In this document: positions 1 through 32,675 of the stretch, piece by piece
Layout of the letters: the number at the start of each line of letters is the position of its first letter
Numbering within the stretch: the first letter of the stretch is position 1
IMG/VR virus record: IMGVR_UViG_2663763159_000003
Span: 1 to 32,675 of that record
Origin: a virus
Lineage: Duplodnaviria > Heunggongvirae > Uroviricota > Caudoviricetes
Length of the DNA stretch: 32,675 nucleotides
Direction: 5' to 3' (one strand)
Notes under the pieces: model-generated
Told to the model about the DNA's origin: nothing
The model's input: only the letters and a program-made list of their open reading frames with translations
Database searches by the model: none
Made by a program: the position numbers and the translations under genes

Positions 1-9676: not shown

Positions 9677-10895
9677 CGTTCTTTTCCTCTTTGCCTTTCG
9701 TATCTTTAAAGTTATTCAACGGATTTGCTGCATTTACGCTGACCAGCATTTCATCCAGACCGTCAACCGGGTTCATATCCTCAAATACCCTGGCTTCATT
9801 CCGACTCATCCAGCCATCTGTAATGGCAAAGTGATAGAACTGCGCACGCTCCTGTGGGGTCCCACGGAGCAACCCCGTGAGGTTGAAACGAACGTAATAC
9901 CCGGCAGCCCGTTCTGTACGGGTAAACAGGCGACGGTTAAGCTCCTGCTCCCAGTTCGCAACCCAGGGCATCATCGTGTAGCGAACAAACTGAATCGCCT
10001 GCTGCGTAATATTCGAAAATGTGGCTTTTTCCAGGTCATTAATCATGTGCGCCGGGACATTAAAAATCCCGGCAATCATCGACCGGTTCAGCTTGGTCAT
10101 ATCAATGATCTGAGCATCCACCGGAGAAACTGTCAGAGCGCGGTAATCCAGTTGCGCAGGCAGCAACATGGTTTTATTTTCCTGGCTGCGAAGCGCTGTC
10201 ACCGCCCGCTGCCACATATTTTTAAGCCTGCCCCAGCTTTGTTCGTTCAGTTCATTTTTCACAGAAATAATACCGGCAGGACGGGCATTACCGTTAAAAA
10301 AGGCGCTGGTATACTGCTGGCCACTCATTCCCATACCAATGGTTTCAGCATGCTGCATGATCGGGCTCAGTCCCATTTTCTGATTGTTTCCCAGCGCCCT
10401 GATATGGATCATGTCGTCCGGACTTACCGCAAATGCACCCTCTTCGTTATACACCCCGTAAGTATGACGCCCACCGGTGTTAAGTAACGTAGTTTCCCAT
10501 GGCATACAGCATTCAAGGCTGGTAACCTCTCCACGACGATTACGTTTTACCCACGTATAACCATTGCCCCACCCCAGCACATGACGCTGCTTCAGTTCCC
10601 GCCACTTATAGCTGGTCTGCCAGGCATTCGGTTCATCATGAACGAGCCAGAACAACGGATGATCGCGTGCAGGCTGAACATGCTCATTCGTTTTTCGCAT
10701 CACATGCAGGGGCATCTGAGCCACACTGGATGAAATAACATAAATACAGGCATAGACAGCAGCCAGCTTCATGGATGTTTCCGGACTGACATACACATCC
10801 CGGGCAAAAATATTATCCGTCTCAGCGGCCTCTCCGGTTACCGGAACCGAGGGATTTTCCAGAGGCTCACTGCGAAACAGAGCATCAAGAAGCAT
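9669..10895 (-). CDS. Portal protein (HK97 family)
   Basis: 408 aa downstream of large terminase. Confidence 0.9.
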   Translation of the reverse strand: MLLDALFRSEPLENPSVPVTGEAAETDNIFARDVYVSPETSMKLAAVYACIYVISSSVAQMPLHVMRKTNEHVQPARDHPLFWLVHDEPNAWQTSYKWRELKQRHVLGWGNGYTWVKRNRRGEVTSLECCMPWETTLLNTGGRHTYGVYNEEGAFAVSPDDMIHIRALGNNQKMGLSPIMQHAETIGMGMSGQQYTSAFFNGNARPAGIISVKNELNEQSWGRLKNMWQRAVTALRSQENKTMLLPAQLDYRALTVSPVDAQIIDMTKLNRSMIAGIFNVPAHMINDLEKATFSNITQQAIQFVRYTMMPWVANWEQELNRRLFTRTERAAGYYVRFNLTGLLRGTPQERAQFYHFAITDGWMSRNEARVFEDMNPVDGLDEMLVSVNAANPLNNFKDTKGKEEKNDE

Positions 10896-11025
10896 GTTTT
10901 CTCCTCATGGACACCACCAGTGCATAAAGCAGCAACAAACAGCCCGACAGCATCAGAGACGCTGGCAGACCTGCATACAGATAAACGCCAGCAGTGAGCA
11001 AACCGAAACCGATCAGCCCGGTCAT
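10885..11025 (-). CDS. Small hydrophobic protein (46 aa, one or two TM helices), hypothetical
   Basis: ATG at 11025, product MTGLIGFGLLTAGVYLYAGLPASLMLSGCLLLLYALVVSMRRKHAS, stop overlaps portal start; below the ORF-track size cutoff. Confidence 0.3.
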   Translation of the reverse strand: MTGLIGFGLLTAGVYLYAGLPASLMLSGCLLLLYALVVSMRRKHAS

Positions 11026-11042
11026 ATCAGTAATAAGCTGTT

Positions 11043-12800
11043 TCACAGAATTAACAGGTCCTCATCAGGATCAAGCGTGGACAGAAAGTCATTCACGCCC
11101 CCGCCATTTACCAGAAAGCGGCTCATGGCCGTAAAAAGTGCAACAGGGCCGTCGATTTTGGCTTCAGGCGTGGATTTATTCGGAAAGATGTTGTCGTTTT
11201 TGTCCGGTTTTACCGTAACGTTAGACATCATCCAGTTCATGACCGGATGATTGCTGTGATGGAAACGCCCGGCATAAACCAGTGATTCCGTTTCCTTCAT
11301 GGCCTCTGACAGATTGCGGACCGTCTGCGGAACCTCCACCAGCGGTATCCCTTCTTCAGCCAGTGCCAGGCTGAACTGCATTGCGCTCCACGGGTCAAAT
11401 CCCAGTTCCCTGAGGTTTTCACCGCCAATCCATTCCAGTAAGTCACTTTTTATCTGAGCATGATCGATAACATCACCATCCGTCAGGATGAGCTTATCCA
11501 TCTCCGCCCACTTCCGGTAAAGTTCTGCCTGCTGCCGCGAGCATCGCTCCAGCCGTCCTTCCGGAAGCCAGAATTTAAAATCAGCATGAACATGTCCGTT
11601 ATCGGTTCGCCAGAGTTTTGCCGCCGCACAGATATCAATCTTATGAGCAAGGTCTACGCCGACCCACATGGGATATGTTTTCAGCTCATGTTGTGGAGCA
11701 ATGTATTCGCACTTCTCCCACTTAATCATATCCATCCAGGCAGATTCGGCAGTGACCCACACATTCATGTGTTTGGTAAAAAAATTCACCCGCGCAGAGA
11801 CCTGCTCCTTCGCTTTTTTCGCCAGACGACGCAGATCATCCCAGCGTTTACAGATGCCCAGGCCAGGATTCGCTTTCTGCCAGACCGTTTCATCAAACGG
11901 ATCATCTCCCTCATCGAGCGTGTAAATGATCGCAAAGTAGGAGTCGTCTTTTACCGCGCCCTCCACGTCGCTGTTATAGCCTCGCAATACCTTAATGGCG
12001 TAATCGCGCTGCTCGTAGCAAATCCCTTCCTTGTTAAAGCCAGCCGTGGTGATGCCAAATAACAGAGACTGCAGACGGGCACCGGTTGCCGTTTCCAGAA
12101 CGTCCCACACGTCACGGGTTTTATGAGCATGCAGCTCATCAATAATGGCGCAGTGGATGTTCAGACCGTCCAGGTTGTTTGCATCCGAGGAAAGCGGTTC
12201 AAATTTTGATGCGCTCTGCTCCTGGTAAATCGCCAGCTTGTTGAAGTCAAACAACCGCCCGAGTGTCGACCGGGCTTTTCTGACCATATTTTTGGCGTCT
12301 TCAAACACGATTCTGGCCTGATCACGCGTGGTTGCGGCTGAATACACCTCAGCACCACCTTCACCATCTGCCCCCGTCATATACAGACCGATACCCGATG
12401 ACAGGGTTGATTTTGCGTTTTTACGGGCGACTTCGTTGTACGCCGTCCGGAACCGGCGCACCATCACCGGGCGTCCGCTGCCATCGCTGCGCATGACAAC
12501 TTCCCCGGTCTCTTCATTCACCAGCGGAATGACAAAACCAAAAATATTAATGAGGATAAATACATGCCAGTCCATCAGTTCAATGGGCTGGCCTGCCAGC
12601 GCCCCTTTCACATGGGGCACAAATTTGTAGAAATTAAGGATGTGCTGCGCACGGGGTTCACTAAAATAAATCCCCCGCTCTTCGCCGTACTTCAGATCAT
12701 CAAGAAAACGCTGGCAGGCCAGACGGACAAATTCGCCAGCGACAATTTCTCCTGCAACAACACGTTCGGCGTAGCGGATCCCGTCAGCCACTTTTGCCAT
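11043..12800 (-). CDS. Terminase large subunit
   Basis: 585 aa; Walker-type ATPase N-terminal half and acidic nuclease motifs; start overlaps small-subunit stop (ATGA). Confidence 0.9.
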   Translation of the reverse strand: MAKVADGIRYAERVVAGEIVAGEFVRLACQRFLDDLKYGEERGIYFSEPRAQHILNFYKFVPHVKGALAGQPIELMDWHVFILINIFGFVIPLVNEETGEVVMRSDGSGRPVMVRRFRTAYNEVARKNAKSTLSSGIGLYMTGADGEGGAEVYSAATTRDQARIVFEDAKNMVRKARSTLGRLFDFNKLAIYQEQSASKFEPLSSDANNLDGLNIHCAIIDELHAHKTRDVWDVLETATGARLQSLLFGITTAGFNKEGICYEQRDYAIKVLRGYNSDVEGAVKDDSYFAIIYTLDEGDDPFDETVWQKANPGLGICKRWDDLRRLAKKAKEQVSARVNFFTKHMNVWVTAESAWMDMIKWEKCEYIAPQHELKTYPMWVGVDLAHKIDICAAAKLWRTDNGHVHADFKFWLPEGRLERCSRQQAELYRKWAEMDKLILTDGDVIDHAQIKSDLLEWIGGENLRELGFDPWSAMQFSLALAEEGIPLVEVPQTVRNLSEAMKETESLVYAGRFHHSNHPVMNWMMSNVTVKPDKNDNIFPNKSTPEAKIDGPVALFTAMSRFLVNGGGVNDFLSTLDPDEDLLIL

Positions 12801-13282
12801 CAGTCTCTCGCTTTTAAAAGCTCCGCCAGCGGATCAACATCATCCGGTCCGGCGGTATTTACTTTCGCCCGACTTGCCGGTGACATACCAAATTCTGCAA
12901 GCATCGCCCGGATCCGCTTCCAGGCATCCGCTTTCATCGCAGCAGCCGGGTGTGCCTTAATCAGCACATCACCGTTCTGCGTTTCCGTGCGGTAGGTATA
13001 CCCCTCAACATCGAGTGTTTCGCAGTGATGCCGGTATTCGGTGTAGGCTTCCACCAGTAACTCGAGTGCACGCGCATCAAGCTGAGAAATGATCCCTTCC
13101 GCATTCAGTTCTTCCGCCATTCGCCTGAACCAGTACTTCCCCTGCGACCCTAAATGTTGCGGAATTTTAGGGAGACATTTTTCATCCTTTTTAGCGGTTT
13201 TTTTTGGGTCTTTAACGGGGCGCTTTGAGGGGTTGCCTCGTATCAAATGCAGGCGTGGCGGGGTTTTCAGGGGTCCTGACAT
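12800..13282 (-). CDS. Terminase small subunit (P27 family)
   Basis: 160 aa, basic N-terminus, immediately upstream of and coupled to the large subunit. Confidence 0.8.
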   Translation of the reverse strand: MSGPLKTPPRLHLIRGNPSKRPVKDPKKTAKKDEKCLPKIPQHLGSQGKYWFRRMAEELNAEGIISQLDARALELLVEAYTEYRHHCETLDVEGYTYRTETQNGDVLIKAHPAAAMKADAWKRIRAMLAEFGMSPASRAKVNTAGPDDVDPLAELLKARD

Positions 13283-13429
13283 AATCGGTTTTACCTATCA
13301 ATCATTTAATCACATTCCAAAAAAAAGTTTTCAAACCTGCGGCGATGCGAGGAAAGGTCAGGCGGCGGTACTGAGCAGCCAGGGCTGCAGGGATTTGACC
13401 CACCCCTCCCCTACAGATGGGAACTGTTA

Positions 13430-13780
13430 TCAATTGATGCGTTCGCGCGCTGTTTTTGCTTTATGGCAGGGCCAGCACAGACTCTGCAGGTTACTGTCTG
13501 CATCCGAGCCACCATGAGCTTTCGGAATGATGTGGTCCACAGTTCTGGCTTCAACGGCTCTCCCATTGCGCAGGCAGTTCTGACACAGATCATTATCACG
13601 CTTCAGTATGCGCGCACGTATGGCATCCCATTTCGAGCCATAGCCACGCTGGTGGCGACTCAGTCCGCGCTGATGCTGTACCCATCCTTCGCCACGATGT
13701 TTATCGCAGTAACCAGAACTGTCTGTGGTTGTACCTGCACATCCACGTTTACGGCAGGCTCGTGGGATTAGTGCTGGCAT
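13430..13780 (-). CDS. HNH endonuclease (terminase-associated)
   Basis: 116 aa with Cys pairs, DHIIP.AHGG and CWPCH motifs. Confidence 0.85.
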   Translation of the reverse strand: MPALIPRACRKRGCAGTTTDSSGYCDKHRGEGWVQHQRGLSRHQRGYGSKWDAIRARILKRDNDLCQNCLRNGRAVEARTVDHIIPKAHGGSDADSNLQSLCWPCHKAKTARERIN

Positions 13781-13918
13781 GTTTCGCCCTTATATAAATC
13801 AAAAGTGACCTGCATTGAGTATCTCCATGAAATAGATTTGCCGCTGATATGAGCCAGATCAATAGACTTCATGAGCTAACGGGTGTAGATATTACTTTTT
13901 ACTTCAGAGGGTTAACTC

Positions 13919-14458
13919 ATGGATATTAAGGATAAAATCAATACCATTTTGTTATGTGACATTGCCATCCACCTAGGTATCGAAACTGATATTGATCCAC
14001 AGCTTGTAAAATATGCTGTGTCATCTGGTAATGATTGGGTTATGAAGGCCGAATATTCACATTTGGATGTTGATGAACCAAGTAAAGAAGATCGTGATTT
14101 TGTTACTGCTGTCTTGAATATGTACCGCGGACTTTCCAATGCTTTCAGGAAACTTAGTGATGACGAGCAAAAAGAATTAGTCCGTGACCATCATCTAAAA
14201 ATACATGATGGGGAAATTCAGCTCCCAGGTTTCGACGGTCATAATGAATGCGATTACTTCAGTATCATTGAGGCATATCAGAAAATTGATCGCTTCCCCG
14301 AACAGAAACAGCCCATTGCCAATACTCATTCACGTACAGAACATCTCTATAACGCAATGCTTGATGAGTTTAAGAAAATTGACGCTGTAAATCGAAGCTG
14401 GGATTTATCGAAGGAAGAACTGGCATCCATTCTTTCCACAGCTCCACGCAGTTTCTAA
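13919..14458 (+). CDS. YfbU-family (UPF0304) protein, opposite-strand moron in the bor slot
   Basis: 179 aa; motif pattern (VLNMYRGL, GFDGHNE.DYF, LSKEEL) aligns by recall with E. coli YfbU; GAGGG RBS; AT-rich. Confidence 0.6.
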   Translation: MDIKDKINTILLCDIAIHLGIETDIDPQLVKYAVSSGNDWVMKAEYSHLDVDEPSKEDRDFVTAVLNMYRGLSNAFRKLSDDEQKELVRDHHLKIHDGEIQLPGFDGHNECDYFSIIEAYQKIDRFPEQKQPIANTHSRTEHLYNAMLDEFKKIDAVNRSWDLSKEELASILSTAPRSF

Positions 14459-14463
14459 GTGCT

Positions 14464-14730
14464 TTAGGCGGGTTTCCAACCCGCCTTATTATGCTCGTAT
14501 ATAGAGAAGGAAGCACCCAAATTAACCAGCGCGGATTTCTTTTCCTCAATACGGCTGTTAAGTTCAGCAACTGCATGCGGGCGTATGGCCTCAAGAAAAG
14601 CACTATATTGATAGGCAGACTGGATTGTCACACCAAGCCCTGCACCACTTTCCAGTATACCTTTCTGTCGCTGTAGCTCTTTCATCTCGTTATAGATGTA
14701 ATGTGCGTTACTTAGGTTTTCTACGTTCAC
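14464..14730 (-). CDS. Hypothetical 88-aa protein convergent with the YfbU-family gene
   Basis: ORF only; no recognised motif; could be non-coding. Confidence 0.3.
   Translation of the reverse strand: MNVENLSNAHYIYNEMKELQRQKGILESGAGLGVTIQSAYQYSAFLEAIRPHAVAELNSRIEEKKSALVNLGASFSIYEHNKAGWKPA
14469..14493 (+). terminator. Hairpin terminator downstream of the YfbU-family gene
   Basis: ggcgggtttccaacccgcc followed by ttatta; perfect 6-bp stem. Confidence 0.4.
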
Positions 14731-14885
14731 GCCCTAAGTTCTTCCTGCAGTTAGCCTGCACTGATTTGTTATGCGCCAATATGTCCCGCTTCGTCTGTTG
14801 CATTATCATAAGTAATAGCGTAGGTTGACACCTTGGCTCTCTTTCGCCACCGGCGAATCTTTAGCGGATTATCCTTGGCCGGTTT

Positions 14886-15368
14886 TTATCTGAGACATTG
14901 CTCACGAATGTATAGCTGTGCCCCTTCCAGTTGCTTCTGCATCGTCATCAACCGTTCTCTGAGGGTGAAATAATCCCGTTCAGCGGTGTCTGCCAGTCTG
15001 GGGCTGGTTGCATTATCCACGCTGGTGGGTCCGGTGGCTTCACGCACGGCTGCGGAGCAACTGGCATTGACCCGCAGGCGCTTACGACCAGCGGCAACAT
15101 CAGCGCGCAGAGTTTCATTTTCAGCTTTCGCATTGGCTAATTCTCTCGAGTACTTTGCATCGAGCGCAGCAACATCACGCTGACGCTGCTGCATGTCAGC
15201 GATGGTGGCGGTCAGCTGCTTCAGCTCACTGACTTTTTTATCACGCTGTTCTTTGTAGGTGATGGCGTTATCACGGTAATGATTGACCGCCCACGACAGG
15301 CAGACGATGATGCAGATAACCAGAGCATAAATAATCGCGGCGACTCTGCTCACTGATCTATTCCCCAA
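14886..15368 (-). CDS. Rz: Inner-membrane spanin Rz (i-spanin)
   Basis: N-terminal TM helix then coiled coil; embedded Rz1 in +1 frame; follows endolysin. Confidence 0.85.
14948..15133 (-). CDS. Rz1: Outer-membrane lipoprotein spanin Rz1 (o-spanin), embedded in Rz
   Basis: Signal peptide with lipobox LVVSAC, proline-rich mature part. Confidence 0.8.
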
Positions 15369-15883
15369 CAGGCTAATGCGCTTTCCTGGTCACGACGAAT
15401 AACCTGTCCATAGCAGTTATTTGAACGTATGCGGCAATCGCGCCCACCATCTTTTATCCACCAGCGAATCGCCTCGCATGCGCCCTTACGATCACCAGCA
15501 TTCAGCCGCTTATAAAACGTCGATGGAAAACACTTACCGGGGCCAATGTTATAGGGACAAAATGACGCGATACCCGCTTTTTGTGGTTCGGTCAGTGGTA
15601 CTTTAATATTGCGCTCCACCCATGCCAGCGCCTTATCACGCTCAATGGCGTTGACCTGGTCGCATTTTTCCTTCGACAGTTTCATACCGGGAAAAACGGG
15701 TTTTCCATCCACCATCGTGGCACCCCGACAGATGGTCCAGATGCCGGAACCATCGCGGTATGCCGTTGTGTGGTTACCTTCTTTTTCATCCAGAAACTGG
15801 TCGAGAATATCAGGCGCGGGCGCACCGACGGCAATCAGTGCCAGAACGGCAGCCGACAGGCCGTATCTGATTTTTGCGTTCAT
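15350..15883 (-). CDS. R: SAR endolysin (T4-lysozyme family)
   Basis: N-terminal signal-arrest-release helix [15 protein letters not shown], catalytic spacing E-x8-D-x5-T. Confidence 0.9.
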
Positions 15884-15946
15884 GGATATTTATCAGGATT
15901 TATCGGTTTCTGCCCACGGACAGGTTTATCTGTTCCGGTCAGTGAC

Positions 15947-16297
15947 TTAAGGTTGTGATTCCGGAGGAGTCTTCAGAGAACCAGTAATTCTTCCTGGTAG
16001 CTTTCCTTTGTAGGTTATCCACACATTCTGCGCCTCTAAAATTACGGGGCGCTTTTCCGGCGACTGCTCATCCCCTTCACATAACCCGGCAGCAACATCC
16101 AGGAAGACCTGTCTGATGCTCCTTCTGGCTGCTGCCTCATAAAACTCCAGCGCGGCACCTTCAACACGGTCCAGCGAGATGTCCAGGTCAAAAATTTCGC
16201 CGTCAAAGCGTTTTTTGTCCCGTAACGCTAAAGTTACCGTAACTTTATTCTCAAAATTGCGGATCCCTTTCACAATCAGTTCATAGTTTTGAGTCAT
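15947..16297 (-). CDS. Hypothetical 116-aa protein inserted between holin and endolysin
   Basis: ORF with ATG start 5 nt downstream of holin stop; no TM segment; no recognised motif. Confidence 0.65.
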   Translation of the reverse strand: MTQNYELIVKGIRNFENKVTVTLALRDKKRFDGEIFDLDISLDRVEGAALEFYEAAARRSIRQVFLDVAAGLCEGDEQSPEKRPVILEAQNVWITYKGKLPGRITGSLKTPPESQP

Positions 16298-16301
16298 TGA
16301 A

Positions 16302-16517
16302 TTACTCTCCCCGTGCAGCCTTACGCTTGTCTTCTCTGATTTTGAAGTACAGATTTGTCAGATAAGTCAGGAAGCCCAGAACCAGACTCCCCAGTACACC
16401 AATCGCAGCCCACTGTGACGGACTGACCTGATCCAACCACTGCAAAAACCAGTATCCCGCACTACCAGCGGATGTTCCGTAGGCAATGCCAGTTGAGATT
16501 TTGTCCATTGATTTCAT
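16302..16517 (-). CDS. S: Pinholin, phage 21 S-type
   Basis: 71 aa, matches phage 21 S as recalled ([23 protein letters not shown]...), two TM segments, dual-start MKSM. Confidence 0.9.
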
Positions 16518-16635
16518 AGCAACGCCTCCGCCAGTAACGGATTGCGTAGTTCTTATATTGGGAAGGGAGAAAAAGAAGACCGCAGCATAACTATCACTGA
16601 TGAATTCAGGACATCCAGTGGCTACGGCTCAGTTA

Positions 16636-16711
16636 TGGTGCTGGTTAACGGACTTGAACCGCTACCCATTCGCTTACAAGGCGACCGCTCTACCATTGGA
16701 GCTAAACCAGC
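16636..16711 (-). tRNA. tRNA-Thr(UGU)-like, 76 nt with encoded CCA
   Basis: Hand-folded cloverleaf: acceptor GCUGGUU/AACCAGC, D-arm GCUC-CAAUGGUA-GAGC, anticodon loop CUUGUAA, T-arm AGCGG-UUCAAGU-CCGUU. Confidence 0.6.
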
Positions 16712-16716
16712 ATATT

Positions 16717-16791
16717 TGGCGGGACAGCGTGGACTCGAACCACGATAAGAAGGTTAACAGCCTTCCGTAATGACCTTTATACGACTGACCC
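16717..16791 (-). tRNA. tRNA-Asn(GUU)-like, 75 nt, deviant D-arm (possibly degenerate)
   Basis: Anticodon arm GAAGG-CUGUUAA-CCUUC, T-arm CGUGG-UUCGAGU-CCACG, acceptor with one U-U mismatch, CCA encoded. Confidence 0.45.
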
Positions 16792-16793
16792 AA

Positions 16794-16882
16794 ATAAAAA
16801 AAGCCACCGTTGCAACTTAAGAGTCACTAACGGCAGCTTATGCGAATAGTGTTGCTCATTTGCTCAATGATGTCAACACGTT
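16794..16882 (-). promoter_or_regulatory. Late promoter / qut / tR'-like region downstream of Q
   Basis: Position only; imperfect hairpin plus 7-U run (plus 16796..16836); no promoter hexamers confidently assigned. Confidence 0.3.
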
Positions 16883-17428
16883 CTATGCTACATGTTTAAT
16901 TTTCTCTACACGTTTCCGGTTTTTAAACGCACTATCCAGAACCGGGTAAATCATAAACAACGAGGCATTGAGGATTTCGTCAACTTCCCGTCGACAGGTT
17001 GCGAGCGATGGTTTTTGAATGCGCCCGCCGCCCCGGCATAACATCTTGCGAGGTCTTGCGACGCGATGATAGTAAGATGCAATGGCGTGCTTGGAAGAGC
17101 CGTGGGCGTAGTAGCTGAGGAGGATGCCAAAGGCTTTCTTGTCAATGTACATGACGGAATCGACGACCTGAGAAATCAACATTCCATCATCATCATTACA
17201 CATTGGCCTTGTCATAACTCTTCCCGGCTCTACGCTCTCCATGAACTTAGCTATTACGCTGCTCATGCGCTTTTCCAGACGACCTGAATAAACCCATGCG
17301 CCCCACAGTTCAAGCCAGCCATTCAGCCACTCGTGCTGTTCTTTGGTGAGGTTTAGTTCTCTTATGCCCATGCGCCTTCTCCCTTGTGATCTGGAATGGT
17401 TTTTACTGAGAACGTCATGCGGCCTCAC
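16883..17428 (-). CDS. Late-gene antiterminator Q (non-λ Q family)
   Basis: 181 aa; WGAW...C.DDD...YY pattern shared with E. coli prophage Q homologues as recalled; position between ninG and lysis genes. Confidence 0.75.
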
Positions 17429-18029
17429 TTCTGCTGTTTCGCAGGTCTTTGAGTTTCTGCTGATACTCCGCCTTGATGGCCCTGCACTCTTCGACAGTCC
17501 AGCGATGGCGGTTATGGTTTGATTCGATTTCGTCTACTGCTTCCTGCCCGATGCGGCTAATCAGTTCGACGCGATACGGAACGAGATTTCCGCTTTTGTG
17601 CTGGTTGCACACCACGCATTGCTTGTGAATATTGCGTTCATCAAATCGGAGTTGAGGTGCCGCAGCAGTTGTCCGGTAATGTCCGGCATCCCACTGAGCA
17701 GACGTGAGCGTTCCGCAAGAGATACATGGTAAGTCGCGGTCTCTTTCTCTGATGAAGGCGTTTACGGCTTGTTGGGCTTGTTTAATCCAGTAACTGCGGG
17801 GCTTTAAGGCGAGTTTTCTAATCTTAAGTTTATCTTTCTGTTTCTGCTCCTCTCGTCGTCGTTTCTTCTCTGCTGCTTTTTCCGCTTTTTCGCGTTCTTT
17901 ACTTCGTCGTTCGAGTGCTATCTTGGTTCCACACTCTGGAGAGCACCACCACTGATTAGCGAATGCAGGGTGAAACCATTCCCGACATTCATCGTTTTTA
18001 CATCGTCTTCGCGCTGGTTTAGCCATCAT
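17415..18029 (-). CDS. ninG: NinG (Rap) recombination-associated endonuclease
   Basis: 204 aa, Cys-rich ends and Lys/Glu-rich linker, matches λ NinG as recalled. Confidence 0.9.
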
Positions 18030-18231
18030 CTTCTTCCTCGTGCATCGAGCTATTCGAATCGCTCATCAGCTCTGCACAGCAGTACTCACACACGTGAACT
18101 TCCAGCACATGCAGCTTCTGACCGCAATTAGCGCACGTTAAAGCCCGCTCGACGCTTTCTTGTTCGTAACTTCGATTTGGGTCAATCACCTTGTATTCCT
18201 CGCACGATGTCTTAGCCACCGGATATCCCAC
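18019..18231 (-). CDS. ninF: NinF
   Basis: C-terminal [33 protein letters not shown] matches λ NinF as recalled. Confidence 0.8.
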
Positions 18232-18368
18232 AGGTGAGCCGTGTAGTTGAAGGTTTTTACGTCAGATTCTTTTGGGATTGGCTTGCGTTTATTTCTGGAG
18301 CGTTTCGTTGGAAGGTATTTGCAGTTTTCGCAGATGATGTCGGTGATACTTCGTCGCTGTCGTCTCAT
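18186..18368 (-). CDS. ninE: NinE
   Basis: Start taken at internal Met ([19 protein letters not shown]...), matching λ NinE as recalled. Confidence 0.75.
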
Positions 18369-18805
18369 GCCGCCCTGTCTCCCCATCGCGCTTTCCATTC
18401 GAGAGCCAGTCGCGCTTCGTCCGACCACTTAACGCCACGCTCTGTACCGAATGCCTGTATAAGCTCTAATAGCTCCGCAAATTCGCTTACACGCATCCTG
18501 CTGGTTGACTGGCCTATTACCACAAAGCCATTCCCGGCAAGGTTAGGAACAACATCCTGCTGCTTTAATGCTGCGGTAAACACACACTTCCAGCTTTCTG
18601 CATCCAGCCAGCGACCATGCCATTCAACCTGACGAGAGACGTCACCAAGGCAAGCCCAAAGCTTTCGATTCTGGTCTAAGCTGCGGTTGCGTTCCTGAAT
18701 GGTTACTACGATTGGTTTGGTTGGGTCTGGAAGAATTTGCTGTACCGCGTGAATAGCGTTTTGCTGATGTGCTGGAGATCGAATTTCAAAGGTTAGTTTT
18801 TTCAT
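18365..18805 (-). CDS. ninB: NinB (Orf) recombination mediator
   Basis: Start at [15 protein letters not shown]..., matches λ NinB as recalled. Confidence 0.9.
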
Positions 18806-18878
18806 GACTTCCCTCTCCCCCAAATAAAAAGGCCTGCGATTACCAGCAGGCCTGTTATTAGCTCAGTGATGTAGATGG

Positions 18879-19169
18879 TCATCTTTTAACTCCATATACC
18901 GCCAATACCCGTTTCATCGCGGCACTCTGGCGACACTCCTTAAAAATCAGGTTCGTGCTCATCTTTCCTTCCCGTTCTTCCCTGGTAGCAAACCGGTAAT
19001 ACACCGTTCGCCAGACCTTACCTTCGATAACCAGAAGACCTGCCCGTGCCATTTTAGCCGCGGCCTGATTTATGCTGGTTACTGTTGCGCCTGTTAGCGC
19101 GGCAACGTCCGGCGCACAGAAGCTATTATGCGTCCCCAGGTAATGAATAATTGCCTCTTTGCCCGTCAT
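18879..19169 (-). CDS. ren: Ren
   Basis: 96 aa, matches λ Ren as recalled. Confidence 0.9.
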   Translation of the reverse strand: MTGKEAIIHYLGTHNSFCAPDVAALTGATVTSINQAAAKMARAGLLVIEGKVWRTVYYRFATREEREGKMSTNLIFKECRQSAAMKRVLAVYGVKR

Positions 19170-19867
19170 ACACTTGCTCCTTTCAGTCCGAACTTAGCTT
19201 TGATTTCTGCGATCTTCGCCAGAGCCTGTGCACGATTTAGAGGTCTACCGCCCATGACAGGAAGTTGTTTTACTGGTTCAGGGATCGCCTCACCACGGTT
19301 AATTCTCGCAGTCATATGGACAAGCTCATCTGCGGCCTTACGGCGTAATTCCGCATCAGTAAGCGCATTGGCCCGCATGTTCTGATACAGGTTGGTAACC
19401 AGCCAGTAGTGCGCGTTTGATTTCCACGGATAAGACTCCGCATCCGGATACAGGCCTCGCTTCCGGCAATACTCGTAAACCATATCAACCAGCTCGCTGG
19501 CGTTTGGCAGCCCGGCGGTAACGGATGCTTCTTCCCGGCACCATGCAACAAACTGCCCGGGTGATGGCAGAAATGGTCGATTCTGCCGACGGGCTACGCG
19601 CATTCCTGCGTTAACCTGTTCCATTGTGGTGATCCCGTTTTCCCGGAAAGCCAGCACCCACTGGCGGCGGATTTCGTTCAGTTCGTTCTGGTCCCGGTTA
19701 GCTAGGCTCGCCGGGAAAGTTGCCAGTAACTGGCTGAACACACCATTGATGATCTGCGCTACCTGTTGTACCTGCGGCTTTTCGTCGTACTGTTCCGGCA
19801 TGTTGTTGGCGATCCGACGCATCTGCTCACGGTCAAAGTTAACCATCTGTGCGGCGATGTTTTTCAT
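19166..19867 (-). CDS. P: Replication protein P (DnaB loader)
   Basis: 233 aa, matches λ P as recalled. Confidence 0.95.
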   Translation of the reverse strand: MKNIAAQMVNFDREQMRRIANNMPEQYDEKPQVQQVAQIINGVFSQLLATFPASLANRDQNELNEIRRQWVLAFRENGITTMEQVNAGMRVARRQNRPFLPSPGQFVAWCREEASVTAGLPNASELVDMVYEYCRKRGLYPDAESYPWKSNAHYWLVTNLYQNMRANALTDAELRRKAADELVHMTARINRGEAIPEPVKQLPVMGGRPLNRAQALAKIAEIKAKFGLKGASV

Positions 19868-20763
19868 AAATCCACCCCGTAAATCCAGTCAGTGTTTGTC
19901 AGGTCGAGTTTTGGTTTGCTGGCTGTCACGCCTGCCTGTTGCTTGTTACGGTTGATTTCGAGCTGGGTCCACTTGTCGCGGAGTTTGGCCGGACTCAGCA
20001 CGTTACCGGACCAGAAGTTGTCCTGGCAGGCCCAGCGGAAAAGCACACACATATCGCGGTGGTTACGTCCGTCACGTTCACGCATCAGGCGGATATCGTT
20101 AGCCCACCCAGCAAAATTCGGTTTTCTGGCTGATGGCGCGATGGTCTTCACCATGTCAAACATCCACTCTGCGGCGGTCAGGTCTTCTGCTGTTCCCCAC
20201 TTGCTGCCGCTCTGAATTGCAGCATCCGGTTTAACCACAGAAAGATCGTTTTCTGGCTGGTCAGAGGATTCGCCAGAATTCTCTGACGAATAATCTTTTC
20301 TTTTTTCTTTTGTAATAGTGTCTTTTGTGTCCCCCTGTTTTGAGGGATAGCAATCCCCCAATTTGAGGGATGTTTTATCCCTCGTTTTAGGGGATTTTCC
20401 CTCGTTTTGAGGGATACACCATTCTGAGATGTTTTTATTTGGTCCAAACATGCCGCCTTGCTGCTTGATAATATTCATTCTGACGAGTTCTAACTTGGCT
20501 TCATTGCACCGTTTGACAGGTAACTTTGTAATCTCGCTAAGTTGAGAATCGGTGATTCTGTCCATTGGTTTATTCCACCCATAGGTTTTACGCAGAATGG
20601 CAAGCAGCACTTTAAACTGTCGCTTGGTCAGATCTGCGCCCGAATAAGCCTCAAGCAGCATATTTGATAGTCTGGCGTAACCATCATCGAGATCTGCCAC
20701 ATTACGCTCCTGTCCGGCAAAGTTACCTCTGCCGAAGTTGAGTATTTTTGCTGTATTTGTCAT
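19864..20763 (-). CDS. O: Replication initiator O
   Basis: 299 aa, matches λ O as recalled; contains ori iterons in its coding sequence. Confidence 0.95.
   Translation of the reverse strand: MTNTAKILNFGRGNFAGQERNVADLDDGYARLSNMLLEAYSGADLTKRQFKVLLAILRKTYGWNKPMDRITDSQLSEITKLPVKRCNEAKLELVRMNIIKQQGGMFGPNKNISEWCIPQNEGKSPKTRDKTSLKLGDCYPSKQGDTKDTITKEKRKDYSSENSGESSDQPENDLSVVKPDAAIQSGSKWGTAEDLTAAEWMFDMVKTIAPSARKPNFAGWANDIRLMRERDGRNHRDMCVLFRWACQDNFWSGNVLSPAKLRDKWTQLEINRNKQQAGVTASKPKLDLTNTDWIYGVDL
20268..20415 (-). repeat. ori-λ: four ~19-bp iterons plus adjacent AT-rich region inside O
   Basis: Four tandem copies of atccctc-(a/g)ttttgagggat-type repeats at 20331..20415, AT-rich tract 20268..20330. Confidence 0.85.
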
Positions 20764-20795
20764 AATGACTCCTGTGGATTGATCCAGTAATTCCC

Positions 20796-21092
20796 TCAGA
20801 ATTGCATATCAATTTGCTTAGAGTCCCCGGCGGCCACCGGGGATTTTTTCTTTGTGATTCCATCAAGCGCATACTTAAAAGCCCTACTAATCGGACTGAT
20901 GTCTGATGCCATTCCGAAAGCACACAAGACTGAAGCAATAAATCTCCAGTCCGTTCTGCTTATCTTCGATTCATGACAGCCAATCATCTTTGCCAGACCG
21001 CGCTGGGTAATAGTTGACAGATTGATAAGTAAATCTGTTTCTGCGCGATCAACGTCACGCTGTGATAGTTTGCTGTAACTTGTTCTTTCCAT
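20796..21092 (-). CDS. cII: CII-like transcriptional activator
   Basis: 98 aa, HTH region and C-terminal ...KKKSPVAAGDSKQIDMQF resembling λ CII terminus; position between cro and O. Confidence 0.7.
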   Translation of the reverse strand: MERTSYSKLSQRDVDRAETDLLINLSTITQRGLAKMIGCHESKISRTDWRFIASVLCAFGMASDISPISRAFKYALDGITKKKSPVAAGDSKQIDMQF

Positions 21093-21195
21093 TTCTTAAG
21101 ATTTCCAATAGTGAATAGTTAGTTGAAAGGTATGCGTGGAAACGCATATGGCCTTAGTTGGTCAGATATCTTGGGACTCGCTTTTCAGCGACGTA

Positions 21196-21223
21196 GGACG
21201 AATGTCCGTTGTTACAAAGAGCG
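21196..21223 (-). promoter_or_regulatory. nutR candidate: boxA CGCUCUUUGUAACAA plus hairpin CGGAC-AUU-CGUCC
   Basis: Located just downstream of the cro stop; boxA matches consensus closely. Confidence 0.5.
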
Positions 21224-21230
21224 GGGTTAC

Positions 21231-21458
21231 TTATGCTGCCAGAAGGTTCTTTTTGCTTATTTCAAGCAATTCGCTTGCTTGATATTTGCCACCAGAAATC
21301 TCTTCGATTTTTGAGGCGTATTTCGTTTTCCCAAAAAACTCAGTCTTAGGGAGGAAGCCGTTTTTGAGCCACTTATAGACAGCCCTTTCGCTAACTCCAC
21401 AAGCCTTCGCAACTTCAGGGATGCCGACACCTTTAATCGGCTCATCAAGATTTTGCAT
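21231..21458 (-). CDS. cro: Cro-like repressor (HTH)
   Basis: 75 aa, HTH segment VAKACGVSERAVYKW, divergent from cI across a 79-bp operator region. Confidence 0.7.
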   Translation of the reverse strand: MQNLDEPIKGVGIPEVAKACGVSERAVYKWLKNGFLPKTEFFGKTKYASKIEEISGGKYQASELLEISKKNLLAA

Positions 21459-21537
21459 AGGAATATCCCTTTTTCGTACTTTTAGTACGCATTATGGTTG
21501 AACTGAAAGTTTTTGCAAGTGCTTTAGTATCGTACTC
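21459..21537. promoter_or_regulatory. OR operator / PR-PRM region
   Basis: Perfect palindrome cgtacttttagtacg at 21475..21489 and related site tttagtatcgtact at 21523..21536. Confidence 0.6.
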
Positions 21538-22245
21538 ATGGTTCAGAATGAAAAAGTGCGCAAAGAATTCGCCCAGCGGCTAGCGCAAGCCTGTAAAGAA
21601 GCTGGTCTTGATGAACATGGTAGGGGTATGGCCATAGCCCGTGCCCTTTCTCTTTCGTCCAAAGGCGTTAGCAAATGGTTTAATGCTGAGTCTTTACCGC
21701 GTCAGGAAAAAATGAATGCGCTTGCGAAATTTCTAAACGTTGATGTTGTTTGGCTTCAGCACGGCACTTCGTTAAATGGAGCGAATGATGAAGATACTCT
21801 TTCATTTGTTGGCAAATTAAAAAAAGGGTTAGTGCGCGTGGTTGGTGAGGCAATTCTTGGTGTTGATGGTGCCATCGAGATGACCGAAGAGCGCGATGGG
21901 TGGCTCAAGATTTATAGTGATGATCCAGATGCCTTTGGTCTTCGTGTGAAAGGAGACAGCATGTGGCCCAGAATAAAATCAGGAGAATATGTACTCATTG
22001 AGCCTAACACCAAAGTATTCCCGGGGGATGAGGTGTTTGTCAGAACCGTTGAAGGACACAACATGATCAAGATTCTTGGCTATGACAGAGATGGAGAATA
22101 CCAATTTACAAGCATCAACCAGGACCACAGGCCAATAACGTTACCTTATCATCAAGTAGCAAAGGTGGAGTATGTGGCTGGTATTCTGAAGCAATCTCGT
22201 CATCTGGATGACATCGAGGCAAGGGAGTGGCTGAAAAGTTTGTGA
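21538..22245 (+). CDS. cI: CI repressor (N-terminal HTH, C-terminal LexA/S24-like autopeptidase)
   Basis: 235 aa; C-terminal region with G.SM and K motifs typical of S24 peptidases; divergent from cro. Confidence 0.85.
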   Translation: MVQNEKVRKEFAQRLAQACKEAGLDEHGRGMAIARALSLSSKGVSKWFNAESLPRQEKMNALAKFLNVDVVWLQHGTSLNGANDEDTLSFVGKLKKGLVRVVGEAILGVDGAIEMTEERDGWLKIYSDDPDAFGLRVKGDSMWPRIKSGEYVLIEPNTKVFPGDEVFVRTVEGHNMIKILGYDRDGEYQFTSINQDHRPITLPYHQVAKVEYVAGILKQSRHLDDIEAREWLKSL

Positions 22246-22368
22246 CTTCAAGTACGCGACAAGCCCCGTCCTTCAGGGCGTGGAGGATGTCAAAATAACT
22301 TTAAATAACACACCACCAACATTTAACACATTGAATTAAAAAACCTACAATATTTGATGAGAGGCGTT

Positions 22369-22689
22369 ATGGAACCGGTCAAAATTAAACCATCTGTGGA
22401 TTATATTGAAACCTATGCGGACTTCGCTAGTTTTGCTCCACTACCGGGAGCGGAAAAAAATCTCATTTGTATACATTTTATCGCAAACAAGTCAATACCT
22501 GCGGTACTATCCCAAAATGATATACCAGATCAACCAGGTAGAGCGAATATGCAGATAGGCTCTGTAAATGAACTCAATCAGCAATGCACTGTGATAATGC
22601 CAATGGCACAACTAAAGGCTCTTCAAGAGAATATAGTTCTTCTTTTCGAACAATTAGAGGCACAAAACTCTAATGGAGCGAAGTCGTAA
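22369..22689 (+). CDS. Hypothetical soluble protein, first gene of the rex-slot cassette
   Basis: Start taken at MEPVK with GAGAGG RBS; stop overlaps next start (TAATG). Confidence 0.6.
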   Translation: MEPVKIKPSVDYIETYADFASFAPLPGAEKNLICIHFIANKSIPAVLSQNDIPDQPGRANMQIGSVNELNQQCTVIMPMAQLKALQENIVLLFEQLEAQNSNGAKS

Positions 22690-23372
22690 TGCAACAACCG
22701 GAAGAAGTAGGTGATTTAACTATTACTTACAAAACATCAAGTATTGTTAAACCACTGCAAGTTTCCCTGAATAACGTTAATACTCGCGATTTCATGATGT
22801 TCATGGAAACAGCAAAAGGTAATCTGTTTTCTACGCCTATTTCCTCTTATTCACCAAAAAACATGGTGGATGATGCGACCAATTCCCAGCTAACTGCTAC
22901 AATCGTAGATAAAGGAGGGGTTGCCGATTGTAAAGGACAATCTAATGTTATCCCACCGTACGAGGAAACTCCTATACAGGGAACCGCAATGTCCGATTTG
23001 AGCAGAAACGAAATACAGGCACTTCTGAAGGCAAATAAAGCTGAAGTGGATGCAGTGGCCTCAAAAATGCAGGCTGATATGGCCAAATGGCGTGAACTAA
23101 TGGCTTCAGATATAAAGGAGATGAAGCATTTAGTTGTTACTCAGCACGAACAAATCAACAGTCGTCTGGACATACAATCGAGTAGAATTGAGAGTGCCCT
23201 TGACTCCCAATCAAAAAAGATCGATGCAGCTCTTTCTGTTCAAGAGGCAAAGTTAGAAGGTAAGCTTAGTGATGTTAAGCTTGATATAATCAAATGGGCC
23301 CTTGGCTTGCCAGCATTAGCATTTACTGTATATAAAATCTACGGATTGCTCTCTGGAGTCTCAACCCCCTAA
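22689..23372 (+). CDS. Hypothetical tail-anchored coiled-coil membrane protein, second gene of the rex-slot cassette
   Basis: 227 aa; Gln/Ser/Lys-rich heptad-like region residues ~105-200; C-terminal hydrophobic helix IIKWALGLPALAFTVYKIYGLLSGV. Confidence 0.7.
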   Translation: MQQPEEVGDLTITYKTSSIVKPLQVSLNNVNTRDFMMFMETAKGNLFSTPISSYSPKNMVDDATNSQLTATIVDKGGVADCKGQSNVIPPYEETPIQGTAMSDLSRNEIQALLKANKAEVDAVASKMQADMAKWRELMASDIKEMKHLVVTQHEQINSRLDIQSSRIESALDSQSKKIDAALSVQEAKLEGKLSDVKLDIIKWALGLPALAFTVYKIYGLLSGVSTP

Positions 23373-23378
23373 TACACA

Positions 23379-23402
23379 CCCGGCCTCAGTGCCGGGTTTT
23401 CT
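23379..23402 (+). terminator. Rho-independent terminator ending the cI operon
   Basis: cccggcctcagtgccggg followed by tttt. Confidence 0.6.
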
Positions 23403-23559
23403 TTGCCCAACGTTCGCCCACCTAAAAACACATAATCGATTGTATTTATTGAAAAACTGATAGATACAACTTGCTAAACAGTGCAACCCTGATCCCTGCC
23501 CCATCACCTTCATCCTCAACATTTACAAAAATAAAATACCTTATATATCAAAACCATAT

Positions 23560-23678
23560 CTCGAGAAAACGAATGAACAACAAATTTTCGTACTTATGGT
23601 TCTTGATTGTATCGAACCAATAGTTCATTATTATCACCATCAGCAGGACGCTGGAAGCCAAATGGAACAGACTGGCAG
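23560..23678 (+). promoter_or_regulatory. pL / OL region (approximate)
   Basis: Contains ttttcgtactt at 23585..23595, the same half-site as in OR; lies upstream of nutL and N. Confidence 0.35.
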
Positions 23679-23706
23679 GCTCTTTAAACAACGTCGAACA
23701 CTCGAC
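23679..23706 (+). promoter_or_regulatory. nutL candidate: boxA GCUCUUUAAACAA plus hairpin GUCGA-ACAC-UCGAC
   Basis: boxA nearly identical to consensus; 5-bp stem immediately downstream; ~115 nt upstream of N. Confidence 0.5.
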
Positions 23707-23822
23707 TACGTGGCTGAAAAGCCAGACCACCCAACCACATAAGCTGTGGGATGCAATGCCGAAGCAACCGGCTCAGGAGGAGCTTCGAGATTGCATCGCC
23801 AAAGTTTATTCGGGAGGAATCT

Positions 23823-24095
23823 ATGTCCAGAAAAACAGAATTTAAAGGCACCGCAGCTTCTCGCCGTAGAGCTCGTCGTGCAAACCTGCAAAGTCAGGAG
23901 GCGATCAGCTCTGACAAACTACACAGGCCAACCCCTTCACGAGTGGTCTTACAATGCAAACGCAAACCAGTAATGAGAGCAGAAGTAATAACACTGACAA
24001 CGTTGACCAGAAAATATGAAGGCTCAACTTGTCTTCCAAATGTAGCCATTTACGCGGCAGGCTACAGGAAATCCAAACAGCTGACAGCAAGATGA
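23823..24095 (+). CDS. N-like antiterminator with arginine-rich motif
   Basis: Start at ATG 23823 with GGGAGG RBS; N-terminal GTAASRRRARRANLQ arginine-rich motif; position after pL/nutL. Confidence 0.7.
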   Translation: MSRKTEFKGTAASRRRARRANLQSQEAISSDKLHRPTPSRVVLQCKRKPVMRAEVITLTTLTRKYEGSTCLPNVAIYAAGYRKSKQLTAR

Positions 24096-24153
24096 CTTGT
24101 GTTGGTCGCCAGAAAATGAAATTAGGCAGCAAACCACTTATTTGAGGTGAGAT

Positions 24154-24240
24154 ATGGAAGAAGAATTTGAAGAGTTCGAAGAGCATCCTCAGGATGTGAT
24201 GGAACAATACCAGGACTATCCGTATGACTGCGACTATTGA
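24154..24240 (+). CDS. Small acidic 28-aa ORF (λ orf28-like position)
   Basis: ATG with GAGGTGAG RBS; overlaps ral start; too short to judge. Confidence 0.3.
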   Translation: MEEEFEEFEEHPQDVMEQYQDYPYDCDY

Positions 24241-24424
24241 TAAGAATCAATGGTGTGGACAATTCAAGCGATGCAATGGATGCAAGCTGCAATCGGAATG
24301 CATGGTTAAGCCTGAAGAAATGTTTCCTGTAATGGAAGATGGGAAATATGTCGATAAATGGGCAATACGAACGACGGCAATGATTGCCAGAGAACTTGGT
24401 AAACAGAACAACAAAGCTGCCTGA
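24224..24424 (+). CDS. ral: Restriction alleviation protein Ral
   Basis: 66 aa, matches λ Ral as recalled. Confidence 0.8.
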   Translation: MTATIDKNQWCGQFKRCNGCKLQSECMVKPEEMFPVMEDGKYVDKWAIRTTAMIARELGKQNNKAA

Positions 24425-24470
24425 TAGTGGCCTTTATTTTTGGCATAAATAACAGAATAAACACTGCACT

Positions 24471-24498
24471 GTGTATTCATTCCAATGAGTGAATACAC
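24471..24498. repeat. Perfect 9-bp inverted repeat gtgtattca-N10-tgaatacac
   Basis: Seen directly; non-coding region between ral and cIII. Confidence 0.6.
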
Positions 24499-24560
24499 GG
24501 AGCAATGTCGCTCGTAACTAAACAGGAGCCGACTTGTTCTGATTATTGGAAATCTTCTTT

Positions 24561-24585
24561 GCCCTCCAATGTGAGGGCCTTTTTA
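24561..24585 (+). terminator. Rho-independent terminator between ral and cIII (tL2-like position)
   Basis: gccctccaatgtgagggc followed by cttttt. Confidence 0.5.
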
Positions 24586-24650
24586 TATGCATACCAATAA
24601 CGCTTCACTCGAGGCGTTTTCGTTATGCAATCAAACAGAAGGAGCATCCT

Positions 24651-24821
24651 ATGCAACAGTTCGCTATTGCAGGGGCGGCATCGGTTCGCCCTTTCAACCC
24701 GATTTTATCGGTACAGCATTCACGAAAAAACATTTTAACCGGAGCAGACTTTAAACAACCAAGAATGAAAAGTTTGCTCGAAAAGCTTTGGGATATTTTG
24801 AAACAACAAGGCCGTCCATGA
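24651..24821 (+). CDS. cIII: CIII-like protein
   Basis: 56 aa starting MQQFAIAGA..., resembling the λ CIII N-terminus MQYAIAGW; AAGGAG RBS. Confidence 0.6.
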   Translation: MQQFAIAGAASVRPFNPILSVQHSRKNILTGADFKQPRMKSLLEKLWDILKQQGRP

Positions 24822-24902
24822 GTTTTACAGATAACTGGTCAGACGAAGAATTCATTCGTCAGATGAACAAAATGCTCAATCAGCACAAAGAACAGGAGAA
24901 AG

Positions 24903-25214
24903 ATGATGATTCTGACTCTGAATGATAAGCGTGAAATATCGCAAATAATCGCAAGTTTTACTGATGAAGATTACGAGCGAATCAACAGTGAAGTTGATCG
25001 CCTCTGCAAACGTTGCGACCCAATAAGCGAAATGCTTCGCTCATATAAACCAGATGAACACACTAAGGACGCTATCGACTGGCTGGAAGATGATGACTGT
25101 AACTATCAGGAAAAAGCCGCTGAATGGTTCTGGGATGCAATAACCGAAAGAGTTAAGGCTGAATATGCCTTCGCAATATTTAAACGCAGACACATTTTTG
25201 GAGAAGCAGCATGA
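24903..25214 (+). CDS. Hypothetical acidic 103-aa protein upstream of recT
   Basis: ORF with AGGAG RBS; stop overlaps recT start; a 34-aa ORF at 24819..24923 partly overlaps its 5' end. Confidence 0.55.
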   Translation: MMILTLNDKREISQIIASFTDEDYERINSEVDRLCKRCDPISEMLRSYKPDEHTKDAIDWLEDDDCNYQEKAAEWFWDAITERVKAEYAFAIFKRRHIFGEAA

Positions 25215-26122
25215 GCAATATCGTTGAATTCGTTAAACAGCAGGAGCAGTTATTCTGCGGAGCATTGACTGAACAGACGGTGACATGGGCTAAGGAAAGC
25301 CAGTTTGCAATTCAGTATTTCCAGAAAAACGATTACCTGGCTAAAACAGCACTGGCAAATCCAACCAGCGCACAGAACGCCATCATCAATGTTGCGGCGA
25401 TCGGCATCACCTTAAACCCTGCAAGCAAACTGGCTTATCTGGTTCCGCGCGATGGCATGGTTTGCCTTGATATCAGCTATATGGGATTGCTCCATATTGC
25501 AATGGAGTCTGGTGTTATCTCATGGGGTCAGGCAAAACTTGTTCATGCTAACGATACCTATGAGTCAAACGGGCTTGATAAAGCACCAACCCATAAATAC
25601 AACGCCTTCGGTGATCGTGGTGATATCGTTGGCGTTTACTGCACAGTTAAGACGCCGGCAGGTGATTATCTAACGGAAGAGATGAGTCTGGCTGAAATTG
25701 AGGCTGTAAGGAAAACAAGCAAGGCAGCATTCAGCGATAAAGGACCATGGGTAAATCACTGGAATGAGATGGCGCGAAAGACGGTCGTAAAGCGTGCAAG
25801 CAAGTATTGGCCTAAGGCATCACGTCTTGATAGCGCTATTCACGTACTAAACGAAGAAGAAGGTGTATGGACTGAACCAGTTATGCCGCACAAATCAGAG
25901 GAAGATATCCGCGAAGATGAACGGAAACGCCAGCAGGAAATAACGGATAAAGCACAACTTCTTTGTGATGAAATGGCTCAGGCAGAAAACATGGATGATT
26001 TGAAGCGATATTTTGCAGAAGCATATCGCCTGACATCTGGAATGAAATTGCAGCAGAACGTACAAGCCATTTACGCAGAATGCAAAGCGAAACTGGAGGT
26101 TGCCAGTGAGCAAACTGTATGA
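25211..26122 (+). CDS. recT: RecT-family single-strand annealing recombinase
   Basis: 303 aa; GPWVNHWNEMARKTVVKRASKYWP resembles the RecT signature GPWVTHWEEMAKKTAIRR. Confidence 0.85.
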   Translation: MSNIVEFVKQQEQLFCGALTEQTVTWAKESQFAIQYFQKNDYLAKTALANPTSAQNAIINVAAIGITLNPASKLAYLVPRDGMVCLDISYMGLLHIAMESGVISWGQAKLVHANDTYESNGLDKAPTHKYNAFGDRGDIVGVYCTVKTPAGDYLTEEMSLAEIEAVRKTSKAAFSDKGPWVNHWNEMARKTVVKRASKYWPKASRLDSAIHVLNEEEGVWTEPVMPHKSEEDIREDERKRQQEITDKAQLLCDEMAQAENMDDLKRYFAEAYRLTSGMKLQQNVQAIYAECKAKLEVASEQTV

Positions 26123-26588
26123 AATTGCCAATGAATACGCAAAATTGATGGATTCAGATTTAGAACCAGAGATGATTGCTGACACAATAGAAGGCATGGA
26201 AGGAGAATTTACCGATAAAATAGAGCAACTTCTTTCCGTCATTAAAAATGAATCTGGTTATGCTGAACGCCTCAAGGAAGAGGCAAAGTCACTGAATGAG
26301 CGAGCCGCAGTAATTCAAAATAAGATTGAGAGCATCAAATCATATATAGCGTCATCGCTTGAAATGGTTGGCAAGAAAAAGATTCGAGCAGGTATTCACC
26401 AGGTAACAATCCGCAAACCGTCAGAAACTGTAGAAATCATCGACTCAAGCGCCCTTCCTCCTGAATACGTTGAGTTTGAAACGACAATTAAAGCCGACAA
26501 ACTGGCAATCAAACACCAACTAAAAGCAGGAATAAATATCCCCGGCGCTCAACTCAAAGTTGGGAAACCTTCACTTCTTATCAAATAA
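26100..26588 (+). CDS. Siphovirus Gp157-like protein
   Basis: 162 aa; coiled-coil N-terminal half; non-ATG start (TTG 26100 or GTG 26106) overlapping recT end. Confidence 0.55.
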   Translation: MPVSKLYEIANEYAKLMDSDLEPEMIADTIEGMEGEFTDKIEQLLSVIKNESGYAERLKEEAKSLNERAAVIQNKIESIKSYIASSLEMVGKKKIRAGIHQVTIRKPSETVEIIDSSALPPEYVEFETTIKADKLAIKHQLKAGINIPGAQLKVGKPSLLIK

Positions 26589-26599
26589 CGGTATCGACT

Positions 26600-26914
26600 A
26601 TGAAAAAGACTCCATGGGAGAAATGGGAAGTCGATTTCTTGCGCGAGGTAGCGGCGACAATGCCAGTTGAAGTTATCGCTGAAAAACTGGAAAGGACTGA
26701 AAAAGCAGTAATGGCGAAAGCAACAAGGATTGGCGCTGACATTGTTAGCCGACTTCGTGGAAGACGATGGACAAGAGCCGAAGTATCACTTTTCGGTAAG
26801 TTCTCCGCAGAAGAAATAGCAATTGCAACCTGCCGCTCAATTTATTCAGTAAGAGCTATGCGATACAAGCTAAAAAAACTCGATGAAGAAAGAGCAGGCA
26901 TACGAATAAATTAA
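26600..26914 (+). CDS. Hypothetical 104-aa protein (possible DNA-binding)
   Basis: ORF only. Confidence 0.55.
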   Translation: MKKTPWEKWEVDFLREVAATMPVEVIAEKLERTEKAVMAKATRIGADIVSRLRGRRWTRAEVSLFGKFSAEEIAIATCRSIYSVRAMRYKLKKLDEERAGIRIN

Positions 26915-26930
26915 CATGGAGTAATTAACA

Positions 26931-27212
26931 ATGAAGCTAAACATCGACCTTGGAAAATACGTTATTACCGGAACCAAACACGACCTGATTCTTAGTGAAA
27001 GAGGAATTATCAAAGAAGGCGAGAATGCAGGGAAAGAAACACTAAGTCGTATCGGTTATTACAGCAAGTTTGAGCATCTGGTTAAAGAGTTATGCAACCG
27101 TGAAATCCTGTTATCTCAGGCGCAGACACTACAGGATATTCAGCAGCATATCGAGACTTTAGGTGTATCACTTAGCACGGCTGTTGACCAGTTCGCGGAG
27201 AGTAAATCATGA
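26931..27212 (+). CDS. Hypothetical 93-aa protein
   Basis: ORF with GGAG RBS. Confidence 0.55.
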
Positions 27213-27376
27213 GAGGACTTGCATACAATCCCGGCATTCTTCCGGCAGAAATGATTATTCGCCAACGCGTAAAGCCAATGCCATCGAGAGAGGAATTGCT
27301 TAAGAGAAATTCTTTTCCATCAGTGAATCAAAACAAATATCTGAATTCGATGTGGCGCAAAGGAGGCAAGCAGTGA
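27209..27376 (+). CDS. Hypothetical 55-aa protein
   Basis: ATGA overlap with upstream stop; below ORF-track cutoff. Confidence 0.35.
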
Positions 27377-27627
27377 GTAATTCCGCACGACTACAGCTTG
27401 GTTTTTCACCGCTATCAAAAACTATCATGCTGGCAAAAATGCGCGATGTTGAAGGTGGACGTATGCGCGTTGGCAATGATCCAGGTCGTGATGTTACCAA
27501 TGAGGCTGCTCAATTGGTGTGGCGACTGGTCATGGCTGAAGGTGGTGAGATCGCGTGGGAACTTGATGATGGTTCTCGCATGGTGTTGAAGGCAGAGAAG
27601 CAGGAGACAACCAGTGAGCAAGATTGA
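27373..27627 (+). CDS. Hypothetical ~84-aa protein
   Basis: GTG start after AGGAGG RBS, overlapping upstream stop. Confidence 0.5.
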
Positions 27628-28108
27628 CTATCAGGCACTGCGTGAGGCGGCAGAGAAGGCAACGTGGGGAGACTGGGACTCATATAAACCACACCGTGGC
27701 GCACGTGGTTATGAGGTCCGACTAAGTAGTCAGGCCATTGCGCAACACGTTCTGAAAAACAACGCTGAATTTATTGCTGCCTTTAATCCAAAGATTGCTT
27801 TGGCACTACTGGATGAACGGGAAAGGAACCAGCAATACATCAAATCCCGCGACCAGGAGAACGAGGATATTGCACTAACGGTAGGGAAGTTGCGCGTTGA
27901 GCTTGAGGCAGAAAAACAGCGGGCAAAGGATCTATTTATGGAAAATGCTCGGCTTAAGTCAGGTATAGCCGGTCTGATACACCTCGGTATTCGATATGCA
28001 GATGTTGAGGTCATGAGAATTGCTGGAGATGCCCAGCTTTCTACCCCATGCACTGACAGCATCATAAACAGCATTGCAACAGGCATTCGCATCAAAGGAG
28101 GTGAGTAA
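27614..28108 (+). CDS. Ea22-like hypothetical protein
   Basis: 164 aa, GTG start; central coiled coil; family assignment by recall only. Confidence 0.5.
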   Translation: MSKIDYQALREAAEKATWGDWDSYKPHRGARGYEVRLSSQAIAQHVLKNNAEFIAAFNPKIALALLDERERNQQYIKSRDQENEDIALTVGKLRVELEAEKQRAKDLFMENARLKSGIAGLIHLGIRYADVEVMRIAGDAQLSTPCTDSIINSIATGIRIKGGE

Positions 28109-28284
28109 TGCGTGTGGCATGTATCGGCTTGTTACCTTACCCGACTCGTTTTTGGGCTTCTGCGCTAATTGCAAAGCCGCATGTCCTGATGGCTGACAAC
28201 ATCATCCCGGCACCAAAGCGCCGCCATACCGGTATTGCATCGGCACGACGAGCAGCAAAGAAACGCAGGAGAGCAAAACGATGA
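28108..28284 (+). CDS. Small basic 58-aa hypothetical protein
   Basis: TAATG and ATGA overlaps with neighbours; Arg/Lys-rich C-terminus. Confidence 0.35.
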   Translation: MRVACIGLLPYPTRFWASALIAKPHVLMADNIIPAPKRRHTGIASARRAAKKRRRAKR

Positions 28285-28469
28285 AAAACCGTAAAGCAAA
28301 GATTCTGTTAGTTCGTAGAAACGCTCCTGGCGTCTGGCAGTGGGTGAGACTCAGCAACCGACGGGTGGGGTTAATGAAACATTACGGGATGATGGATTAT
28401 GGTTTTTGCAAAAAGCCCAGCGCGGCGCAAAACCGCTGGAAAAACCACTTGCGTACTAAAGGAGAGTGA
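28281..28469 (+). CDS. Hypothetical 62-aa protein
   Basis: ORF only, coupled to neighbours. Confidence 0.45.
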   Translation: MKNRKAKILLVRRNAPGVWQWVRLSNRRVGLMKHYGMMDYGFCKKPSAAQNRWKNHLRTKGE

Positions 28470-28470
28470 T

Positions 28471-28680
28471 ATGGCTATTGCCGCAAGTTACACCATGCAT
28501 CTCTATTGTGACTGCCGCCAGTGTACGGAAGGTGTATATCCAGTGCCAGACTTCGGAGAGTATATCGGCACGTCATGGGCTGGTTGTGCAAAAGAGGCGC
28601 GTAAGGATGGCTGGCGAATAAGCAAAGACAAAACACGTGCTTTTGCGCCTGGGCATAAAGTTTTGAGGATTAACAAATGA
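28471..28680 (+). CDS. Hypothetical Cys-rich 69-aa protein (possible zinc ribbon)
   Basis: ATG 28471 after GGAGAG RBS; CDC..C motif. Confidence 0.5.
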   Translation: MAIAASYTMHLYCDCRQCTEGVYPVPDFGEYIGTSWAGCAKEARKDGWRISKDKTRAFAPGHKVLRINK

Positions 28681-29555
28681 CCACTATTACCAGAGAACAA
28701 GCTCTGAAAATTATTGAGGCAGCCGATGAGATTATTAGTGCGCTTGCCGGAACTAACGAGGATGTTCACCCTGGTAGCGATAACATGCTACGCCTGTGGG
28801 ATGACCTGAATGACCGTTACGCGCCGCCGGAAGTTGTGCGTGAGCTGGCACGGATTGCTCTGGCATCGCTGGAAGCAGAGCCGATAGGTTTCCGTTGCAG
28901 GCGCAATGATAACCTTGGTGACTGGAGTTACGTATATCATCGAGAGCCAGATGATTTTGAGCGCAAACATTTAGTGATAGAGGGCATTTACGCCGCCCCT
29001 CCAGCGCCAGTAGTACCGGAAGAAAAACCAATGCCTAATCCTCTTAGCATGTACGCGGTTGATGCTGTTGCCGCTATTGCAGAGGTGAGAGGCTGGAACG
29101 CCTGCCGCGCTGCCATGCTTCATAGTGCCGAACCTGCAAGTAATCATGAAGAGTTGCCGCTTGATTATCTCCAAGGTCAAAAAGATGGTCTTGAATGGGC
29201 TGCGCAGCTTGCAGAAGCAAATCACCCACAAACTGGCGACTGGCTTTACGATGACCCGCTGGAGCTGGCTAAAGCTATCAGAAAAGGTCCTGACATGCCC
29301 GAATTCGATGGACCAACTCCGGTGACTCCGGATAGTTGGATAAGCTGTAGTGAGCGAATGCCAGAAAAGAACCAGAACGTACTTATTTCGGTGAATTTCG
29401 ATAGTGATCTGGTTGAACCGCTAATATGCTCCGCACGCTATACAGGAAGCACATTCCGGCGAGGAGAAGCAACGATTAAGCCGGGTAATGGTATTGAGCA
29501 GGCAACTCACTGGATGCCTCTACCAGAACCGCCTCAGGAGGTTAACCGTGGCTAA
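28677..29555 (+). CDS. DUF551-domain protein
   Basis: 292 aa; C-terminal ...CSERMPEKNQ...ATHWMPLPEPP typical of DUF551 prophage proteins as recalled. Confidence 0.65.
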   Translation: MTTITREQALKIIEAADEIISALAGTNEDVHPGSDNMLRLWDDLNDRYAPPEVVRELARIALASLEAEPIGFRCRRNDNLGDWSYVYHREPDDFERKHLVIEGIYAAPPAPVVPEEKPMPNPLSMYAVDAVAAIAEVRGWNACRAAMLHSAEPASNHEELPLDYLQGQKDGLEWAAQLAEANHPQTGDWLYDDPLELAKAIRKGPDMPEFDGPTPVTPDSWISCSERMPEKNQNVLISVNFDSDLVEPLICSARYTGSTFRRGEATIKPGNGIEQATHWMPLPEPPQEVNRG

Positions 29556-29655
29556 CCTGCAACTTGCCGTTAAAGGTGAATAACAATCCTCGCACTCGCG
29601 GGGATTTCTTTTATCTGAACTCGCTACGGCGAGTTTTGTTTTATGGAGATGATAA

Positions 29656-29823
29656 ATGCACTTCCGAGTCACAGGTGAATGGAATGGAGAACCATTCAAC
29701 AGAGTTATCGAAGCAGAGAACATCAACGACTGTTATAACCACTGGATGATATGGGCGCAGATAGCACATGCAGACGTAACCAATATTCGAATTGAAGAAC
29801 TGAAAGAACACCAAGCCGCCTGA
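29656..29823 (+). CDS. Small 55-aa hypothetical protein upstream of xis
   Basis: ATG after GGAG RBS; stop lies in the loop of the following terminator. Confidence 0.45.
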   Translation: MHFRVTGEWNGEPFNRVIEAENINDCYNHWMIWAQIAHADVTNIRIEELKEHQAA

Positions 29824-29836
29824 TGGCGGTTTTTTC
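29814..29836 (+). terminator. Rho-independent terminator upstream of xis
   Basis: gccgcctgatggcgg followed by tttttt. Confidence 0.6.
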
Positions 29837-29862
29837 TTGCGTGTAATTGCGGAGACTTTGCG

Positions 29863-30081
29863 ATGTACTTGACACTTCAGGAGTGGAACGCACGCCAGCG
29901 ACGCCCAAGAAGCCTTGAAACAGTTCGTCGATGGGTACGCGAGTGCAGGATATTCCCTCCTCCGGTTAAGGATGGAAGAGAGTATCTGTTCCACGAATCA
30001 GCGGTAAAGGTTGACTTAAATCGACCAGTAACAGGTAGCCTTTTGAAGAGGATCAGAAATGGGAAGAAGGCGAAGTCATGA
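29863..30081 (+). CDS. xis: Excisionase
   Basis: 72 aa, matches λ Xis as recalled. Confidence 0.95.
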   Translation: MYLTLQEWNARQRRPRSLETVRRWVRECRIFPPPVKDGREYLFHESAVKVDLNRPVTGSLLKRIRNGKKAKS

Positions 30082-31129
30082 GCGCCGGGATTTACCCCCT
30101 AACCTTTATATAAGAAACAATGGATATTACTGCTACAGGGACCCAAGGACGGGTAAAGAGTTTGGATTAGGCAGAGACAGGCGAATCGCAATCACTGAAG
30201 CTATACAGGCCAACATTGAGTTATTTTCAGGACACAAACACAAGCCTCTGACAGCGAGAATCAACAGTGATAATTCCGTTACGTTACATTCATGGCTTGA
30301 TCGCTACGAAAAAATCCTGGCCAGCAGAGGAATCAAGCAGAAGACACTCATAAATTACATGAGCAAAATTAAAGCAATAAGGAGGGGTCTGCCTGATGCT
30401 CCACTTGAAGACATCACCACAAAAGAAATTGCGGCAATGCTCAATGGATACATAGACGAGGGCAAGGCGGCGTCAGCCAAGTTAATCAGATCAACACTGA
30501 GCGATGCATTCCGAGAGGCAATAGCTGAAGGCCATATAACAACAAACCCTGTCGCTGCCACTCGCGCAGCAAAATCAGAGGTAAGGAGATCAAGACTTAC
30601 GGCTGACGAATACCTGAAAATTTATCAAGCAGCAGAATCATTACCATGTTGGCTCAGACTTGCAATGGAACTGGCTGTTGTTACCGGGCAACGAGTTGGT
30701 GATTTATGCGAAATGAAGTGGTCTGATATCGTAGATGGATATCTTTATGTCGAGCAAAGCAAAACAGGCGTAAAAATTGCCATCCCAACAGTATTGCATG
30801 TTGATGCTCTCGGAATATCAATGAAGGAAACACTTGATAAATGCAAAGAGATTCTTGGCGGAGAAACCATAATTGCATCTACTCGTCGCGAACCGCTTTC
30901 ATCCGGCACAGTATCAAGGTATTTTATGCGCGCACGAAAAGCATCAGGTCTTTCCTTCGAAGGGGATCCGCCTACCTTTCACGAGTTGCGCAGTTTGTCT
31001 GCAAGACTCTATGAGAAGCAGATAAGCGATAAGTTTGCTCAACATCTTCTCGGGCATAAGTCGGACACCATGGCATCACAGTATCGTGATGACAGAGGCA
31101 GGGAGTGGGACAAAATTGAAATCAAATAA
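30059..31129 (+). CDS. int: Integrase (tyrosine recombinase)
   Basis: 356 aa, matches λ Int as recalled; start overlaps xis end. Confidence 0.95.
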   Translation: MGRRRSHERRDLPPNLYIRNNGYYCYRDPRTGKEFGLGRDRRIAITEAIQANIELFSGHKHKPLTARINSDNSVTLHSWLDRYEKILASRGIKQKTLINYMSKIKAIRRGLPDAPLEDITTKEIAAMLNGYIDEGKAASAKLIRSTLSDAFREAIAEGHITTNPVAATRAAKSEVRRSRLTADEYLKIYQAAESLPCWLRLAMELAVVTGQRVGDLCEMKWSDIVDGYLYVEQSKTGVKIAIPTVLHVDALGISMKETLDKCKEILGGETIIASTRREPLSSGTVSRYFMRARKASGLSFEGDPPTFHELRSLSARLYEKQISDKFAQHLLGHKSDTMASQYRDDRGREWDKIEIK

Positions 31130-31217
31130 TGATTTTATTTTGACTGATAGTGACCTGTTCGTTGCAACAAATTGATAAGCAATGCTTTTTTATAATGCCA
31201 ACTTAGTATAAAAAAGC
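31130..31217. other. attL: λ P' arm and 15-bp core (reverse complement of GCTTTTTTATACTAA at 31203..31217) joined to host B arm
   Basis: Sequence gattttattttgactgatagtgacctgttcgttgcaacaaattgataagcaatgcttttttataatgccaacttagtataaaaaagc matches the λ attP P' arm as recalled, then diverges into host sequence. Confidence 0.85.
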
Positions 31218-31263
31218 AGGCTTCAACGGATTCATTTTTCTATTTCATAGCCCGGAGCAACCT

Positions 31264-32547
31264 GTGAACACATTTTCAGTTTCCCGTCTGGCGCTGGCAT
31301 TGGCTTTTGGCGTGACGCTGACCGCCTGTAGCTCAACACCGCCCGATCAACGTCCTTCTGATCAAACCGCGCCTGGTACCTCTTCACGCCCGATTCTGTC
31401 GGCAAAAGAAGCGCAGAATTTCGATGCTCAACACTATTTTGCATCCCTGACACCAGGTGCGGCAGCGTGGAATCCTTCCCCAATTACCTTGCCTGCGCAA
31501 CCTGACTTTGTTGTCGGCCCGGCGGGTACTCAAGGTGTAACGCATACCACGATTCAGGCGGCGGTAGATGCGGCAATTATCAAGCGTACCAACAAGCGCC
31601 AGTATATTGCCGTGATGCCTGGTGAGTATCAGGGAACGGTATATGTCCCTGCCGCTCCGGGTGGAATTACTCTGTACGGTACAGGTGAAAAACCGATTGA
31701 TGTGAAGATTGGGCTTTCCCTTGATGGGGGCATGAGCCCTGCCGACTGGCGTCACGACGTCAACCCGCGCGGCAAATATATGCCAGGTAAACCAGCGTGG
31801 TATATGTACGATAGCTGCCAGAGCAAACGCAGCGACAGTATCGGTGTTCTCTGCTCTGCGGTCTTCTGGTCACAAAACAATGGCCTGCAACTGCAAAACC
31901 TGACCATCGAAAACACGCTGGGTGATAGCGTAGATGCGGGTAACCATCCGGCGGTGGCACTGCGTACTGATGGTGACCAGGTACAGATTAACAACGTTAA
32001 CATTCTCGGTCGTCAGAACACCTTCTTTGTCACCAATAGCGGTGTGCAGAACCGTCTGGAAACGAATCGTCAGCCGCGTACGCTGGTGACCAACAGCTAT
32101 ATTGAAGGGGATGTGGATATCGTTTCTGGTCGCGGCGCAGTGGTGTTCGATAACACCGAATTCCGCGTGGTGAACTCCCGTACCCAGCAAGAAGCGTATG
32201 TGTTTGCACCGGCTACGCTGTCCAACATTTACTACGGTTTCCTCGCCGTAAACAGCCGTTTCAATGCTTCCGGTGATGGCGTGGCGCAACTGGGCCGCTC
32301 GCTGGATGTTGATGCCAATACCAACGGTCAGGTGGTGATCCGTGATAGCGCCATCAACGAAGGTTTTAACACGGCGAAACCGTGGGCCGATGCGGTGATT
32401 TCCAATCGTCCATTCGCAGGTAACACCGGCAGTGTTGACGATAGCGACGAAATACAACGCAATATGAATGACACTAACTACAACCGCATGTGGGAATACA
32501 ATAACCGCGGCGTGGGTAGCAAAGTGGTTGCAGAGGCGAAGAAGTAA
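31264..32547 (+). CDS. ybhC: Host lipoprotein YbhC (pectinesterase-like / acyl-CoA thioesterase)
   Basis: 427 aa, GTG start, lipobox LTACS, parallel beta-helix-like repeats; known neighbour of attλ. Confidence 0.8.
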   Translation: MNTFSVSRLALALAFGVTLTACSSTPPDQRPSDQTAPGTSSRPILSAKEAQNFDAQHYFASLTPGAAAWNPSPITLPAQPDFVVGPAGTQGVTHTTIQAAVDAAIIKRTNKRQYIAVMPGEYQGTVYVPAAPGGITLYGTGEKPIDVKIGLSLDGGMSPADWRHDVNPRGKYMPGKPAWYMYDSCQSKRSDSIGVLCSAVFWSQNNGLQLQNLTIENTLGDSVDAGNHPAVALRTDGDQVQINNVNILGRQNTFFVTNSGVQNRLETNRQPRTLVTNSYIEGDVDIVSGRGAVVFDNTEFRVVNSRTQQEAYVFAPATLSNIYYGFLAVNSRFNASGDGVAQLGRSLDVDANTNGQVVIRDSAINEGFNTAKPWADAVISNRPFAGNTGSVDDSDEIQRNMNDTNYNRMWEYNNRGVGSKVVAEAKK

Positions 32548-32558
32548 AAAATAAATAT

Positions 32559-32582
32559 CCTCCGGCATAGCCGGAGGTTTTT
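32559..32582 (+). terminator. Rho-independent terminator after ybhC
   Basis: cctccggcatagccggagg followed by ttttt. Confidence 0.6.
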
Positions 32583-32675
32583 CAAATGCGCCTATAAGGC
32601 TCTCTTACCAGCCGCGCCCTAACAGGCGCACACGATCTGACATTTGCATCCAACTTCGTTACTTACGGCCCGTAA

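Follow-up and report, generated by a model that had tools for sequence, protein, structure and literature searches.

Among the closest described systems is Kamadhenu, a single-gene, 180-aa protein with the YfbU fold that is encoded on Lactococcus plasmid pUCCL624 and gives an Abi-type phenotype (Grafakou et al. 2024, PMC11381338). Escape mutants all alter residue G22 of a Sak-like single-strand annealing protein, SSAP (Mosterd et al. 2025, PMC12184496), and Kamadhenu is without effect on phage DNA replication, transcription and translation, pointing to action at a late step (2026 review, PMC13064643). The statement of a first-pass annotation of the DNA studied here, that the YfbU family has no assigned function, is thus outdated, as a YfbU-fold protein is an experimentally shown abortive-infection system. 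The canonical yfbU of E. coli (164 aa; UPF0304; PDB 1WPB, 4LR3; 16 chains in the crystal) is a core gene found in 5426/5426 genomes in the context ackA-yfbV-yfbU-hxpA, and was described as a ‘death gene’ required in mazEF-dependent killing after DNA damage (Amitai et al. 2009, PMC2646832). In the YfbU-mentioning literature that we searched, no prophage-borne copy is described. Bor of phage lambda and its homologue Iss are outer-membrane lipoproteins of ~97 aa linked to serum resistance, and the lambda bor-type layout goes along with expression in the lysogen. Already known are the YfbU annotation of our gene in RefSeq, the slot and moron concept, and a YfbU-fold defence system; new are the link among these, the exact boundaries of the cassette and its conserved placement across phage backbones.

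The window, that is, the whole stretch of 32,675 nucleotides that was analysed, is 100% identical to a chromosome segment of E. coli strain 50579417 (NZ_CP033884.1) and holds a lambdoid prophage integrated beside ybhC; the prophage encodes a LexA-family repressor, and its own SSAP is a RecT-family protein (about 25211-26122). Its late genes follow each other on the minus strand in the order Q (16883-17428), two tRNAs, holin, DUF1327/YdfR, lysozyme, Rz, an 88-aa ORF, HNH, TerS and TerL. Between the lysis genes and the HNH/terminase genes, a single plus-strand gene stands alone, as the first-pass annotation had claimed. The features of this region are:

13430-13780, minus strand: HNH endonuclease gene (PF01844, E 2e-16, and RefSeq annotation), which bounds the slot on the left and heads the packaging module
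13781-14502, no strand given: inserted moron unit of 722 bp, made up of 138 bp upstream, the ORF and a hairpin-bearing tail of 44 bp
13863-13893, plus strand: weak sigma-70-like element, TAGACT (13863-13868), 19-nt spacer, GATATT (13888-13893), ~25 nt before the ATG
13906-13911, plus strand: Shine-Dalgarno AGAGGG, 7-8 nt ahead of the ATG, read from the sequence
13919-14458, plus strand: gene of the YfbU-fold protein, 179 aa, RefSeq WP_001532432.1
14464-14730, minus strand: late-operon gene of a 76-aa family (phrog_5415), here 88 aa, with the extra codons at 14464-14502
14466-14486, plus strand: hairpin with a 9-bp GC-rich stem and a 3-nt loop, 8 nt past the stop codon
14886-15368, minus strand: Rz spanin gene (PF03245, E 2e-49), which closes the lysis cassette and bounds the slot on the right

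The marked AT-richness that had been noticed by eye is borne out by windowed GC calculation. The ORF has a GC content of 0.39 (0.38-0.40 across the gene) compared to 0.50-0.54 on either side, belongs to the lowest 1.2% of the window’s 540-bp windows and forms the sole trough below 0.42 in the late half; for the block 13781-14745 as a whole, GC is 0.41 vs 0.49 for the window.

A search of E. coli genomes, with the stretch from HNH to Rz as query, revealed sister prophages that differ in what lies between the same HNH and Rz flanks: one has the bor homologue iss, oriented like the YfbU-like gene (L003), another a GNAT acetyltransferase together with a 66-aa ORF (L004), and in a third the slot is empty, with an HNH-Rz gap of 42 bp (L005). 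In a further comparator, a 76-aa gene and a 77-aa gene are followed by HNH (L023). Given these alternatives between the same flanks, the YfbU-like gene sits literally in the bor/iss slot, which takes the ‘bor slot, opposite to the late operon’ of the first-pass annotation beyond analogy. Homology to the iss, GNAT and empty-slot prophages stops exactly at 13780, the start codon of HNH, while homology to prophages with a normal 76-aa late gene stops at 14503 (codon 76). The junctions 13780/13781 and 14502/14503 therefore delimit 13781-14502 as the inserted unit. With both junctions mapped and a deviant composition (GC 0.39 vs 0.53-0.54 in the flanks), the region is acquired cargo, as had been suggested, and more precisely a classical moron, i.e., an autonomous cassette between the last lysis-region gene and HNH/terminase. 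Indeed, it is an extra gene between genes that are adjacent in related phages (L005, L023 and both junctions), and the hairpin provides a terminator-like element of its own, if with a weak U-tract.

The convergent late gene is explained by the same event. Its family comprises at least 276 clusters with a usual length of 76 aa, and the 76-aa members are ordinary late genes that follow the spanin in prophages without a YfbU-like gene. Because the insertion replaced the stop codon of the 76-aa gene (the former TAA now reads ATA), the frame runs on for 12 codons through the hairpin, which accounts for both the length of 88 aa and the overlap. At the six other loci with a YfbU-like gene that we compared, the 88-aa ORF is missing; it is hence not a partner of the YfbU-like gene, which has no conserved partner.

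As to the protein, the HMM check upheld the YfbU assignment that had been made from recall: PF03887 (YfbU, UPF0304) is matched with 44.1 bits (gathering cutoff 25, E 3e-11) over residues 47-172 and is present in all close homologues, the two-domain helical fold of PDB 1WPB extends across the whole protein and matches E. coli YfbU over 155 residues, and the RefSeq name already reads ‘YfbU family protein’. The kinship to E. coli YfbU itself, also claimed earlier, holds at the level of profile and fold but not of orthology, as the protein reaches only 33.8 bits against the equivalog cutoff of 90 of NCBIfam NF003936. BLASTP yields 20% identity (E 0.036), and a phmmer search against PDB sequences did not detect E. 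coli YfbU. An exhaustive profile search returned 909 representatives at E<=1e-3, 299 at E<=1e-10 and seven at E<=1e-30, so that the prophage clade forms a small, tight group in a broad family of proteins of ~175-185 aa. Residues G104, E110, N135 and Y144 are invariant family-wide, and Y69, F105, D106 and H137 almost invariant. Two groups differ in the N-terminal helix region: an ‘LLCDI’ group, to which the window protein belongs, and an ‘LANQYEIL’ group, which includes E. coli YfbU as well as the proteins from Enterococcus and Lactococcus. Within the homologues, length is constant at 179-181 aa and 24 residues are invariant across 27 sequences. The gene is under purifying selection, with dN/dS of 0.07-0.14 based on three pairs because dS is saturated in most homologue pairs. 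It occurs in 244/5426 E. coli genomes (4.5%), always on the chromosome, and the carriers among complete genomes include ST131 clinical isolates.

For comparison with Kamadhenu, we used a frameshifted copy on pUCCL629C, a plasmid of the same collection as pUCCL624, and restored its reading frame by inserting a single T into a T-run. The resulting protein of 180 aa carries GFDGNEE and shares 30% identity over 70 aa with the window protein (E 5e-7); against the profile of the window clade it scores 31.6 bits. To E. coli YfbU it is closer (79 bits, E 4e-23), and we thus rejected a Kamadhenu-specific subfamily that would include the window protein. Judged by sequence, the window protein appears to form a separate branch of the YfbU family, and since the lactococcal protein lies closer to E. 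coli YfbU, function can be transferred at the family level only.

The placement of the gene was followed over seven loci at 53-100% identity, the six beyond the window being at 82, 80, 73, 62, 57 and 53%. In 7/7 it sits in the interval from the lysis genes to the small-terminase gene and points against the late operon, and it does so over three terminase types (Terminase_4/TerL, Terminase_2/6 and Nu1-like/GpA) and over three types of lysis cassette (P21-type holin with lysozyme and Rz; holin_3_7/holin_8 with GH19 endolysin; DUF2514 spanin). The seven contexts share no partner gene, and the YfbU-like genes are GC-poor throughout (0.28-0.44 vs 0.41-0.55 for the loci). A relative at 49% identity lies outside a prophage, on the accessory part of a conjugative plasmid of Kosakonia and close to a toxin-antitoxin pair (RES-Xre), and the placement rule is therefore limited to the tighter clade. 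The nearest relatives beyond the clade are gp036 of Yersinia phage vB_YenM_324 (31% identity over 175 aa, E 1e-19) and YfbU proteins of small Acinetobacter plasmids (28% identity, E 5e-18), which fall into the ‘LLCDI’ subgroup and are likewise borne by mobile elements. Unlike the window gene, the Yersinia copy follows baseplate and tail genes near the genome end; its neighbours being baseplate proteins, a location in the P2 Z/fun defence hotspot was rejected. On plasmids, YfbU-family genes are found in more than 300 PLSDB records, ~260 of them from Enterococcus.

At other loci, the slot is shared with genes of defence and counter-defence type. The 62%-identity locus (L006) holds a Ser/Thr kinase that matches the PD-T4-6, Stk2 and mad6 defence models (E 1e-30 to 1e-34) as well as a PP2C phosphatase, another locus (L020) a TIR-domain protein on the plus strand (E 6e-22), and a third (L019) an Acb2/Tad1-hairpin protein on the late strand (40.5 bits vs a cutoff of 27). 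Outside prophages, the YfbU-family gene of an 8-kb Acinetobacter plasmid is two genes away from that of an Abi_2 protein (E 2e-50), and the copy on lactococcal pUCCL629C lies near LlaJI restriction-modification genes. As iss and GNAT genes also occupy the slot, it is not reserved for defence and does not by itself imply such a function. The sRNA svsR, by which a lambdoid prophage limits phage infection, is unrelated to this slot. PADLOC gave no match for the window protein, a null that is uninformative because the library (2023) predates Kamadhenu.

The own RBS that had been claimed for the gene is found as the AGAGGG listed above, and the start region CAGAG(G/A)GGT.AA.TCATG is common to the window and the 62%-identity homologue. 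A standard scan of the plus strand called no sigma-70 consensus promoter; the putative element at 13863-13893 scores 8/12 in a relaxed scan, and the homologue has TGGACT-18-AAGAAT at an equal distance from the ATG. This shared layout is suggestive only, and marks a candidate promoter. Downstream, the predicted hairpin of the first-pass annotation exists, if at 14466-14486 and so a few bases off the 14469..14487 given there. Its fold has -20.1 kcal/mol (z -3.1) and is terminator-like on the plus strand only, the minus strand having no T-tract; a consensus scanner made no terminator call because the tail has just four T. In the other loci, a stem-loop trails every plus-strand cargo gene of the slot, iss and GNAT included, and an Rfam search of 13300-15000 found no RNA family. 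With a promoter-like element that is only weak, expression of the YfbU-like gene in the lysogen is a prediction. In E. coli, AT-rich cargo is often silenced by H-NS.

We tentatively propose, at somewhat less than even confidence, that the YfbU-like gene is a candidate lysogen-expressed, single-protein anti-phage moron of the Abi type. We prefer this reading because lactococcal Kamadhenu, a member of the family, is a proven single-gene abortive-infection system. In such a mechanism, the lysogen would make the YfbU-fold protein from its own weak promoter, and the protein alone would defend against superinfecting phages by abortive infection. The trigger, modelled on Kamadhenu, may be a product or intermediate of the invader’s recombination machinery (SSAP, ssDNA intermediates), whereupon a late infection step would be blocked or the cell arrested. 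Upon induction of the prophage, Q-antiterminated late transcription running antisense through the gene would presumably damp its expression.

Several observations were weighed on either side. Besides the cassette structure, the purifying selection, the conserved placement and the lack of a partner, we counted for defence the PD-T4-6-like kinase, TIR and Acb2/Tad1-like slot-mates and the Abi_2 protein beside the Acinetobacter copy, as well as the frequency of the family on plasmids and the accessory nature of the prophage copy as opposed to core yfbU. Counted against it were the distinct N-terminal region and the low identity to the lactococcal protein (30% over 70 aa), the weak promoter (8/12, 19-nt spacer), the frequent H-NS silencing of AT-rich cargo, the PADLOC null, iss and GNAT as slot cargo that is not anti-phage, and the 49%-identity relative that resides on a conjugative plasmid and not in a prophage.

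The gene could instead be a lysogenic-conversion factor that acts on the host, a divergent second YfbU that alters the DNA damage or stress response and so tunes the survival of an SOS-inducible prophage and its host. We regard this as unlikely, if still deserving some weight: the slot classically holds host-fitness cargo such as bor and iss, the prophage has a LexA-family repressor, every lysogen carries canonical yfbU, so that the prophage copy is an added paralogue, and E. coli yfbU has been reported in mazEF-dependent death after DNA damage (PMC2646832). Yet with 17-20% identity to host YfbU and a distinct N-terminal region, shared partners or co-assembly are doubtful; moreover, the sole mobile-element-borne family member tested at the molecular level is anti-phage, and both defence and counter-defence genes occur in the same slot at other loci. 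The literature on the mazEF death pathway is contested, which we also counted against this explanation.

Less probable again, and in our view improbable, is a gene that benefits the phage during infection or induction, e.g., by counter-defence or by preventing death caused by abortive responses that depend on host YfbU or other factors, with early or read-through expression. Such a role would fit the Acb2/Tad1-like ORF in the slot of L019, a weak promoter that could require activation and the implication of host YfbU in cell death. However, the sole strong lytic transcript across the region runs antisense to the gene, whose terminator-like hairpin faces the late transcript in a bor/iss-type layout tied to lysogen expression, whereas the counter-defence-like ORFs of the slot lie on the late strand. 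The divergence from host YfbU also makes a dominant-negative assembly unlikely.

It is very improbable that the gene now lacks a function, as a neutral hitch-hiker or a remnant in decay. Its patchy spread (4.5% of E. coli genomes), its weak promoter and a fold with no known biochemical activity would be in line with this, but they are set against a dN/dS of 0.07-0.14, a constant length of 179-181 aa with 24 invariant residues over 27 homologues, and a position and orientation kept across unrelated phage backbones. Finally, a toxin-antitoxin or other two-gene module with the convergent 88-aa ORF, to which the stop codons lying 5 nt apart, the overlap of the ORF’s 3′ end with the hairpin and the location of both genes in a block that varies against some comparators might point, was rejected and is effectively refuted, as the ORF is missing at 6/6 other YfbU-like loci, stems from the much larger 76-aa family found in late operons without a YfbU-like gene, and owes the overlap to the replaced stop codon.

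Should the abortive-infection proposal hold, the moron would be a very small single-gene defence found in ~4.5% of the complete genomes of E. coli, clinical ST131 isolates among them, and the YfbU/Kamadhenu family would gain a tractable E. coli model. E. coli, the best genetic system at hand, could then show how a helical protein of ~180 aa that lacks any recognisable enzymatic domain detects the recombination proteins of phages and makes infection abort. If the gene is not anti-phage, it is a clean textbook moron with a conserved protein. The lambdoid Rz-terminase junction is, moreover, a site at which cargo is exchanged, be it for virulence (iss), of defence type (TIR, PD-T4-6-like kinase) or of counter-defence type (Acb2/Tad1-like). 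A broader reading, which we find possible but rather doubtful, is that the YfbU fold may be a widespread lone immune or cell-fate effector, of which the prophage clade would be the E. coli representative, a single-protein Abi system of the bor/iss slot that senses SSAP or ssDNA activity of the invader, and core yfbU a domesticated or ancestral relative working by the same principle.

With E. coli YfbU, the window protein has in common the fold, the Pfam family and the GFD...E, N.H and Y positions, at 17-20% identity, while its gene is accessory and prophage-borne between Rz and HNH, outside the ackA-yfbV-yfbU-hxpA context of the core gene. With lambda bor and E. coli iss, the gene shares slot and orientation, i.e., a place between Rz and the packaging genes, against the direction of the late operon and with its own terminator; the products are unrelated, the window protein having a cytoplasmic-looking helical YfbU fold and matching no Bor/Iss Pfam family, only YfbU. 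From Kamadhenu, it differs in the N-terminal helix region, which is distinct from that of the lactococcal group, and in its setting, a prophage in place of a plasmid in another host phylum; anti-phage activity has been demonstrated for lactococcal Kamadhenu only, and would extend to the window protein by way of the family. Like Kamadhenu, it is a protein of ~180 aa (179) with a YfbU domain, encoded by a single gene with no obligatory partner.

Both edges of the moron, which carries the YfbU-like gene between the lysis and HNH/terminase genes, show a feature of note in the window:

14464-14502, minus strand: extension of a late gene of a 76-aa family (phrog_5415), whose stop codon was removed by the insertion
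13781-13815, minus strand: ATGCAGGTCACTTTTGAT (MQVTFD...), immediately inside the left junction

At the right edge, the stop codon of the phrog_5415 gene changes from TAA to ATA and, because the insertion took it away, the reading frame gains 12 codons (IYEHNKAGWKPA) that run across the moron's hairpin. The resulting length of 88 aa is confined, within this family, to E. coli copies adjoining a YfbU-like gene. At the left edge, ATGCAGGTCACTTTTGAT matches the start (MQVTID..., L006 4884-4901) of a gene for 485 aa directly next to the YfbU-like gene in another prophage, L006. This stretch looks like a recombination scar, which suggests that the cassette came from an L006-like arrangement.

In other prophages, the YfbU-like gene is accompanied in the slot by different neighbours:

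L019 4620-4877, minus strand (late-operon sense): small ORF beside the YfbU-like gene, matching PF24729
L020 1397-2275, plus strand: TIR-domain protein of 292 aa (TIR_2, E 6e-22)
L006 5990-7488, minus strand: Ser/Thr kinase matching defence models

The kinase has a PP2C phosphatase as its partner and matches three models for defence genes, PD-T4-6, Stk2 and mad6, at E about 1e-30. In prophage L019, whose YfbU-like protein is 80% identical to that of the window, the small ORF scores 40.5 bits against the Acb2/Tad1 hairpin domain PF24729 (cutoff 27). Since the Acb2/Tad1 fold is that of a sponge directed against CBASS and Thoeris, the match argues that the slot is also used, on the late strand, by putative counter-defence-type cargo.

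YfbU-family genes also occur on plasmids, in other settings:

L017 4257-4798: Kamadhenu-type YfbU-family gene on Lactococcus plasmid pUCCL629C (NZ_PP589679.1)
L021 4526-5038, L028 4486-4998 and L014 3242-3802: YfbU-linked ORFs on Enterococcus and Raoultella plasmids

A frameshift within a T-run splits the annotation of the lactococcal gene into two overlapping CDSs; with one T added, a protein of 180 aa results. The gene is a pseudogene, or else its frameshift is a homopolymer sequencing error. On the Enterococcus and Raoultella plasmids, the YfbU-family gene is in tight linkage, 3-7 nt apart, with an uncharacterised ORF of ~170 aa that has no match in Pfam, and on an E. faecalis plasmid a 186-aa ORF lies upstream. 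Unlike the prophage clade, some branches of the family may form two-gene systems. Among predicted viral structures in BFVD, A0A1X9IGI8 (an unnamed protein of 171 aa) is the sole significant match to the YfbU fold (TM about 0.72, 21% identity); the fold is rare among catalogued viral proteins.

Elsewhere in the window, GC drops below 0.42 at about 20200-27400 and 30700-31300, reaching its lowest value there (0.37) near 22290. These stretches span the int region as well as the early/accessory region, where Ral, RecT, Gp157, an ead/Ea22-like gene and several hypothetical ones lie. Three further features concern the prophage end, the lysis genes and the tRNAs:

about 30059-32675: integrase and excisionase adjoining host ybhC, prophage end
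14948-15133, minus strand: 61-aa ORF within Rz, out of frame, with an N-terminal signal peptide and lipobox
about 16636-16791, minus strand: a tRNA-Thr and a tRNA-Asn gene (identities as annotated in RefSeq) between Q and the holin gene

ybhC beside integrase and excisionase marks the lambda attB neighbourhood and, with an IS200C transposase just past it, indicates that the window crosses the prophage-host junction. The embedded ORF is the expected Rz1 o-spanin gene. In the related phage vB_EcoS-689R5, the place of the tRNA genes holds a different set (Gly, Thr and Met rather than Thr and Asn), and its Q at the same place likewise differs from that of the window.

Follow-up and report, generated by a model that had tools for sequence, protein, structure and literature searches.

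The lysis region analyzed here lies in a 32,675-nt stretch of DNA, referred to as the window, which corresponds to positions 1 to 32,675 of the IMG/VR virus record IMGVR_UViG_2663763159_000003 (Caudoviricetes). Downstream of the late antiterminator gene Q, its minus strand carries, in this order, tRNA-Asn, tRNA-Thr, a holin gene (S), an ORF of 116 aa, a spacer, a lysozyme gene (R) and the Rz/Rz1 pair (Table 1). The 116-aa ORF had been singled out in a first-pass annotation of this DNA as lying between the pinholin and endolysin genes, and this location was borne out. The interval 15884–16301 comprises the entire distance between S and R; the ORF occupies 351 of its 418 nt, and the remainder includes the 63-nt spacer preceding the endolysin ATG. 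Since both the ORF and this spacer part S from R, the cassette represents a Qin-type variant. With regard to Rz, PGAP places its start at 15353, and the longest ORF begins at a TTG codon at 15368.

Table 1. Features of the lysis region of the window, with their coordinates, strand and supporting evidence.
Feature	Position	Strand	Evidence
Late antiterminator Q gene, upstream of the cassette	16883..17371	minus	PF06530; PGAP 'antiterminator Q family protein'
tRNA-Thr(TGT) and tRNA-Asn(GTT), between the Q and holin genes, late-operon leader	16636..16791	minus	ARAGORN; PGAP
S21-type class II holin gene (pinholin family), 71 aa, dual start MKSM	16302..16517	minus	PF04971 'Bacteriophage P21 holin S', E 1.4e-35; PHROG holin families
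GGGGAGAG, ribosome-binding site of ydfR, inside the last holin codons	16305..16312	minus	Sequence
ydfR-family gene (DUF1327), 116 aa plus stop, ATG start	15947..16297	minus	ORF list; Pfam; PHROGs; PGAP
Conserved N-terminal domain of YdfR, residues 1–72, beta-beta-beta-alpha	16082..16297	minus	AlphaFold2; alignment; dN/dS
Variable C-terminal tail of YdfR, residues 73–116, module ...EKRPVILEAQNVWITYKGKLPGRITGSLKTPP...	15947..16081	minus	pLDDT; tails of relatives
S-R spacer, 63 nt, from ydfR stop to endolysin start	15884..15946	minus	Alignment of eleven cassettes
Phage lysozyme/endolysin gene, 177 aa, RrrQ / 933W R type	15350..15883	minus	PF00959 (Phage_lysozyme)
Rz spanin gene	14886..15353	minus	PF03245 (Phage_lysis), E 1.6e-49; PGAP 'lysis protein'
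Rz1 lipoprotein ORF, 61 aa, embedded in Rz, ...VVSAC lipobox-like motif	14948–15133	minus	ORF list

The N-terminus of the holin reads MKSMDKIS. On the minus strand, the junction between the holin gene and the ORF has the sequence ...GGGGAGAG TAA TTCA ATG, where the terminal holin codons contribute a GGAG-type ribosome-binding site for the following gene and TTCA constitutes a gap of 4 nt. The start of the ORF had been described as lying 5 nt after the holin stop, which agrees with this arrangement, as four nucleotides intervene and the ATG begins at the fifth. Neither promoter-like nor terminator-like sites were detected on the minus strand from the Q gene to Rz, which would be in line with joint transcription of the cassette from the late promoter; the position of the ORF likewise fits the co-expression with the lysis genes that had been proposed for it.

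The endolysin contains a hydrophobic Ala/Gly/Leu-rich segment at residues ~8–22 and a catalytic-type motif, E35-x8-D44-x5-T50. It was 93.8% identical to RrrQ of E. coli K-12, 91.5% to R of VT2-Sakai and 31–35% to R21. Maximal Kyte–Doolittle means over 19 residues reached 1.87 at residue 9 of the endolysin and 1.72 in the holin, compared to 0.69 in the 116-aa ORF. From this profile, the endolysin N-terminus appears to be signal-anchor-like, and SAR behaviour would be expected of it. As for the ORF product (13 kDa, pI 5.5), it is a small acidic protein with neither a TM segment nor a signal peptide, as had been stated for it beforehand, and the lack of any hydrophobic segment makes it presumably cytoplasmic.

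In order to identify the ORF, a profile homology search was run. Its product matched the Pfam family PF07041 (DUF1327) with 145.1 bits (cut-off 25; E 7.5e-43), residues 1–112 aligning with model positions 1–92/93. Matches to PHROGs 406, 2091, 1085, 2735 and 34145, all listed under 'unknown function', extended through the first 77–113 residues, and no NCBIfam model matched the ORF. Further, the protein was identical to RefSeq WP_000193280.1, named 'YdfR family protein' by PGAP. Five complete E. coli chromosomes match positions 13400–18900 of the window with 100% identity, and there the neighbouring genes carry the PGAP names 'class II holin family protein', 'lysozyme' and 'lysis protein'. The ORF is therefore almost certainly a member of the YdfR/DUF1327 family, and we refer to it as ydfR. 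Gene, family and position are already known, being annotated and present in E. coli K-12, and the function is unsettled. Instead of an extra gene inserted into a lysis cassette, as the first-pass annotation had it, the ORF is what a Qin-type cassette normally carries between holin and endolysin genes, its YdfR/DUF1327 gene, as in the order essQ-ydfR-rrrQ-rzpQ of E. coli K-12. This corrects the expectation of a new insertion: the gene is an ordinary and standard member of its type of S21 cassette, although not a well-characterized one.

The family is frequent within a narrow host range. Matches to the ORF DNA were found in 4349 of 5426 complete E. coli genomes (about 80%), 1904 of them covering at least 80% of the ORF length, which places YdfR among the commonest E. 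coli prophage genes with no established function. Among 50,697 phage records, tblastn with the ORF recovered 101 phage genomes, solely those of lambdoid Escherichia/Stx phages, including H-19B, BP-4795, phage 86, mEp460 and many Stx1a and Stx2c phages. In terms of sequence diversity the family is small, as it accounts for 320 of 5.8 billion clusters at 90% identity and for 65 of 1.84 billion at 50% identity. Across 185,579 species representatives it was limited to Escherichia/Shigella, with the exception of two MAGs, labelled Veillonella parvula and a Bacillota bacterium, whose matches were 71–81% identical to the E. coli gene and which are probably mis-binned contigs. A 3128-aa repeat protein (P0162; E 4.8e-08, six weak repeats) was judged to be a repeat-amplified chance similarity and was not retained as a relative.

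Two parts can be distinguished in the protein. In an AlphaFold2 model built on 26 diverse family members, residues 1–72 were predicted with pLDDT values of 80–95 and comprised three strands (residues 5–14, 18–27 and 34–43) followed by a helix (residues 50–71). The residues Y5, E6, L7, Y53, E54 and A57 were invariant in these 26 members. Alongside the modelled beta-beta-beta-alpha order, the alpha-beta-beta-beta-alpha fold of dsRNA-binding domains was considered for comparison. Sequence and profile searches of the PDB with the ORF product gave no match, and Foldseek against BFVD gave none at E <=0.001. The tail, residues 73–116, was predicted with pLDDT values of only 52–63. Relatives had unrelated or recombined tails, with total lengths of 72, 104, 114, 116, 174, 183, 243 and 268 aa, and the tails consisted of short modules recurring in differing orders; in one member (P0147), the tail module of the window was joined to a different N-terminus. 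No Pfam domain was found in the tails of the long members (174–287 aa), and the search for Rosetta-stone clues in them was consequently dropped.

An intact ORF of at least 72 aa was present in all 122 related loci. For the first 72 codons, dN/dS ranged from 0.15 to 0.6 and was about 0.3 where pairs had diverged furthest (dS up to 1.7), and homologues with 31–39% identity retained the same 72-residue unit. Hence, the N-terminal domain of ydfR, with an overall dN/dS of about 0.2–0.4, is under purifying selection. These data bear on whether the ORF might be a non-functional remnant or a spurious frame, i.e., recombination debris between modules that happens to stay open. Such an origin would be in keeping with the variable and poorly predicted tail, with the frameshift that takes the tail off the N-domain in some lineages (L177–L179) and with an unremarkable GC content. 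Against it stand the strength of the Pfam match, the integrity of the N-domain at every one of the loci, dN/dS values well below 1 out to a dS of about 1.7, the persistence of the 72-residue unit in distant homologues, and the fact that the K-12 protein accumulates when expressed and engages in specific interactions (PMC13232886). We consider this explanation exceedingly improbable, and for the N-domain it is effectively refuted. Base composition (GC of 47.6% in the ORF compared to 49–53% in its neighbours) was also inspected for signs of a foreign origin and was uninformative.

To establish how regularly ydfR accompanies S21-type holins, we surveyed the 80 IMG/VR loci with holins closest to that of the window (90–100% identical), of which 73 were informative. 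At 46 of these, a YdfR homologue occupied the same junction and was followed by a 177-aa lysozyme 91–100% identical to that of the window. The other 27 had no YdfR: here, a holin 92–100% identical was followed by an endolysin of the phage-21/DLP12 type (MPPSLRKAVAAAIGGG...), 31–35% identical to the lysozyme of the window, whose ATG overlaps the holin stop (TAATG). This group confirms that cassettes of the phage 21/DLP12 type have no gene between S and R, as had been stated in the first-pass annotation. Mixed arrangements were absent among the 73 informative loci. The remaining seven gave no verdict, since six reach the end of their contig no more than about 330 nt from the holin gene and one (L001) has neither gene in 2.2 kb of downstream sequence. 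In the reverse survey, starting from close relatives of the lysozyme, all 76 whose upstream sequence was long enough had both S21 and YdfR.

The strict dichotomy across the 80 IMG/VR loci gave rise to the idea that ydfR is required to pair the S21 pinholin with the 177-aa lysozyme (R177). This idea was excluded by 933W/VT2-Sakai, in which 4 nt separate the gene of an S21-family holin (76% identical) from that of an R177 lysozyme (91.5% identical) and ydfR is missing. These phages provide a natural 'deletion' control, and ydfR is therefore not required by the S21-family holin/R177 pair. Further, the S21 holin family was present in 438 phage records, compared to 101 with ydfR. The tight linkage of ydfR to its neighbours can be explained by homology in the S and R177 flanks, as recombination in either flank only regenerates the same arrangements. 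Altogether, ydfR is quite probably a dispensable accessory rather than a core lysis component.

Even so, a part in the control of lysis, as a timing regulator or as an accessory factor of the endolysin, has to be weighed. In trans, cytoplasmic YdfR could target the pinholin through its charged C-terminal tail, or the signal-anchored lysozyme in its nascent form; in cis, ydfR could capture the strong ribosome-binding site that the 3' end of S provides, so that R would be left behind a weak leader and the R:S ratio would fall. The cis version draws on the leader of R, for which eleven cassettes, ten of them ydfR-type, were aligned. Over the final ~28 nt of the spacer (AACCGATAAATCCTGATAAATATCC), nine of the ten ydfR-type cassettes share a conserved AU-rich leader with no Shine–Dalgarno motif, of which members of the 377-nt class retain no more than the terminal ~16 nt. 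The K-12 Qin cassette differs, as the rrrQ start overlaps the ydfR stop and there is no spacer. In VT2-Sakai, which has no ydfR, the GGGGAGAG motif stands directly before the endolysin ATG. Since R has a leader devoid of a Shine–Dalgarno motif in these nine ydfR-type cassettes and is served by GGAG in the 933W type, ydfR probably alters the translation of R where it is present. A structured RNA in the 63-nt spacer was considered and rejected, given that its folding energy did not improve on that of shuffled sequence (z -0.31) and no terminator-like site was present.

Besides this difference between the leaders, a lysis role is favoured by position, as nearly all close relatives lie exactly between a holin and a 177-aa lysozyme, as in the 76 lysozyme relatives mentioned above, and the slot is the same where the holin belongs to another family (Phage_holin_2_3). 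The Keio ydfR mutant also scored in the envelope-integrity screen of Paradis-Bleau 2014, where it is listed in the supplement and absent from the text of the paper (PMC3879167). However, flanking homology alone accounts for the linkage, S21 functions both with R21 and with R177 without ydfR, distant members occur in tail clusters and after Rz, and overproduction of K-12 YdfR was harmless to growth. The Keio phenotype itself is probably a polar effect on rrrQ, which we suspect because the kan cassette is located just upstream of that gene. When YdfR was examined as an antiholin, it had neither a TM segment nor a signal sequence, and in 50,697 records the only phage proteins resembling it were of the YdfR family. 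We consider a lysis role, whether in trans or in cis, unlikely; among the results of this analysis, none supported the lysis-regulator or endolysin-accessory roles put forward in the first-pass annotation. Hitch-hiking cargo, the third role named there, was the best fit of the three, given that 933W/VT2-Sakai have no ydfR and that distant members are found in tail and post-Rz slots.

These distant members were located as follows. A 72-aa protein (P0176, 31% identical) is encoded between tail genes M and L (L172), a 94-aa protein (P0171, 39% identical) between tail genes I and J (L173), and a 71-aa member downstream of Rz (L175). Another 72-aa member follows a Phage_holin_2_3 holin and precedes R177 (L177–L179); in these loci, a frameshift splits the tail from the N-domain. 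Directly after the DUF1327 gene, a convergent ORF of 74–186 aa was found in these cases as well as in 34 of 67 distinct ydfR-to-R segments, where its length was 86–104 aa. The convergent partners fall in PHROGs 2411, 2572, 1853, 25324 and 6806, all of unknown function. A pair formed by a 72-aa DUF1327 gene and a PHROG 25324 gene occurs both in the S-R slot (L035) and in the tail M/L slot (L172), and the 61% identity between the two partners indicates that at least one such pair moved as a unit. The copies in the window and in K-12 have no convergent partner. Taken together, the out-of-slot members and the mobility of at least one pair describe a portable late-operon accessory gene and not a dedicated lysis component.

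Portability could also mean that DUF1327 and its convergent small gene form a cargo unit devoted to phage–phage or phage–host conflict, unrelated to lysis or RNase E. The frequency of the convergent ORF (34 of 67 segments), the assignment of the partners to recognized PHROGs, the recurrence of the PHROG 25324 pair in two slots, the convergent neighbours at the tail-I/J and post-Rz slots, the hypervariable and modular tails and the confinement of the family to Escherichia/Shigella are all in line with this. On the other hand, PADLOC defence models matched no family at E <=1, and the partners come from several unrelated families, so that the slot may be a mere insertion hot spot. Moreover, the cassettes of the window, of K-12 and of many others are partnerless, yet the N-domain is under purifying selection, and K-12 ydfR is nearly silent in the lysogen, unlike classical lysogenic-conversion morons. 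Cargo of this kind appears rather unlikely to us, and the same low probability is given to the corresponding view of the window copy as a solo form whose partner was lost or never present.

The sole functional lead is a single direct study, on the protein of E. coli K-12. A two-hybrid screen by Göpel et al. (RNA Biol 2026; PMC13232886) recovered residues 1–72 of K-12 YdfR, and two-hybrid signals of YdfR were obtained with Rne(1-597), the catalytic half of RNase E. In the same study, purified Strep-YdfR carried with it Rne(1-598) as well as DNase-resistant nucleic acid; as the report includes no nuclease control for YdfR, the contact with RNase E may be bridged by RNA. Overproduction of the K-12 protein left growth unimpaired and changed few transcripts, and ydfR was almost silent in the K-12 lysogen (PMC13232886). 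By analogy with the K-12 protein, an RNase E- or RNA-directed activity of YdfR can be put forward tentatively.

We favour, with a modest degree of confidence, the reading that the ORF is a genuine YdfR-family gene and an optional late-operon accessory of Escherichia lambdoid prophages, possibly directed at RNase E or RNA. According to this proposal, the Q-dependent late promoter would drive ydfR along with S, R and Rz/Rz1, the ribosome-binding site that the end of S provides would serve its translation, and its product would be made late in infection. YdfR would contribute neither to hole formation nor to murein degradation. The activity most probable for it would be that reported for the K-12 orthologue, with the N-domain binding the catalytic half of RNase E, and it might thereby adjust the decay or processing of RNA at a late stage of lytic growth. 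The RNase E component is weakened in that its evidence comes from the K-12 protein only, by two-hybrid and in vivo co-purification, and in that the N-domain is acidic (pI 5.3), which is unusual in an RNA binder. With regard to the accessory status, the gene mostly stays inside the lysis cassette, which would leave room for a modulatory role in lysis.

The 72-residue domain could also be conceived as a prophage-encoded RNA/RNase E adaptor that steers RNase E on late-operon RNA. Possible targets would be the AU-rich lysozyme leader devoid of a Shine–Dalgarno motif, or the overlapping 3' ends arising from a convergent cargo gene. We regard this as improbable; if it were true, about 80% of E. coli genomes would carry an unrecognized phage regulator of the main RNA-decay enzyme. 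The comparative picture obtained here, of a gene dispensable for lysis, with a portable core domain, swappable tails and frequent convergent partners, together with the 2026 report on RNase E, narrows what remains to settle the role of ydfR.

Among known systems, P1 LydB and T4 RI are soluble or periplasmic lysis-timing regulators encoded beside holins. YdfR resembles them in being a small non-enzymatic protein whose gene adjoins a holin gene and would be co-expressed with it; it differs in that tblastn found no match in P1 or T4 and in that YdfR members are also encoded away from holins. T4 Srd, T7 gp0.7 and phiKZ Dip are phage-encoded modulators of RNase E, and Srd is reported to act on the N-terminal half of the enzyme. 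If the K-12 result transfers, YdfR would be like them a prophage protein contacting RNase E in lytic growth. In contrast to these modulators, the gene of YdfR belongs to the late operon and not to the early genes, and the protein has no sequence similarity to any PDB chain.

With respect to cassette organization, phage 21 and DLP12 share with the window the holin family (92–100% identical in the IMG/VR loci) and the Rz/Rz1 genes after R, and differ in having no ydfR and in encoding a 165-aa R21-type endolysin (MPPSLRKAVAAAIGGG...) whose ATG overlaps the S stop. The Stx2a phages 933W/VT2-Sakai share the GGGGAGAG-TAA end of S, which R follows 4 nt downstream. Closer to the window, BP-4795 (S-ORF47-R), H-19B and the Stx1a and Stx2c phages have the order S21-type holin, YdfR (114 aa) and R177. 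In H-19B and in the Stx1a and Stx2c phages, the S-R ORF is unannotated. YdfR of the BP-4795 type shares with that of the window the N-domain and tail module, and the spacer with the conserved R leader, although the two proteins are only 63% identical overall (dS about 1.7); further, phages of the BP-4795/H-19B type carry an ant gene between R and Rz, unlike the window.

Finally, the Qin prophage of E. coli K-12 shares the order of essQ (an S21-type holin gene), ydfR, rrrQ (177-aa lysozyme) and rzpQ. Its YdfR (UniProt P76160) has a tail unrelated to that of the window, with 103 aa and ...SEKVESYLQHQYSFKIENPANKH... compared to 116 aa and ...EKRPVILEAQNVWITYKGKLPGRITGSLKTPP..., and its ydfR overlaps the start of rrrQ, where the window has the 63-nt spacer. 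In contrast, residues 1–74 of the K-12 protein are 81% identical and 96% similar to those of the window protein, and both cassettes share the 4-nt junction after the holin stop.

About one in two ydfR-type cassettes has a convergent ORF, 86–104 aa long, between ydfR and the lysozyme gene, with its 3′ end meeting or overlapping that of ydfR. These ORFs were assigned to PHROGs 2411, 2572, 1853 and 25324, none of which has an assigned function, and no convergent ORF was present between ydfR and the lysozyme gene in the window. A 72-aa DUF1327 gene accompanied by a convergent PHROG 25324 gene was found in two slots, once between holin and lysozyme genes (locus L035) and once between tail genes (locus L172). 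Since the pair occurs in both slots, with PHROG 25324 partners that are 61% identical, these results suggest that the DUF1327 and PHROG 25324 genes form a portable two-gene unit. DUF1327 members were also located at other positions; in loci L177–L179, the 72-aa N-domain and the tail are separate, the latter being encoded by a second, overlapping ORF.

Coordinates of features in the window and in related loci (L-numbers)
Feature	Location	Strand	Context
Convergent ORF	L010:4687-4968		antisense to late operon
Convergent ORF	L015:4531-4803		antisense to late operon
Convergent ORF	L029:4720-4980		antisense to late operon
Convergent ORF	L035:1066-1362		antisense to late operon
Convergent ORF	L074:5037-5351		antisense to late operon
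DUF1327 + PHROG 25324 pair	L035:823-1362		holin-lysozyme slot
DUF1327 + PHROG 25324 pair	L172:449-1001		between tail genes M and L
DUF1327 member	L173:3001-3506		between tail genes I and J; small convergent ORF adjoining
DUF1327 member	L175:503-1328		after Rz; small convergent ORF adjoining
DUF1327 member	L177:2177-3225		behind Phage_holin_2_3 holin; small convergent ORF adjoining
tRNA-Thr(TGT) + tRNA-Asn(GTT)	window 16636-16791	minus	between Q gene and holin gene
Lysozyme leader AACCGATAAATCCTGATAAATATCC-ATG	window 15884-15911	minus	conserved; directly upstream of lysozyme ATG
HNH endonuclease gene	window 13430-13780	minus	annotation in identical genomes
YfbU-family gene	window 13919-14458	plus	annotation in identical genomes
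Small hypothetical gene	window 14464-14730	minus	annotation in identical genomes

Among database relatives, P0072 (196 aa) and P0093 (169 aa) carry an internally duplicated DUF1327 N-domain, while P0015, P0032 and P0039 (173–187 aa) are holin–DUF1327 fusions (PF04971 + PF07041). Most of these entries originate in short contigs and could reflect errors of assembly or gene calling. P0162, a giant metagenomic repeat protein of 3128 aa, gave six matches to residues 7–58 of the window's YdfR-family protein (32% identity; overall E 4.8e-08), centred on a motif like ...FELDVSQAEIVGSELEFF...; this likeness is probably a chance similarity amplified by the repeats.

The prophage of strain 4/4 (L081) has an identical ydfR, but in place of the window's tRNA pair it has tRNA-Ile, Lys, Thr and Gly genes, and its Q gene differs from that of the window; mosaicism thus extends to the leader of the late operon. 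Three genes lie between Rz and the packaging genes (13430–14730), of which the YfbU-family gene points against the late operon.

In the leader of the lysozyme gene, AACCGATAAATCCTGATAAATATCC, GATAAAT forms a direct repeat and a Shine-Dalgarno motif is lacking. This leader is common to nine of the ten aligned ydfR-type cassettes, with only its last ~16 nt kept in the 377-nt class; the exception is K-12 Qin. In 933W and VT2-Sakai, by contrast, the lysozyme gene uses GGGGAGAG at the end of S in place of this leader.

Follow-up and report, generated by a model that had tools for sequence, protein, structure and literature searches.

A documented tRNA-Asn/tRNA-Thr pair at the head of a phage 21-like late operon as a candidate means of replacing host tRNAs cut by OLD-family nucleases

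The 32,675-nucleotide stretch of viral DNA analysed here (the window) carries on its minus strand a tRNA-Asn(GUU) gene followed by a tRNA-Thr(UGU) gene. Both are almost certainly real, functional tRNA genes, and together they stand at the 5' end of a late operon under Q control in a lambdoid prophage of the phage 21/SfI-like kind. The pair is an already known, long-documented and widely annotated phage tRNA cassette; the observation as first noted adds nothing new, the genes having long stood in RefSeq and in phage papers, and its relevance comes now from two papers (Govande et al. 2025; Belukhina et al. 2025). The best explanation, which we consider probable, is that functional tRNAs made from the Q-dependent operon would replace the host isoacceptors destroyed by OLD-family Toprim nucleases.

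Two tRNA Genes Between the Late Antiterminator and the Holin

ARAGORN, run on all 32,675 bases, called exactly two tRNA genes, both on the minus strand, at the very coordinates and with the very anticodons (UGU for Thr, GUU for Asn) that a first-pass annotation had obtained by folding the sequence by hand. The spacing of 5 nt and the CCA encoded in each gene, which that annotation had also described, can be read directly in the sequence, and its placement of the pair between Q and the holin is borne out by the flanking genes, a Q21-type antiterminator and an S21-type holin. On the minus strand tRNA-Asn is transcribed first and tRNA-Thr second, and the pinholin gene is the first protein gene downstream of them. 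The features of the region are listed below with the evidence for each.

16302..16517, minus strand: S21-type class II holin/antiholin (pinholin) gene (ORF list, phage 21 annotation, RefSeq record of the identical prophage)
16560..16635, minus strand: conserved imperfect hairpin and U-rich tract (fold -19.8 kcal/mol, z = -2.5)
16636..16711, minus strand: tRNA-Thr(UGU) (ARAGORN, tgt; Rfam, 61.2 bits; covariation)
16712..16716, minus strand: 5-nt spacer AAUAU between the tRNAs (sequence; alignment to phage 21 and Sf6)
16717..16791, minus strand: tRNA-Asn(GUU) (ARAGORN, gtt; Rfam, 55.3 bits; covariation)
16792..16839, minus strand: late-leader intrinsic terminator tR' (identity to the phage 21 terminator in OL657228, where the annotation cites PMID 1704887)
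16834-16840, minus strand: sigma-dependent pause element (phage 21 annotation OL657228)
16841, minus strand: transcription start site (phage 21 annotation OL657228)
16841..16876, minus strand: late promoter pR' of the phage 21 type (100% identity to phage 21)
16848-16853, minus strand: -10 element (phage 21 annotation OL657228)
16853-16868, minus strand: Q-binding element ATTGAGCA/AATGAGCA (phage 21 annotation OL657228)
16871-16876, minus strand: -35 element TTGACA (phage 21 annotation OL657228)
16883..17371, minus strand: Q21-type late antiterminator gene (RefSeq record of the identical prophage, phage 21 annotation, ORF list)

The covariance model RF00005 was consistent with the cloverleaves drawn by hand, matching model positions 1-71 of 71 in both tRNA-Thr (61.2 bits, E=4e-11) and tRNA-Asn (55.3 bits, E=2e-9); a chance match is excluded by these scores, the gathering score of the family being 29 bits. 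No other feature of the window was found at any Rfam threshold, and a permissive scan of 16250..17000 gave no further match to a known RNA family, either in the leader or in the hairpin after the tRNAs. The tRNA-Asn is 75 nt long, with the discriminator G73, and the acceptor mismatch and weak D-stem remarked on in the first-pass annotation correspond to U4·U69 and to a D-stem of 3 bp with a U13·U22 non-pair at its base. The tRNA-Thr is 76 nt long, with a G27·A43 mismatch topping the anticodon stem, which is left with 4 bp. The residues U8, G18G19, U33, T54-Psi55-C56 and A58 are present in both tRNAs, and the exception in tRNA-Thr is position 14, with C instead of A, a feature conserved in most members of the family. 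Folded alone by minimum free energy, tRNA-Thr gave no cloverleaf (z = -1.5), as is common for single unmodified tRNA sequences, and tRNA structure was judged by the covariance model and by covariation rather than by a single-sequence fold.

Conservation, Covariation, and Charging Identity

Alleles were gathered from IMG/VR with the two unusual D-arm sequences as probes and re-called by ARAGORN, which yielded 22 distinct Thr and 24 distinct Asn alleles, each with at least 80% identity to the window; the D-arm is invariant by construction, since the probes are the D-arm signatures. Five pairs had changed on both sides among the Thr alleles and six among the Asn alleles, with covariation scores matched by none of 500 shuffles in either set, and sliding the registers by 1-3 columns gave far lower scores for both tRNAs. 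The covarying pairs of tRNA-Thr included 3:70, 4:69, 5:68, and 6:67. Beside them, 1:72 (G-C) was fixed in 21 of 22 alleles and 2:71 (C-G) in all 22, and this pattern fits the constraints of ThrRS identity, of which we take these to be the identity pairs. Those of tRNA-Asn included 5:68, 6:67, 7:66, 28:42, and 29:41, while the GUU anticodon was kept and G73 (column 72) was nearly invariant.

The identity set of E. coli ThrRS consists of G1-C72, C2-G71, G35, and U36, and that of AsnRS of G34, U35, U36, and G73. The first is present in the tRNA-Thr of the window (G1-C72, C2-G71, and the anticodon UGU) and the second in its tRNA-Asn (the anticodon GUU and the G before CCA). Each has the same anticodon and A37 as its host counterpart and shares with it the identity elements of the acceptor or discriminator, and they should therefore be charged with Thr and Asn, respectively. 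For the A26 allele of phage 21, charging and ACA decoding in vivo are already published (Govande et al. 2025).

The mismatches of the two genes are themselves conserved: positions 27 and 43 are unpaired in 22 of 22 Thr alleles, and 4·69 is U·U in 22 of 24 Asn alleles. Their distribution among the alleles argues that U4·U69 and G27·A43 are selected features and not decay. The pair 13·22 is also invariant in tRNA-Asn, but it lies inside the search probe and is hence uninformative. The tRNA-Asn is 100% identical to the alleles of phages 21, Sf6, and ST64T despite divergent flanks. For this gene the first-pass annotation had left a choice between a degenerate and a phage-specialised tRNA; degeneracy is contradicted by the identity among these phages, by the six compensated pairs and by the conserved U4·U69, which leaves phage specialisation as the better option. 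The tRNA-Thr is tRNAThr21 of phage 21 with a single change, A26G, at a position outside the stem; it is the same allele as that of SfI and the second commonest in IMG/VR, at 13 loci compared with 65 for the A26 allele of phage 21. Genuine decay is found elsewhere, in the Thr slot of ST64T/phage L, where a 4-nt deletion in the anticodon arm goes together with the lack of an ARAGORN call.

Late Leader, Promoter, and Terminator

The window and phage 21 agree at every base from a point upstream of the promoter to the end of tRNA-Asn, so the annotation of OL657228 could be transferred (window = L001 + 13898). The leader, the Q-binding element, and the terminator thus have 100% identity to the experimentally studied phage 21 late region, which is reportedly the subject of work by Guo, Kainz and Roberts in 1991. 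Folding of the 50-nt leader gave a 17-bp hairpin with a bulge, and then the tract U7AUUU, at -20.2 kcal/mol (z = -6.1), a stability that none of 200 shuffles attained. A simple promoter and terminator scan of the minus strand reported neither pR' nor tR'; that outcome is uninformative, because the scan pattern forbids a bulge and cannot match the tR' hairpin, and the point is settled by the folding and the phage 21 annotation.

The U-tract of tR' abuts G1 of tRNA-Asn. This leaves no space for a separate tRNA promoter, so transcription of the tRNAs must proceed from pR' by read-through of tR'. A polymerase leaving pR' at 16841 meets tR' ahead of tRNA-Asn; a polymerase modified by Q21 would read through it with the production of tRNA-Asn and tRNA-Thr, and host tRNA-processing enzymes would then excise both from the late transcript. 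Q-dependent expression of the pair is, on this arrangement, very probable, and in lysogens leaky read-through of tR' could provide a low-level supply. The RNA-seq paper on the BTP1 lysogen mentions the two tRNA genes only as an exclusion from its list of genes with TPM>100 (five genes), which we read as meaning that they were highly represented too; the same paper placed the start of the lytic operon "directly after" the two tRNA genes, and the phage L paper treats its tRNAs at the 5' end of the late operon.

Distribution and Mobility of the Module

The window is collinear, with 99.991% identity, with a prophage of E. coli strain 50579417, in whose RefSeq record both tRNAs are already annotated by PGAP. 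This prophage is lambdoid, with an HK97-type head and a lambda-type tail; its replication and nin region resembles that of lambda, and its integrase adjoins ybhC. The 156-base pair is present in 347-369 of 5,426 complete E. coli genomes (about 6.5%). E. coli genomes with a PGAP annotation of the pair run to hundreds, and it is likewise annotated in the records of phages 21, Sf6, SfI, BTP1, and L/ST64T, the Sf6 record labelling its tRNAs as "similar to phage 21". Over a stretch of 601 bases that includes the pair, identity is 99.7% to Shigella phage SfI and 98.3% to phage 21. For the tRNA portion, matches of 97-98% identity occur in Sf6, BTP1, and a large number of other P22-like phages of Salmonella and Escherichia, almost all of these P22-like matches being labelled tRNA-Thr | tRNA-Asn. 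A plasmid search returned only a few records with the tRNA-Thr gene, and no features were listed under the match.

Phage 21 (OL657228) is one of the closest known systems, with the same promoter, Q-binding element, terminator, and tRNA-Asn at 100% identity, and with the same order and spacing between a Q21-type antiterminator upstream and the S21 pinholin downstream. It differs in carrying A26 in tRNA-Thr, where the window has G26, and in one base of the 5-nt spacer; the window, unlike phage 21, has a DUF1327 gene and a different lysozyme after the holin. SfI (JX509734; Sun et al. 2013) is 100% identical to the window over a run of 171 bases that takes in both tRNAs, its pair is likewise located downstream of Q, and the same ACA bias has been reported for it. 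However, SfI is a serotype-converting phage with a myovirus tail that integrates at thrW, whereas in the prophage of the window the head genes are HK97-like and the tail genes lambda-like, and the element adjoins ybhC. Sf6, BTP1, and phage L/ST64T begin their late operon with the same module of terminator, tRNA-Asn, tRNA-Thr, and hairpin (97-98% identity), but with different Q-binding elements, Q alleles, and holins, and with the Thr slot decayed in ST64T/L.

The extent of the module was surveyed at 95 IMG/VR loci carrying the Asn-Thr pair, of which 90 had a scorable downstream boundary. In 85 of these 90 the conserved stretch reached at least as far as about 16560-16579 on the downstream side, and it was at about 16560-16579 that homology most often ended; on the upstream side it ended either at the start of Q or at about 16800-16859. 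These boundaries define a mobile unit composed of the terminator, tRNA-Asn, tRNA-Thr, and the hairpin, and the four elements move together among different Q and holin alleles. The hairpin at 16560..16635, which reaches -27.7 kcal/mol in other alleles, may act as a processing, stabilising, or weak terminator element. A general role of this hairpin as a second terminator was not upheld, most alleles lacking the U-tract.

Relation to the tRNA Nucleases P2 Old and PARIS AriB

The UGU and GUU anticodons of the pair are those of host tRNAs attacked by two defence nucleases. P2 Old, the effector of the classic P2-lambda interference, kills by cleaving host tRNA-Thr(UGU) at the paired CNG motifs of its anticodon stem (nt 28-30 and 40-42), with tRNA-Lys(UUU), Asn(GUU), and Val(UAC) as slower substrates (Govande et al. 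2025). In the same study, cells were rescued from Old by phage tRNA-Thr(UGU) species, among them tRNAThr21 of phage 21, which was protective and resisted cleavage in vitro at physiological K+; the resistance was ascribed to a shorter anticodon stem and to changed pairs including C28U/G42A, and the rescue by tRNA-Thr alone was only partial. AriB of PARIS targets tRNA-Lys(UUU), Thr(UGU), and secondarily Asn(GUU), cutting between nt 40 and 41 (U36AAUC|A41); U39A abolishes this cleavage, A41C and U16C reduce it, and the Lys, Thr, and Asn tRNAs of T5 jointly neutralise PARIS (Belukhina et al. 2025). Phage tRNAs of these specificities would replace the host isoacceptors that Old or AriB cuts in the course of abortive infection.

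The relevant positions of both tRNAs were compared with those of the host, with a numbering that reproduced the published Lys site of T5 (UAAACC). The tRNA-Thr of the window has U28, A42, G39, G41, and G27·A43, with UCG/CGA at the CNG positions, and its AriB site reads UAAGCG, compared with UAAUCA in the host. The tRNA-Asn has AAG/CUU where host asnT has CGG/CCG, with the loss of both CNG motifs, and its AriB site is UAACCU (C39, U41), compared with UAAUCC in the host, with the loss of U39. Its anticodon stem is a full 5 bp and is not shortened, so that of the two determinants of Old resistance, altered CNG motifs and a short stem, tRNA-Thr has both and tRNA-Asn has the altered motifs on a 5-bp stem. 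In Klebsiella-type alleles of the same Asn tRNA the sequence is CAG/CUG, with CNG restored.

For tRNA-Thr, nuclease evasion is a likely selected function and comes close to having been shown, because the tRNA-Thr of phage 21, only A26G apart, protected cells and resisted cleavage; the allele tested was the A26 allele of phage 21, and the extension to the window is by analogy. For tRNA-Asn the same function is suggested more tentatively and with rather less than even confidence, because host tRNA-Asn(GUU) is a secondary target and the phage tRNA-Asn lacks both the CNG motifs and U39. By a rough calculation of our own, made post hoc and with no formal test, two random anticodons out of about 40 would both fall among the three main targets of AriB in 3/780 of cases.

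Several observations count against evasion. The loss of CNG or of U39 is the default for any unrelated anticodon stem, and the motif argument is weak by itself because any such stem shows these losses. The prime target of PARIS, tRNA-Lys(UUU), is not supplied by the pair, which alone should consequently not defeat PARIS. Expression of the pair is late, but it is early functions that trigger Old.

A search of the prophage for lambda Gam or another known trigger of Old or PARIS turned up N, Ral, CIII, and RecT, together with a Gp157 protein that bears the PHROG label "Mu Gam-like", but no recognisable lambda Gam, and a prophage without lambda Gam may not trigger Old at all. The BASEL collection paper makes no statement about tRNAs and sensitivity to Old in the case of its P22-like phage.

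Comparable pairs occur in unrelated phages. T5 encodes tRNAs with the same Thr and Asn anticodons, both also without U39, and the proposed action is alike, namely a cleavage-resistant replacement tRNA (Burman et al. 2024; Belukhina et al. 2025). However, the T5 sequences are unrelated, and T5 is a virulent phage with 24 early-expressed tRNAs that include the key tRNA-Lys, absent from the prophage. In the trnA-trnT set of P1, Asn(GUU) stands directly beside Thr(UGU), and in an N4-like phage with an Asn/Thr/Pro set the two genes are separated by no more than about 100 bases; the tRNA repertoire is very small in both. The Asn sequences of both are unrelated to the 21-type, and neither set is located in a Q-controlled leader. 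Since the Asn tRNA of P1 keeps UAAUCA and its Thr tRNA keeps CUG/CAG, both are predicted from their sequences to be nuclease-sensitive. The recurrence of Asn(GUU) with Thr(UGU) in unrelated phages suggests repeated selection for this combination.

Codon Usage and Alternative Explanations

An explanation of the pair by pure codon supplementation, in which the tRNAs would raise the supply of ACA and AAC/AAU decoders during late protein synthesis with no link to defence, appears unlikely, although it survives better than the other alternatives. Codon usage was compared with a 50-kb sample of E. coli K-12 genes. ACA was used 11.5 times per 1000 codons in the late genes and 14.3 times in the early genes of the prophage, compared with 5.4 in the host sample, an enrichment of 2.1 to 2.7-fold (Fisher p = 2e-5 for late and 5e-8 for early genes). 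The same trend was reported for SfI (17.3 vs 7.1; Sun et al. 2013), and in E. coli tRNA-Thr(UGU) has one gene copy and is of low abundance (Govande et al. 2025). The supply of a rare ACA decoder would be a second, compatible benefit for ACA-rich phage genes. The enrichment is, however, greater in the early genes, whose translation precedes the appearance of tRNAs from the late operon, and the G27·A43 mismatch conserved in all 22 Thr alleles is unexplained by supplementation but explained by the study of Old.

For tRNA-Asn the codon comparison gave no such support. Asn codons are only 1.2-fold more frequent in the prophage than in the host sample, and AAC accounts for a smaller part of them in the phage, 43-53% compared with 63% in the host. 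Asn supply is not limiting in E. coli K-12, where four gene copies decode Asn. The phage L paper does report AAC as 24 of the 25 Asn codons of the capsid gene, which is in favour of supplementation. Codon supplementation does not explain the tRNA-Asn of the window.

The supply of rare codons is also the usual rationale for the ileZ-argN-argO genes located between Q and the stx and lysis genes in Stx phages (933W-type). The first-pass annotation had pointed out that the anticodons of the present pair differ from that set, and the GUU and UGU called by ARAGORN confirm it: the Stx cassette occupies an analogous late-leader position but has anticodons of the Ile(CAU)/Arg(UCU)/Arg(UCG) type and unrelated sequences, so that only the location is comparable. 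We know of no evidence of nuclease evasion for ileZ-argN-argO.

A role of the tRNAs as RNA-processing punctuation, with RNase P and RNase E entry sites that would detach the leader and set the 5' end and stability of the lysis mRNA, would agree with the start of tRNA-Asn at the base after the tR' U-tract and with the conserved hairpin that follows tRNA-Thr and travels with the pair. It is nevertheless very improbable, as lambda and P22 have the same type of late operon without a tRNA (phage L paper), the anticodons, A37, discriminator, and identity pairs have been kept while other pairs covary, which points to selection on decoding, and the tRNA-Thr of phage 21 (A26 allele) restored ACA decoding in vivo (Govande et al. 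2025). That one or both genes are functionless pseudo-tRNAs carried as decaying passengers in the prophage, for which the decayed Thr slot of ST64T/phage L, the two non-Watson-Crick pairs of tRNA-Asn, and the A26G change from the tested phage 21 allele might speak, is scarcely credible in view of Rfam scores far over the threshold for both, an Asn sequence identical among phages with divergent flanks, stems kept by compensatory changes with conserved mismatches rather than random damage, and the frequency of the G26 allele and its presence in SfI.

Implications for Lambdoid Prophages

The preferred explanation thus remains the replacement of host isoacceptors destroyed by OLD-family Toprim nucleases. 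A more ambitious form of it, which we regard as possible but doubtful, is that the whole segment from tR' through tRNA-Asn and tRNA-Thr to the hairpin (about 16570-16840) is a self-contained mobile counter-defence cassette against these nucleases, with tRNA-Asn as the predicted resistant partner of tRNA-Thr and with leaky expression in the lysogen. If this is true, tRNA-Asn would clear the residual toxicity that is left with tRNA-Thr alone, the prophage could coexist with P2 prophages or P4 satellites bearing Old or PARIS, and lytic growth could be completed despite the carriage of Old or PARIS by the host.

Hairpin Downstream of tRNA-Thr

The tRNA pair of the window is followed by a structured element on the same strand:

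16560-16635, minus strand: imperfect hairpin directly 3' of tRNA-Thr.

This hairpin is co-inherited with the tRNA pair, as the conserved stretch reaches approximately 16560-16579 or beyond in 85 of the 90 scorable IMG/VR loci. Its fold energy is -19.8 kcal/mol for the window allele, compared with -27.7 kcal/mol for most alleles. A role as a general terminator was rejected, because the U-rich tail that follows the hairpin is confined to the 21/SfI type.

Diversity of the tRNA Locus

The tRNA following tRNA-Asn (the second slot) varies among related loci. In phages ST64T (1285-1361 of the compared sequence) and L, the tRNA-Thr at this slot has decayed, having lost 4 nt and changed in the anticodon arm, and it received no ARAGORN call; the phage L paper gives its second-slot tRNA as a Leu(UAA) tRNA. 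Arrays scored as Asn-Gly(UCC) occurred in seven IMG/VR loci, and in the two inspected (L026, at about 1215-1290, and L062) this slot is occupied by a chimera that matches the phage tRNA-Thr in its 5' part and resembles host thrU in its anticodon arm and 3' half. The sequence UCAUC at positions 39-43 leaves this chimera a 3-bp anticodon stem and turns CAG into CAU; it had no ARAGORN call, and tRNA-Gly(UCC) comes next. Expanded Asn-Phe-Thr-Arg(UCU) arrays, some with an additional Gly, were observed in Klebsiella phage Mulock (1501-1820 of the compared sequence) and in several IMG/VR loci (L020, L091, L123, and others), located between Q and the holin as in the window. The Asn allele of these Klebsiella-type arrays shows a compensatory change of A28-U42 to C28-G42, with the paired CNG motif restored.

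Within the window tRNA-Thr, the D-loop differs from that of the host:

16690-16697, minus strand: tRNA-Thr D-loop, with C14 A15 A16 U17 (host A14 G15 U16 A17).

C14 is unusual, position 14 being almost universally A, and the same D-arm is shared by phage tRNA-Thr(UGU) genes of IMG/VR that are unrelated in the rest of their sequence. A contact of AriB, the PARIS nuclease, has been reported at tRNA U16.

Asn(GUU) and Thr(UGU) are also neighbors in other phages. They are immediately adjacent in P1 (2425-2578 of the compared sequence) and approximately 100 bases apart or less in the N4-like phage VEc25 (1337-1586 of the compared sequence), with a possible tRNA-Ser between them according to ARAGORN. 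The Asn sequences of both phages are unrelated to the 21-type Asn, and the P1 Asn and Thr copies retain the nuclease-sensitive motifs (UAAUCA and CUG/CAG, respectively).

Putative Accessory Genes and Early Genes of the Window

Several further genes lie near the lysis cassette or the cI-like repressor:

15947-16297, minus strand: DUF1327/YdfR-family ORF (116 aa), inserted between the pinholin and lysozyme genes.
13919-14458, plus strand: YfbU-family ORF, on the strand opposite to its neighbors, in the interval that separates the HNH/terminase genes from the lysis cassette.
14464-14730, minus strand: small ORF of unknown function in the same interval.
22369-23372, plus strand: two ORFs, of 106 and 227 aa, that immediately follow the cI-like repressor.

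Unlike the window, phage 21 has no gene at the position of the DUF1327/YdfR ORF. The YfbU-family and small ORFs (13919-14730) lie where morons (accessory genes) are typically found. The two ORFs beside the repressor occupy the position of lambda rexAB; neither matched a Pfam family above threshold, and the 227-aa product matches phrog_14825, a family of unknown function. This ORF pair is a candidate accessory or defence locus expressed in the lysogen.

The early-left operon was also annotated:

24224-24424 and 25211-26588, plus strand: genes for Ral (an antirestriction protein), RecT, and a Gp157 protein.

The PHROG label of the Gp157 protein is 'Mu Gam-like end protection', and no lambda Gam was recognisable in this operon. 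The presence of Ral, RecT, and Gp157 without lambda Gam is relevant to whether the phage would trigger the tRNA-cutting defences P2 Old or PARIS.

What the first reader, a model, noticed from the sequence alone, without database searches (positions are those of the whole stretch)
21196..23706. nutL and nutR candidates share boxA but have different hairpins
Both sites have a near-consensus boxA (GCUCUUUAAACAA at nutL; CGCUCUUUGUAACAA at nutR) followed by a short hairpin. The stems differ (GUCGA-ACAC-UCGAC versus GGAC-AUUC-GUCC), whereas the two nut sites of one phage usually carry the same boxB for one N protein. Either my boxB calls are off or this phage has diverged nut sites, which matters for N specificity given its non-λ arginine-rich motif.
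Basis: seen in the sequence. Interest (0 to 1): 0.35.

Follow-up and report, generated by a model that had tools for sequence, protein, structure and literature searches.

The report
Ordinary nut sites; boxB was mislocated
The two antitermination (nut) sites of this prophage are real and already catalogued in Shiga-toxin phage records; the two "different hairpins" are spacer stem-loops, and the true N-binding hairpin (boxB) lies four bases further downstream and is essentially the same at both sites.

Summary
The window holds a lambdoid immunity region in inverted orientation. They share the 5' linker CUACG, the GNRA loop, the closing U-A pair and the 3' AG, and differ by one compensatory pair swap. 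That is boxB.

In 160 related loci the boxB loop tracks the N type, not the immunity module:
- This 90-aa N: GAAA at both sites in 75 of 76 loci with both sites in range.
- H-19B-type N: GACAA at both sites in 75 of 75.

boxB and the spacer stems are invariant within each N type, while the spacer loops vary freely. GenBank records for VT2-Sakai and 933W already annotate these nut sites, and the window's nutR is identical to VT2-Sakai's.

One small residual point: boxB here is a true GAAA tetraloop, the P22/H-19B GACAA loop without its extruded C, and it co-varies with one residue of the N arginine-rich motif.

The parts
23604..23632 (+). Probable pL promoter (TTGATT-17 nt-CATTAT), which would start the leftward transcript about 40 nt upstream of nutL boxA. 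Inferred only.
   Evidence: Read from the sequence. It matches 8 of 12 consensus positions, below the scanner's threshold. The position corresponds to the annotated pL of VT2-Sakai.
23679..23691 (+). nutL boxA, GCUCUUUAAACAA. The 8-nt core GCUCUUUA (23679-23686) matches the rrn consensus at 8 of 8 positions.
   Evidence: rrn boxA is UGCUCUUUA and lambda boxA is CGCUCUUA (PMC2724277). NusB-NusE recognise 8 nt of boxA (PMC3177189).
23693..23706 (+). nutL spacer stem-loop GUCGA-ACAC-UCGAC.
   Evidence: Fold -5.7 kcal/mol, z -3.65. The stem is invariant and the loop variable in 80 loci. The position corresponds to the H-19B nutL spacer dyad GAUUC-GAAUAU-GAAUC.
23707..23710 (+). nutL linker UACG. 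With the last C of the spacer stem it forms the CUACG motif found in every nut site of this clade.
   Evidence: these are invariant columns in 11 distinct nut sites.
23711..23724 (+). nutL boxB, UGGCU-GAAA-AGCCA: a 5-bp stem, a GNRA tetraloop and a closing U-A pair.
   Evidence: Identical in all 80 of 80 nutL sites found in loci with this N type. Lies within the annotated nutL of VT2-Sakai.
23739..23809 (+). Long N-leader hairpin between nutL and the N ribosome-binding site.
   Evidence: Fold -38.5 kcal/mol, z -4.31, 0 of 200 shuffles as stable.
23823..24095 (+). N antiterminator gene, 90 aa. Arginine-rich motif: GTAASRRRARRANLQ.
   Evidence: Pfam PF25694 N_peptide, E = 2.2e-32. phrog_271, 6e-26. 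97.8% identical to VT2-Sakai N and 100% to phage EC.P3.
21491..21518 (-). Probable pR promoter (TTGCAA-16 nt-CATAAT), upstream of cro.
   Evidence: Promoter scan. The position corresponds to the annotated pR of 933W.
21209..21223 (-). nutR boxA, CGCUCUUUGUAACAA. The core GCUCUUUG matches the rrn consensus at 7 of 8 positions.
21196..21207 (-). nutR spacer stem-loop GGAC-AUUC-GUCC.
   Evidence: H-19B nutR has 'two hairpins', one in the spacer and one at boxB, both footprinted by N plus NusA/NusG (PMC3526286). An A-to-G variant in 5 loci keeps the pair as G-U.
21192..21195 (-). nutR linker UACG.
21178..21191 (-). nutR boxB, UCGCU-GAAA-AGCGA.
   Evidence: Identical in 75 of 75 nutR sites of this N type. 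The boxA-to-boxB sequence is identical to VT2-Sakai's annotated nutR.
21131..21148 (-). Hairpin UAUGCGU-UUCC-ACGCAUA, about 30 nt downstream of nutR boxB, in the tR1 region.
   Evidence: Annotated in VT2-Sakai as 'putative rho dependent terminator for pR transcript'. Salmonella relatives have AUGCGC-CAGU-GCGCAU at the same place.

Best explanation
These are the two N-utilisation sites of a lambdoid prophage of the Stx-phage / H-19B lineage. Each is built as boxA, ACAAC, a spacer stem-loop, the linker UACG, then boxB.

Inferred mechanism. The nascent pL and pR transcripts fold boxB into a 5-bp stem with a closing U-A pair and a GAAA (GNRA) tetraloop. The arginine-rich N-terminus of the 90-aa N protein binds it. 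The near-consensus boxA recruits NusB-NusE, and NusA binds the spacer. The resulting complex makes RNA polymerase resistant to the terminators downstream (tR1 and beyond; tL).

They most likely fold 12-14 nt out of the way, so the effective linear spacer (6-7 nt plus 4 nt) is about lambda's 8-9 nt. This is the 'reducer' role proposed for H-19B. Their sequence is free to differ between nutL and nutR because only the fold matters.

Shown here: the anatomy, the conservation, the compensatory changes and the co-variation of boxB loop with N type. Inferred: binding, Nus-factor use and the reducer role.
For: 1. Both sites share CUACGU-sGCU-GAAA-AGCs-AG. The composite pattern has 2 hits against 0 expected.
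2. Position and strand are right for nutL (upstream of N) and nutR (between cro and cII). N is confirmed by Pfam at 2e-32.
3. Public records annotate the same stretches as nutL (VT2-Sakai), nutR (933W, running to the end of the second hairpin) and nutR (VT2-Sakai, identical to the window).
4. In 160 IMG/VR loci the boxB loop follows the N type. GAAA is at both sites in 75 of 76 loci with this N and both sites in range. GACAA is at both sites in 75 of 75 loci with H-19B-type N. This holds across nutL-nutR distances of 1262-2978 nt and at least 4 different cro 3' ends.
5. Within each N type there are no boxB variants and no pair-breaking change in a spacer stem, while the spacer loops vary.
6. 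Across 11 distinct nut sites, 98.7% of cells are paired and 4 of 7 pairs changed on both sides. The covariation score is 0.558 against 0.133 in shuffles (0 of 500), and all slid controls collapse.
7. Three unrelated spacer inserts each form a flush hairpin of at least 4 bp; the chance is about 0.004 per insert.
8. H-19B nutR has two hairpins, and N plus NusA/NusG protects the spacer and boxB (PMC3526286).
9. Lambda N recognises a GNRA fold plus the closing U-A pair (PMC12027372). In the P22 boxB structure the C of GACAA is looped out of a GNRA-like fold (PMC12550061).
10. Against 933W, differences concentrate in the nutR core (10.9%, in boxA and the boxB loop only) compared with 1.8% in cro and 2.4% in the downstream spacer; Fisher p = 0.007.
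Against: There is no experimental evidence for this N type or for a GAAA-tetraloop boxB; everything functional is transferred from H-19B, lambda and P22. The reducer role rests on my recollection of Neely & Friedman 2000, which the tools could not open; only its title and citation were confirmed. On energy alone the nutR spacer hairpin is not better than shuffles (z -0.61). The three spacer types are few independent observations. One locus (L073) pairs this N with a lambda-type nutR, though its O gene is frameshifted.
Confidence: 0.9

Rival explanations
1. One reading: the first hairpins (GUCGA-ACAC-UCGAC and GGAC-AUUC-GUCC) are the boxB elements, so the phage has two diverged boxBs for one N.
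For: They are the first hairpins after boxA and they do fold. In lambda and P22, boxB follows boxA after a spacer of about 8-10 nt.
Against: Their loops (ACAC, AUUC) are not GNRA-like and are not shared between the sites. The nutL loop varies (ACAC, ACUC, CUC, AUC, GCAC) among phages with N at least 97% identical. The same nutR hairpin serves phages with two different N arginine-rich motifs. A near-identical GNRA hairpin lies 4 nt downstream at both sites and co-varies with N type. The 933W depositors extend nutR to the second hairpin. H-19B footprinting names the first hairpin 'spacer' and the second 'boxB'.
Confidence: 0.03
2. The spacer hairpins are sequence-specific or structure-specific binding sites in their own right, for example for NusA or, at nutR, for Rho loading (rut), rather than passive length reducers.
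For: In H-19B nutR, Rho alone footprints the spacer region, and NusA and Rho can be cross-linked there (PMC3526286). NusA binds the lambda nut spacer (PMC2724277). The stems are strictly conserved within each type.
Against: Three unrelated sequences occupy the position, which argues against sequence-specific recognition. The loops drift freely. The conserved parts are the linear flanks ACAAYG and CUACG. From memory of Neely & Friedman 2000, deleting the dyad had little effect and compensatory changes restored function.
Confidence: 0.2
3. An alternative long-range helix between boxA (sGCUCUUU) and the 3' half of boxB (AAAAGCs) encloses the spacer hairpin and acts as a switch competing with boxB formation.
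For: It is the minimum-free-energy fold of the 69-nt nutL RNA (-17.7 kcal/mol, z -2.93) and also appears at nutR. The base before GCU (G at nutL, C at nutR) matches the swapped boxB pair.
Against: At nutR it is not better than shuffles (z -0.66), and the centroid structure there shows the two local hairpins. The pairing is not kept in relatives: Shigella 75/02 nutL has A before GCU, three loci have U, MG40 nutR has CCUCUUU, and H-19B nutL has no boxA at all. Local hairpins form first during transcription.
Confidence: 0.05

Closest known systems
nutL and nutR of Stx phage VT2-Sakai (GenBank AP000422), with the same N type (97.8% identical)
   Same: nutR is identical from boxA to boxB. nutL is identical apart from a change in the spacer-hairpin loop (window GUCGA-ACAC-UCGAC, VT2-Sakai GUCG-ACUCU-CGAC). 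The boxB sequences, linker and boxA are the same. Both sites are annotated in the record as putative N-utilization sites.
   Different: The immunity module between the sites differs: the window's cI and cro resemble 933W and phage 86, and its pL/OL region has no megablast match in the phage collection. The VT2-Sakai annotation spans stop inside the boxB loop.
nutR and nutL of phage H-19B and 933W (Neely & Friedman 2000, Mol Microbiol 38:1074; used in PMC3526286 and PMC4499122)
   Same: Same architecture: boxA, ACAAYG, spacer stem-loop, CUACG, boxB. The nutR spacer hairpin GGAC-AUUC-GUCC is identical and the nutR boxB stem UCGCU/AGCGA is the same. In H-19B the two sites also have different spacer hairpins.
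   Different: The boxB loop is GACAA in H-19B and GAAA here. The N proteins are about 40% identical and have a different arginine-rich motif (RRRERLKAK in H-19B, RRRARRANL here). H-19B boxA is degenerate at nutR (GCUAUUUU) and absent at nutL, whereas both window sites have near-consensus boxA.
Phage P22 nut sites and the N-peptide-boxB complex (PDB 1A4T)
   Same: GNRA-type boxB recognised by an arginine-rich helix. The P22-type C-terminus of N (AAG[YH]RKSKQ[LI]TAR) is shared.
   Different: P22 has a GACAA pentaloop with an extruded C and a short unstructured spacer with no spacer hairpin.
Phage lambda nutL and nutR
   Same: Same position, boxA, a boxB with a U-A closing pair and a GNRA fold, and the arginine-rich core RRRERRA (RRRARRA here).
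   Different: Lambda has a GAAAA/GAAGA pentaloop (fourth base extruded), a GCCCU stem, an 8-9 nt linear spacer, the shorter boxA CGCUCUUA, and Trp18 in N, which has no counterpart here.

Membership tests
Lambdoid N-utilisation (nut) site | One site lies on the pL transcript upstream of N, and one on the pR transcript between cro and cII. | tested here: met
   ORF map and Pfam: N, cI (S24 + HTH), cro (HTH) and cII (PF05269). nutL lies 99 nt upstream of the N start; nutR lies between cro and cII.
Lambdoid N-utilisation (nut) site | boxA close to the consensus (rrn UGCUCUUUA, lambda CGCUCUUA). | tested here: met
   GCUCUUUA at nutL (8 of 8) and GCUCUUUG at nutR (7 of 8).
Lambdoid N-utilisation (nut) site | boxB hairpin with a GNRA-type loop and a closing U-A pair. 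| tested here: met
   UGGCU-GAAA-AGCCA and UCGCU-GAAA-AGCGA. Recognition rules from PMC12027372.
Lambdoid N-utilisation (nut) site | The two sites of one phage carry the same boxB specificity, matched to its N. | tested here: met
   Same loop, closing pair and flanks, with one compensatory swap. The loop tracks N type in 150 of 151 loci with both sites in range.
Lambdoid N-utilisation (nut) site | A cognate N protein with an N-terminal arginine-rich motif. | tested here: met
   PF25694, 2.2e-32; phrog_271. Arginine-rich motif alignment.
Lambdoid N-utilisation (nut) site | N-dependent and Nus-dependent antitermination in vivo or in vitro. | not testable with these tools
   Needs a reporter assay. 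Shown experimentally only for H-19B nutR (PMC3526286, PMC4499122).
H-19B-type nut site (spacer stem-loop, 'reducer') | [quoted passage not shown] | tested here: met
   5-bp stem at nutL and 4-bp stem at nutR. The nutR hairpin is identical to H-19B's.
H-19B-type nut site (spacer stem-loop, 'reducer') | The structure, not the sequence, of the spacer dyad is conserved. | tested here: met
   Three unrelated inserts all form flush hairpins. The second pair is G-C, A-U or U-A. An A-to-G change keeps a G-U pair, and the loops vary.
H-19B-type nut site (spacer stem-loop, 'reducer') | GACAA boxB loop matched to H-19B-type N. | tested here: not met
   The window has GAAA, and its N is only about 40% identical to H-19B N. 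It belongs to a sister specificity group, not the H-19B group itself.
H-19B-type nut site (spacer stem-loop, 'reducer') | boxA dispensable, and NusB and S10 not required (recalled from Neely & Friedman 2000). | not testable with these tools
   H-19B has a degenerate or absent boxA, whereas the window has near-consensus boxA at both sites. That hints at the opposite dependence, but it was not tested.

The most novel reading that the evidence does not exclude
This widespread N type (VT2-Sakai, ev207, many E. coli prophages, with relatives in Shigella 75/02 and Salmonella MG40) uses a genuine GNRA tetraloop boxB (GAAA or GCAA). That is the P22/H-19B GACAA loop without the extruded C.

The loop co-varies with one position of the arginine-rich motif. 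The residue aligned with P22 Arg11, which contacts the extruded C in PDB 1A4T, is Arg or Lys in the GACAA phages and Ala in the tetraloop phages (as it is in lambda).

In lambda the extruded loop base is reported to matter for NusA-dependent complex formation (from memory: Chattopadhyay 1995, Legault 1998). A natural tetraloop boxB would then mean an N-NusA-RNA assembly that needs no extruded base. It might be compensated by the near-consensus rrn-like boxA, implying NusB/NusE dependence, unlike H-19B.
Probability: 0.4. Interest if true: 0.4.

Novelty: already known. Interest (0 to 1): 0.15.

Why it matters
For the scan, this closes the finding. There is no divergence in N specificity in this phage, only a boxB that was placed one hairpin too early.

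It gives a practical rule for annotating nut sites in the Stx-phage / H-19B clade. boxB is the second hairpin after boxA. It is preceded by CUACG, and its loop (GAAA or GACAA) identifies the N specificity group.

The residual biological interest is modest. A natural GNRA-tetraloop boxB paired with an Ala at the position that contacts the extruded base in P22 offers a simple, testable case of co-evolution between an arginine-rich motif and its RNA. N-dependent antitermination also controls early gene expression in Stx prophages.

Tried and rejected
- **Rfam:** at gathering thresholds the whole window gives only two tRNAs and no curated nut or boxB family.
- **PDB sequence search with N:** no hit even at E = 10, because the solved N peptides are too short or too divergent for phmmer. 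The arginine-rich motifs were therefore compared by alignment with sequences translated from the phage records.
- **Neely & Friedman 2000:** not held by the paper tools. Only its citation and title were verified, so its findings are cited from memory.
- **Literature on this N type:** searches for 'VT2-Sakai' with nutL/nutR and for a tetraloop boxB in lambdoid phages found nothing specific.
- **Long-range boxA:boxB-3' helix:** considered as a regulatory switch because it is the minimum-free-energy fold at nutL. Rejected because it is not conserved in relatives and not significant at nutR.
- **L078 and L080:** these lack a nutR and looked like exceptions, but they are deleted prophage remnants (cI, truncated cro, a Q-like gene, then a host lipocalin gene).
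- **L073:** this N paired with a lambda nutR could have indicated cross-recognition, but its O gene is frameshifted, so it is probably a decaying prophage. The isolated phage ev207 has a matched pair.
- **MAFFT alignment of the spacer helices:** MAFFT could not put spacer helices of different lengths in register. Only the two outer spacer pairs went into the pair counts, and the inner pairs were compared by hand and by Monte Carlo.
- **Not run:** no covariance model was built, since the exact-pattern survey already covered every locus. The large protein-homology and structure-prediction tools were not used because they would not bear on the question.
Full report
**Context.** The window carries a lambdoid early region, inverted relative to the usual lambda map.
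- On the - strand: P (19166-19867), O (19864-20763), cII (20796-21092) and cro (21231-21458).
- On the + strand: cI (21538-22245), two cargo ORFs in the rex position (22354-23372), a terminator (23378-23397) and N (23823-24095).
- Pfam confirms N (PF25694, 2.2e-32), cII (PF05269), and cI as an HTH plus S24 peptidase protein.
- So pL reads rightwards on the + strand and pR leftwards on the - strand.

**Checking the observation.** The quoted sequences are all present.
- nutL: GCUCUUUAAACAA (23679-23691, +), then GUCGA-ACAC-UCGAC (23693-23706).
- nutR: CGCUCUUUGUAACAA (21223-21209, -), then GGAC-AUUC-GUCC (21207-21196).
- The nutL hairpin folds better than shuffles (z -3.65). The nutR hairpin does not (z -0.61).
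- boxA alone is not above chance: there are five GCTCTTT heptamers on the two strands, and a relaxed pattern is expected 3.4 times.

- Each folds into a 5-bp stem with a closing U-A pair and a GAAA loop: UGGCU-GAAA-AGCCA (23711-23724, +) and UCGCU-GAAA-AGCGA (21191-21178, -).
- The only stem difference is a G-C to C-G swap.
- The composite pattern GCTCTTT-N18-26-CTACGTSGCTGAAAAGCSAG occurs twice in the window, at these sites, with 0 expected in 100 shuffles.
- These hairpins have what lambda-type N proteins are known to read, a GNRA fold and the closing U-A pair (PMC12027372).

**Public annotation.** The N/nutL segment is 96.7% identical to VT2-Sakai and Stx1 phages. The cro-nutR-cII segment is 95-96% identical to 933W and phage 86.
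- The VT2-Sakai record annotates a 'putative N-utilization leftward' over the same nutL.
- It also annotates a 'putative N-utilization rightward' whose boxA-to-boxB sequence is identical to the window's.
- The 933W record annotates nutR from boxA to the last base of the second hairpin.
- The exact 3-kb module is present at 100% identity in complete E. coli genomes; 40 genomes have at least 80% coverage.

**The reference system.**
- H-19B nutR reads CGCUAUUUUCACAAUG-GAC-AUUC-GUC-CUACG-UCGCU-GACAA-AGCGA. H-19B nutL reads ...AUACAACG-AUUC-GAAUAU-GAAU-CUACG-GCGCU-GACAA-AGCGC.
- PMC3526286 states that H-19B nutR has 'two hairpins', a spacer hairpin and boxB. It reports that N plus NusA/NusG protects the spacer and boxB but not boxA, and that Rho footprints the spacer.
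- The paper that introduced these spacer dyads is Neely & Friedman 2000. Its citation and title were confirmed, but the text was not available. As I recall it, one-arm mutations inactivate the site, compensatory changes restore it, and deletion has little effect. That led to the 'reducer' idea, that the stem-loop shortens the effective spacer.

**Comparative test.** I collected 80 IMG/VR loci encoding this N type at 97% identity or more and 80 encoding H-19B-type N.
- With this N type, every nutL found has UGGCU-GAAA-AGCCA (80 sites).
- Of the 76 sources with both sites in range (75 IMG/VR loci plus the window itself), 75 have UCGCU-GAAA-AGCGA at nutR.
- With H-19B-type N, 75 of 75 loci with both sites in range have GCGCU-GACAA-AGCGC at nutL and UCGCU-GACAA-AGCGA at nutR.
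- nutL-nutR distances run from 1262 to 2978 nt, and at least four different cro 3' ends precede nutR. The boxB loop therefore follows N, not the immunity module.
- Exceptions: loci whose flank is too short; two deleted prophage remnants (L078 and L080); and L073, which joins this N and nutL to an authentic lambda cI-cro-nutR-cII but has a frameshifted O.
- The isolated lambda-like phage ev207 has a matched GAAA pair.
- Within each N type, boxB has no variant at all. The spacer stems have none except an A-to-G change that keeps a G-U pair. The spacer loops drift: ACAC, ACUC, CUC, AUC and GCAC in one group; GAAUAU, AAGCAA, AAAUAU and AAACAU in the other.
- Against 933W (same cI/cro type, other N type), the 46-nt nutR core differs at 10.9% of positions: four in boxA, one being the loop C, and none in either stem. 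cro differs at 1.8% and the downstream spacer at 2.4% (Fisher p = 0.007).

**Wider relatives.**

| Phage | nutL boxB loop | nutR boxB loop | Spacer hairpin |
|---|---|---|---|
| Window and VT2-Sakai type | GAAA | GAAA | yes |
| Shigella 75/02 Stx (N 83% identical) | GCAA | GAAA | yes |
| Salmonella MG40 | GAAA | GAAA | yes (GAUUCA-GUGA-UGAAUC and GGAC-AAUC-GUCC) |
| Salmonella 103203_sal5 | GUCAA | GACAA | yes |
| H-19B and 933W | GACAA | GACAA | yes |
| P22 | GACAA | GACAA | no |
| lambda | GAAGA | GAAAA | no |

- On an alignment of 11 distinct nut sites, the five boxB pairs and the two alignable spacer pairs are paired in 98.7% of cells.
- Four of the seven pairs changed on both sides.
- The covariation score is 0.558, against 0.133 +/- 0.046 in shuffles (0 of 500 reach it), and every slid control collapses.
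- The three unrelated spacer inserts each close flush with 4-6 Watson-Crick pairs. The chance per insert is about 0.004.
- The linear flanks ACAAYG and CUACG are invariant.
- With the hairpin folded out, the linear spacer is 6-7 nt plus 4 nt, close to lambda's 8-9 nt.

**N specificity.** In the arginine-rich motif alignment:
- The tetraloop phages read RRR[A/E][R/H]RA: RRRARRA in the window, RRRAHRA in Shigella 75/02 and RRRERRA in MG40.
- The GACAA phages read RRRERLK (H-19B, sal5) or RRHERRR (P22).
- In the P22 complex (PDB 1A4T), the looped-out C of GACAA contacts His7 and Arg11 (PMC12550061). By alignment, the Arg11 position is Lys in H-19B and Ala in the tetraloop phages and in lambda.
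- This is an inference from alignment, not a structure. It fits the idea that GAAA is the GACAA loop with the extruded base removed and the contacting side chain lost.

**boxA.** Both window sites carry a near-consensus, rrn-like boxA: GCUCUUUA and GCUCUUUG, against rrn UGCUCUUUA (PMC2724277). H-19B has GCUAUUUU at nutR and nothing recognisable at nutL. As I recall, H-19B N is reported to be independent of NusB and S10. This N type may differ, but that is untested.

**Verdict.** The sites are real nut sites of a known, annotated type. Novelty: already known. Interest is low. The only mildly new point is the natural GNRA-tetraloop boxB and its co-variation with one residue of the N arginine-rich motif.

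Noticed in passing
L073 (IMGVR_UViG_2531839234_000006): nutL at 3734-3780 (+), lambda-type nutR around 1102-1072 (-): A natural hybrid. It has the window-type N and GAAA nutL joined to authentic lambda cI, cro, nutR (GCCCUGAAAAAGGGC) and cII, so the two boxBs are mismatched. Its O gene is frameshifted (202 aa instead of 299), so it may be a decaying prophage rather than evidence that this N reads lambda boxB.
   Followed up: partly
window 23739-23809 (+): A very stable long hairpin (-38.5 kcal/mol, z -4.3, 0 of 200 shuffles as stable) fills the N leader between nutL boxB and the N ribosome-binding site. It is reminiscent of the RNase III-processed lambda N leader (from memory). It is conserved in VT2-Sakai and Shigella 75/02.
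   Followed up: partly
window 24092-24145 (+): A 17-codon ORF overlapping the N stop codon reads MTCVGRQKMKLGSKPLI. This is the lambda/phi21-type N C-terminus (lambda: ITCSGRQKIKGKSIPLI), in another frame directly after the P22-type C-terminus AAGYRKSKQLTAR. H-19B has it too. It may be a frameshift relic or an alternative C-terminus.
   Followed up: partly
window 21131-21148 (-): Hairpin UAUGCGU-UUCC-ACGCAUA, about 30 nt downstream of nutR boxB. VT2-Sakai annotates it as a putative Rho-dependent terminator (tR1). Salmonella relatives have AUGCGC-CAGU-GCGCAU at the same place, so the structure is kept through compensatory changes.
   Followed up: partly
window 22354-22689 and 22689-23372 (+): Two cargo ORFs sit in the rexA/rexB position downstream of cI, followed by a strong terminator. 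The 111-aa protein has no Pfam or PHROG hit. The 227-aa protein matches phrog_14825 (unknown function), has a sub-threshold CCDC90-like coiled-coil match, and looks hydrophobic at its C-terminus (by eye, not tested). They are candidates for a prophage-encoded exclusion or defence function.
   Followed up: partly
window 16636-16711 and 16717-16791 (-): Two adjacent tRNA genes, tRNA-Thr (UGU) and tRNA-Asn (GUU), on the late (pR-sense) strand of the prophage.
   Followed up: partly
L086 (about 756, -) and L132 (about 1084, -): Two loci with H-19B-type N and GACAA nut sites carry an additional GAAA-type UCGCUGAAAAGCGA hairpin on the same strand, about 3 kb beyond their own nutR. This could be a neighbouring prophage or a recombination scar.
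   Followed up: no
L165 (Shigella phage 75/02 Stx, NC_029120) 5001-5270: The RefSeq record has no CDS annotated over its N gene (83% identical to the window's N). Its nutL boxB loop is GCAA while its nutR loop is GAAA, so the second loop position (N of GNRA) is free to vary.
   Followed up: partly
window 23380-23628 (+): The pL/OL operator region upstream of nutL has no megablast match in the 50,697-record phage collection, although the flanking N/nutL and cro/nutR segments match at 95-97%. The same module is nevertheless present at 100% identity in complete E. coli genomes.
   Followed up: partly

Follow-up and report, generated by a model that had tools for sequence, protein, structure and literature searches.

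The slot between the repressor gene cI and the antitermination gene N of lambdoid prophages is a documented hotspot that houses RexAB and BstA, and BstA is a proven abortive-infection protein of this slot (Owen et al. 2021, PMC8585504). The two-gene cassette analysed here, consisting of ORF-A and ORF-B, occupies the identical slot, after cI and before a terminator, oL/pL and N. It resembles rexAB in having two genes on the cI strand, with one soluble and one membrane product, and in the lysogen expression expected of it. RexB is, however, a polytopic protein with four transmembrane (TM) segments; ORF-B has a single anchor, at the C-terminus, and a long predicted cytoplasmic coiled coil. RexA has 279 aa compared with 106 aa for ORF-A, and there is no sequence similarity. 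An initial judgement that the cassette is unrelated to RexA and RexB was borne out by the lack of any match to them in Pfam or PADLOC at E ≤ 1.

The cassette is also comparable with BstA and with the Stk cassette of 933W. As with ORF-A and ORF-B, bstA lies immediately downstream of a prophage repressor gene, and the Ser/Thr kinase cassette replaces ORF-A and ORF-B behind the same cI allele (locus L021). The proteins and mechanisms are nevertheless unrelated, BstA being a single soluble DNA-associated protein. A further parallel was found in an Escherichia coli PK5 prophage (L018), in which a pair with an XhlA-family protein is found in the same slot with the same terminator. The two genes of this pair overlap; one product, A', is a soluble β-rich partner, and the other is a coiled-coil protein that has its TM segment at the C-terminus. 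Partners of the A' type also accompany short ORF-B relatives. The membrane protein differs from ORF-B in that it is only weakly similar to B′ of locus L014, a short ORF-B relative (pairwise E 0.003), and gave no match to ORF-B of the window, and it lacks the invariant core of ORF-B. Superinfection-exclusion morons of the HK97 gp15 type, reportedly described by Cumby and colleagues in J Bacteriol in 2012, provide a likeness of another kind. As is proposed for ORF-B, gp15 is a small prophage-expressed inner-membrane moron protein, and one ORF-B relative is encoded near a tape-measure gene (L017), but gp15 acts as one small protein that has no partner and lacks a long coiled coil. We know of no sequence relationship between ORF-B and gp15. 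Searches of PADLOC-DB v2 gave no match for ORF-A and only HEC-07 for ORF-B (E = 0.009, over the coiled coil), while the relatives and alternative partners gave coiled-coil noise only.

Position of the cassette and evidence for its genes

The window, which is the whole stretch of 32,675 nucleotides that was analysed, contains two translationally coupled ORFs between the cI stop codon and a strong terminator, upstream of N (Table 1). The repressor domains were identified in Pfam (PF00717, E = 4.8e-16; PF01381, E = 1.2e-5), and the PGAP name of the gene is 'LexA family transcriptional regulator'. N follows the cassette on the same strand, so the slot is the positional equivalent of lambda rexAB. 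The coordinates and the Pfam and PGAP assignments thus agree with the first-pass annotation, which had placed a two-gene cassette on the cI strand in the cI-to-N slot, ending at the slot terminator. Its proposal of translational coupling through TAATG at 22689 also held, with TAA at 22687-22689 and ATG at 22689-22691. The AT-richness that it described relative to the flanks is real but modest, and is confined to positions 22300-22900, where GC content is 0.37-0.38 versus 0.44-0.47 in cI and 0.46-0.52 around N.

Table 1. Features of the cI-to-N slot, with the predicted domains of ORF-B (positions in the window)
Feature	Position	Strand	Remarks
cI-type repressor, 235 aa	21538..22245	+	HTH_3 and Peptidase_S24; upstream gene of the operon joined by the cassette
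Cassette leader	22251..22368	+	Left exchange boundary 22250/22251; 31-nt hairpin element and sigma-70-like site
ORF-A, 106-aa soluble acidic partner	22369..22689	+	ATG at 22369; predicted β3-α fold; Cys73 invariant
ORF-B, 227 aa	22689..23372	+	Stop codon 23370-23372
ORF-B residues 1-47, β-β-α head ('GDLTISY...DFM.F')	22689..22829	+	AlphaFold2 pLDDT 88-91 (residues 11-40)
ORF-B residues 48-98, S/T/P/N-rich disordered tether	22830..22982	+	pLDDT 34-47
ORF-B residues 103-137, near-invariant core 'DLSRNEIQALLKANKAEVDAVASKMQADMAKWREL'	22995..23099	+	Holds β-layer-like 'ANKAE' and WRE triplet
ORF-B residues 138-199, hendecad coiled-coil stalk	23100..23285	+	Periodicity, model, Pfam CCDC90-like match
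ORF-B residues 200-221, C-terminal hydrophobic anchor 'IIKWALGLPALAFTVYKIYGLL'	23286..23351	+	Then 6-residue tail, stop 23370-23372
Intrinsic terminator, t_imm-like	23378..23405	+	ACCCGGC-CTCAGT-GCCGGGT plus TTTTCTTT; right exchange boundary
Antitermination protein N	23823..24095	+	Pfam N_peptide E = 1.5e-32; PGAP coordinates; downstream flank of the slot

An identical cassette was present in 40 of 5426 complete E. coli genomes (0.7 %). Judging by strain names and sources, the carriers include clinical, carbapenemase-era E. coli lineages. The proteins are still 50-66 % identical with dS saturated and dN at 0.26-0.43; reading frames are intact and the overlap or short spacing is conserved. By sequence comparison, ORF-A and ORF-B are real genes under purifying selection, and the identical copies in 40 genomes, together with synteny of the pair across genera, put the cassette far beyond chance. 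A tblastn search with ORF-A and ORF-B gave no match among 50,697 isolated phage records, and the sole match of the cassette DNA to isolated phage genomes was a 31-nt element of the leader. All known members of the family come from prophages or viral contigs.

Exchange boundaries, leader and terminator

Alignments with other E. coli prophages lose homology 5 nt past the cI stop (22250) and regain it at 23370-23379, the right-hand break falling at the ORF-B stop codon and terminator. In otherwise homologous prophages the cassette is swapped for unrelated genes (L018-L021), and prophages sharing the cI allele carry either the Ser/Thr kinase cassette or a Clp-fold serine protease in its place. The same cassette was also found with a different cI DNA-binding domain (L026). 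On these alignments the cassette is an exchangeable unit, moron or accessory cargo with sharp breakpoints in the lambdoid cI-N hotspot; the sharp breakpoints and alternative cargo bear out the earlier suggestion of cargo in a rexAB-type slot. The strong terminator that had been noted at the end of the cassette was confirmed (stem 23378-23397 plus UUUUCUUU, dG -13.4 kcal/mol, z = -2.66), and a near-identical terminator follows unrelated cargo in L018 and is present in most related loci.

The leader contains a 31-nt hairpin at 22264-22294 (dG -15.1 kcal/mol, z = -1.76) without a T-run. The same 31 nt, at 100 % identity, follow a moron gene in 933W/Stx phages. A sigma-70-like site, TTAACA-17-TACAAT, lies at 22323-22351 and agrees with 10 of 12 consensus positions. 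Promoter-like sites were not enriched relative to shuffled sequence (4 versus 5.7 expected), and a promoter belonging to the cassette is possible and is not claimed; this site was not conserved in relatives with short cI-to-partner gaps. No Rfam match was found in the leader or in a conserved post-cI motif of the relatives.

Relatives and partner families

Immediately behind cI genes of the S24 type, the pair is found again in prophages of Escherichia, Klebsiella, Yersinia, Serratia and Providencia. The gene order of cI, a partner of approximately 100 aa and a DUF1640-like protein of approximately 230 aa was also found in metagenomic Enterobacterales. These syntenic loci carry differing cI alleles or immunity types and differing replication modules. 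Among 27 IMG/VR loci, an S24 repressor gene was directly upstream in at least 18 and a partner of the ORF-A superfamily was present in 19. ORF-B relatives were always accompanied by a small upstream partner, and these partners belong to at least three unrelated families, each going with matching variants of the ORF-B N-terminus while the core, stalk and anchor are retained. The association of one ORF-B core with at least three partner families, as read from sequence, gives some indirect support to the sensor/effector idea of the first-pass annotation. In L017, a distant relative of ORF-B is encoded within a group of moron-like genes that is flanked by the genes for the tape measure and the distal tail. 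In several relatives the gap between cI and the partner is 7, 45 or 46 bp, which leaves no space for a separate promoter and therefore argues for co-transcription with cI.

Predicted architecture of ORF-A and ORF-B

The ORF-A start at 22369 is preceded by GAGAGG and is common to PGAP and all homologues. The predicted fold comprises three β-strands and a helix (β19-24, β32-51, β59-78, α79-101). No hydrophobic segment was detected (maximum Kyte-Doolittle value over 19 residues, KD19, of 1.23), in keeping with an earlier description of the first protein as small (~106 aa) and soluble. The ORF-A family is very small, and ORF-A had no match in Pfam, PHROG, PADLOC or PDB. The statement that neither protein belongs to a recognised family therefore stood for ORF-A but not for ORF-B, the C-terminal half of which is DUF1640/CCDC90-like.

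ORF-B begins with a head (β7-14, β23-31, α32-47; pLDDT about 90) that is conserved among full-length relatives and is proposed as the docking site for ORF-A. The globular N-terminal part that had been described is thus folded but comprises only about 47 aa, and is followed by a disordered linker of ~50 aa with pLDDT below 50, which is unconserved and varies in length in alignment A3. In the core, 12 columns are invariant over 32 relatives (E108, A111, L113, K117, E119, V120, A124, M127, M131, W134, R135 and E136), in an alignment that includes members down to 25 % overall identity; phrog_5820 matches residues 90-145. One continuous helix was modelled from residue 103 to 221. Its stalk shows a hydrophobic periodicity of 11/3 (power peak at 3.67 residues) with four tandem 11-mers at 158-201, and families of 11-mer amphipathic repeats, apolipoprotein and phasin among them, also gave weak matches. 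What had been called a Gln/Ser/Lys-rich heptad-like region is indeed a long coiled coil, but one that is hendecad and Ala/Leu/Ser/Lys-rich. The C-terminal hydrophobic helix, previously read as a tail anchor, aligns with the DUF1640 anchor but is only moderately hydrophobic (segment 196-221; KD19 maximum just 1.36, at residues 196-214). Providencia-type relatives have a classical 22-aa TM segment at this position, followed by a tail of 40-50 aa. Taken together, the KD19 values and the model architecture uphold the description of a soluble partner with a membrane-anchored coiled-coil protein. A Foldseek search of ORF-B against PDB gave a best E of 0.8 and no structural match suggestive of an activity, and sequence and profile searches of PDB with both proteins (E ≤ 1 and ≤ 10) returned designed proteins only, none of them related.

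Relationship of ORF-B to DUF1640/CCDC90

ORF-B matched Pfam PF07798 below the gathering threshold (27.5 versus 33.5 bits, E = 3.4e-6), with residues 106-214 aligned to profile positions 63-167 of 175. It also matched phrog_14825, the function of which is unannotated, and its PGAP name is 'CCDC90 family protein'. Precomputed PF07798 matches of the relatives are mostly marked weak or faint. The characterised eukaryotic relatives in this family, MCUR1 and CCDC90B, are scaffolds and not pore formers. As in DUF1640/CCDC90 proteins, the ORF-B stalk runs straight into a C-terminal membrane anchor through a 'KW' junction. A possible counterpart of the β-layer motif of the family, ANKAE (compare A-T-K-x-D/E), is located at the start of the stalk. 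The DUF1640 β-layer consensus is aliphatic-A-T-K-polar-[DE] (PMC4786415), from which the near-invariant K-A-N-K-A-E of ORF-B (residues 114-119) departs by N for T and a first position that is not aliphatic. ORF-B differs further in that the canonical head (profile positions 1-62) is unmatched, with a β-β-α unit and a disordered linker found instead, and in having an obligate upstream partner and a prophage cI context that are not described for the family. Literature searches turned up no paper connecting CCDC90/DUF1640 with phage defence, and none citing the RefSeq accessions of the proteins.

Functional interpretation

In the model that we propose, the cassette would be a lysogen-expressed moron of the cI operon, in an HK97/lambda-like prophage integrated beside ybhC. 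Lysogen expression, presumptively from PRM, is suggested by the operon position and the short intergenic gaps. The C-terminal helix of ORF-B would anchor in the inner membrane, and the DUF1640-like hendecad stalk, probably trimeric, would project into the cytoplasm and carry the invariant 30-residue core, the flexible tether and the β-β-α head at its distal end. ORF-A, whose synthesis would be stoichiometrically coupled to that of ORF-B by the TAATG overlap, would bind the ORF-B head. The partner might sense an infection cue upon which ORF-B would compromise the membrane, as in RexAB-like abortive infection; alternatively, the complex at the inner membrane might stop incoming phage DNA or ejection proteins, resulting in superinfection exclusion.

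Position and architecture make the pair a credible candidate phage-defence module of a new kind, and anti-phage exclusion or abortive infection appears to be its most likely role, a view that we hold with slightly less than even confidence. The cassette with A'-like and XhlA-family proteins in the same slot, before the same terminator (L018), was counted in favour of this reading. Observations counted against it are that nearly the whole mass of ORF-B is predicted to lie in the cytoplasm, an unusual arrangement among known Sie proteins that block injection; that its anchor is moderately hydrophobic and its characterised eukaryotic relatives are scaffolds; that there is no homology to known defence proteins and no structural match suggesting an activity; and that the cassette is rare in E. 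coli. The hotspot location is guilt by association only, since such slots also hold non-defence morons.

Scaffolding is central to a different possibility, that the pair is a lysogenic-conversion factor unrelated to phages, with a membrane-tethered scaffold and an adaptor altering host envelope or stress physiology. It might recruit a host protein or ribosomes, like the tail-anchored ElaB/YqjD/YgaM, or scaffold a transporter, as MCUR1/CCDC90B do for MCU. Besides the resemblance of the C-terminal half of ORF-B to a family whose characterised members are scaffolds, the constancy of the core while partners vary suggests binding of a conserved host component or self-assembly, the long tether-plus-stalk geometry of the model would suit capture or tethering, and the weak matches to apolipoprotein and phasin repeats are consistent with this role. 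DUF883, the ElaB-type domain, was nevertheless absent among the Pfam matches of ORF-A and ORF-B at E ≤ 1. Moreover, the pair is confined to prophages and, in the great majority of cases, to the cI slot, whose characterised cargo is anti-phage; none of the inspected contexts of the family was a core chromosome. We consider a conversion factor unlikely. A regulator of the prophage life cycle, tuning induction, lysis timing or the lysis-lysogeny decision through FtsH/HflKC, holin triggering or repressor cleavage, would fit the obligate linkage to the repressor gene over many immunity types. The XhlA family is linked to lysis in PBSX, and one of its members is found in this slot, paired with an A'-like protein; lambda RexB has likewise been assigned roles in the phage's own physiology (discussed in PMC8585504). 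Yet the cassette is dispensable, the same cI allele and flanks occurring elsewhere with unrelated genes; relatives are also found away from cI in tail-gene moron positions; and a core regulator would not be expected in just 0.7 % of E. coli genomes. Such a role seems quite unlikely.

Gene order and overlap resemble those of type II toxin-antitoxin operons, and ORF-B could be a membrane toxin for which ORF-A, upstream and coupled, is the antidote, stabilising the prophage as an addiction module. A membrane-active candidate with a small acidic partner, drawn from interchangeable families, would be compatible with this. On the other hand, neither Pfam, NCBIfam nor PADLOC showed any similarity to known toxin-antitoxin families, a DNA-binding or autoregulatory domain is missing from ORF-A, and the operon would be driven by cI and not autoregulated. 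This arrangement overlaps mechanistically with abortive infection and is hard to tell from it; as a separate explanation we find it distinctly improbable. That the ORFs are spurious or decaying and functionless, as the absence of an annotated function and a GC content below that of the flanks might suggest, is barely credible and already effectively refuted by the conservation of the pair in several genera, dS being saturated and dN constrained, and by intact frames with conserved overlap or short spacing, confident predicted folds and invariant residues.

A more specific version of the anti-phage reading can be put forward tentatively, as possible rather than probable. ORF-B would represent a new anti-phage family of inner-membrane, trimeric DUF1640-like effectors with the core 'E.QALLKANKAEVDAVA..M..DMAKWRE', served by interchangeable small cytoplasmic sensors from at least three unrelated families, including the β3-α family of ORF-A. 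This would be the first function for the bacterial MCUR1/CCDC90 branch.

Significance

Defence genes that are expressed in lysogens, among them RexAB, BstA and Stk, are proven inhabitants of the cI-to-N slot of lambdoid prophages, and the cassette is a conserved occupant of this slot without a characterised relative. If it is anti-phage, it would introduce a new type of effector, a trimeric coiled coil that is anchored by its tail and whose partners can be exchanged, and would provide the first prokaryotic function for DUF1640, the family of mitochondrial MCUR1/CCDC90B. Prophage-borne phage resistance in clinical, carbapenemase-era E. coli bears on phage therapy. If the cassette is not anti-phage, it would still be a clean example of modular cargo exchange, with nucleotide-sharp boundaries behind a repressor gene.

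Gene order and boundaries of the cI slot

A lambdoid (HK97/lambda-like) prophage makes up the window, its immunity region read on the + strand; in an identical prophage of E. coli WCHEC4533 the integrase adjoins ybhC. The coupled genes ORF-A and ORF-B occupy the slot between cI and a terminator upstream of N (Table). Three features described in the first-pass annotation were recovered, namely the TAATG overlap, a strong terminator (7 stem pairs, 6/7 G-C, dG -13.4 kcal/mol, z = -2.66) and an AT-rich cassette, with a GC content of 0.37-0.38 at 22300-22900 versus ~0.45 in cI and 0.46-0.52 around N. A near-identical terminator, AACCCGGCC-N4-6-GCCGGGTTTTT, ends most cI-slot cassettes (L002-L018) in different genera and with unrelated cargo. 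The terminator is therefore part of the slot rather than of the cassette, and is a conserved t_imm-like feature and right-hand recombination boundary.

Features of the window and of related loci (ORF-B parts in residues)
Feature	Locus	Position	Strand	Details
tRNA genes	window	16639-16711; 16720-16791	-	tRNA-Thr and tRNA-Asn per annotation of identical prophage
cII	window	20796-21092	-	
cro-like gene	window	21231-21458	-	HTH
cI	window	21538-22245	+	HTH_3 plus Peptidase_S24
CGTACT/AGTACG half-sites	window	21475-21489; 21525-21537; 22252-22260; ~23589-23598		
31-nt element	window	22264-22294		just past cI stop
ORF-A	window	22369-22689	+	
TAATG overlap	window	22687-22691		ORF-A/ORF-B stop/start
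ORF-B	window	22689-23372	+	
Intrinsic terminator	window	23378-23405		downstream of ORF-B
N	window	after terminator		Pfam N_peptide, E = 1.5e-32; then ral, recT, rest
ORF-B part 1	window	1-47		small β-β-α head, pLDDT about 90
ORF-B part 2	window	48-98		variable disordered tether, pLDDT < 50
ORF-B part 3	window	103-137		almost invariant core, 'E.QALLKANKAEVDAVA..M..DMAKWRE'
ORF-B part 4	window			long helix, hydrophobic periodicity 3.67 residues, four tandem 11-mers
ORF-B part 5	window	about 200-221		C-terminal hydrophobic segment, then 6-residue tail
Other cargo, same cI allele	L020	4375-5376		'SDH family Clp-fold serine proteinase', about 333 aa
Other cargo, same cI allele	L019	2095-3099		'SDH family Clp-fold serine proteinase', about 333 aa
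Other cargo, same cI allele	L021 (O157:H7)	4269-6346		DUF3024, hypothetical protein, Ser/Thr kinase, small ORF
Other slot cargo	L018 (E. coli PK5 prophage)	2208-3003		145-aa protein, 123-aa XhlA-family coiled-coil/TM protein
Extra small gene	L014 (Serratia)	3415-3513		32-aa YoaK-like membrane peptide
Extra small gene	L015	3294-3506		70-aa cysteine-rich, zinc-finger-like protein; no Pfam match
AGTGGCCTGAMGAGACGYT-type motif	L006	4829-4860		
AGTGGCCTGAMGAGACGYT-type motif	L007			
AGTGGCCTGAMGAGACGYT-type motif	L011	3675-3700		
AGTGGCCTGAMGAGACGYT-type motif	L014	3336-3360		
AGTGGCCTGAMGAGACGYT-type motif	L015	3245-3275; ~3505-3530		two copies

When the cI-to-N interval was searched against E. 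coli genomes, the cI allele proved common to many prophages (97-98% identity). Homology to these ended 5 nt beyond the stop codon of cI, at 22250, and restarted at 23370-23379, at the ORF-B stop codon and terminator. Other cargo lies behind the same allele, including a proteinase with no PADLOC match, and in L026 the cassette itself recurs behind a cI whose N-terminal, DNA-binding half differs. Judged by homology, the cassette is cargo that can be exchanged, and it sits in an established hotspot: the cI-N interval has been described as housing RexAB and BstA (Owen et al. 2021, PMC8585504).

The gap between cI and the partner gene falls to 7, 45 or 46 bp in relatives, which argues for co-transcription of the cassette with cI. 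The window leader is 123 bp and contains, at 22323-22351, a sigma-70-like sequence with 10/12 matches; sequences of this kind were no commoner here than after shuffling, and a separate promoter is not claimed.

Several short elements were observed in this region. In 44 Stx-converting phages (933W, VT2-Sakai, Min27 and others) there is a site that matches the 31-nt element with 100% identity; the 933W copy follows closely on the moron-like gene L0136 (YgiW/YdeI-like). The element is hairpin-forming (dG -15.1 kcal/mol, z = -1.76) without a T-run, and could mark a module boundary or work as an attenuator. A ~20-nt motif directly 3' of the cI stop (consensus about AGTGGCCTGAMGAGACGYT) is common to several related loci; it had no Rfam match and is absent from the window. 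Its two copies in L015 flank the inserted zinc-finger ORF, as if marking insertion boundaries. CGTACT/AGTACG half-sites form a perfect 15-bp palindrome, CGTACTTTTAGTACG, between cro and cI, recur before N and just past the cI stop, and are probably operators of this immunity type. Elsewhere in the window, a pair of phage-borne tRNA genes is situated between the genes for the Q antiterminator and the holin.

Predicted properties of the two proteins

ORF-A (106 aa) is acidic and has no hydrophobic segment, in keeping with its earlier description as small and soluble. Searches of Pfam, PHROGs, PADLOC, NCBIfam and PDB sequences gave no match. When the family profile was run exhaustively with HMMER over 1.84 billion cluster representatives, just 20 proteins reached E ≤ 1e-3; their lengths were 37-116 aa, mostly about 85-116, and the ten that were scanned lacked any Pfam domain. 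A UniRef label of 'DUF3467' on one partner was not reproducible. The AlphaFold2 model was confident (mean pLDDT 83.6), a short strand being followed by a long β-hairpin, with a helix at the C-terminus; structural neighbours were not significant (best BFVD match E = 1.8e-3, uncharacterised phage proteins). Cys73 is invariant in the family, usually in an 'HEC' context.

Five parts of ORF-B were defined from the predicted model and a 32-sequence alignment. The single C-terminal hydrophobic segment and the long coiled-coil region proposed previously were retained, but the globular part is limited to the 47-residue head, followed by a disordered tether, and the supposed heptad-like region is instead a hendecad coiled coil. 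The core has 12 invariant columns among relatives otherwise as low as 25% identical. ORF-B matched phrog_14825 (unknown function) end to end, with no PDB sequence or fold match. The initial view that neither protein belongs to a recognisable family held for ORF-A but less well for ORF-B, whose C-terminal half resembles Pfam CCDC90-like/DUF1640 below threshold (27.5 versus 33.5 bits, profile positions 63-167 of 175). In DUF1640 proteins a β-layer motif (aliphatic-A-T-K-polar-D/E) opens the C-terminal stalk (Hartmann et al., PMC4786415); ORF-B has ANKAE at the corresponding place. The canonical head is absent, and ORF-B is therefore classed, from sequence, as DUF1640-like in stalk and anchor and not as a confirmed family member.

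Conservation and exchange of partners

Of 5426 complete E. coli genomes, 40 carry an identical 1156-bp region, in every case on the chromosome; in the PGAP annotation it holds two CDSs ('hypothetical protein' and 'CCDC90 family protein'). ORF-B homologues formed 34 clusters, with representatives in Klebsiella, Yersinia, Serratia and Providencia. All contexts retrieved for them had the order S24-type cI, 94-106-aa ORF, ORF-B relative on one strand, with variable cI alleles (212-251 aa), cII and replication modules; the Yersinia upstream ORF is 51% identical to ORF-A. Among 27 IMG/VR viral contigs with an ORF-B relative, an S24 repressor was directly upstream in at least 18 and, by iterative profile search, an ORF-A-superfamily gene immediately upstream in 19. 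Comparison of the window with the loci from Yersinia, Klebsiella and metagenomes showed saturation at synonymous sites but a dN of only 0.26-0.43, indicating that both are real genes under purifying selection. That they are non-functional ORFs is highly improbable and effectively excluded.

Shorter ORF-B relatives (165-171 aa) lack the β-β-α head, begin with a short 'R.RL.lVGG'-type N-terminus and are also found just after cI, coupled to an unrelated 142-143-aa upstream protein, A'. An A'-like 145-aa protein partners the XhlA-family protein in L018. More distant relatives have mainly the invariant core in common, with a cysteine-rich, zinc-ribbon-like partner (A''); they are located either in a group of moron-like genes flanked by the tape-measure and distal-tail genes (L017) or in other accessory regions of temperate phages. 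Core, stalk and anchor thus form a constant unit, whereas the N-termini vary and the soluble partners are of at least three unrelated types; the partner gene always lies immediately upstream and usually overlaps. Of the internal evidence, this arrangement speaks most strongly for joint action of the two proteins, and it also fits a scheme of variable recogniser and constant membrane module.

The L018 genes, a second uncharacterised pair in the same slot, overlap by 14 nt; the 145-aa protein is β-rich and distantly related to A' (pairwise E = 2e-5). Some relatives carry an extra small gene between cI and the partner.

Possible function

The computational evidence on function is contextual: position, expected expression and a soluble-plus-membrane architecture with swappable partners suggest that the cassette may be a lysogen-expressed anti-phage module, the reading with the most support, given slightly less than an even chance. 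It would act by RexAB-like abortive infection through membrane perturbation, or by exclusion at the inner membrane. Against this, neither protein is homologous to any PADLOC model, no literature on them was found, the ORF-B anchor is modestly hydrophobic and the mass is predicted to be almost entirely cytoplasmic. A conversion factor acting in host physiology or scaffolding, comparable to MCUR1/CCDC90B or to tail-anchored proteins of the ElaB type, is unlikely; a regulatory role in the prophage's induction or lysis is somewhat less likely again, and a toxin-antitoxin-like addiction module is quite improbable.

The first-pass description was largely right, and its defence interpretation is plausible but unproven. 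The cI operon carries here a genuine two-gene cargo that is conserved and uncharacterised. This cargo belongs with the accessory or defence cassettes of the cI slot, a known kind, and is a good experimental candidate for which the tests are clear and cheap.

Follow-up and report, generated by a model that had tools for sequence, protein, structure and literature searches.

Layout of the interval between ral and cIII

The window, by which we mean the whole 32,675-nucleotide stretch of phage DNA that was analysed, contains a pL-type early-left operon whose genes, all on the + strand, follow the order N-like gene, orf28, ral, PreS, cIII, recT. The ral gene was identified by its Pfam match (PF11058 Ral, E = 8.9e-48; also phrog_1055) and is preceded by an orf28 homologue and by an N-type antiterminator (PF25694). 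At the other end of the interval, cIII (24651-24821, 56 aa; phrog_550 CIII, E = 1e-22) begins with the ATG at 24651 and has its RBS, AGGAG at 24640-24644, downstream of a terminator, as the first-pass annotation of this DNA had already indicated. The features considered in the present work are the following:

24224..24424, + strand: ral, the gene upstream of the interval
24461..24508, + strand: interrupted RNA hairpin that overlaps the start of PreS (fold, inverted repeat, covariation)
24500..24585, + strand: sRNA gene, very probably PreS (LPR1), of 86 nt, compared with 88 nt in lambda (primer-defined ends, homology to lambda)
24535..24561, + strand: predicted seed region of PreS, complementary to the E. 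coli dnaN leader and spanning the M1 (CTG), M2 (GAA) and 18-nt seed-deletion positions of the preprint cited below
24561..24584, + strand: intrinsic terminator tL2a, the predicted Hfq-type 3' module of PreS (terminator scan and fold)
24585..24589, no strand: junction without the ea10 gene of lambda and its RBS (two-piece alignment to lambda and phage 21)
24589..24628, + strand: hairpin in the cIII leader (scan, alignment to lambda, fold z = -3.6)
24640..24821, + strand: RBS and coding sequence of cIII

The two-piece alignment to lambda and phage 21 revealed that 24425-24650 corresponds to the lambda ral–ea10 spacer fused straight to the lambda ea10–cIII spacer; and in BLAST searches against phage records lambda, phage 21, and many others matched the region in those same two pieces. 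The first piece, which extends from where ral stops to the T-run of the terminator, is 98% identical to phage 21, while the second begins at GCATACCAATAACGC and is the ea10–cIII spacer of lambda, the two being separated in lambda by the 369-bp ea10 together with its RBS. The first-pass annotation had given sieB as the lambda gene at this position and recorded it as absent. In the RefSeq lambda record (NC_001416), however, the order is N (-), sieB (34482-35036, +), orf28, ral, ea10 (33536-33904), cIII: sieB occupies the N–ral interval, on the strand opposite to N, and ea10 occupies the interval between ral and cIII, so that the gene which lambda has at this spot and the window lacks is ea10. 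The absence of sieB as such was correctly noted, since the gene is also missing from its proper interval—in the window only 58 nt separate the stop of the N-like gene from orf28—but the interval to which that absence had been assigned was the wrong one. The ea10-less layout is a common variant, being found in 48 of 114 viral contigs that were retrieved with a pattern containing the seed only, with ea10 present in 44 of the 114.

The RNA of 24425-24660 is far more structured than its shuffles (z = -5.9), a result that bears out the description of this region as structured. A terminator scan returned six terminator-like sites in 23500-25500, as against 1.9 +/- 1.2 in shuffled sequences; a weak site at the ral stop (24416-24431) gave no stable fold (z = +0.7) and was discarded. 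A promoter scan of 24425-24650 gave no match. At the gathering threshold the only Rfam matches in the window were two tRNAs, and at a permissive threshold the best match in 24350-24750 had E = 0.43, with no curated family among the results.

The terminator scan also added to the elements listed in the first-pass annotation a terminator-like hairpin at 24599-24618, AACGCTTC-ACTC-GAGGCGTT, followed by TT, which forms the inner part of the hairpin in the cIII leader, the outer part being GCATA/TATGC. This leader hairpin is always located directly upstream of cIII, be it in lambda, in HK-type phages, or in the P22-like epsilon34; and its stem varies in a compensatory manner, CGCTTC/GAGGCG being replaced by TGCTTC/GAGGCA in 12 loci and by CACTTC/GAGGTG in one. 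Positions 24599-24620 are homologous to lambda ~33,512-33,491, and the lambda homologue of the hairpin (~33,494) lies at what we take to be the coordinate of tL2b in the annotated lambda sequence.

The PreS small RNA gene and its terminator

A small RNA from the corresponding place in lambda was described in a preprint by Silverman, Nashef, Bruner, Noy, and Melamed (bioRxiv 10.1101/2024.10.31.621285), who recovered it as an Hfq-enriched sRNA by RIL-seq during lambda infection, located it "between ea10 and ral", and renamed it from LPR1 to PreS. According to the same preprint, the lambda RNA is ~88 nt long with a stronger processed form of ~68 nt; its GC-rich hairpin and poly-U tail are equated with tL2a, at which the lambda transcript is reported to end; and its expression is restricted to the lytic cycle, the RNA being detected within 10 min of induction and absent from lysogens. 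PreS activates dnaN by opening the RBS and represses alaS, both of which effects were proven by compensatory mutations, and deleting either the seed or the full PreS caused a 2- to 4-fold, Hfq-dependent drop in the replication of phage DNA and in the spontaneous yield of phage (bioRxiv 10.1101/2024.10.31.621285). That text contains no mention of a hairpin upstream of the RNA, of RNase III, of RNase E, or of an LPR1 promoter, and does not state the origin of the 5' end.

We set the +1 and the 3' end of PreS in the window by means of the preprint's cloning and T7 primers (GAGCAATGTCGCTCGTAACT ... to ...CCTCCAGTGTGAGGGCGATTTTTTA, the 3' end also being given as ...GAGGGCGATTTTTTA). The numbering used in the preprint for the alaS duplex, where nt 42-56 of LPR1 read GAUUAUUGGAAAUCU, agrees with a +1 that is the G at 24500, although the 5' end of the lambda RNA rests on that primer design and on northern sizes, not on 5'-end mapping. 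With these ends, the window and lambda PreS agree in 84 of the 88 positions of their alignment (95.5%), which contains a single gap of 2 nt; the preprint recognized homologues by a minimum of 92% identity and no more than 3 gaps, limits within which these values fall. Moreover, the two do not differ anywhere in the first 69 nt, a stretch that takes in the entire seed, and over a 166-nt region the identity to lambda is 97.0%. The window contains a single copy, which is located, like its lambda counterpart, downstream of ral in a pL-type operon and on the same strand, and which likewise ends at tL2a and retains the complementarity to dnaN. The two differ in the terminator, where the loop has an A in the window and a G in lambda and where the sequence GC-C-UUUUU replaces the GC-GA-UUUUUU of lambda; in the downstream neighbour, that is, the cIII leader in the window and ea10 in lambda; and in the kind of evidence available, in that the function was measured in lambda whereas the window has been read by sequence.

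The predicted RNA consists of a 5' stem-loop (24500-24539), a partly single-stranded seed, and the terminator. Positions 24534-24552, TGTTCTGATTATTGGAA, are the same as in lambda and include the nucleotides whose role compensatory mutations had demonstrated (M1 CTG, M2 GAA), as defined by the primer pairs P838/P839, P888/P889, and P970/P971. Two blocks show perfect complementarity to the E. coli MG1655 dnaN leader: the 11 nt of 24535-24545 to leader positions -27..-17, and the 12 nt of 24550-24561 to -47..-36. The predicted duplex of the seed region with dnaN reached -32.3 kcal/mol, compared with -10.7 +/- 2.8 for shuffled sequences, none of 500 being as good; we relied on this seed-region calculation and on the exact blocks, since RNAduplex, when given full-length PreS and 120 nt of dnaN, produced an artefact by over-extending the pairing.

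The terminator, GCCCTC-CAATGT-GAGGGC (24561-24578) followed by C and by TTTTT (24580-24584), has a stem of 6 bp (24561-24566/24573-24578), five of them G-C pairs, and then CUUUUU. The scan thus supported the first-pass reading of a hairpin at 24561..24585 as a terminator, a stable GC-rich stem-loop followed by a U-run being what defines an intrinsic terminator; and the hairpin is annotated as a terminator in phage 21, in mEpX1, and in Sf6, where the label reads "homology to phage lambda; tL2A". The same GC-rich hairpin with a U-tail has the form of an Hfq-type 3' module, for which we predict Hfq binding. Among relatives, the stem is invariant or changed in a compatible way, as in GAGGGC to GGGGGC, where a G.U pair is retained on the + strand, while the loop and the length of the T-run vary. 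Since the U-run comprises five U in the window versus six in lambda, the former may terminate transcription and bind Hfq a little less strongly. The homologous stretch in lambda, for the 24561-24584 of the window, is ~33,951-33,926, which is tL2a according to both the preprint and the Sf6 record; the lambda tL2 cluster differs from the arrangement in the window in that here, because ea10 is absent, the two terminators lie only 38 nt apart, and in that the U-run of the tL2b-like hairpin amounts to only 4 T.

All these data make it very probable that 24500-24585 is the orthologue of lambda PreS, ending at tL2a and flanked on both sides by hairpins; judged by its sequence, the PreS gene of the window has the same seed as that of lambda, and its terminator is intact. 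The claim that no gene was to be found between ral and cIII must accordingly be abandoned. The PreS locus is already known and is ordinary for lambdoid phages, so that the window adds nothing new to PreS itself; nevertheless, the block is either left blank in existing records, or labelled only as a "terminator" or a "boundary sequence", or else absorbed into a long "cIII" ORF, and the proper annotation for it is that of the PreS sRNA gene.

The hairpin upstream of PreS and the distribution of the cassette

Direct reading confirmed the perfect 9-bp inverted repeat with a 10-nt spacer that had been noticed at 24471..24498: GTGTATTCA (24471-24479) and TGAATACAC (24490-24498) are perfect reverse complements. 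Perfect repeats of at least 9 bp with a loop of 3-12 nt occurred in 34 of 5000 dinucleotide-preserving shuffles of 24425-24650, and four of them exist in the full 32.7-kb window. The repeat extends to a pair of 22-nt arms (24461-24482/24487-24508) that are 82% complementary around a 4-nt loop, and whose fold as a + strand RNA has an energy of -24.6 kcal/mol (z = -5.2; 0 of 200 shuffles as good). The 9-bp repeat constitutes the core of an upper stem (24469-24482/24487-24500) of 14 pairs, two of which are G.U, closed by the loop CAAT (24483-24486). An A.A mismatch (24468/24501) splits this upper stem from a lower one that uses nt 3-9 of PreS, and the PreS +1 (24500) is the final nucleotide of the 14-pair upper stem.

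A comparison of 124 loci, which were retrieved with a pattern holding the seed only, indicated that a hairpin with a 4-nt loop and an end situated 0-2 nt before the +1 was present in all 42 distinct upstream types; and in many relatives that hairpin begins 1-2 nt past the stop codon of whichever gene precedes. The sequence of the stem, for its part, exists in three unrelated alleles at the same place. Most loci carry the stem of the window; a minority have ATAGCAGATT-TRCG-AGTCTGCTAT (alt1), and ST104 and epsilon34 have AATGACCATT-TTAAT-AGTGGTCATT (alt2). When the alleles were compared pairwise over the outer eight pairs, 8/8, 6/8, and 5/8 of the pairs had both of their nucleotides replaced, and in no pair had just one of the two been replaced. 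What is kept in all alleles is the inner AUU/AGU pairing, with a U.G wobble whose counterpart on the opposite strand would be an A.C mismatch, and the base GCAC...GAGC with the A.A mismatch at +1/+2; the upper stems of alt1 and alt2 have only 11 bp, with an interrupted lower stem in addition. Scans for further alleles with the GCAC flank yielded point variants only, and a hairpin scan of genome contigs returned mostly lambda DNA contaminating unrelated assemblies, from which no diversity was gained.

In a 14-sequence alignment, 92.9-93.9% of the cells were paired versus 28-40% when the 3' partners were slid, the formal counts understating the pairing because the unpaired cells belong solely to two alt2 rows that MAFFT had shifted by one column; the P22-type terminator was also misplaced by one column, and the affected stems were counted separately by script. 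Eight of the 14 hairpin pairs had changed on both sides, and the covariation score was 0.407 compared with 0.19 in shuffles (0 of 500 as high), though the three alleles represent perhaps two replacement events and not many independent compensatory changes. Because structure, position, and strand are conserved while the sequence varies, we favour a role at the RNA level; and the U.G pair kept in all the alleles fits an RNA of the + strand only. The comparison thus points to an RNA structure and not to a protein-binding site: of the two possibilities that the first-pass annotation had offered for the repeat, the RNA element became the better one and the protein site an unlikely one, with half-sites replaced and pairing kept. 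Both of the refuting observations that the first-pass annotation had named, a coding frame conserved in relatives and a lack of conservation of the repeat, were looked for, and the results favour a structured non-coding element: no conserved frame was found, and the repeat is conserved, although in structure more than in sequence.

The cassette was found in 331 phage records, nearly all of them at 95-99% identity, and in 2239 of 5426 complete E. coli genomes, where it is left unannotated in RefSeq. No fewer than 12 different genes precede it and, with homology stopping right past the T-run, at least six different contexts follow it; to judge from these surroundings the PreS cassette is widespread and mobile. 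Since ~40% of the complete E. coli genomes carry it, as do hundreds of phage records, its annotation has a practical relevance.

The pattern of the alt1 hairpin matched 96 loci, in about one third of which the same first ~22 nt were followed by a diverged body, GAGCAATATCGCTCGTAACC..., with a different seed and a different terminator. By BLAST this diverged version was located, likewise unannotated, in P22, L, ST104, epsilon34, and other Salmonella phages. These P22-type RNAs are complementary over at least 40 nt to the E. coli dnaA 3' end and dnaN leader, with predicted duplexes of -32 to -35 kcal/mol versus -12 to -14 for shuffled sequences (0 of 500), the target in these calculations being the E. 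coli sequence. In one helix an A-U pair has switched to G-C. This similarity suggests a wider PreS family, which possibly arose by antisense capture of host sequence. The hairpin alleles together with the diverged homologue are modestly new; and the latter, with its complementarity to dnaN, would extend beyond lambda the idea that a phage sRNA boosts the host sliding clamp. As a broader and tentative proposal, a family of early-left-operon sRNAs, shared by lambdoid and P22-like phages, may depend for its maturation on a conserved cassette formed by the hairpin and the invariant GAGCAATRTCGCTCGTAAC junction; the stem would be freely swappable, the RNA bodies, with their 33-45 nt of dnaA/dnaN complementarity, would be antisense copies captured from the host, and the RNA would be released by a structure-directed nuclease such as RNase III.

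Proposed maturation of PreS and competing explanations

The sequence of events that we propose would begin with early-lytic, pL-type transcription crossing the N-like gene, orf28, and ral into the PreS region. Part of the polymerases would halt at tL2a (24561-24584), leaving an RNA with a GC-rich hairpin and an Hfq-binding U-tail; an endonucleolytic cut at the base of the hairpin of 24461-24508 would then create a 5' end at about 24500 and free an RNA of ~86 nt. Further trimming, as assumed for the ~68-nt form of lambda, would remove the 5' arm of the first stem-loop and free the seed. With Hfq, the seed (24535-24561) would pair with the host dnaN leader and open the RBS, resulting in more sliding clamp and a better phage DNA replication, and the same sRNA would repress alaS. 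The hairpin left on the upstream fragment might, as a 3' cap, shield the ral mRNA from exonucleases, while polymerases reading through tL2a, the N-modified ones included, would meet the hairpin of 24589-24628 in the cIII leader, after which cIII would be translated.

That the 5' end of PreS is cut from the pL transcript is suggested by an expression that occurs only after derepression, together with the lack of a credible promoter; and the hairpin is the likely determinant of that cut because its base coincides with the PreS 5' end in three different sequence versions. On these grounds we are inclined, with some reserve, to consider the hairpin a determinant of the processing or stability of PreS. 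The comparison of the alleles, in which structure is conserved, sequence is variable, and the hairpin ends at the +1, at the same time furnishes testable points on the excision of PreS from the pL transcript.

That RNase III in particular makes the cut is a possibility that we advance with greater hesitation. The helix comprises 22 positions at 82% complementarity, compared with the ~22 bp expected for that nuclease; and AGCA (24501-24504) pairs with TGCA (24465-24468) beside the mismatch, a WSSW-like arrangement that would arise by chance at about 1 in 16 positions, the in vivo preference of E. coli RNase III being for two paired S-S positions flanked by W (PMC6212723). In the longer RNA, however, the 5' stem-loop of PreS outcompetes the lower stem: when the precursor is folded to its minimum energy, this stem-loop lies next to the upper hairpin, and both contend for the lower-stem nucleotides, so that the 22-position helix of classical RNase III sites may not form. 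In phage early mRNAs cut by RNase III at single-cut sites, the upstream RNA keeps the hairpin as a 3' cap. With such hairpins (the T7 R1.1 type, and those of the lambda N-leader and sib) the one described here shares an interrupted intercistronic structure of ~22 positions and a mismatch where the downstream RNA begins, and it carries a WSSW-like motif; it differs in its short lower stem, which competes with the PreS 5' stem-loop, and in the 11-bp upper stems of two of the three alleles, and it is no more than a candidate cleavage site. A literature search gave nothing usable on later work about PreS biogenesis, or on sites at which the lambda pL transcript is processed, be it by RNase III or otherwise.

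If, alternatively, PreS were a primary transcript from a promoter of its own located inside the hairpin, the latter would have some other role or none. We consider such an origin improbable, even though the +1 is a G situated 6 nt past GTGAAT (3/6 matches to TATAAT), TGCACT lies 18 nt upstream of GTGAAT, and the silence of the preprint about the 5' end leaves room for it: the candidate has only six of the 12 consensus matches, lacks the A at position 2 of the -10, did not appear in the output of the promoter scan, and would place its -10 in the variable 3' arm, where it is lost in alt1 and alt2. That the lambda RNA is seen only upon derepression, appearing within 10 min of induction, and is absent from lysogens fits read-through from pL.

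A second alternative would regard the block as a mere "boundary sequence" for the swapping of modules by recombination, with tL2a as a plain operon terminator and the RNA devoid of function. The Sf6 record labels exactly this block "bsq4; boundary sequence"; its homology breaks off sharply on both sides into many different genes, and the identity of 95-99% is unusually uniform. We nonetheless find this explanation very unlikely, in that it contradicts the Hfq binding, the dnaN and alaS regulation demonstrated by compensatory mutations, and the 2- to 4-fold lower yield upon deletion that the preprint reports; leaves the covariation of the stem unexplained, as would any patch of homology; and offers no reason for the P22-like body, diverged as it is to an identity of ~65-70%, to remain complementary to the dnaN leader over more than 40 nt. 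The boundary character is, moreover, compatible with function, since a conserved RNA gene can double as a recombination linker. The bsq4 of Sf6 spans both the hairpin and PreS, and the relatives of the window present the same sharp mosaic breakpoints; the difference is that the Sf6 annotation assigns the block no RNA function, whereas it can now be read as an sRNA gene with a structured 5' flank.

Still less probable is that the inverted repeat serves as a DNA operator for a dimeric protein, controlling, for example, a promoter of PreS or of cIII. To be sure, the repeat is a perfect palindrome with 9-bp half-sites, and its position at -29..-2 relative to the PreS +1 is typical of operators; but three unrelated pairs of half-sites, with centre spacings of about 20, 18, and 19 bp, precede the same PreS, and a single protein could not read all of them. 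The main allele, in addition, is common to lambda and phage 21 and follows at least 12 different upstream genes without tracking its neighbours; the stem is extended by G.U pairs that would be mismatched in DNA and in the - strand; and, besides the empty promoter scan, the three alleles have no -10 hexamer in common.

A small protein, either of 31 aa (ORF 24505-24600, with its ATG in PreS and running through the terminator) or of 91 aa from a TTG, is equally improbable, for, although the window and lambda, the latter with 29 aa, both have this ATG frame open, and although the mEpX1 record labels the long TTG ORF "putative cIII", the 31-aa product had no PHROG or Pfam match; its SD-like GGAG is just 2 nt from the ATG, a codon replaced by ATA throughout the P22-type homologues and in one lambda-type sequence at least; the C-terminus is altered by 2-3-nt indels in the loop and by the varied downstream contexts; non-synonymous substitutions are about as frequent as synonymous ones among relatives, in which no conserved coding frame was found; and the 91-aa ORF, rightly rejected in the first-pass annotation, matches CIII from residue 36 onward only and is hence an artefact.

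Returning to the reading of the block as a processed sRNA gene, we compared PreS with other sRNAs of phage origin. HnrS, reported in a PLoS Pathogens paper, is a different prophage sRNA. Of the two Rac RNAs considered as possible homologues, RalA is antisense to rcbA and has a different location, and KilS has no sequence similarity to PreS. DicF (Qin) and KilS (Rac) differ from PreS in sequence and in their targets, with no Rfam match linking them to it, but resemble it in being sRNAs from early-left-type operons of lambdoid prophages, KilS lying upstream of kilR. DicF, for its part, binds Hfq and is released by RNase E and RNase III, which cut it out of a polycistronic transcript.

A diverged PreS-like RNA in P22-like phages and a positional analogue in Rac

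The P22-like Salmonella phages carry, without annotation, a diverged PreS-like RNA gene, located in the retrieved relatives as follows:

P22 (L240), 528-630: diverged PreS-like RNA gene
ST104 (L238), 404-505: diverged PreS-like RNA gene
epsilon34 (L239), 404-505: diverged PreS-like RNA gene
L127, a further relative, 3538-3647, minus strand: diverged PreS-like RNA gene

The first approximately 22 nt of the P22-type PreS are identical to those of the lambda type and the 5' hairpin is of the same kind, whereas the body and the terminator differ. The P22-type RNA nevertheless retains at least 40 nt of complementarity to the 3' end of E. coli dnaA and the dnaN leader, with a pairing energy of -32 to -35 kcal/mol that none of 500 shuffles equaled. 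The sole block conserved between the two types contains a boxA-like sequence at window positions 24509-24517 (CGCTCGTAA), which matches the lambda boxA (CGCTCTTAA) at 8 of 9 positions; approximately 0.05 such matches would be expected by chance in the region, and no boxB-like hairpin lies 3' of that sequence.

KilS, an annotated sRNA of the MG1655 Rac prophage (L125, 7406-7503, minus strand), is likewise sited in an early-left operon, there upstream of kilR, and is a positional analogue of PreS, but one with no sequence similarity to it.

Hairpin variants, probable lambda DNA contamination and a misannotated reading frame

Compared with the Stx-phage versions (GAATAAGCACTGTG...), the window has CACTG in tandem duplicate at 24462-24471, which duplication alters the choice of upstream bases that make the lower stem of the hairpin. 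L156 and L204 are exceptions to the cassette: in L156 unrelated sequence takes the place of PreS after the alt1 hairpin, and in L204 PreS breaks off within the terminator stem. The lambda hairpin was also present in low-coverage contigs from Shewanella, Pseudomonas, Pseudoxanthomonas, Bradyrhizobium, Arthrobacter and other assemblies (L218, L223 and L234, of ~48.4-48.5 kb; L215-L217, L222, L230 and L231), where it most likely represents lambda DNA contaminating those assemblies. In mEpX1 (JQ182727; L002, 724-999), a 276-nt TTG ORF running through PreS and the terminator tL2a is annotated as "putative cIII protein", which annotation is the same artefact as the 91-aa ORF of the window.

The interval between the N-like gene and orf28

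Only 58 nt (24096-24153) separate the N-like gene (23823-24095) from orf28/ral, and sieB is not in that interval; in lambda and HK140 the corresponding interval holds sieB on the opposite strand, whereas phage 21 lacks the gene there, as does the window. Read in a different frame from the N-like gene, positions 24092-24145 encode MTCVGRQKMKLGSKPLI*, the C-terminus of the phage 21 N (...GVTCVGRQKIKLGSKPLI*), the asterisk denoting the stop codon. This stretch appears to be a remnant at a mosaic junction within the 3' end of N.

Features elsewhere in the window

Two tRNA genes were recognized within the window, which is otherwise phage-like, and, beyond the one near PreS, three further inverted repeats have perfectly matched arms of 9 bp or more:

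16639-16711, minus strand: tRNA gene (Rfam tRNA, 61 bits)
16720-16791, minus strand: tRNA gene (Rfam tRNA, 55 bits)
31183-31194/31207-31218: perfect inverted repeat with 12-bp arms
501-509/520-528: perfect inverted repeat
14466-14474/14478-14486: perfect inverted repeat

Follow-up and report, generated by a model that had tools for sequence, protein, structure and literature searches.

The closest described counterparts of the recombination module analysed here are found in lambdoid phages. In lambda (gam-bet-exo) and phi80 (gamL-rec-exo), a small acidic inhibitor-type gene downstream of cIII is followed by an annealase gene of the RecT/Beta superfamily and then by a tightly linked third gene, which encodes a YqaJ/lambda-Exo nuclease. 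P22 (arf-erf-abc1-abc2) works without a phage exonuclease and combines the annealase Erf with accessory proteins directed at RecBCD, which is modified by Abc2. In the classification of lambdoid Rec modules by Zheng et al. (PMC12315714), a nuclease is absent from 84 of 246 modules, about a third, and the P22 functional class (anti-RecBCD plus SAP) comprises 46 phages in its Table 1. The HK140 module is classed there as SAP-4 with a MuGam-type anti-RecBCD protein, without nuclease and without SSB. The authors do not count HK140 gp42 as a Rec module member, and they assign SEN22 neither an anti-RecBCD protein nor an annealase. In Firmicutes phages, orf157/Gp157, Mu-Gam-like, DUF1351 or DUF2483 genes lie beside erf-ssb or sak4 (PMC8093625).

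Here, we analysed a window of 32,675 nucleotides (the whole stretch of virus record IMGVR_UViG_2663763159_000003 used in this work), in which a RecT gene is preceded by a small acidic gene, hereafter X, and followed by a Gp157-family gene. The module shares the operon position and gene order of lambda and phi80 but carries Gp157 where these phages carry the nuclease gene.

Organization of the locus

The module belongs to the early-left (pL) operon of an E. coli lambdoid prophage integrated at att-lambda. A first-pass annotation made from the sequence alone had placed it in the lambda Red slot, which agrees with the order along the prophage of cI, N, ral, cIII-like, X, RecT, Gp157 ... xis, int, then ybhC. 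X, RecT and Gp157 are all on the plus strand at the positions given in that annotation (Table 1) and form a tightly coupled block, whereby the stop codon of X and the start codon of RecT overlap as ATGA, indicative of translational coupling, and the 3′ end of RecT overlaps Gp157 by 17 nt. The start of Gp157 was assigned to a GTG at 26106 after GGAGG, while a TTG at 26100 is also possible. Upstream, the recombination module is bordered by the cIII-like gene, the same arrangement as in lambda, P22, SEN22 and Midgardsormr38, and cIII also stands upstream of X homologs in relatives; its counterpart HK140 gp43 is named 'CIII anti-termination'. The window contains an unremarkable number of Chi sites, two on the plus strand and three on the minus strand, far under the count of 'no Rec module, high Chi' phages.

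Table 1. Features of the recombination module and its immediate flanks (positions in the window).
Feature	Position	Strand	Family or remark
cIII-like gene, 56 aa	24651..24821	+	annotated CDS in identical E. coli prophage
unannotated 35-aa ORF	24818..24925	+	related to N-terminus of HK75 Gp33 (Arf-like)
X, 102/103 aa, acidic, all-helical	24903/24906-25214	+	phrog_3486; first gene of the module
RecT-family single-strand annealing protein, 303 aa	25211..26122	+	PF03837, TIGR00616, phrog_148
Sipho_Gp157 family protein, 160 aa	26106..26588	+	PF05565, phrog_253
p104, basic, 104 aa	26600..26914	+	phrog_323

Over 3.2 kb, the block shares 98% identity with phage HK140, where gp42-gp41-gp40 are essentially the same DNA with unchanged gene content and order and belong to the same functional class. 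Among other phage records, it is also present in the isolated phages mEpX1, Gally, Kapi1 and Louie, and 208 complete E. coli genomes contain 80% or more of the 3.2 kb. The order X, RecT, Gp157, p104 is kept in 78 of 78 IMG/VR loci, with p104 directly after Gp157 in each. In other genera, at 57–80% Gp157 identity, the architecture is likewise kept and Exo/RecE was not detected nearby; it also persists at an X identity as low as 35%.

The adjacent 5′-3′ exonuclease gene that characterizes two-component exonuclease and annealase systems (lambda Red, RecET) was looked for and not found, as the first-pass annotation had stated for both sides of the module. Searches of Pfam and PHROGs assigned none of the pL-operon ORFs to a family of nucleases or SSBs, and phmmer searches of the six-frame ORFs of the whole window with seven lambda-Exo, YqaJ and RecE/DUF3799 queries returned nothing at E ≤ 10. 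In the RefSeq annotation of an identical prophage, the only other DNA enzymes are NinB, NinG and a terminase-adjacent HNH protein. An Exo/RecE nuclease was likewise not detected in 17 related RecT-Gp157 loci. With a contiguous mid-pL position, an annealase, anti-RecBCD-type genes and neither nuclease nor SSB families, the module fits the nuclease-less P22 class. The earlier annotation missed that the arrangement is already catalogued as the HK140 type; the nuclease-free RecT module is a common type, to which one new family member, X, is added here.

The acidic first gene

The acidic upstream neighbour, initially described as a protein of 103 aa, comprises 102 aa with a computed pI of 4.65 and charge of −9.3. 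These values are close to those of GamS (98 aa, pI 4.99, charge −9.9) and phi80 GamL (93 aa, pI 4.70, charge −7.4), so that X shares with Gam-fold inhibitors both the size class of about 95–100 aa and the strong acidity, i.e., the DNA-mimic character. The predicted fold of X is lambda-GamS-like, with GamS as the single top match among 48,164 chains; the N-terminal region is modelled as two shorter helices.

X has no Pfam or NCBIfam match, and a search with Pfam Gam (PF06064) at E ≤ 10 matched neither X nor a single one of the 31 members of the X family. PDB sequence searches with X and with the X-family profile gave chance-level matches only, and a single-protein scan recovered only copies that were 98–100% identical. 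An hhalign comparison of X with the Gam alignment reached E 8e-4 at a probability of 24–25% over only 26 columns. Against GamL, a single-sequence run gave E 0.0066 over 85 columns, but the GamL profile run gave E 0.18, comparable to negative controls (0.13–0.3), so that sequence homology of X and GamL is not claimed. Gam and GamL themselves align at E 9e-8 via a common N-terminal helix motif, MNAYxxQDRIEAQxW. The N-terminal helix of lambda Gam plugs the RecB channel (PMC5218532). This motif is absent from X, which hhalign did not align to the corresponding region of Gam/GamL. A DDDxxFQE motif is common to X and Gam-type proteins at an equivalent position. Combined, homology of X to Gam is not demonstrable from the amino acid sequence, for which support is marginal. 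P22 Abc2 was also considered as a relative of X and showed no similarity (E 0.11).

X heads the recombination module in every relative examined. Ten divergent relatives allowed the downstream gene to be read, and in all ten X lies directly 5′ of a RecT or RecE-like/DUF3799 gene; X-RecT-YqaJ trios in this group mirror gam-bet-exo. Seventeen RecT-Gp157 loci were informative for the slot 5′ of RecT, which holds X in seven, lambda-type Gam in four and phi80 GamL in five, while the remaining locus has another acidic ORF of 107 aa. Two Gam-slot genes never occur together (0/17), i.e., they are mutually exclusive. In phage Dewey, for example, the X slot is occupied by a true Gam, which has 63% identity to the lambda protein and precedes a RecT with a core 97% identical to that of the window as well as a Gp157-family gene. 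Taken together, the GamS-like size and charge, the first-gene position and the alternation with Gam and GamL suggest that X is probably a third Gam-type RecBCD inhibitor beside lambda Gam and phi80 GamL. The earlier annotation had considered a host-nuclease inhibitor among the unassigned neighbours, an idea that is strengthened by the predicted GamS-like fold in the gam slot.

Alternatively, X may be a small helical accessory protein whose bundle merely has a GamS-like shape, such as a recombination cofactor similar to P22 Arf/Abc1, an inhibitor of a different host nuclease (e.g., SbcCD) or an anti-defence protein. The insignificant sequence similarity to Gam/GamL and the missing N-terminal motif would be in line with such a role, and a preprint (10.64898/2026.07.10.737580) describes recombination loci as hot-spots of diverse anti-immunity genes and manipulators of RecBCD. 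However, the protein that tops the 48,164 chains is the very one that the gene position of X predicts, and an accessory role would not readily account for the strict alternation with Gam and GamL in one slot or for a size and charge that match those of GamS. Moreover, X accompanies RecT-only, RecT+Exo and RecE-type modules (the latter in SEN22, whose X is 95% identical to that of the window), which indicates that it is not tied to one recombinase. We therefore consider an accessory function unlikely, albeit the most serious alternative to a Gam-type role.

RecT and its Gp157 partner

The assignment of the second gene as a RecT-family annealase was borne out by matches above the cut-offs to Pfam PF03837 (E 2.7e-32, 112.4 bits versus a cut-off of 24, residues 31–217) and NCBIfam TIGR00616 (82.4 bits versus 52.65), together with phrog_148 (E 1.8e-92). 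The protein thus belongs to the annealase family, and an activity in annealing single-stranded DNA can be expected from this membership. It consists of a core (residues 1–222) and a C-terminal tail of about 80 residues that is specific to the partner. Compared with phi80 Rec, the core is 60% identical, whereas the tail, at 18% identity, is unrelated. More generally, tail similarity is 71–95% within the Gp157-partnered alleles and 51–79% within the Exo-partnered ones, whereas it falls to 18% across the groups, despite 50–60% identity of the cores. This co-variation of the tail with the downstream partner, either Gp157 or Exo, suggests at the sequence level that Gp157 is the physical partner of RecT.

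The third protein matches Sipho_Gp157 (PF05565) over its full length (residues 3–160 on profile positions 1–162 of 162; E 2e-38, 132 bits versus a cut-off of 28.6) as well as phrog_253 (E 2.7e-54). The first-pass annotation was thus right in naming RecT and a Gp157-like partner overlapping its 3′ end, but missed that Gp157 itself carries a label of end protection in PHROGs and of MuGam-type anti-RecBCD protein in Zheng et al. (PMC12315714). In PHROGs, Gp157 and Mu Gam (phrog_491) share the label 'Mu Gam-like end protection'. Mu Gam, a Ku-like end-binding protein (PF07352), has a length similar to that of Gp157, and both genes adjoin a phrog_323 gene; on the other hand, the two proteins belong to different Pfam and PHROG families, without a PF05565/PF07352 cross-match in either direction, and Mu Gam has no annealase partner. 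The hhalign similarity between them is weak but colinear, confined to 60–63 C-terminal columns (E 0.04–0.12) with the pattern RxPSxx[IV] ... KxAI ... G[IV]xGxxxKxG. Profiles built from IMG/VR recruited mostly close relatives and gave a non-significant E of 0.12. A PDB sequence search with Gp157 yielded chance-level matches only. In the AF2 model (pLDDT 80.7), Gp157 has a long N-terminal helical hairpin and a small beta-rich C-terminal domain, and Foldseek against a viral library returned Gp157 relatives and uncharacterised proteins, none of which is named Mu Gam.

Since Gp157 holds the exo position and overlaps recT, it could be asked whether Gp157 is the missing nuclease, i.e., a cryptic exonuclease of unrecognised fold that would make the module a disguised exonuclease and annealase recombinase. 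The modelled order beta-beta-beta-alpha-beta of its C-terminal domain loosely resembles a PD-(D/E)XK core, H98, D113 and E123 are invariant in the family alignment, and Foldseek gave weak matches to two actinophage PD-(D/E)XK/RecB-like proteins (E 0.026 and 0.24). However, the conserved strand lacks a (D/E)xK motif, no nuclease family of Pfam, PHROGs or NCBIfam matches Gp157, and its best similarity, the weak colinear one described above, links it to the C-terminal half of Mu Gam, a non-nucleolytic end-binding protein according to PMC12315714, where, as in PHROGs, Gp157 is classed as MuGam-type. A hidden nuclease activity is hence very unlikely.

The Firmicutes modules resemble the present one in that a Gp157-family gene stands beside an annealase gene in the place of the exonuclease. 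In those phages, Gp157 precedes the Erf or Sak4 gene, in most cases together with an SSB gene (PMC8093625), whereas the Gp157 of the window follows RecT and is accompanied by a Gam-slot gene but no SSB gene. A Gam-slot gene is present in every RecT-Gp157 module examined, which argues that Gp157 is not redundant with it. One may speculate that Gp157 goes beyond a second anti-RecBCD role and serves RecT as a dedicated non-nucleolytic partner in lieu of the Red/RecET exonuclease: docked on the Gp157-specific RecT tail, this end-binding adaptor would load RecT at DNA ends or recruit host resection and, together with X as a third family of Gam-fold inhibitors, make up a conserved three-part recombinase of Enterobacterales; at present, we put this forward only as a tentative model.

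Least likely of all is that the module is a decayed remnant that lost its exonuclease gene, with a RecT that is non-functional or relies on the exonuclease of another prophage (e.g., Rac RecE): although one- or two-gene modules are called 'somewhat suspect' by Zheng et al. (PMC12315714) and the window is a prophage rather than a tested phage, the isolated phages named above carry the same block, gene order, overlaps and intact ORFs persist across genera at 57–80% Gp157 identity, never with a nuclease, and RecT has a tail type dedicated to Gp157 pairing.

Small flanking genes

The 35-aa ORF upstream of X, present in 85 of 107 related loci, matches phrog_17766 (E 5e-16), phrog_2123 (E 3.5e-10) and the N-terminus of HK75 Gp33 (16 of 21 residues identical, E 2e-12), and aligns weakly with P22 Arf through SDEEFI (E 4e-4); it is possibly a small recombination or RecBCD-related cofactor. 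Downstream, p104 contains two helix-turn-helix-like repeats and matches phrog_323 (E 2.8e-20), a family that also includes Mu gp9 and P22 Abc1; BLASTP detected Mu gp9 as well (E 5e-5). Its annotation as P22 Abc1 in phage Gally was rejected, since BLASTP finds no such similarity and the kinship is a remote one at the phrog_323 profile level. At locus L113, a true Abc1 homolog takes the place of p104, which is probably a fourth, accessory member of the module. P22 and the window are thus alike in having an Arf-like small ORF on the upstream side and a gene of the Abc1 family on the downstream side, and differ in the annealase (Erf versus RecT), in Gp157, which P22 lacks, and in the treatment of RecBCD, which in the window would presumably be blocked by a Gam-fold protein instead of being modified by Abc2.

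Proposed working and implications

On balance, we lean towards reading the locus as a complete and functional exonuclease-less module of the HK140 type, expressed early from pL, with a Gam-like X and Gp157 as an end-binding partner of RecT. In such a module, X would most likely neutralise the RecBCD of the host and thereby allow rolling-circle tails and the ends of linear phage DNA to survive. RecT would anneal single-stranded DNA, and Gp157, in the place of Exo in Gam-Bet-Exo, would most likely bind double-strand ends like Mu Gam and cooperate with RecT via the partner-specific C-terminal tail of the latter. p104 could act as a DNA-binding accessory similar to Abc1 and Mu gp9. The single-stranded DNA for RecT might be provided by the host, through RecQ/RecJ-type resection or gaps at replication forks, rather than by a phage nuclease, as conjectured from what is known of Beta/RecT oligo recombination and from the nuclease-less modules of P22 and HK620.

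While X goes uncounted in the HK140 module of Zheng et al. (PMC12315714), we propose here that it belongs there as a Gam-type member, giving a module of at least three genes. If confirmed as Gam-type, X would represent a third sequence family in the lambda Gam/phi80 GamL class, and several lambdoid Rec modules would have to be reclassified: two RecBCD-related genes would then be the rule in modules of the HK140 type, while those of the SEN22 type would lose their 'no anti-RecBCD' status. Confirmation would in addition make X available as a small new blocker of RecBCD, to be used in recombineering or in studies of RecBCD-guarding defences (retron Ec48, P2 OLD). Finally, the switch of the RecT tail with its partner offers a testable handle on how the exonuclease has been replaced in about one third of lambdoid modules.

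Gene content of the recombination block

The prophage is lambdoid and lies at att-lambda of Escherichia coli. A tested 3.2 kb showed 100% identity to E. coli strain 50579417, where the integrase gene adjoins ybhC and the opposite prophage end is near ybhB and bioA. The recombination block, which opens with a small acidic protein (X) followed by RecT, Gp157 and the basic protein p104, is part of the early-left operon. The stop codon of X and the start codon of RecT share an ATGA overlap, while Gp157 starts at a GTG after GGAGG, 17 nt within recT, an arrangement for coupled translation.

Features of the prophage and of related loci (window coordinates unless a locus is named)
Feature	Position	Strand	Remarks
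HNH endonuclease	13430-13780	-	Beside terminase genes
tRNA-Asn and tRNA-Thr genes	about 16636-16791	-	Between Q and lysis cassette
NinG	17415-18026	-	Rap-like
NinB	18365-18805	-	Orf-like recombination mediator
cI	21538-22245	+	Early-left (pL) operon
Two genes of unknown function	22354-23372	+	pL operon, between cI and N
N	23823-24095	+	PF25694
ral	24224-24424	+	
cIII-like gene	24651-24821	+	Before the recombination block
35-aa ORF	24818-24925	+	Unannotated; between cIII-like gene and X
X	24906 (or 24903)-25214	+	102/103 aa, pI 4.65, net charge about -9
RecT	25211-26122	+	Above curated cut-offs of Pfam PF03837 and NCBIfam TIGR00616
RecT C-terminal tail	25877-26122	+	Residues about 223-303; swapped domain (RecT alignment A5)
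Gp157	26106-26588	+	Full-length Sipho_Gp157, PF05565, E 2e-38
p104	26600-26914	+	Basic, 104 aa; phrog_323
DUF5405, DUF2737, DUF7446, Ea22 and DUF551 genes	After recombination block, before xis	+	
xis and int	30059-31129	+	pL operon
p104 observations, related loci	L003 2483-2782; L097 2471-2755; L113 4487-4795		

Pfam and PHROGs placed none of the some twenty pL-operon ORFs in a nuclease family, and phmmer searches of all six-frame ORFs of the window with seven lambda-Exo/YqaJ and RecE/DUF3799 queries found no exonuclease, even at an E-value of 10. In the RefSeq annotation of the whole prophage, the other DNA enzymes are only NinB, NinG and the terminase-adjacent HNH endonuclease. The first-pass annotation, which had described a RecT gene overlapped at its 3' end by a Gp157-like ORF, an acidic 103-aa upstream neighbour and no exonuclease, is thus borne out.

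Elsewhere in the operon, the co-oriented genes for a 111-aa and a 227-aa protein directly downstream of cI occupy the position of lambda rexA/rexB. The 227-aa protein contains a coiled-coil region, and its C-terminus is hydrophobic; the two probably form an exclusion or defence pair that the prophage expresses.

A known module type

The block is 98% identical to gp42-gp41-gp40 of phage HK140 and is also present in phages mEpX1, Gally, Kapi1 and Louie, among others. Among 5,426 complete E. coli genomes, 208 contain at least 80% of it. A decayed module is a less likely reading. In their survey of 325 lambdoid phages, Zheng, Casjens, Davidson, Amundsen and Smith (Genome Res 2025, PMC12315714) named HK140 as an SAP-4 annealase example with a 'MuGam' anti-RecBCD protein and with neither phage nuclease nor SSB, and counted 84 nuclease-less Rec modules among 246, including those of P22 and HK620. 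Therefore, the module type is already known, and the lack of an exonuclease is not anomalous and had been observed before. The earlier interpretation, which invoked a host nuclease or a neighbour acting as new partner or host-nuclease inhibitor, is partly right: X is a probable inhibitor of this kind.

X as a putative Gam-type inhibitor

X has no match in Pfam or NCBIfam and belongs to phrog_3486, a PHROG without assigned function. This family is small, with 47 representatives among 1.8 billion proteins and identities down to about 30%. The AlphaFold model, built from a 31-member alignment, is confident and all-helical (pLDDT 91.2, pTM 0.77). X (102 aa, pI 4.65) is also similar in length and charge to GamS, the lambda Gam form (98 aa, 4.99), and to its phi80 counterpart GamL (93 aa, 4.70).

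In every relative with a readable downstream gene, X opens a recombination module, usually overlapping the next gene, and cIII or kil often lies directly upstream. The orders observed were X-RecT-Gp157 (there X is only 35% identical), X-RecT-YqaJ/Exo, X-ExoVIII(DUF3799)-RecT and X-ExoVIII-189-aa protein. Among 20 species-level genomic loci with Gp157, 17 were informative for the Gam slot, the position directly upstream of RecT. It was occupied by X in seven, phi80-type GamL in five, lambda-type Gam in four and another 107-aa acidic ORF in one; two slot genes together occurred in none of the 17. In phage Dewey, the exact position of X is taken by a true Gam (63% identity to lambda Gam). The genes after it encode a RecT that matches the window's at 97% identity in the core, a Gp157-family protein and a D5-like regulator.

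The 107-aa ORF, located in a Lonsdalea MAG (L119 904-1227), matched neither Pfam nor the X, Gam and GamL profiles and may be a fourth inhibitor type. Three short contigs (L105, L108 and L115; about 2-5 kb) that bear the labels Actinomycetes, Micromonospora and Streptomyces carry enterobacterial X-RecT-Gp157 with about 70% Gp157 identity, most likely as contamination of those assemblies.

Sequence support is marginal: hhalign aligned the X family with Gam at E 8e-4 in a stretch of 26 columns around the motif DDDxxFQE, common to both at equivalent positions, compared with E 0.13-0.3 for unrelated controls and 0.18 for X against GamL. Gam and GamL are clearly related (E 9e-8) via an N-terminal helix motif; in lambda Gam, this helix fills the single-strand channel of RecB (PMC5218532). 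Since X lacks the motif and its N-terminal region is modelled as two shorter helices, its way of binding RecBCD, or its target, may differ. A different function altogether is less likely. The predicted fold, position, interchangeability, size and charge combined point to X as a third Gam-like type, and we consider inhibition of RecBCD its probable function, with moderate confidence.

Gp157 as a putative partner of RecT

'Mu Gam-like end protection' is the PHROGs label for phrog_253, the Gp157 family; the HK140 protein has been termed MuGam-type (PMC12315714). In the AlphaFold model of Gp157 (me57bb7e314ae, pLDDT 80.7), a small beta-rich domain comes after a long helical hairpin. Matches to Mu Gam profiles were weak (E 0.04-0.12), with the C-terminal 60 residues aligned colinearly through the pattern RxPSxx[IV], KxAI, G[IV]xGxxxKxG; Pfam holds no cross-match between the two. 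Because every RecT-Gp157 module in the 17 informative loci has a Gam-slot gene, Gp157 is unlikely to be merely a redundant RecBCD blocker.

The window RecT is 60% identical to phi80 Rec in the core and 18% in the tail. RecT tails group by downstream partner, being 71-95% alike with Gp157 and 51-79% alike with Exo. In lambda Beta, it is the C-terminal domain that binds the partner (PMC12315714); by analogy, this grouping suggests that Gp157 is a physical partner of RecT in place of the exonuclease. That Gp157 is itself a cryptic nuclease is less likely; no nuclease motif was seen in the family alignment (A1) and no nuclease match was found in Pfam, PHROGs or NCBIfam.

In a Foldseek search against viral models, the Gp157 model weakly matched a 398-aa PD-(D/E)XK protein from Tsukamurella phage TIN4 (E 0.026) and, from Arthrobacter phage KellEzio, a RecB-like exonuclease (E 0.24). 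Either nuclease-fused Gp157-like domains or a simple sharing of helices could explain these matches.

Small flanking genes

p104 follows Gp157 in 78 of 78 IMG/VR loci. Its PHROG also contains P22 Abc1 and Mu gp9, encoded just upstream of Mu gam, and a true Abc1 homologue replaces p104 after Gp157 in one Enterobacter locus. Thus, an Abc1-like gene beside a (Mu)Gam-like gene recurs in unrelated phages; direct BLASTP of p104 against Abc1 gave no match. Of 107 related loci, 85 conserve the 35-aa ORF. The 16 residues at its N-terminus (MSFTDNWSDEEFIRQM) exactly match those of HK75 Gp33 (phrog_2123), which is reported in a 2026 preprint to trigger P2 OLD and to be a candidate RecBCD manipulator. The ORF also weakly matches P22 Arf (SDEEFI).

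Proposed mechanism and implications

Upon induction or infection, pL transcription would yield the 35-aa ORF product, X, RecT, Gp157 and p104. X would neutralise RecBCD, while Gp157 would bind and protect double-strand ends and cooperate with RecT via the RecT tail. RecT, judging from its family membership, would anneal single strands. These may arise from host resection (RecQ/RecJ-type) or replication forks, in line with current views on the P22 and HK620 modules, which lack a nuclease, and on Beta/RecT recombination without Exo.

The new elements are the model-based assignment of a putative Gam fold to phrog_3486, the constant presence of a Gam-slot gene with RecT-Gp157 and the partner-specific RecT tail. 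In Salmonella phage SEN22 (L089 3498-5196), a 95% identical X precedes the genes for ExoVIII/DUF3799 and for a 189-aa protein (phrog_11517, function not assigned). Zheng et al. (PMC12315714, Table 1) enter this phage with SSB and nuclease, without annealase or anti-RecBCD protein, and X was therefore not recognised in that classification. If X is Gam-like, the SEN22 class needs revision.

Follow-up and report, generated by a model that had tools for sequence, protein, structure and literature searches.

Ten small genes between gp157 and xis

Within the 32,675-nt stretch of prophage DNA analysed here (the window), the interval between the end of gp157 (26588) and the start of xis (29863) is 96% filled by ten open reading frames of 55–292 amino acids (aa), ORF1 to ORF10, all on the plus strand. 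An earlier note had described a packed train of at least nine co-oriented small genes in this interval; the description holds, and the count was correct because ten are present: the genes are real, share one orientation, are tightly packed and extend from the recombination module (RecT and Gp157) to xis. Their junctions, in order from ORF1 to ORF10, measure +16, −4, −4, −14, −1, −4, +1, −4 and +100 nt and comprise three ATGA overlaps, one GTGA, one TAATG and one 14-nt overlap, with gaps of 1, 16 and 100 nt. Stop/start overlaps occur at six of nine junctions in the train versus 18 of 43 in the remaining prophage (Fisher p = 0.27); dense packing is nothing peculiar to the train, similar overlaps being common prophage-wide. 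The 'several' non-ATG starts of the earlier note was generous, with two found among the ten ORFs, both GTG. For its 'translationally coupled' the overlaps alone speak, and nine of the ten genes also carry a Shine–Dalgarno (SD) motif of their own. Nor does the train run unbroken to its last gene: ORF10 is uncoupled because two terminator-like hairpins (29585–29606 and 29617–29636) sit between it and ORF9.

In 300 dinucleotide shuffles, plus-strand ORFs 55 aa or longer averaged 30% coverage and never exceeded 62%, whereas they fill 99% of the real region; the train is beyond chance expectation. Coding is conserved: variable sites are concentrated at third codon positions, frames survive indels, and pN/pS, calculable only for ORFs with allelic variants (ORF1–ORF4, ORF6–ORF8 and ORF10), ranges from 0.01 to 0.41, indicating purifying selection in eight of eight.

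Protein families along the train

ORF1 (26600–26914, 104 aa, pI 10.0) begins 11 nt past gp157 and is spaced 16 nt from ORF2. Its AF2 model (pLDDT 82) has two three-helix units, its profile matches the NarL DNA-binding domain in the PDB (E = 0.0023), and longer homologues (152 aa) have a third repeat together with PF08281; the model found no Foldseek match below E = 0.14. On these marginal statistics ORF1 is a putative tandem sigma-70-region-4/LuxR-like helix–turn–helix (HTH) protein, a new detail, and its pN/pS is 0.01.

ORF2 (26931–27212, 93 aa), preceded by a GGAG SD motif, belongs to DUF5405 (Pfam PF17399, 26.4 bits, cut-off 21.6; phrog_154, E = 5e-31; pN/pS 0.14). ORF3 (27209–27376, 55 aa), which starts in an ATGA overlap on ORF2, is a DUF2737 protein (PF10930, 106.9 bits; pN/pS 0.41) with 75% identity to P22 orf56; the earlier reader had missed this homology, as well as that of ORF10 to lambda orf55. 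ORF4 (27373–27627, 84 aa; DUF7446, PF24233, 66.5 bits; pN/pS 0.17) begins at a GTG within a GTGA overlap, 6 nt downstream of AAGGAGG, and PGAP places its start identically.

The Ea22-like protein, very basic 58-aa peptide, Cys-rich 69-aa protein and DUF551 protein of the earlier note were all recovered, as ORF5, ORF6, ORF8 and ORF9. ORF5 (27614–28108, 164 aa, GTG start) joins an Ead/Ea22-like N-terminus (PF13935, Ead_Ea22, 115.6 bits, cut-off 27) to a coiled coil, and is 51% identical to lambda Ea22 residues 1–103 and 67% to Gally EaD. The gene is an intragenic mosaic with a core conserved at 27801–27911, and its C-terminal part differs from that of lambda Ea22, whose solved C-terminal domain it did not match in a PDB search.

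ORF6 (28108–28284, 58 aa, pI 12.0; 15 K+R against 1 D+E, with an Arg/Lys-rich C-terminus) starts in the TAATG overlap, with AAGGAGGTGA just before, and matches phrog_13831 (E = 1e-41). ORF7 (28281–28469, 62 aa, pI 11.6, ATGA overlap; phrog_1380, E = 5e-39) has variants of 58–64 aa that retain an MKNRKAK... start and a ...AAQNRWKNHLRTKGE end around a hypervariable core; a weak resemblance to an SH3-like GW repeat (E = 0.088) is not significant. Might these two and ORF3 be chance frames in conserved linker DNA between true genes? All three are very basic and only 55–62 aa long, ORF6 and ORF7 have no Pfam model and their equivalents are omitted from the 933W annotation, and the pN/pS of ORF6 (0.27) comes from just nine variable sites. 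Yet SD motifs and exact stop/start overlaps, PHROG families of fitting length and PGAP annotation are common to all three, pN/pS spans 0.27–0.41 across them (0.39 for ORF7), the ORF6 frame is intact in 18 of 18 distinct protein variants, among them some with 21 nt deleted in frame or with ATG and GTG starts exchanged, and that of ORF7 persists across its highly diverged core. Chance frames are thus very unlikely, and we count the three as genes.

ORF8 (28471–28680, 69 aa; four Cys, two His; pN/pS 0.07) fits the 69-aa version of phrog_926 exactly. Its family comprises 402 clusters at E ≤ 1e-3, and almost all of the 150 listed are stand-alone proteins of about 60–110 aa. Of 76 family members, 68 retain at least four Cys/His at the ligand positions, where C15 and C59 alternate, and the protein probably binds zinc through C13, C15, C18 and H62. 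In BFVD its AF2 model (pLDDT 82) matches uncharacterised phage proteins only; the family, a further new detail, is unnamed, phage-widespread and without a structural relative.

ORF9 (28677–29555, 292 aa, pI 4.6, ATGA overlap) is of EaA type, an internally mosaic gene with a variable N-terminal part and a C-terminal DUF551 at residues 220–287 (PF04448, 77.5 bits, cut-off 22) whose identity is 92.6% with 933W L0065 and 35% with P22 EaA. RefSeq/PGAP give it 193 aa versus 292 aa here; alignments with the homologues in Louie and Gally (45% and 37% identity) begin at residue 1 of the longer form. ORF10 (29656–29823, 55 aa; pN/pS 0.17) is 98% identical to the product of lambda orf55 (lambdap35, NP_597778; phrog_676, E = 2e-39). 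ORF10 and its flanking terminators are part of a lambda-type orf55–xis–int module, with 98.9% identity to lambda over the segment 29580–31217. A T7-Gp2-like fold has been proposed for lambda Orf55 (PMC8614690).

Operon context and expression

The genes preceding the train lie on the same strand and include an N-like antiterminator with an arginine-rich motif (23823–24095; Pfam N_peptide, 112 bits), ral (24224–24424; Pfam Ral, 160 bits), a cIII-like gene (24651–24821; PHROGs match to cIII), a 103-aa ORF, recT (25211–26122; Pfam RecT, 112 bits) and the Gp157/Mu-Gam-like gene (26106–26588 in PGAP, the longest ORF starting from a TTG at 26100; Sipho_Gp157, 132 bits; PHROGs Mu Gam-like). Upstream on this strand are also a cI-type repressor and rex-position genes, then a terminator-like hairpin visible in the sequence. 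Beyond the train come plus-strand xis (29863–30081) and int (30059–31129), whose products share 98.6% and 98.9% identity with lambda Xis and Int, and ybhC is next after int at 31264. The virion genes of the prophage are HK97/lambda-like.

The hairpins of the train were detected in a terminator scan. The plus-strand tandem pair between ORF9 and ORF10, both with T runs, has dG values of −13.1 and −11.9 kcal/mol (z −5.5 and −4.1), and their segment (29577–29653) is 100% identical to 933W. A third hairpin with a T run (29813–29832, plus strand, dG −13.0 kcal/mol) overlaps the ORF10 stop 31 nt 5′ of xis, where the earlier note had placed a terminator; the surrounding segment (29772–29838) shows 98–100% identity with 933W and P22. 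No sigma-70-like promoter matched within 26600–29836, and such matches number only 4 in 7.3 kb versus 12 expected. A nutL site was sought and not located, the sole boxA consensus match lying near cro on the opposite strand.

Very probably, in our view, the block is a set of non-essential accessory genes in the distal part of the pL operon, within a lambdoid prophage inserted at att-lambda; with similarly high probability it is the counterpart in function and position of the lambda exo–xis ('bin') and P22 'ea' regions. From the anatomy of the locus we infer pL- and N-dependent expression and translational coupling; the biochemical function of each product is likewise a prediction. In a lysogen the region would be silent because the cI-type repressor keeps pL off. 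On induction or infection pL would fire, the N-like antiterminator would render transcription terminator-resistant, and the transcript would pass through N, ral, cIII, recT and gp157 into the train, past the three terminator hairpins there, and finally reach xis and int. One mRNA would serve ten cistrons, most with their own SD; six genes overlap the preceding stop, and termination–reinitiation could therefore help to hold expression together. The products would be small accessory proteins with early effects on the host or on development of the phage: ORF1 a two-HTH DNA-binding protein carried along with the RecT/Gp157 module, as Abc1 is with Erf in P22; ORF5 a coiled-coil oligomer of the type of lambda Ea22, which promotes lysogeny; ORF8 a small, probably zinc-binding protein; ORF9 an EaA-type DUF551 protein; and ORF10 an Orf55 of lambda type, a proposed RNA-polymerase binder.

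Terminator hairpins on both sides give ORF10 the look of a moron, and lysogen-expressed genes are frequent in prophages, the upstream rex-position genes perhaps among them; the block, or ORF10 alone, might be a moron or defence cassette active in the repressed prophage for host benefit. We consider this extremely unlikely: neither the DNA 5′ of ORF10 nor the train contains a promoter-like site, PADLOC returned zero defence-protein matches, orientation and place fit delayed-early lambda genes, and lambda orf55 is the same gene as ORF10. The equivalent region of lambda and Stx phages is pL-transcribed and dispensable, blocks both cell division and the initiation of host replication, and tilts the lysis–lysogeny balance (PMC10789677, PMC8614690, PMC10834534). 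The lambda/Phi24B phenotypes are not simply transferable here because the orf60a–orf63–orf61–orf73 block is absent.

Cassette exchange and the anti-defence question

Among 80 ORF1-anchored loci, the closest relatives of ORF1, recT and gp157 are each present in 80, ORF3 in 79, ORF10 in 53, ORF2 (an optional cassette) in 35, ORF4 (a rare one) in 14, ORF8 in 7, ORF7 in 6 and ORF6 in 3. Breakpoints fall at gene junctions, and the swapped units are ORF2 and ORF4–ORF9: the train is a cassette mosaic, its units exchanged among lambdoid phages at gene junctions and short conserved linkers. The 'hot spot' of the earlier note is apt for the slots that vary among sister phages, but not for ORF1 and ORF3, nearly always inherited with recT–gp157, or for ORF10, in its lambda-type module.

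This linkage raises the possibility, which we hold tentatively and think doubtful, that ORF1, perhaps with ORF2 and ORF3, is a working part of the RecT/Gp157 recombination module outside the accessory hot spot, adapting host RecBCD or regulating the module as a P22 Abc1/Abc2 analogue. ORF1 adjoins gp157, occupies the position of Abc1 in P22 and resembles it in size and HTH type, with PF08281 in both families; P22 orf56 lies immediately 3′ of abc2, and ORF1 is named 'Anti-RecBCD protein 1' in the annotation of phage Gally, while the genes downstream vary. BLASTP, however, gave zero similarity of ORF1 and ORF2 to Abc1 and Abc2, and the hhalign match of ORF1 to the Abc1 family (probability 51%, E = 1.5e-4) spans a single HTH unit, so that kinship, if any, would be confined to the HTH-domain level. 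The linkage of ORF1 may partly reflect recent common ancestry because the 80 loci are its closest relatives, ORF2 is optional, and ORF3 is found beside other recombination modules, occurring in 20 of a separate set of 80 ORF8-anchored loci versus 2 of 80 for recT of the present type.

As a pL-operon accessory region, the locus parallels the P22 'ea' region (abc1, abc2, orf56, eaE, eaF, eaD, eaI, eaA, eaG, eaC) in its order of recombinase, HTH protein (Abc1/ORF1), orf56/ORF3, EaD/Ea22-like, EaA/DUF551 and xis, and its closest phage records are the P22-like Lederbergvirus 683R2 and Gally, plus Louie (a record without genus-level taxonomy). It differs in that no counterparts of Abc2, EaE, EaF, EaC or the aI RNA were found here, and in its HK97/lambda-like rather than P22-like virion genes. 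With the lambda/Stx exo–xis region it shares the pL-operon strand, a location from recombination genes to xis and small, densely packed, non-essential genes. Of the train genes, however, lambda shares only the Ea22-like N-terminus (51%, 103 aa) and orf55 (98%), in addition to the orf55-flanking hairpins and xis–int, and seven of ten have no lambda counterpart; the present phage lacks the lambda orf60a–orf63–orf61–orf73 block, ea8.5 and the Ea22 C-terminal domain, and has RecT and Gp157 versus Exo–Bet–Gam. 933W (L0063–L0069) shows 90.8% DNA identity over ORF6–ORF8, with ORF8 corresponding to the C-terminal 69 aa of L0068, and shares the DUF551 end of ORF9 along with the linker and terminator segments, the latter at 100% identity, but has no ORF1–ORF4 and carries exo–bet–gam, the orf60a/63/61 block, another Ea22 variant and orf55 as a fragment only.

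The earlier note had suggested that anti-defence and host-takeover genes lie here, and this part of its interpretation, otherwise partly supported, is not supported for the train itself: no gene matches a characterised protein of either kind, and the anti-defence reading is therefore still drawn from position. Its statement that most products have no assigned function was accurate, Pfam giving DUFs only and PHROGs 'unknown function', and nothing was returned for the train ORFs by sequence searches of NCBIfam, PADLOC and the PDB. We consider it unlikely that the train serves mainly as an arsenal against host defences, with most products blocking restriction, RecBCD, abortive infection or other host immunity in the manner of Ral, Gam, Abc2, Lar and Ocr. 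Such a reading would draw on ral upstream in the same operon, on fast cassette turnover, on the Louie DUF551 homologue annotated as Lar-like and on the content of the same slots in sister phages, where Lar-like restriction-alleviation, Ea8.5-like and HNH genes occur together with a weak Mom-like match (24.2 bits, cut-off 27.1); where ORF1 stands, P22 has Abc1, for which a screen recorded counter-defence and cell-death-trigger phenotypes (bioRxiv 10.1101/2023.04.06.535777). The lambda counterparts studied or modelled, those of ORF5 (N-terminal half) and ORF10 only, are instead linked to developmental control and, by modelling, RNA polymerase, not immunity (PMC8614690, PMC10834534). Selection on ORF1 and ORF8 (pN/pS 0.01 and 0.07) is very strongly purifying, not diversifying, and in Pfam, PHROGs, NCBIfam and the PDB none of the ORFs matched an anti-defence protein that has been characterised.

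The module/cassette view of lambdoid genomes is reportedly owed to Susskind and Botstein and to Hendrix, Juhala and colleagues. The present locus is a textbook example, with no difference in principle: it has gene-boundary breakpoints, short conserved linkers common to otherwise unlike phages, and intragenic mosaics in the Ea22-like and DUF551 genes. The region type is ordinary and well known, and its combination of interchangeable cassettes is unusual; the exact gene arrangement occurs in 6 of 5,426 Escherichia coli genomes, and pieces of it in 3,723.

The gene train in its operon setting

The prophage is lambdoid, with HK97-type head genes, lambda-type tail genes and an integration site that adjoins ybhC, the att-lambda site. 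Chromosomes of Escherichia coli strain 50579417 and four other clinical isolates are 100% identical to the window, and a sixth genome is 99.8% identical. The + strand gene order N, ral, cIII, recT, gp157, train, xis and int makes the train the distal part of the early-left (pL) operon. At its head, an N-family antiterminator with an arginine-rich N-terminus (23823–24095; PF25694, 112 bits) is followed by ral, a cIII-like gene and a 103-aa ORF, then recT (25211–26122) and a Gp157/Mu-Gam-like gene (26106–26588 as annotated; the longest ORF starts at 26100), all on the + strand. The 103-aa product (24903–25214) is acidic, belongs to phrog_3486 and has no Pfam match; its gene overlaps the recT start by an ATGA and is part of the block conserved with recT, gp157 and ORF1. 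At the distal end, + strand xis and int encode proteins 98.6% and 98.9% identical to those of lambda.

Between gp157 and xis, where at least nine small genes of 55 to 292 aa had been proposed in an earlier note on this DNA, we count ten + strand ORFs: ORF1 (26600–26914), ORF2 (26931–27212), ORF3 (27209–27376), ORF4 (27373–27627), ORF5 (27614–28108), ORF6 (28108–28284), ORF7 (28281–28469), ORF8 (28471–28680), ORF9 (28677–29555) and ORF10 (29656–29823), encoding 104, 93, 55, 84, 164, 58, 62, 69, 292 and 55 aa, respectively. Successive junctions measure +16, −4 (ATGA), −4 (GTGA), −14, −1 (TAATG), −4 (ATGA), +1, −4 (ATGA) and +100 nt. ORF4 and ORF5 begin with GTG, a GGAG-type Shine–Dalgarno sequence precedes the start by 5–10 nt in every ORF except ORF1 (9 of 10), and our start choices match those of PGAP for all but ORF9. 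The products singled out in the earlier note are as described there (an Ea22-like protein, a very basic peptide of pI 12.0, a cysteine-containing protein with four Cys and two His, and a DUF551 protein), as is the terminator just before xis, a hairpin with a T run at 29813–29832 (dG −13.0 kcal/mol) lying over the ORF10 stop codon. Two more hairpins (29585–29606 and 29617–29636) occupy the 100-nt gap 5′ of ORF10.

Several lines of evidence bear on whether these frames are coding. On the + strand, 99% of the region lies in ORFs of 55 aa or more, as compared with a mean of 30% and a maximum of 62% in 300 dinucleotide shuffles. As to coding conservation, on which the earlier note had made its claim depend, the eight ORFs tested against their alleles in 168 related loci display a purifying pattern, with pooled pN/pS ranging from 0.01 to 0.41 (ORF1, 0.01; ORF2, 0.14; ORF3, 0.41; ORF4, 0.17; ORF6, 0.27; ORF7, 0.39; ORF8, 0.07; ORF10, 0.17) and with variable sites concentrated at third codon positions. 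The weakest case is ORF6, which has only 9 variable sites; its frame is nonetheless intact in 18 of 18 distinct protein variants, some of which have in-frame 21-nt deletions or switch between ATG and GTG as start codon. In ORF7 the frame and the conserved termini persist although the core between them has diverged strongly. For ORF5 and ORF9, which have no full-length ungapped alleles, the coding case consists of strong Pfam matches and homologues aligned from residue 1. On the strength of the shuffle coverage, the pN/pS values, the kept frames and these alignments, all ten ORFs are best read as genes.

Tight packing might be taken as the mark of a special coupled unit, and 6 of the 9 junctions in the train do overlap. 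We reject this reading because the rest of the prophage has stop/start overlaps at a similar rate (18 of 43 junctions; Fisher p = 0.27). The overlaps would aid co-translation.

There are no promoter-like sites inside the region. Together with the upstream N-family antiterminator and the three hairpins, this suggests that the train would be expressed as a delayed-early, N-dependent polycistronic transcript from pL, in which all three hairpins would have to be read through to reach xis and int. A search for nutL found none, and the single boxA consensus match in the window lies near cro on the opposite strand. ORF10 was also considered as a moron, a unit with its own promoter and terminator; terminator-like hairpins stand on both sides of it, but no promoter-like site accompanies them. 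An Rfam scan of the window returned nothing in the train and two tRNAs elsewhere, tRNA-Thr(TGT) and tRNA-Asn(GTT), on the − strand at 16636–16791 between the Q antiterminator gene and the holin gene.

Further upstream, the cI-type repressor gene (21538–22245, + strand) is followed on the same strand by two genes in the place of lambda rexA/rexB (22354–23372), between cI and pL, and then by a terminator-like hairpin read from the sequence at about 23378–23400. One encodes a 111-aa protein without a family, the other a 227-aa member of phrog_14825 with a coiled coil and a hydrophobic C-terminus; from their position, both are candidate exclusion or defence genes expressed in the lysogen.

Protein families and relation to the lambda exo-xis region

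ORF2 (DUF5405), ORF3 (DUF2737; 75% identical to P22 orf56) and ORF4 (DUF7446) fall into domain families on which our literature search found nothing useful. [quoted passage not shown] The C-terminal part of lambda Ea22 is a dimeric alpha-beta domain with an NMR structure (PMC10834534); the corresponding part of ORF5 differs, and a PDB sequence search gave no match to that domain. The PHROG families of ORF6, ORF7 and ORF8 have no assigned function; as a block these three genes are 90.8% identical to the Stx phage 933W. Among ORF7 variants in related loci, the first 7 and last 15 residues are nearly identical, and the core of 35–40 residues is swapped for unrelated sequences of similar length. 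ORF10 is lambda orf55 (98% identical).

ORF9 is of the EaA type, with a C-terminal DUF551 domain (PF04448; residues 220–287, 77.5 bits against a cut-off of 22) that is 35% identical to P22 EaA and 92.6% identical to 933W L0065. The RefSeq/PGAP model is a 193-aa protein from 28974, which leaves 293 nt (28677–28973) unannotated. In our 292-aa reading ORF9 starts at an ATGA shared with the end of ORF8, and its residue 1 is also where the alignments with the Louie and Gally homologues begin; judged from sequence, this reading corrects the RefSeq gene model.

Neither NCBIfam nor PADLOC, with its models of known anti-phage defence systems, gave a match for any of the ten train proteins, and a PDB sequence search (the ten proteins concatenated in three queries) returned nothing significant. 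Peptide strings of ORF1, ORF2, ORF3, ORF8 and ORF10 were absent from the supplements of an accessory-gene screen paper, and a search for the functions of P22 ea genes gave unrelated papers. Homologue annotations in Gally (2501–2815) and Louie (2832–3113 and 4722–5510) are inconsistent and mostly unsupported: ORF1 is labelled ‘Anti-RecBCD protein 1’ or ‘transcriptional regulator, D5-like’, an ORF2 homologue ‘replication initiation protein’ and a DUF551 homologue ‘Lar-like restriction alleviation protein’.

A close comparison is the lambda exo-xis (bin) region, which shares the place between general-recombination genes and xis, the orientation in the pL operon, and ea22 (here ORF5) and orf55 (here ORF10). 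It differs in its conserved orf60a-orf63-orf61-orf73 block (PMC8614690), which was not found here: the train has no Pfam match to DUF1317, DUF1382 or the TraR/DksA type, tblastn of the ten ORFs against lambda hit ea22 and orf55 only, and blastn against lambda gave no other segment upstream of 29580. In lambda, pL drives transcription of the region, which the phage can do without and which influences host replication, cell division and the lysis–lysogeny decision (PMC10789677, PMC8614690); experiments in lambda and Phi24B established its dispensability, a block to the initiation of host replication and a shift in the lysis–lysogeny balance (PMC10789677).

The earlier observation is confirmed. 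Its interpretation, that this is a hot spot of anti-defence and host-takeover genes, was right in outline and generic, and its anti-defence part found no direct match; such a role is plausible from the neighbourhood. Functions of individual train proteins are suggested here with low confidence. To our knowledge, an accessory early region of this kind is carried by every lambdoid phage. The block is another instance of it and therefore changes no concept; the locus joins known cassette families in a new combination within a well-known type of phage region. Its points of interest are the RecT-linked helix-turn-helix (HTH) protein ORF1, the unnamed ORF8 family, the corrected ORF9 model and the terminator-bearing linkers.

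ORF1 and ORF8 as candidate effectors

The ORF1 family (26600–26914) is limited to Enterobacteriaceae. The protein repeats internally a motif of the form W-x2-E ... IA-x2-T/L-x-RS-x2-SV, and longer homologues of 152 aa have a third repeat and match Pfam Sigma70_r4_2 (PF08281). An AlphaFold model (pLDDT 82) folds into two three-helix units, for which Foldseek against the PDB retrieved generic double-HTH DNA binders, none significant (E ≥ 0.14); the family profile matched the NarL DNA-binding domain in the PDB with E = 0.0023. By the profile matches, ORF1 is a small sigma-70-region-4-type HTH protein; it is encoded directly after the single-strand-annealing recombinase genes, a position that parallels P22 Abc1.

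Because BLASTP of ORF1 and ORF2 against P22 Abc1 and Abc2 revealed no similarity, the ‘Abc1’ label in Gally could be tested by profile methods only. Profile–profile comparison with the P22 Abc1 family gave 51% probability (E = 1.5e-4) over 39 columns, that is, one HTH unit, and comparison with the single Abc1 sequence gave 14%; members of the Abc1 family also carry Sigma70_r4_2 (PF08281). P22 Abc1 is partnered with the RecBCD modifier Abc2, whereas the neighbour of ORF1 here, ORF2, resembles neither Abc2 nor Abc1. Given the HTH evidence, the shared Sigma70_r4_2 match and the parallel position, we read ORF1 as a putative DNA-binding protein, Abc1-like in working and place, with membership of the Abc1 family unproven. 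Abc1 has been reported as an HTH protein whose expression triggers P4-dependent cell death and counter-defence phenotypes (bioRxiv 10.1101/2023.04.06.535777). ORF1 could be the functional counterpart of Abc1, a DNA-binding cofactor tying phage recombination to host or satellite transcription control.

ORF8 (28471–28680), the counterpart of the end of 933W L0068, belongs to a family of 402 clusters at E ≤ 1e-3 in an exhaustive profile search (about 400 at 50% identity) that ranges over enterobacterial temperate phages, jumbo phages and actinophages. Among the 150 clusters listed, almost all are stand-alone proteins of about 60–110 aa; a Pfam scan of ten longer matches found one HTH_17 fusion, eight proteins without a Pfam family and one false positive, a 697-aa matrix metalloproteinase with fn2 repeats. 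An alignment of 76 members shows C13 in 99%, C18 in 83% and C15 in 67% of sequences; those without C15 have C59 instead, and 97% have His or Cys at position 62, so that at least four candidate ligands are kept in 68 of the 76 members. With these four conserved Cys/His residues, ORF8 is probably a small zinc-binding protein.

The family has no Pfam model and no structural relative, and among predicted viral structures it matches only uncharacterised proteins of Klebsiella, Burkholderia, marine and actinobacterial phages. We rejected ORF8 as an RNA polymerase binder of the TraR or lambda Orf73 type, the DksA/TraR C4 zinc finger between two long helices not being found in it. A 93-aa reading from 28399 was also dropped, because family members and phrog_926 begin at the methionine of the 69-aa form. 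The ORF8 family could represent a new class of host-takeover or anti-defence effector. That this holds jointly with ORF1 being an Abc1 counterpart, which would lift two train members beyond filler, we consider rather unlikely. Being conserved but uncharacterised, ORF1 and ORF8 are the most sensible targets for experiment, work on such regions having so far centred on the lambda/Stx-phage gene set, and should RecBCD, RNA polymerase or a defence system prove to be the target of either, the short list of functions for this ‘dark matter’ would be extended.

Cassette linkage and mosaicism

Of 5,426 complete E. coli genomes, 6 have the 3.2-kb train in exactly this arrangement and 3,723 have pieces of it. 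The check proposed in the earlier note, comparative genomics to find the variable genes, bore out variability in the downstream cassettes: among 80 IMG/VR loci anchored on ORF1, recT and gp157 accompany it in 80/80 and ORF3 in 79/80, followed by ORF10 (53/80), ORF2 (35/80), ORF4 and lambda-type xis (14/80 each), ORF8 (7/80), ORF7 (6/80) and ORF6 (3/80). The value of the locus is that of a catalogue, separating the fixed partners of the RecT/Gp157 module (ORF1 and ORF3) from genes that are freely swapped.

At the DNA level, coverage breaks off at gene junctions; within-gene mosaicism is seen in ORF5 and ORF9. A 110-nt core of ORF5 (27801–27911) is kept at 83–89% identity in lambda, 933W and P22, and the flanking parts of the gene differ, a pattern that from sequence comparison is an apparent intragenic recombination joint in the coiled-coil part. 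Identity to lambda of 98.9% over 29580–31217 starts exactly at the first hairpin and spans orf55, xis, int and the att region. Outside this stretch the immunity region is a different one, the recombination module is of the RecT type and the head genes are HK97-type. 933W and P22 keep just the hairpin-bearing segments 29577–29653 and 29772–29838 (98–100% identical), which look like conserved linkers where modules swap; most of orf55 is absent from these phages, and the sequence on either side of the segments differs. Genes found in the variable slots of sister phages are Lar-like (restriction alleviation), Ea8.5-like, HNH endonuclease, ASCH (by annotation), DUF4752 and DUF7739 genes, together with many unknowns and a weak Mom-like match (24.2 bits, below the cut-off of 27.1).
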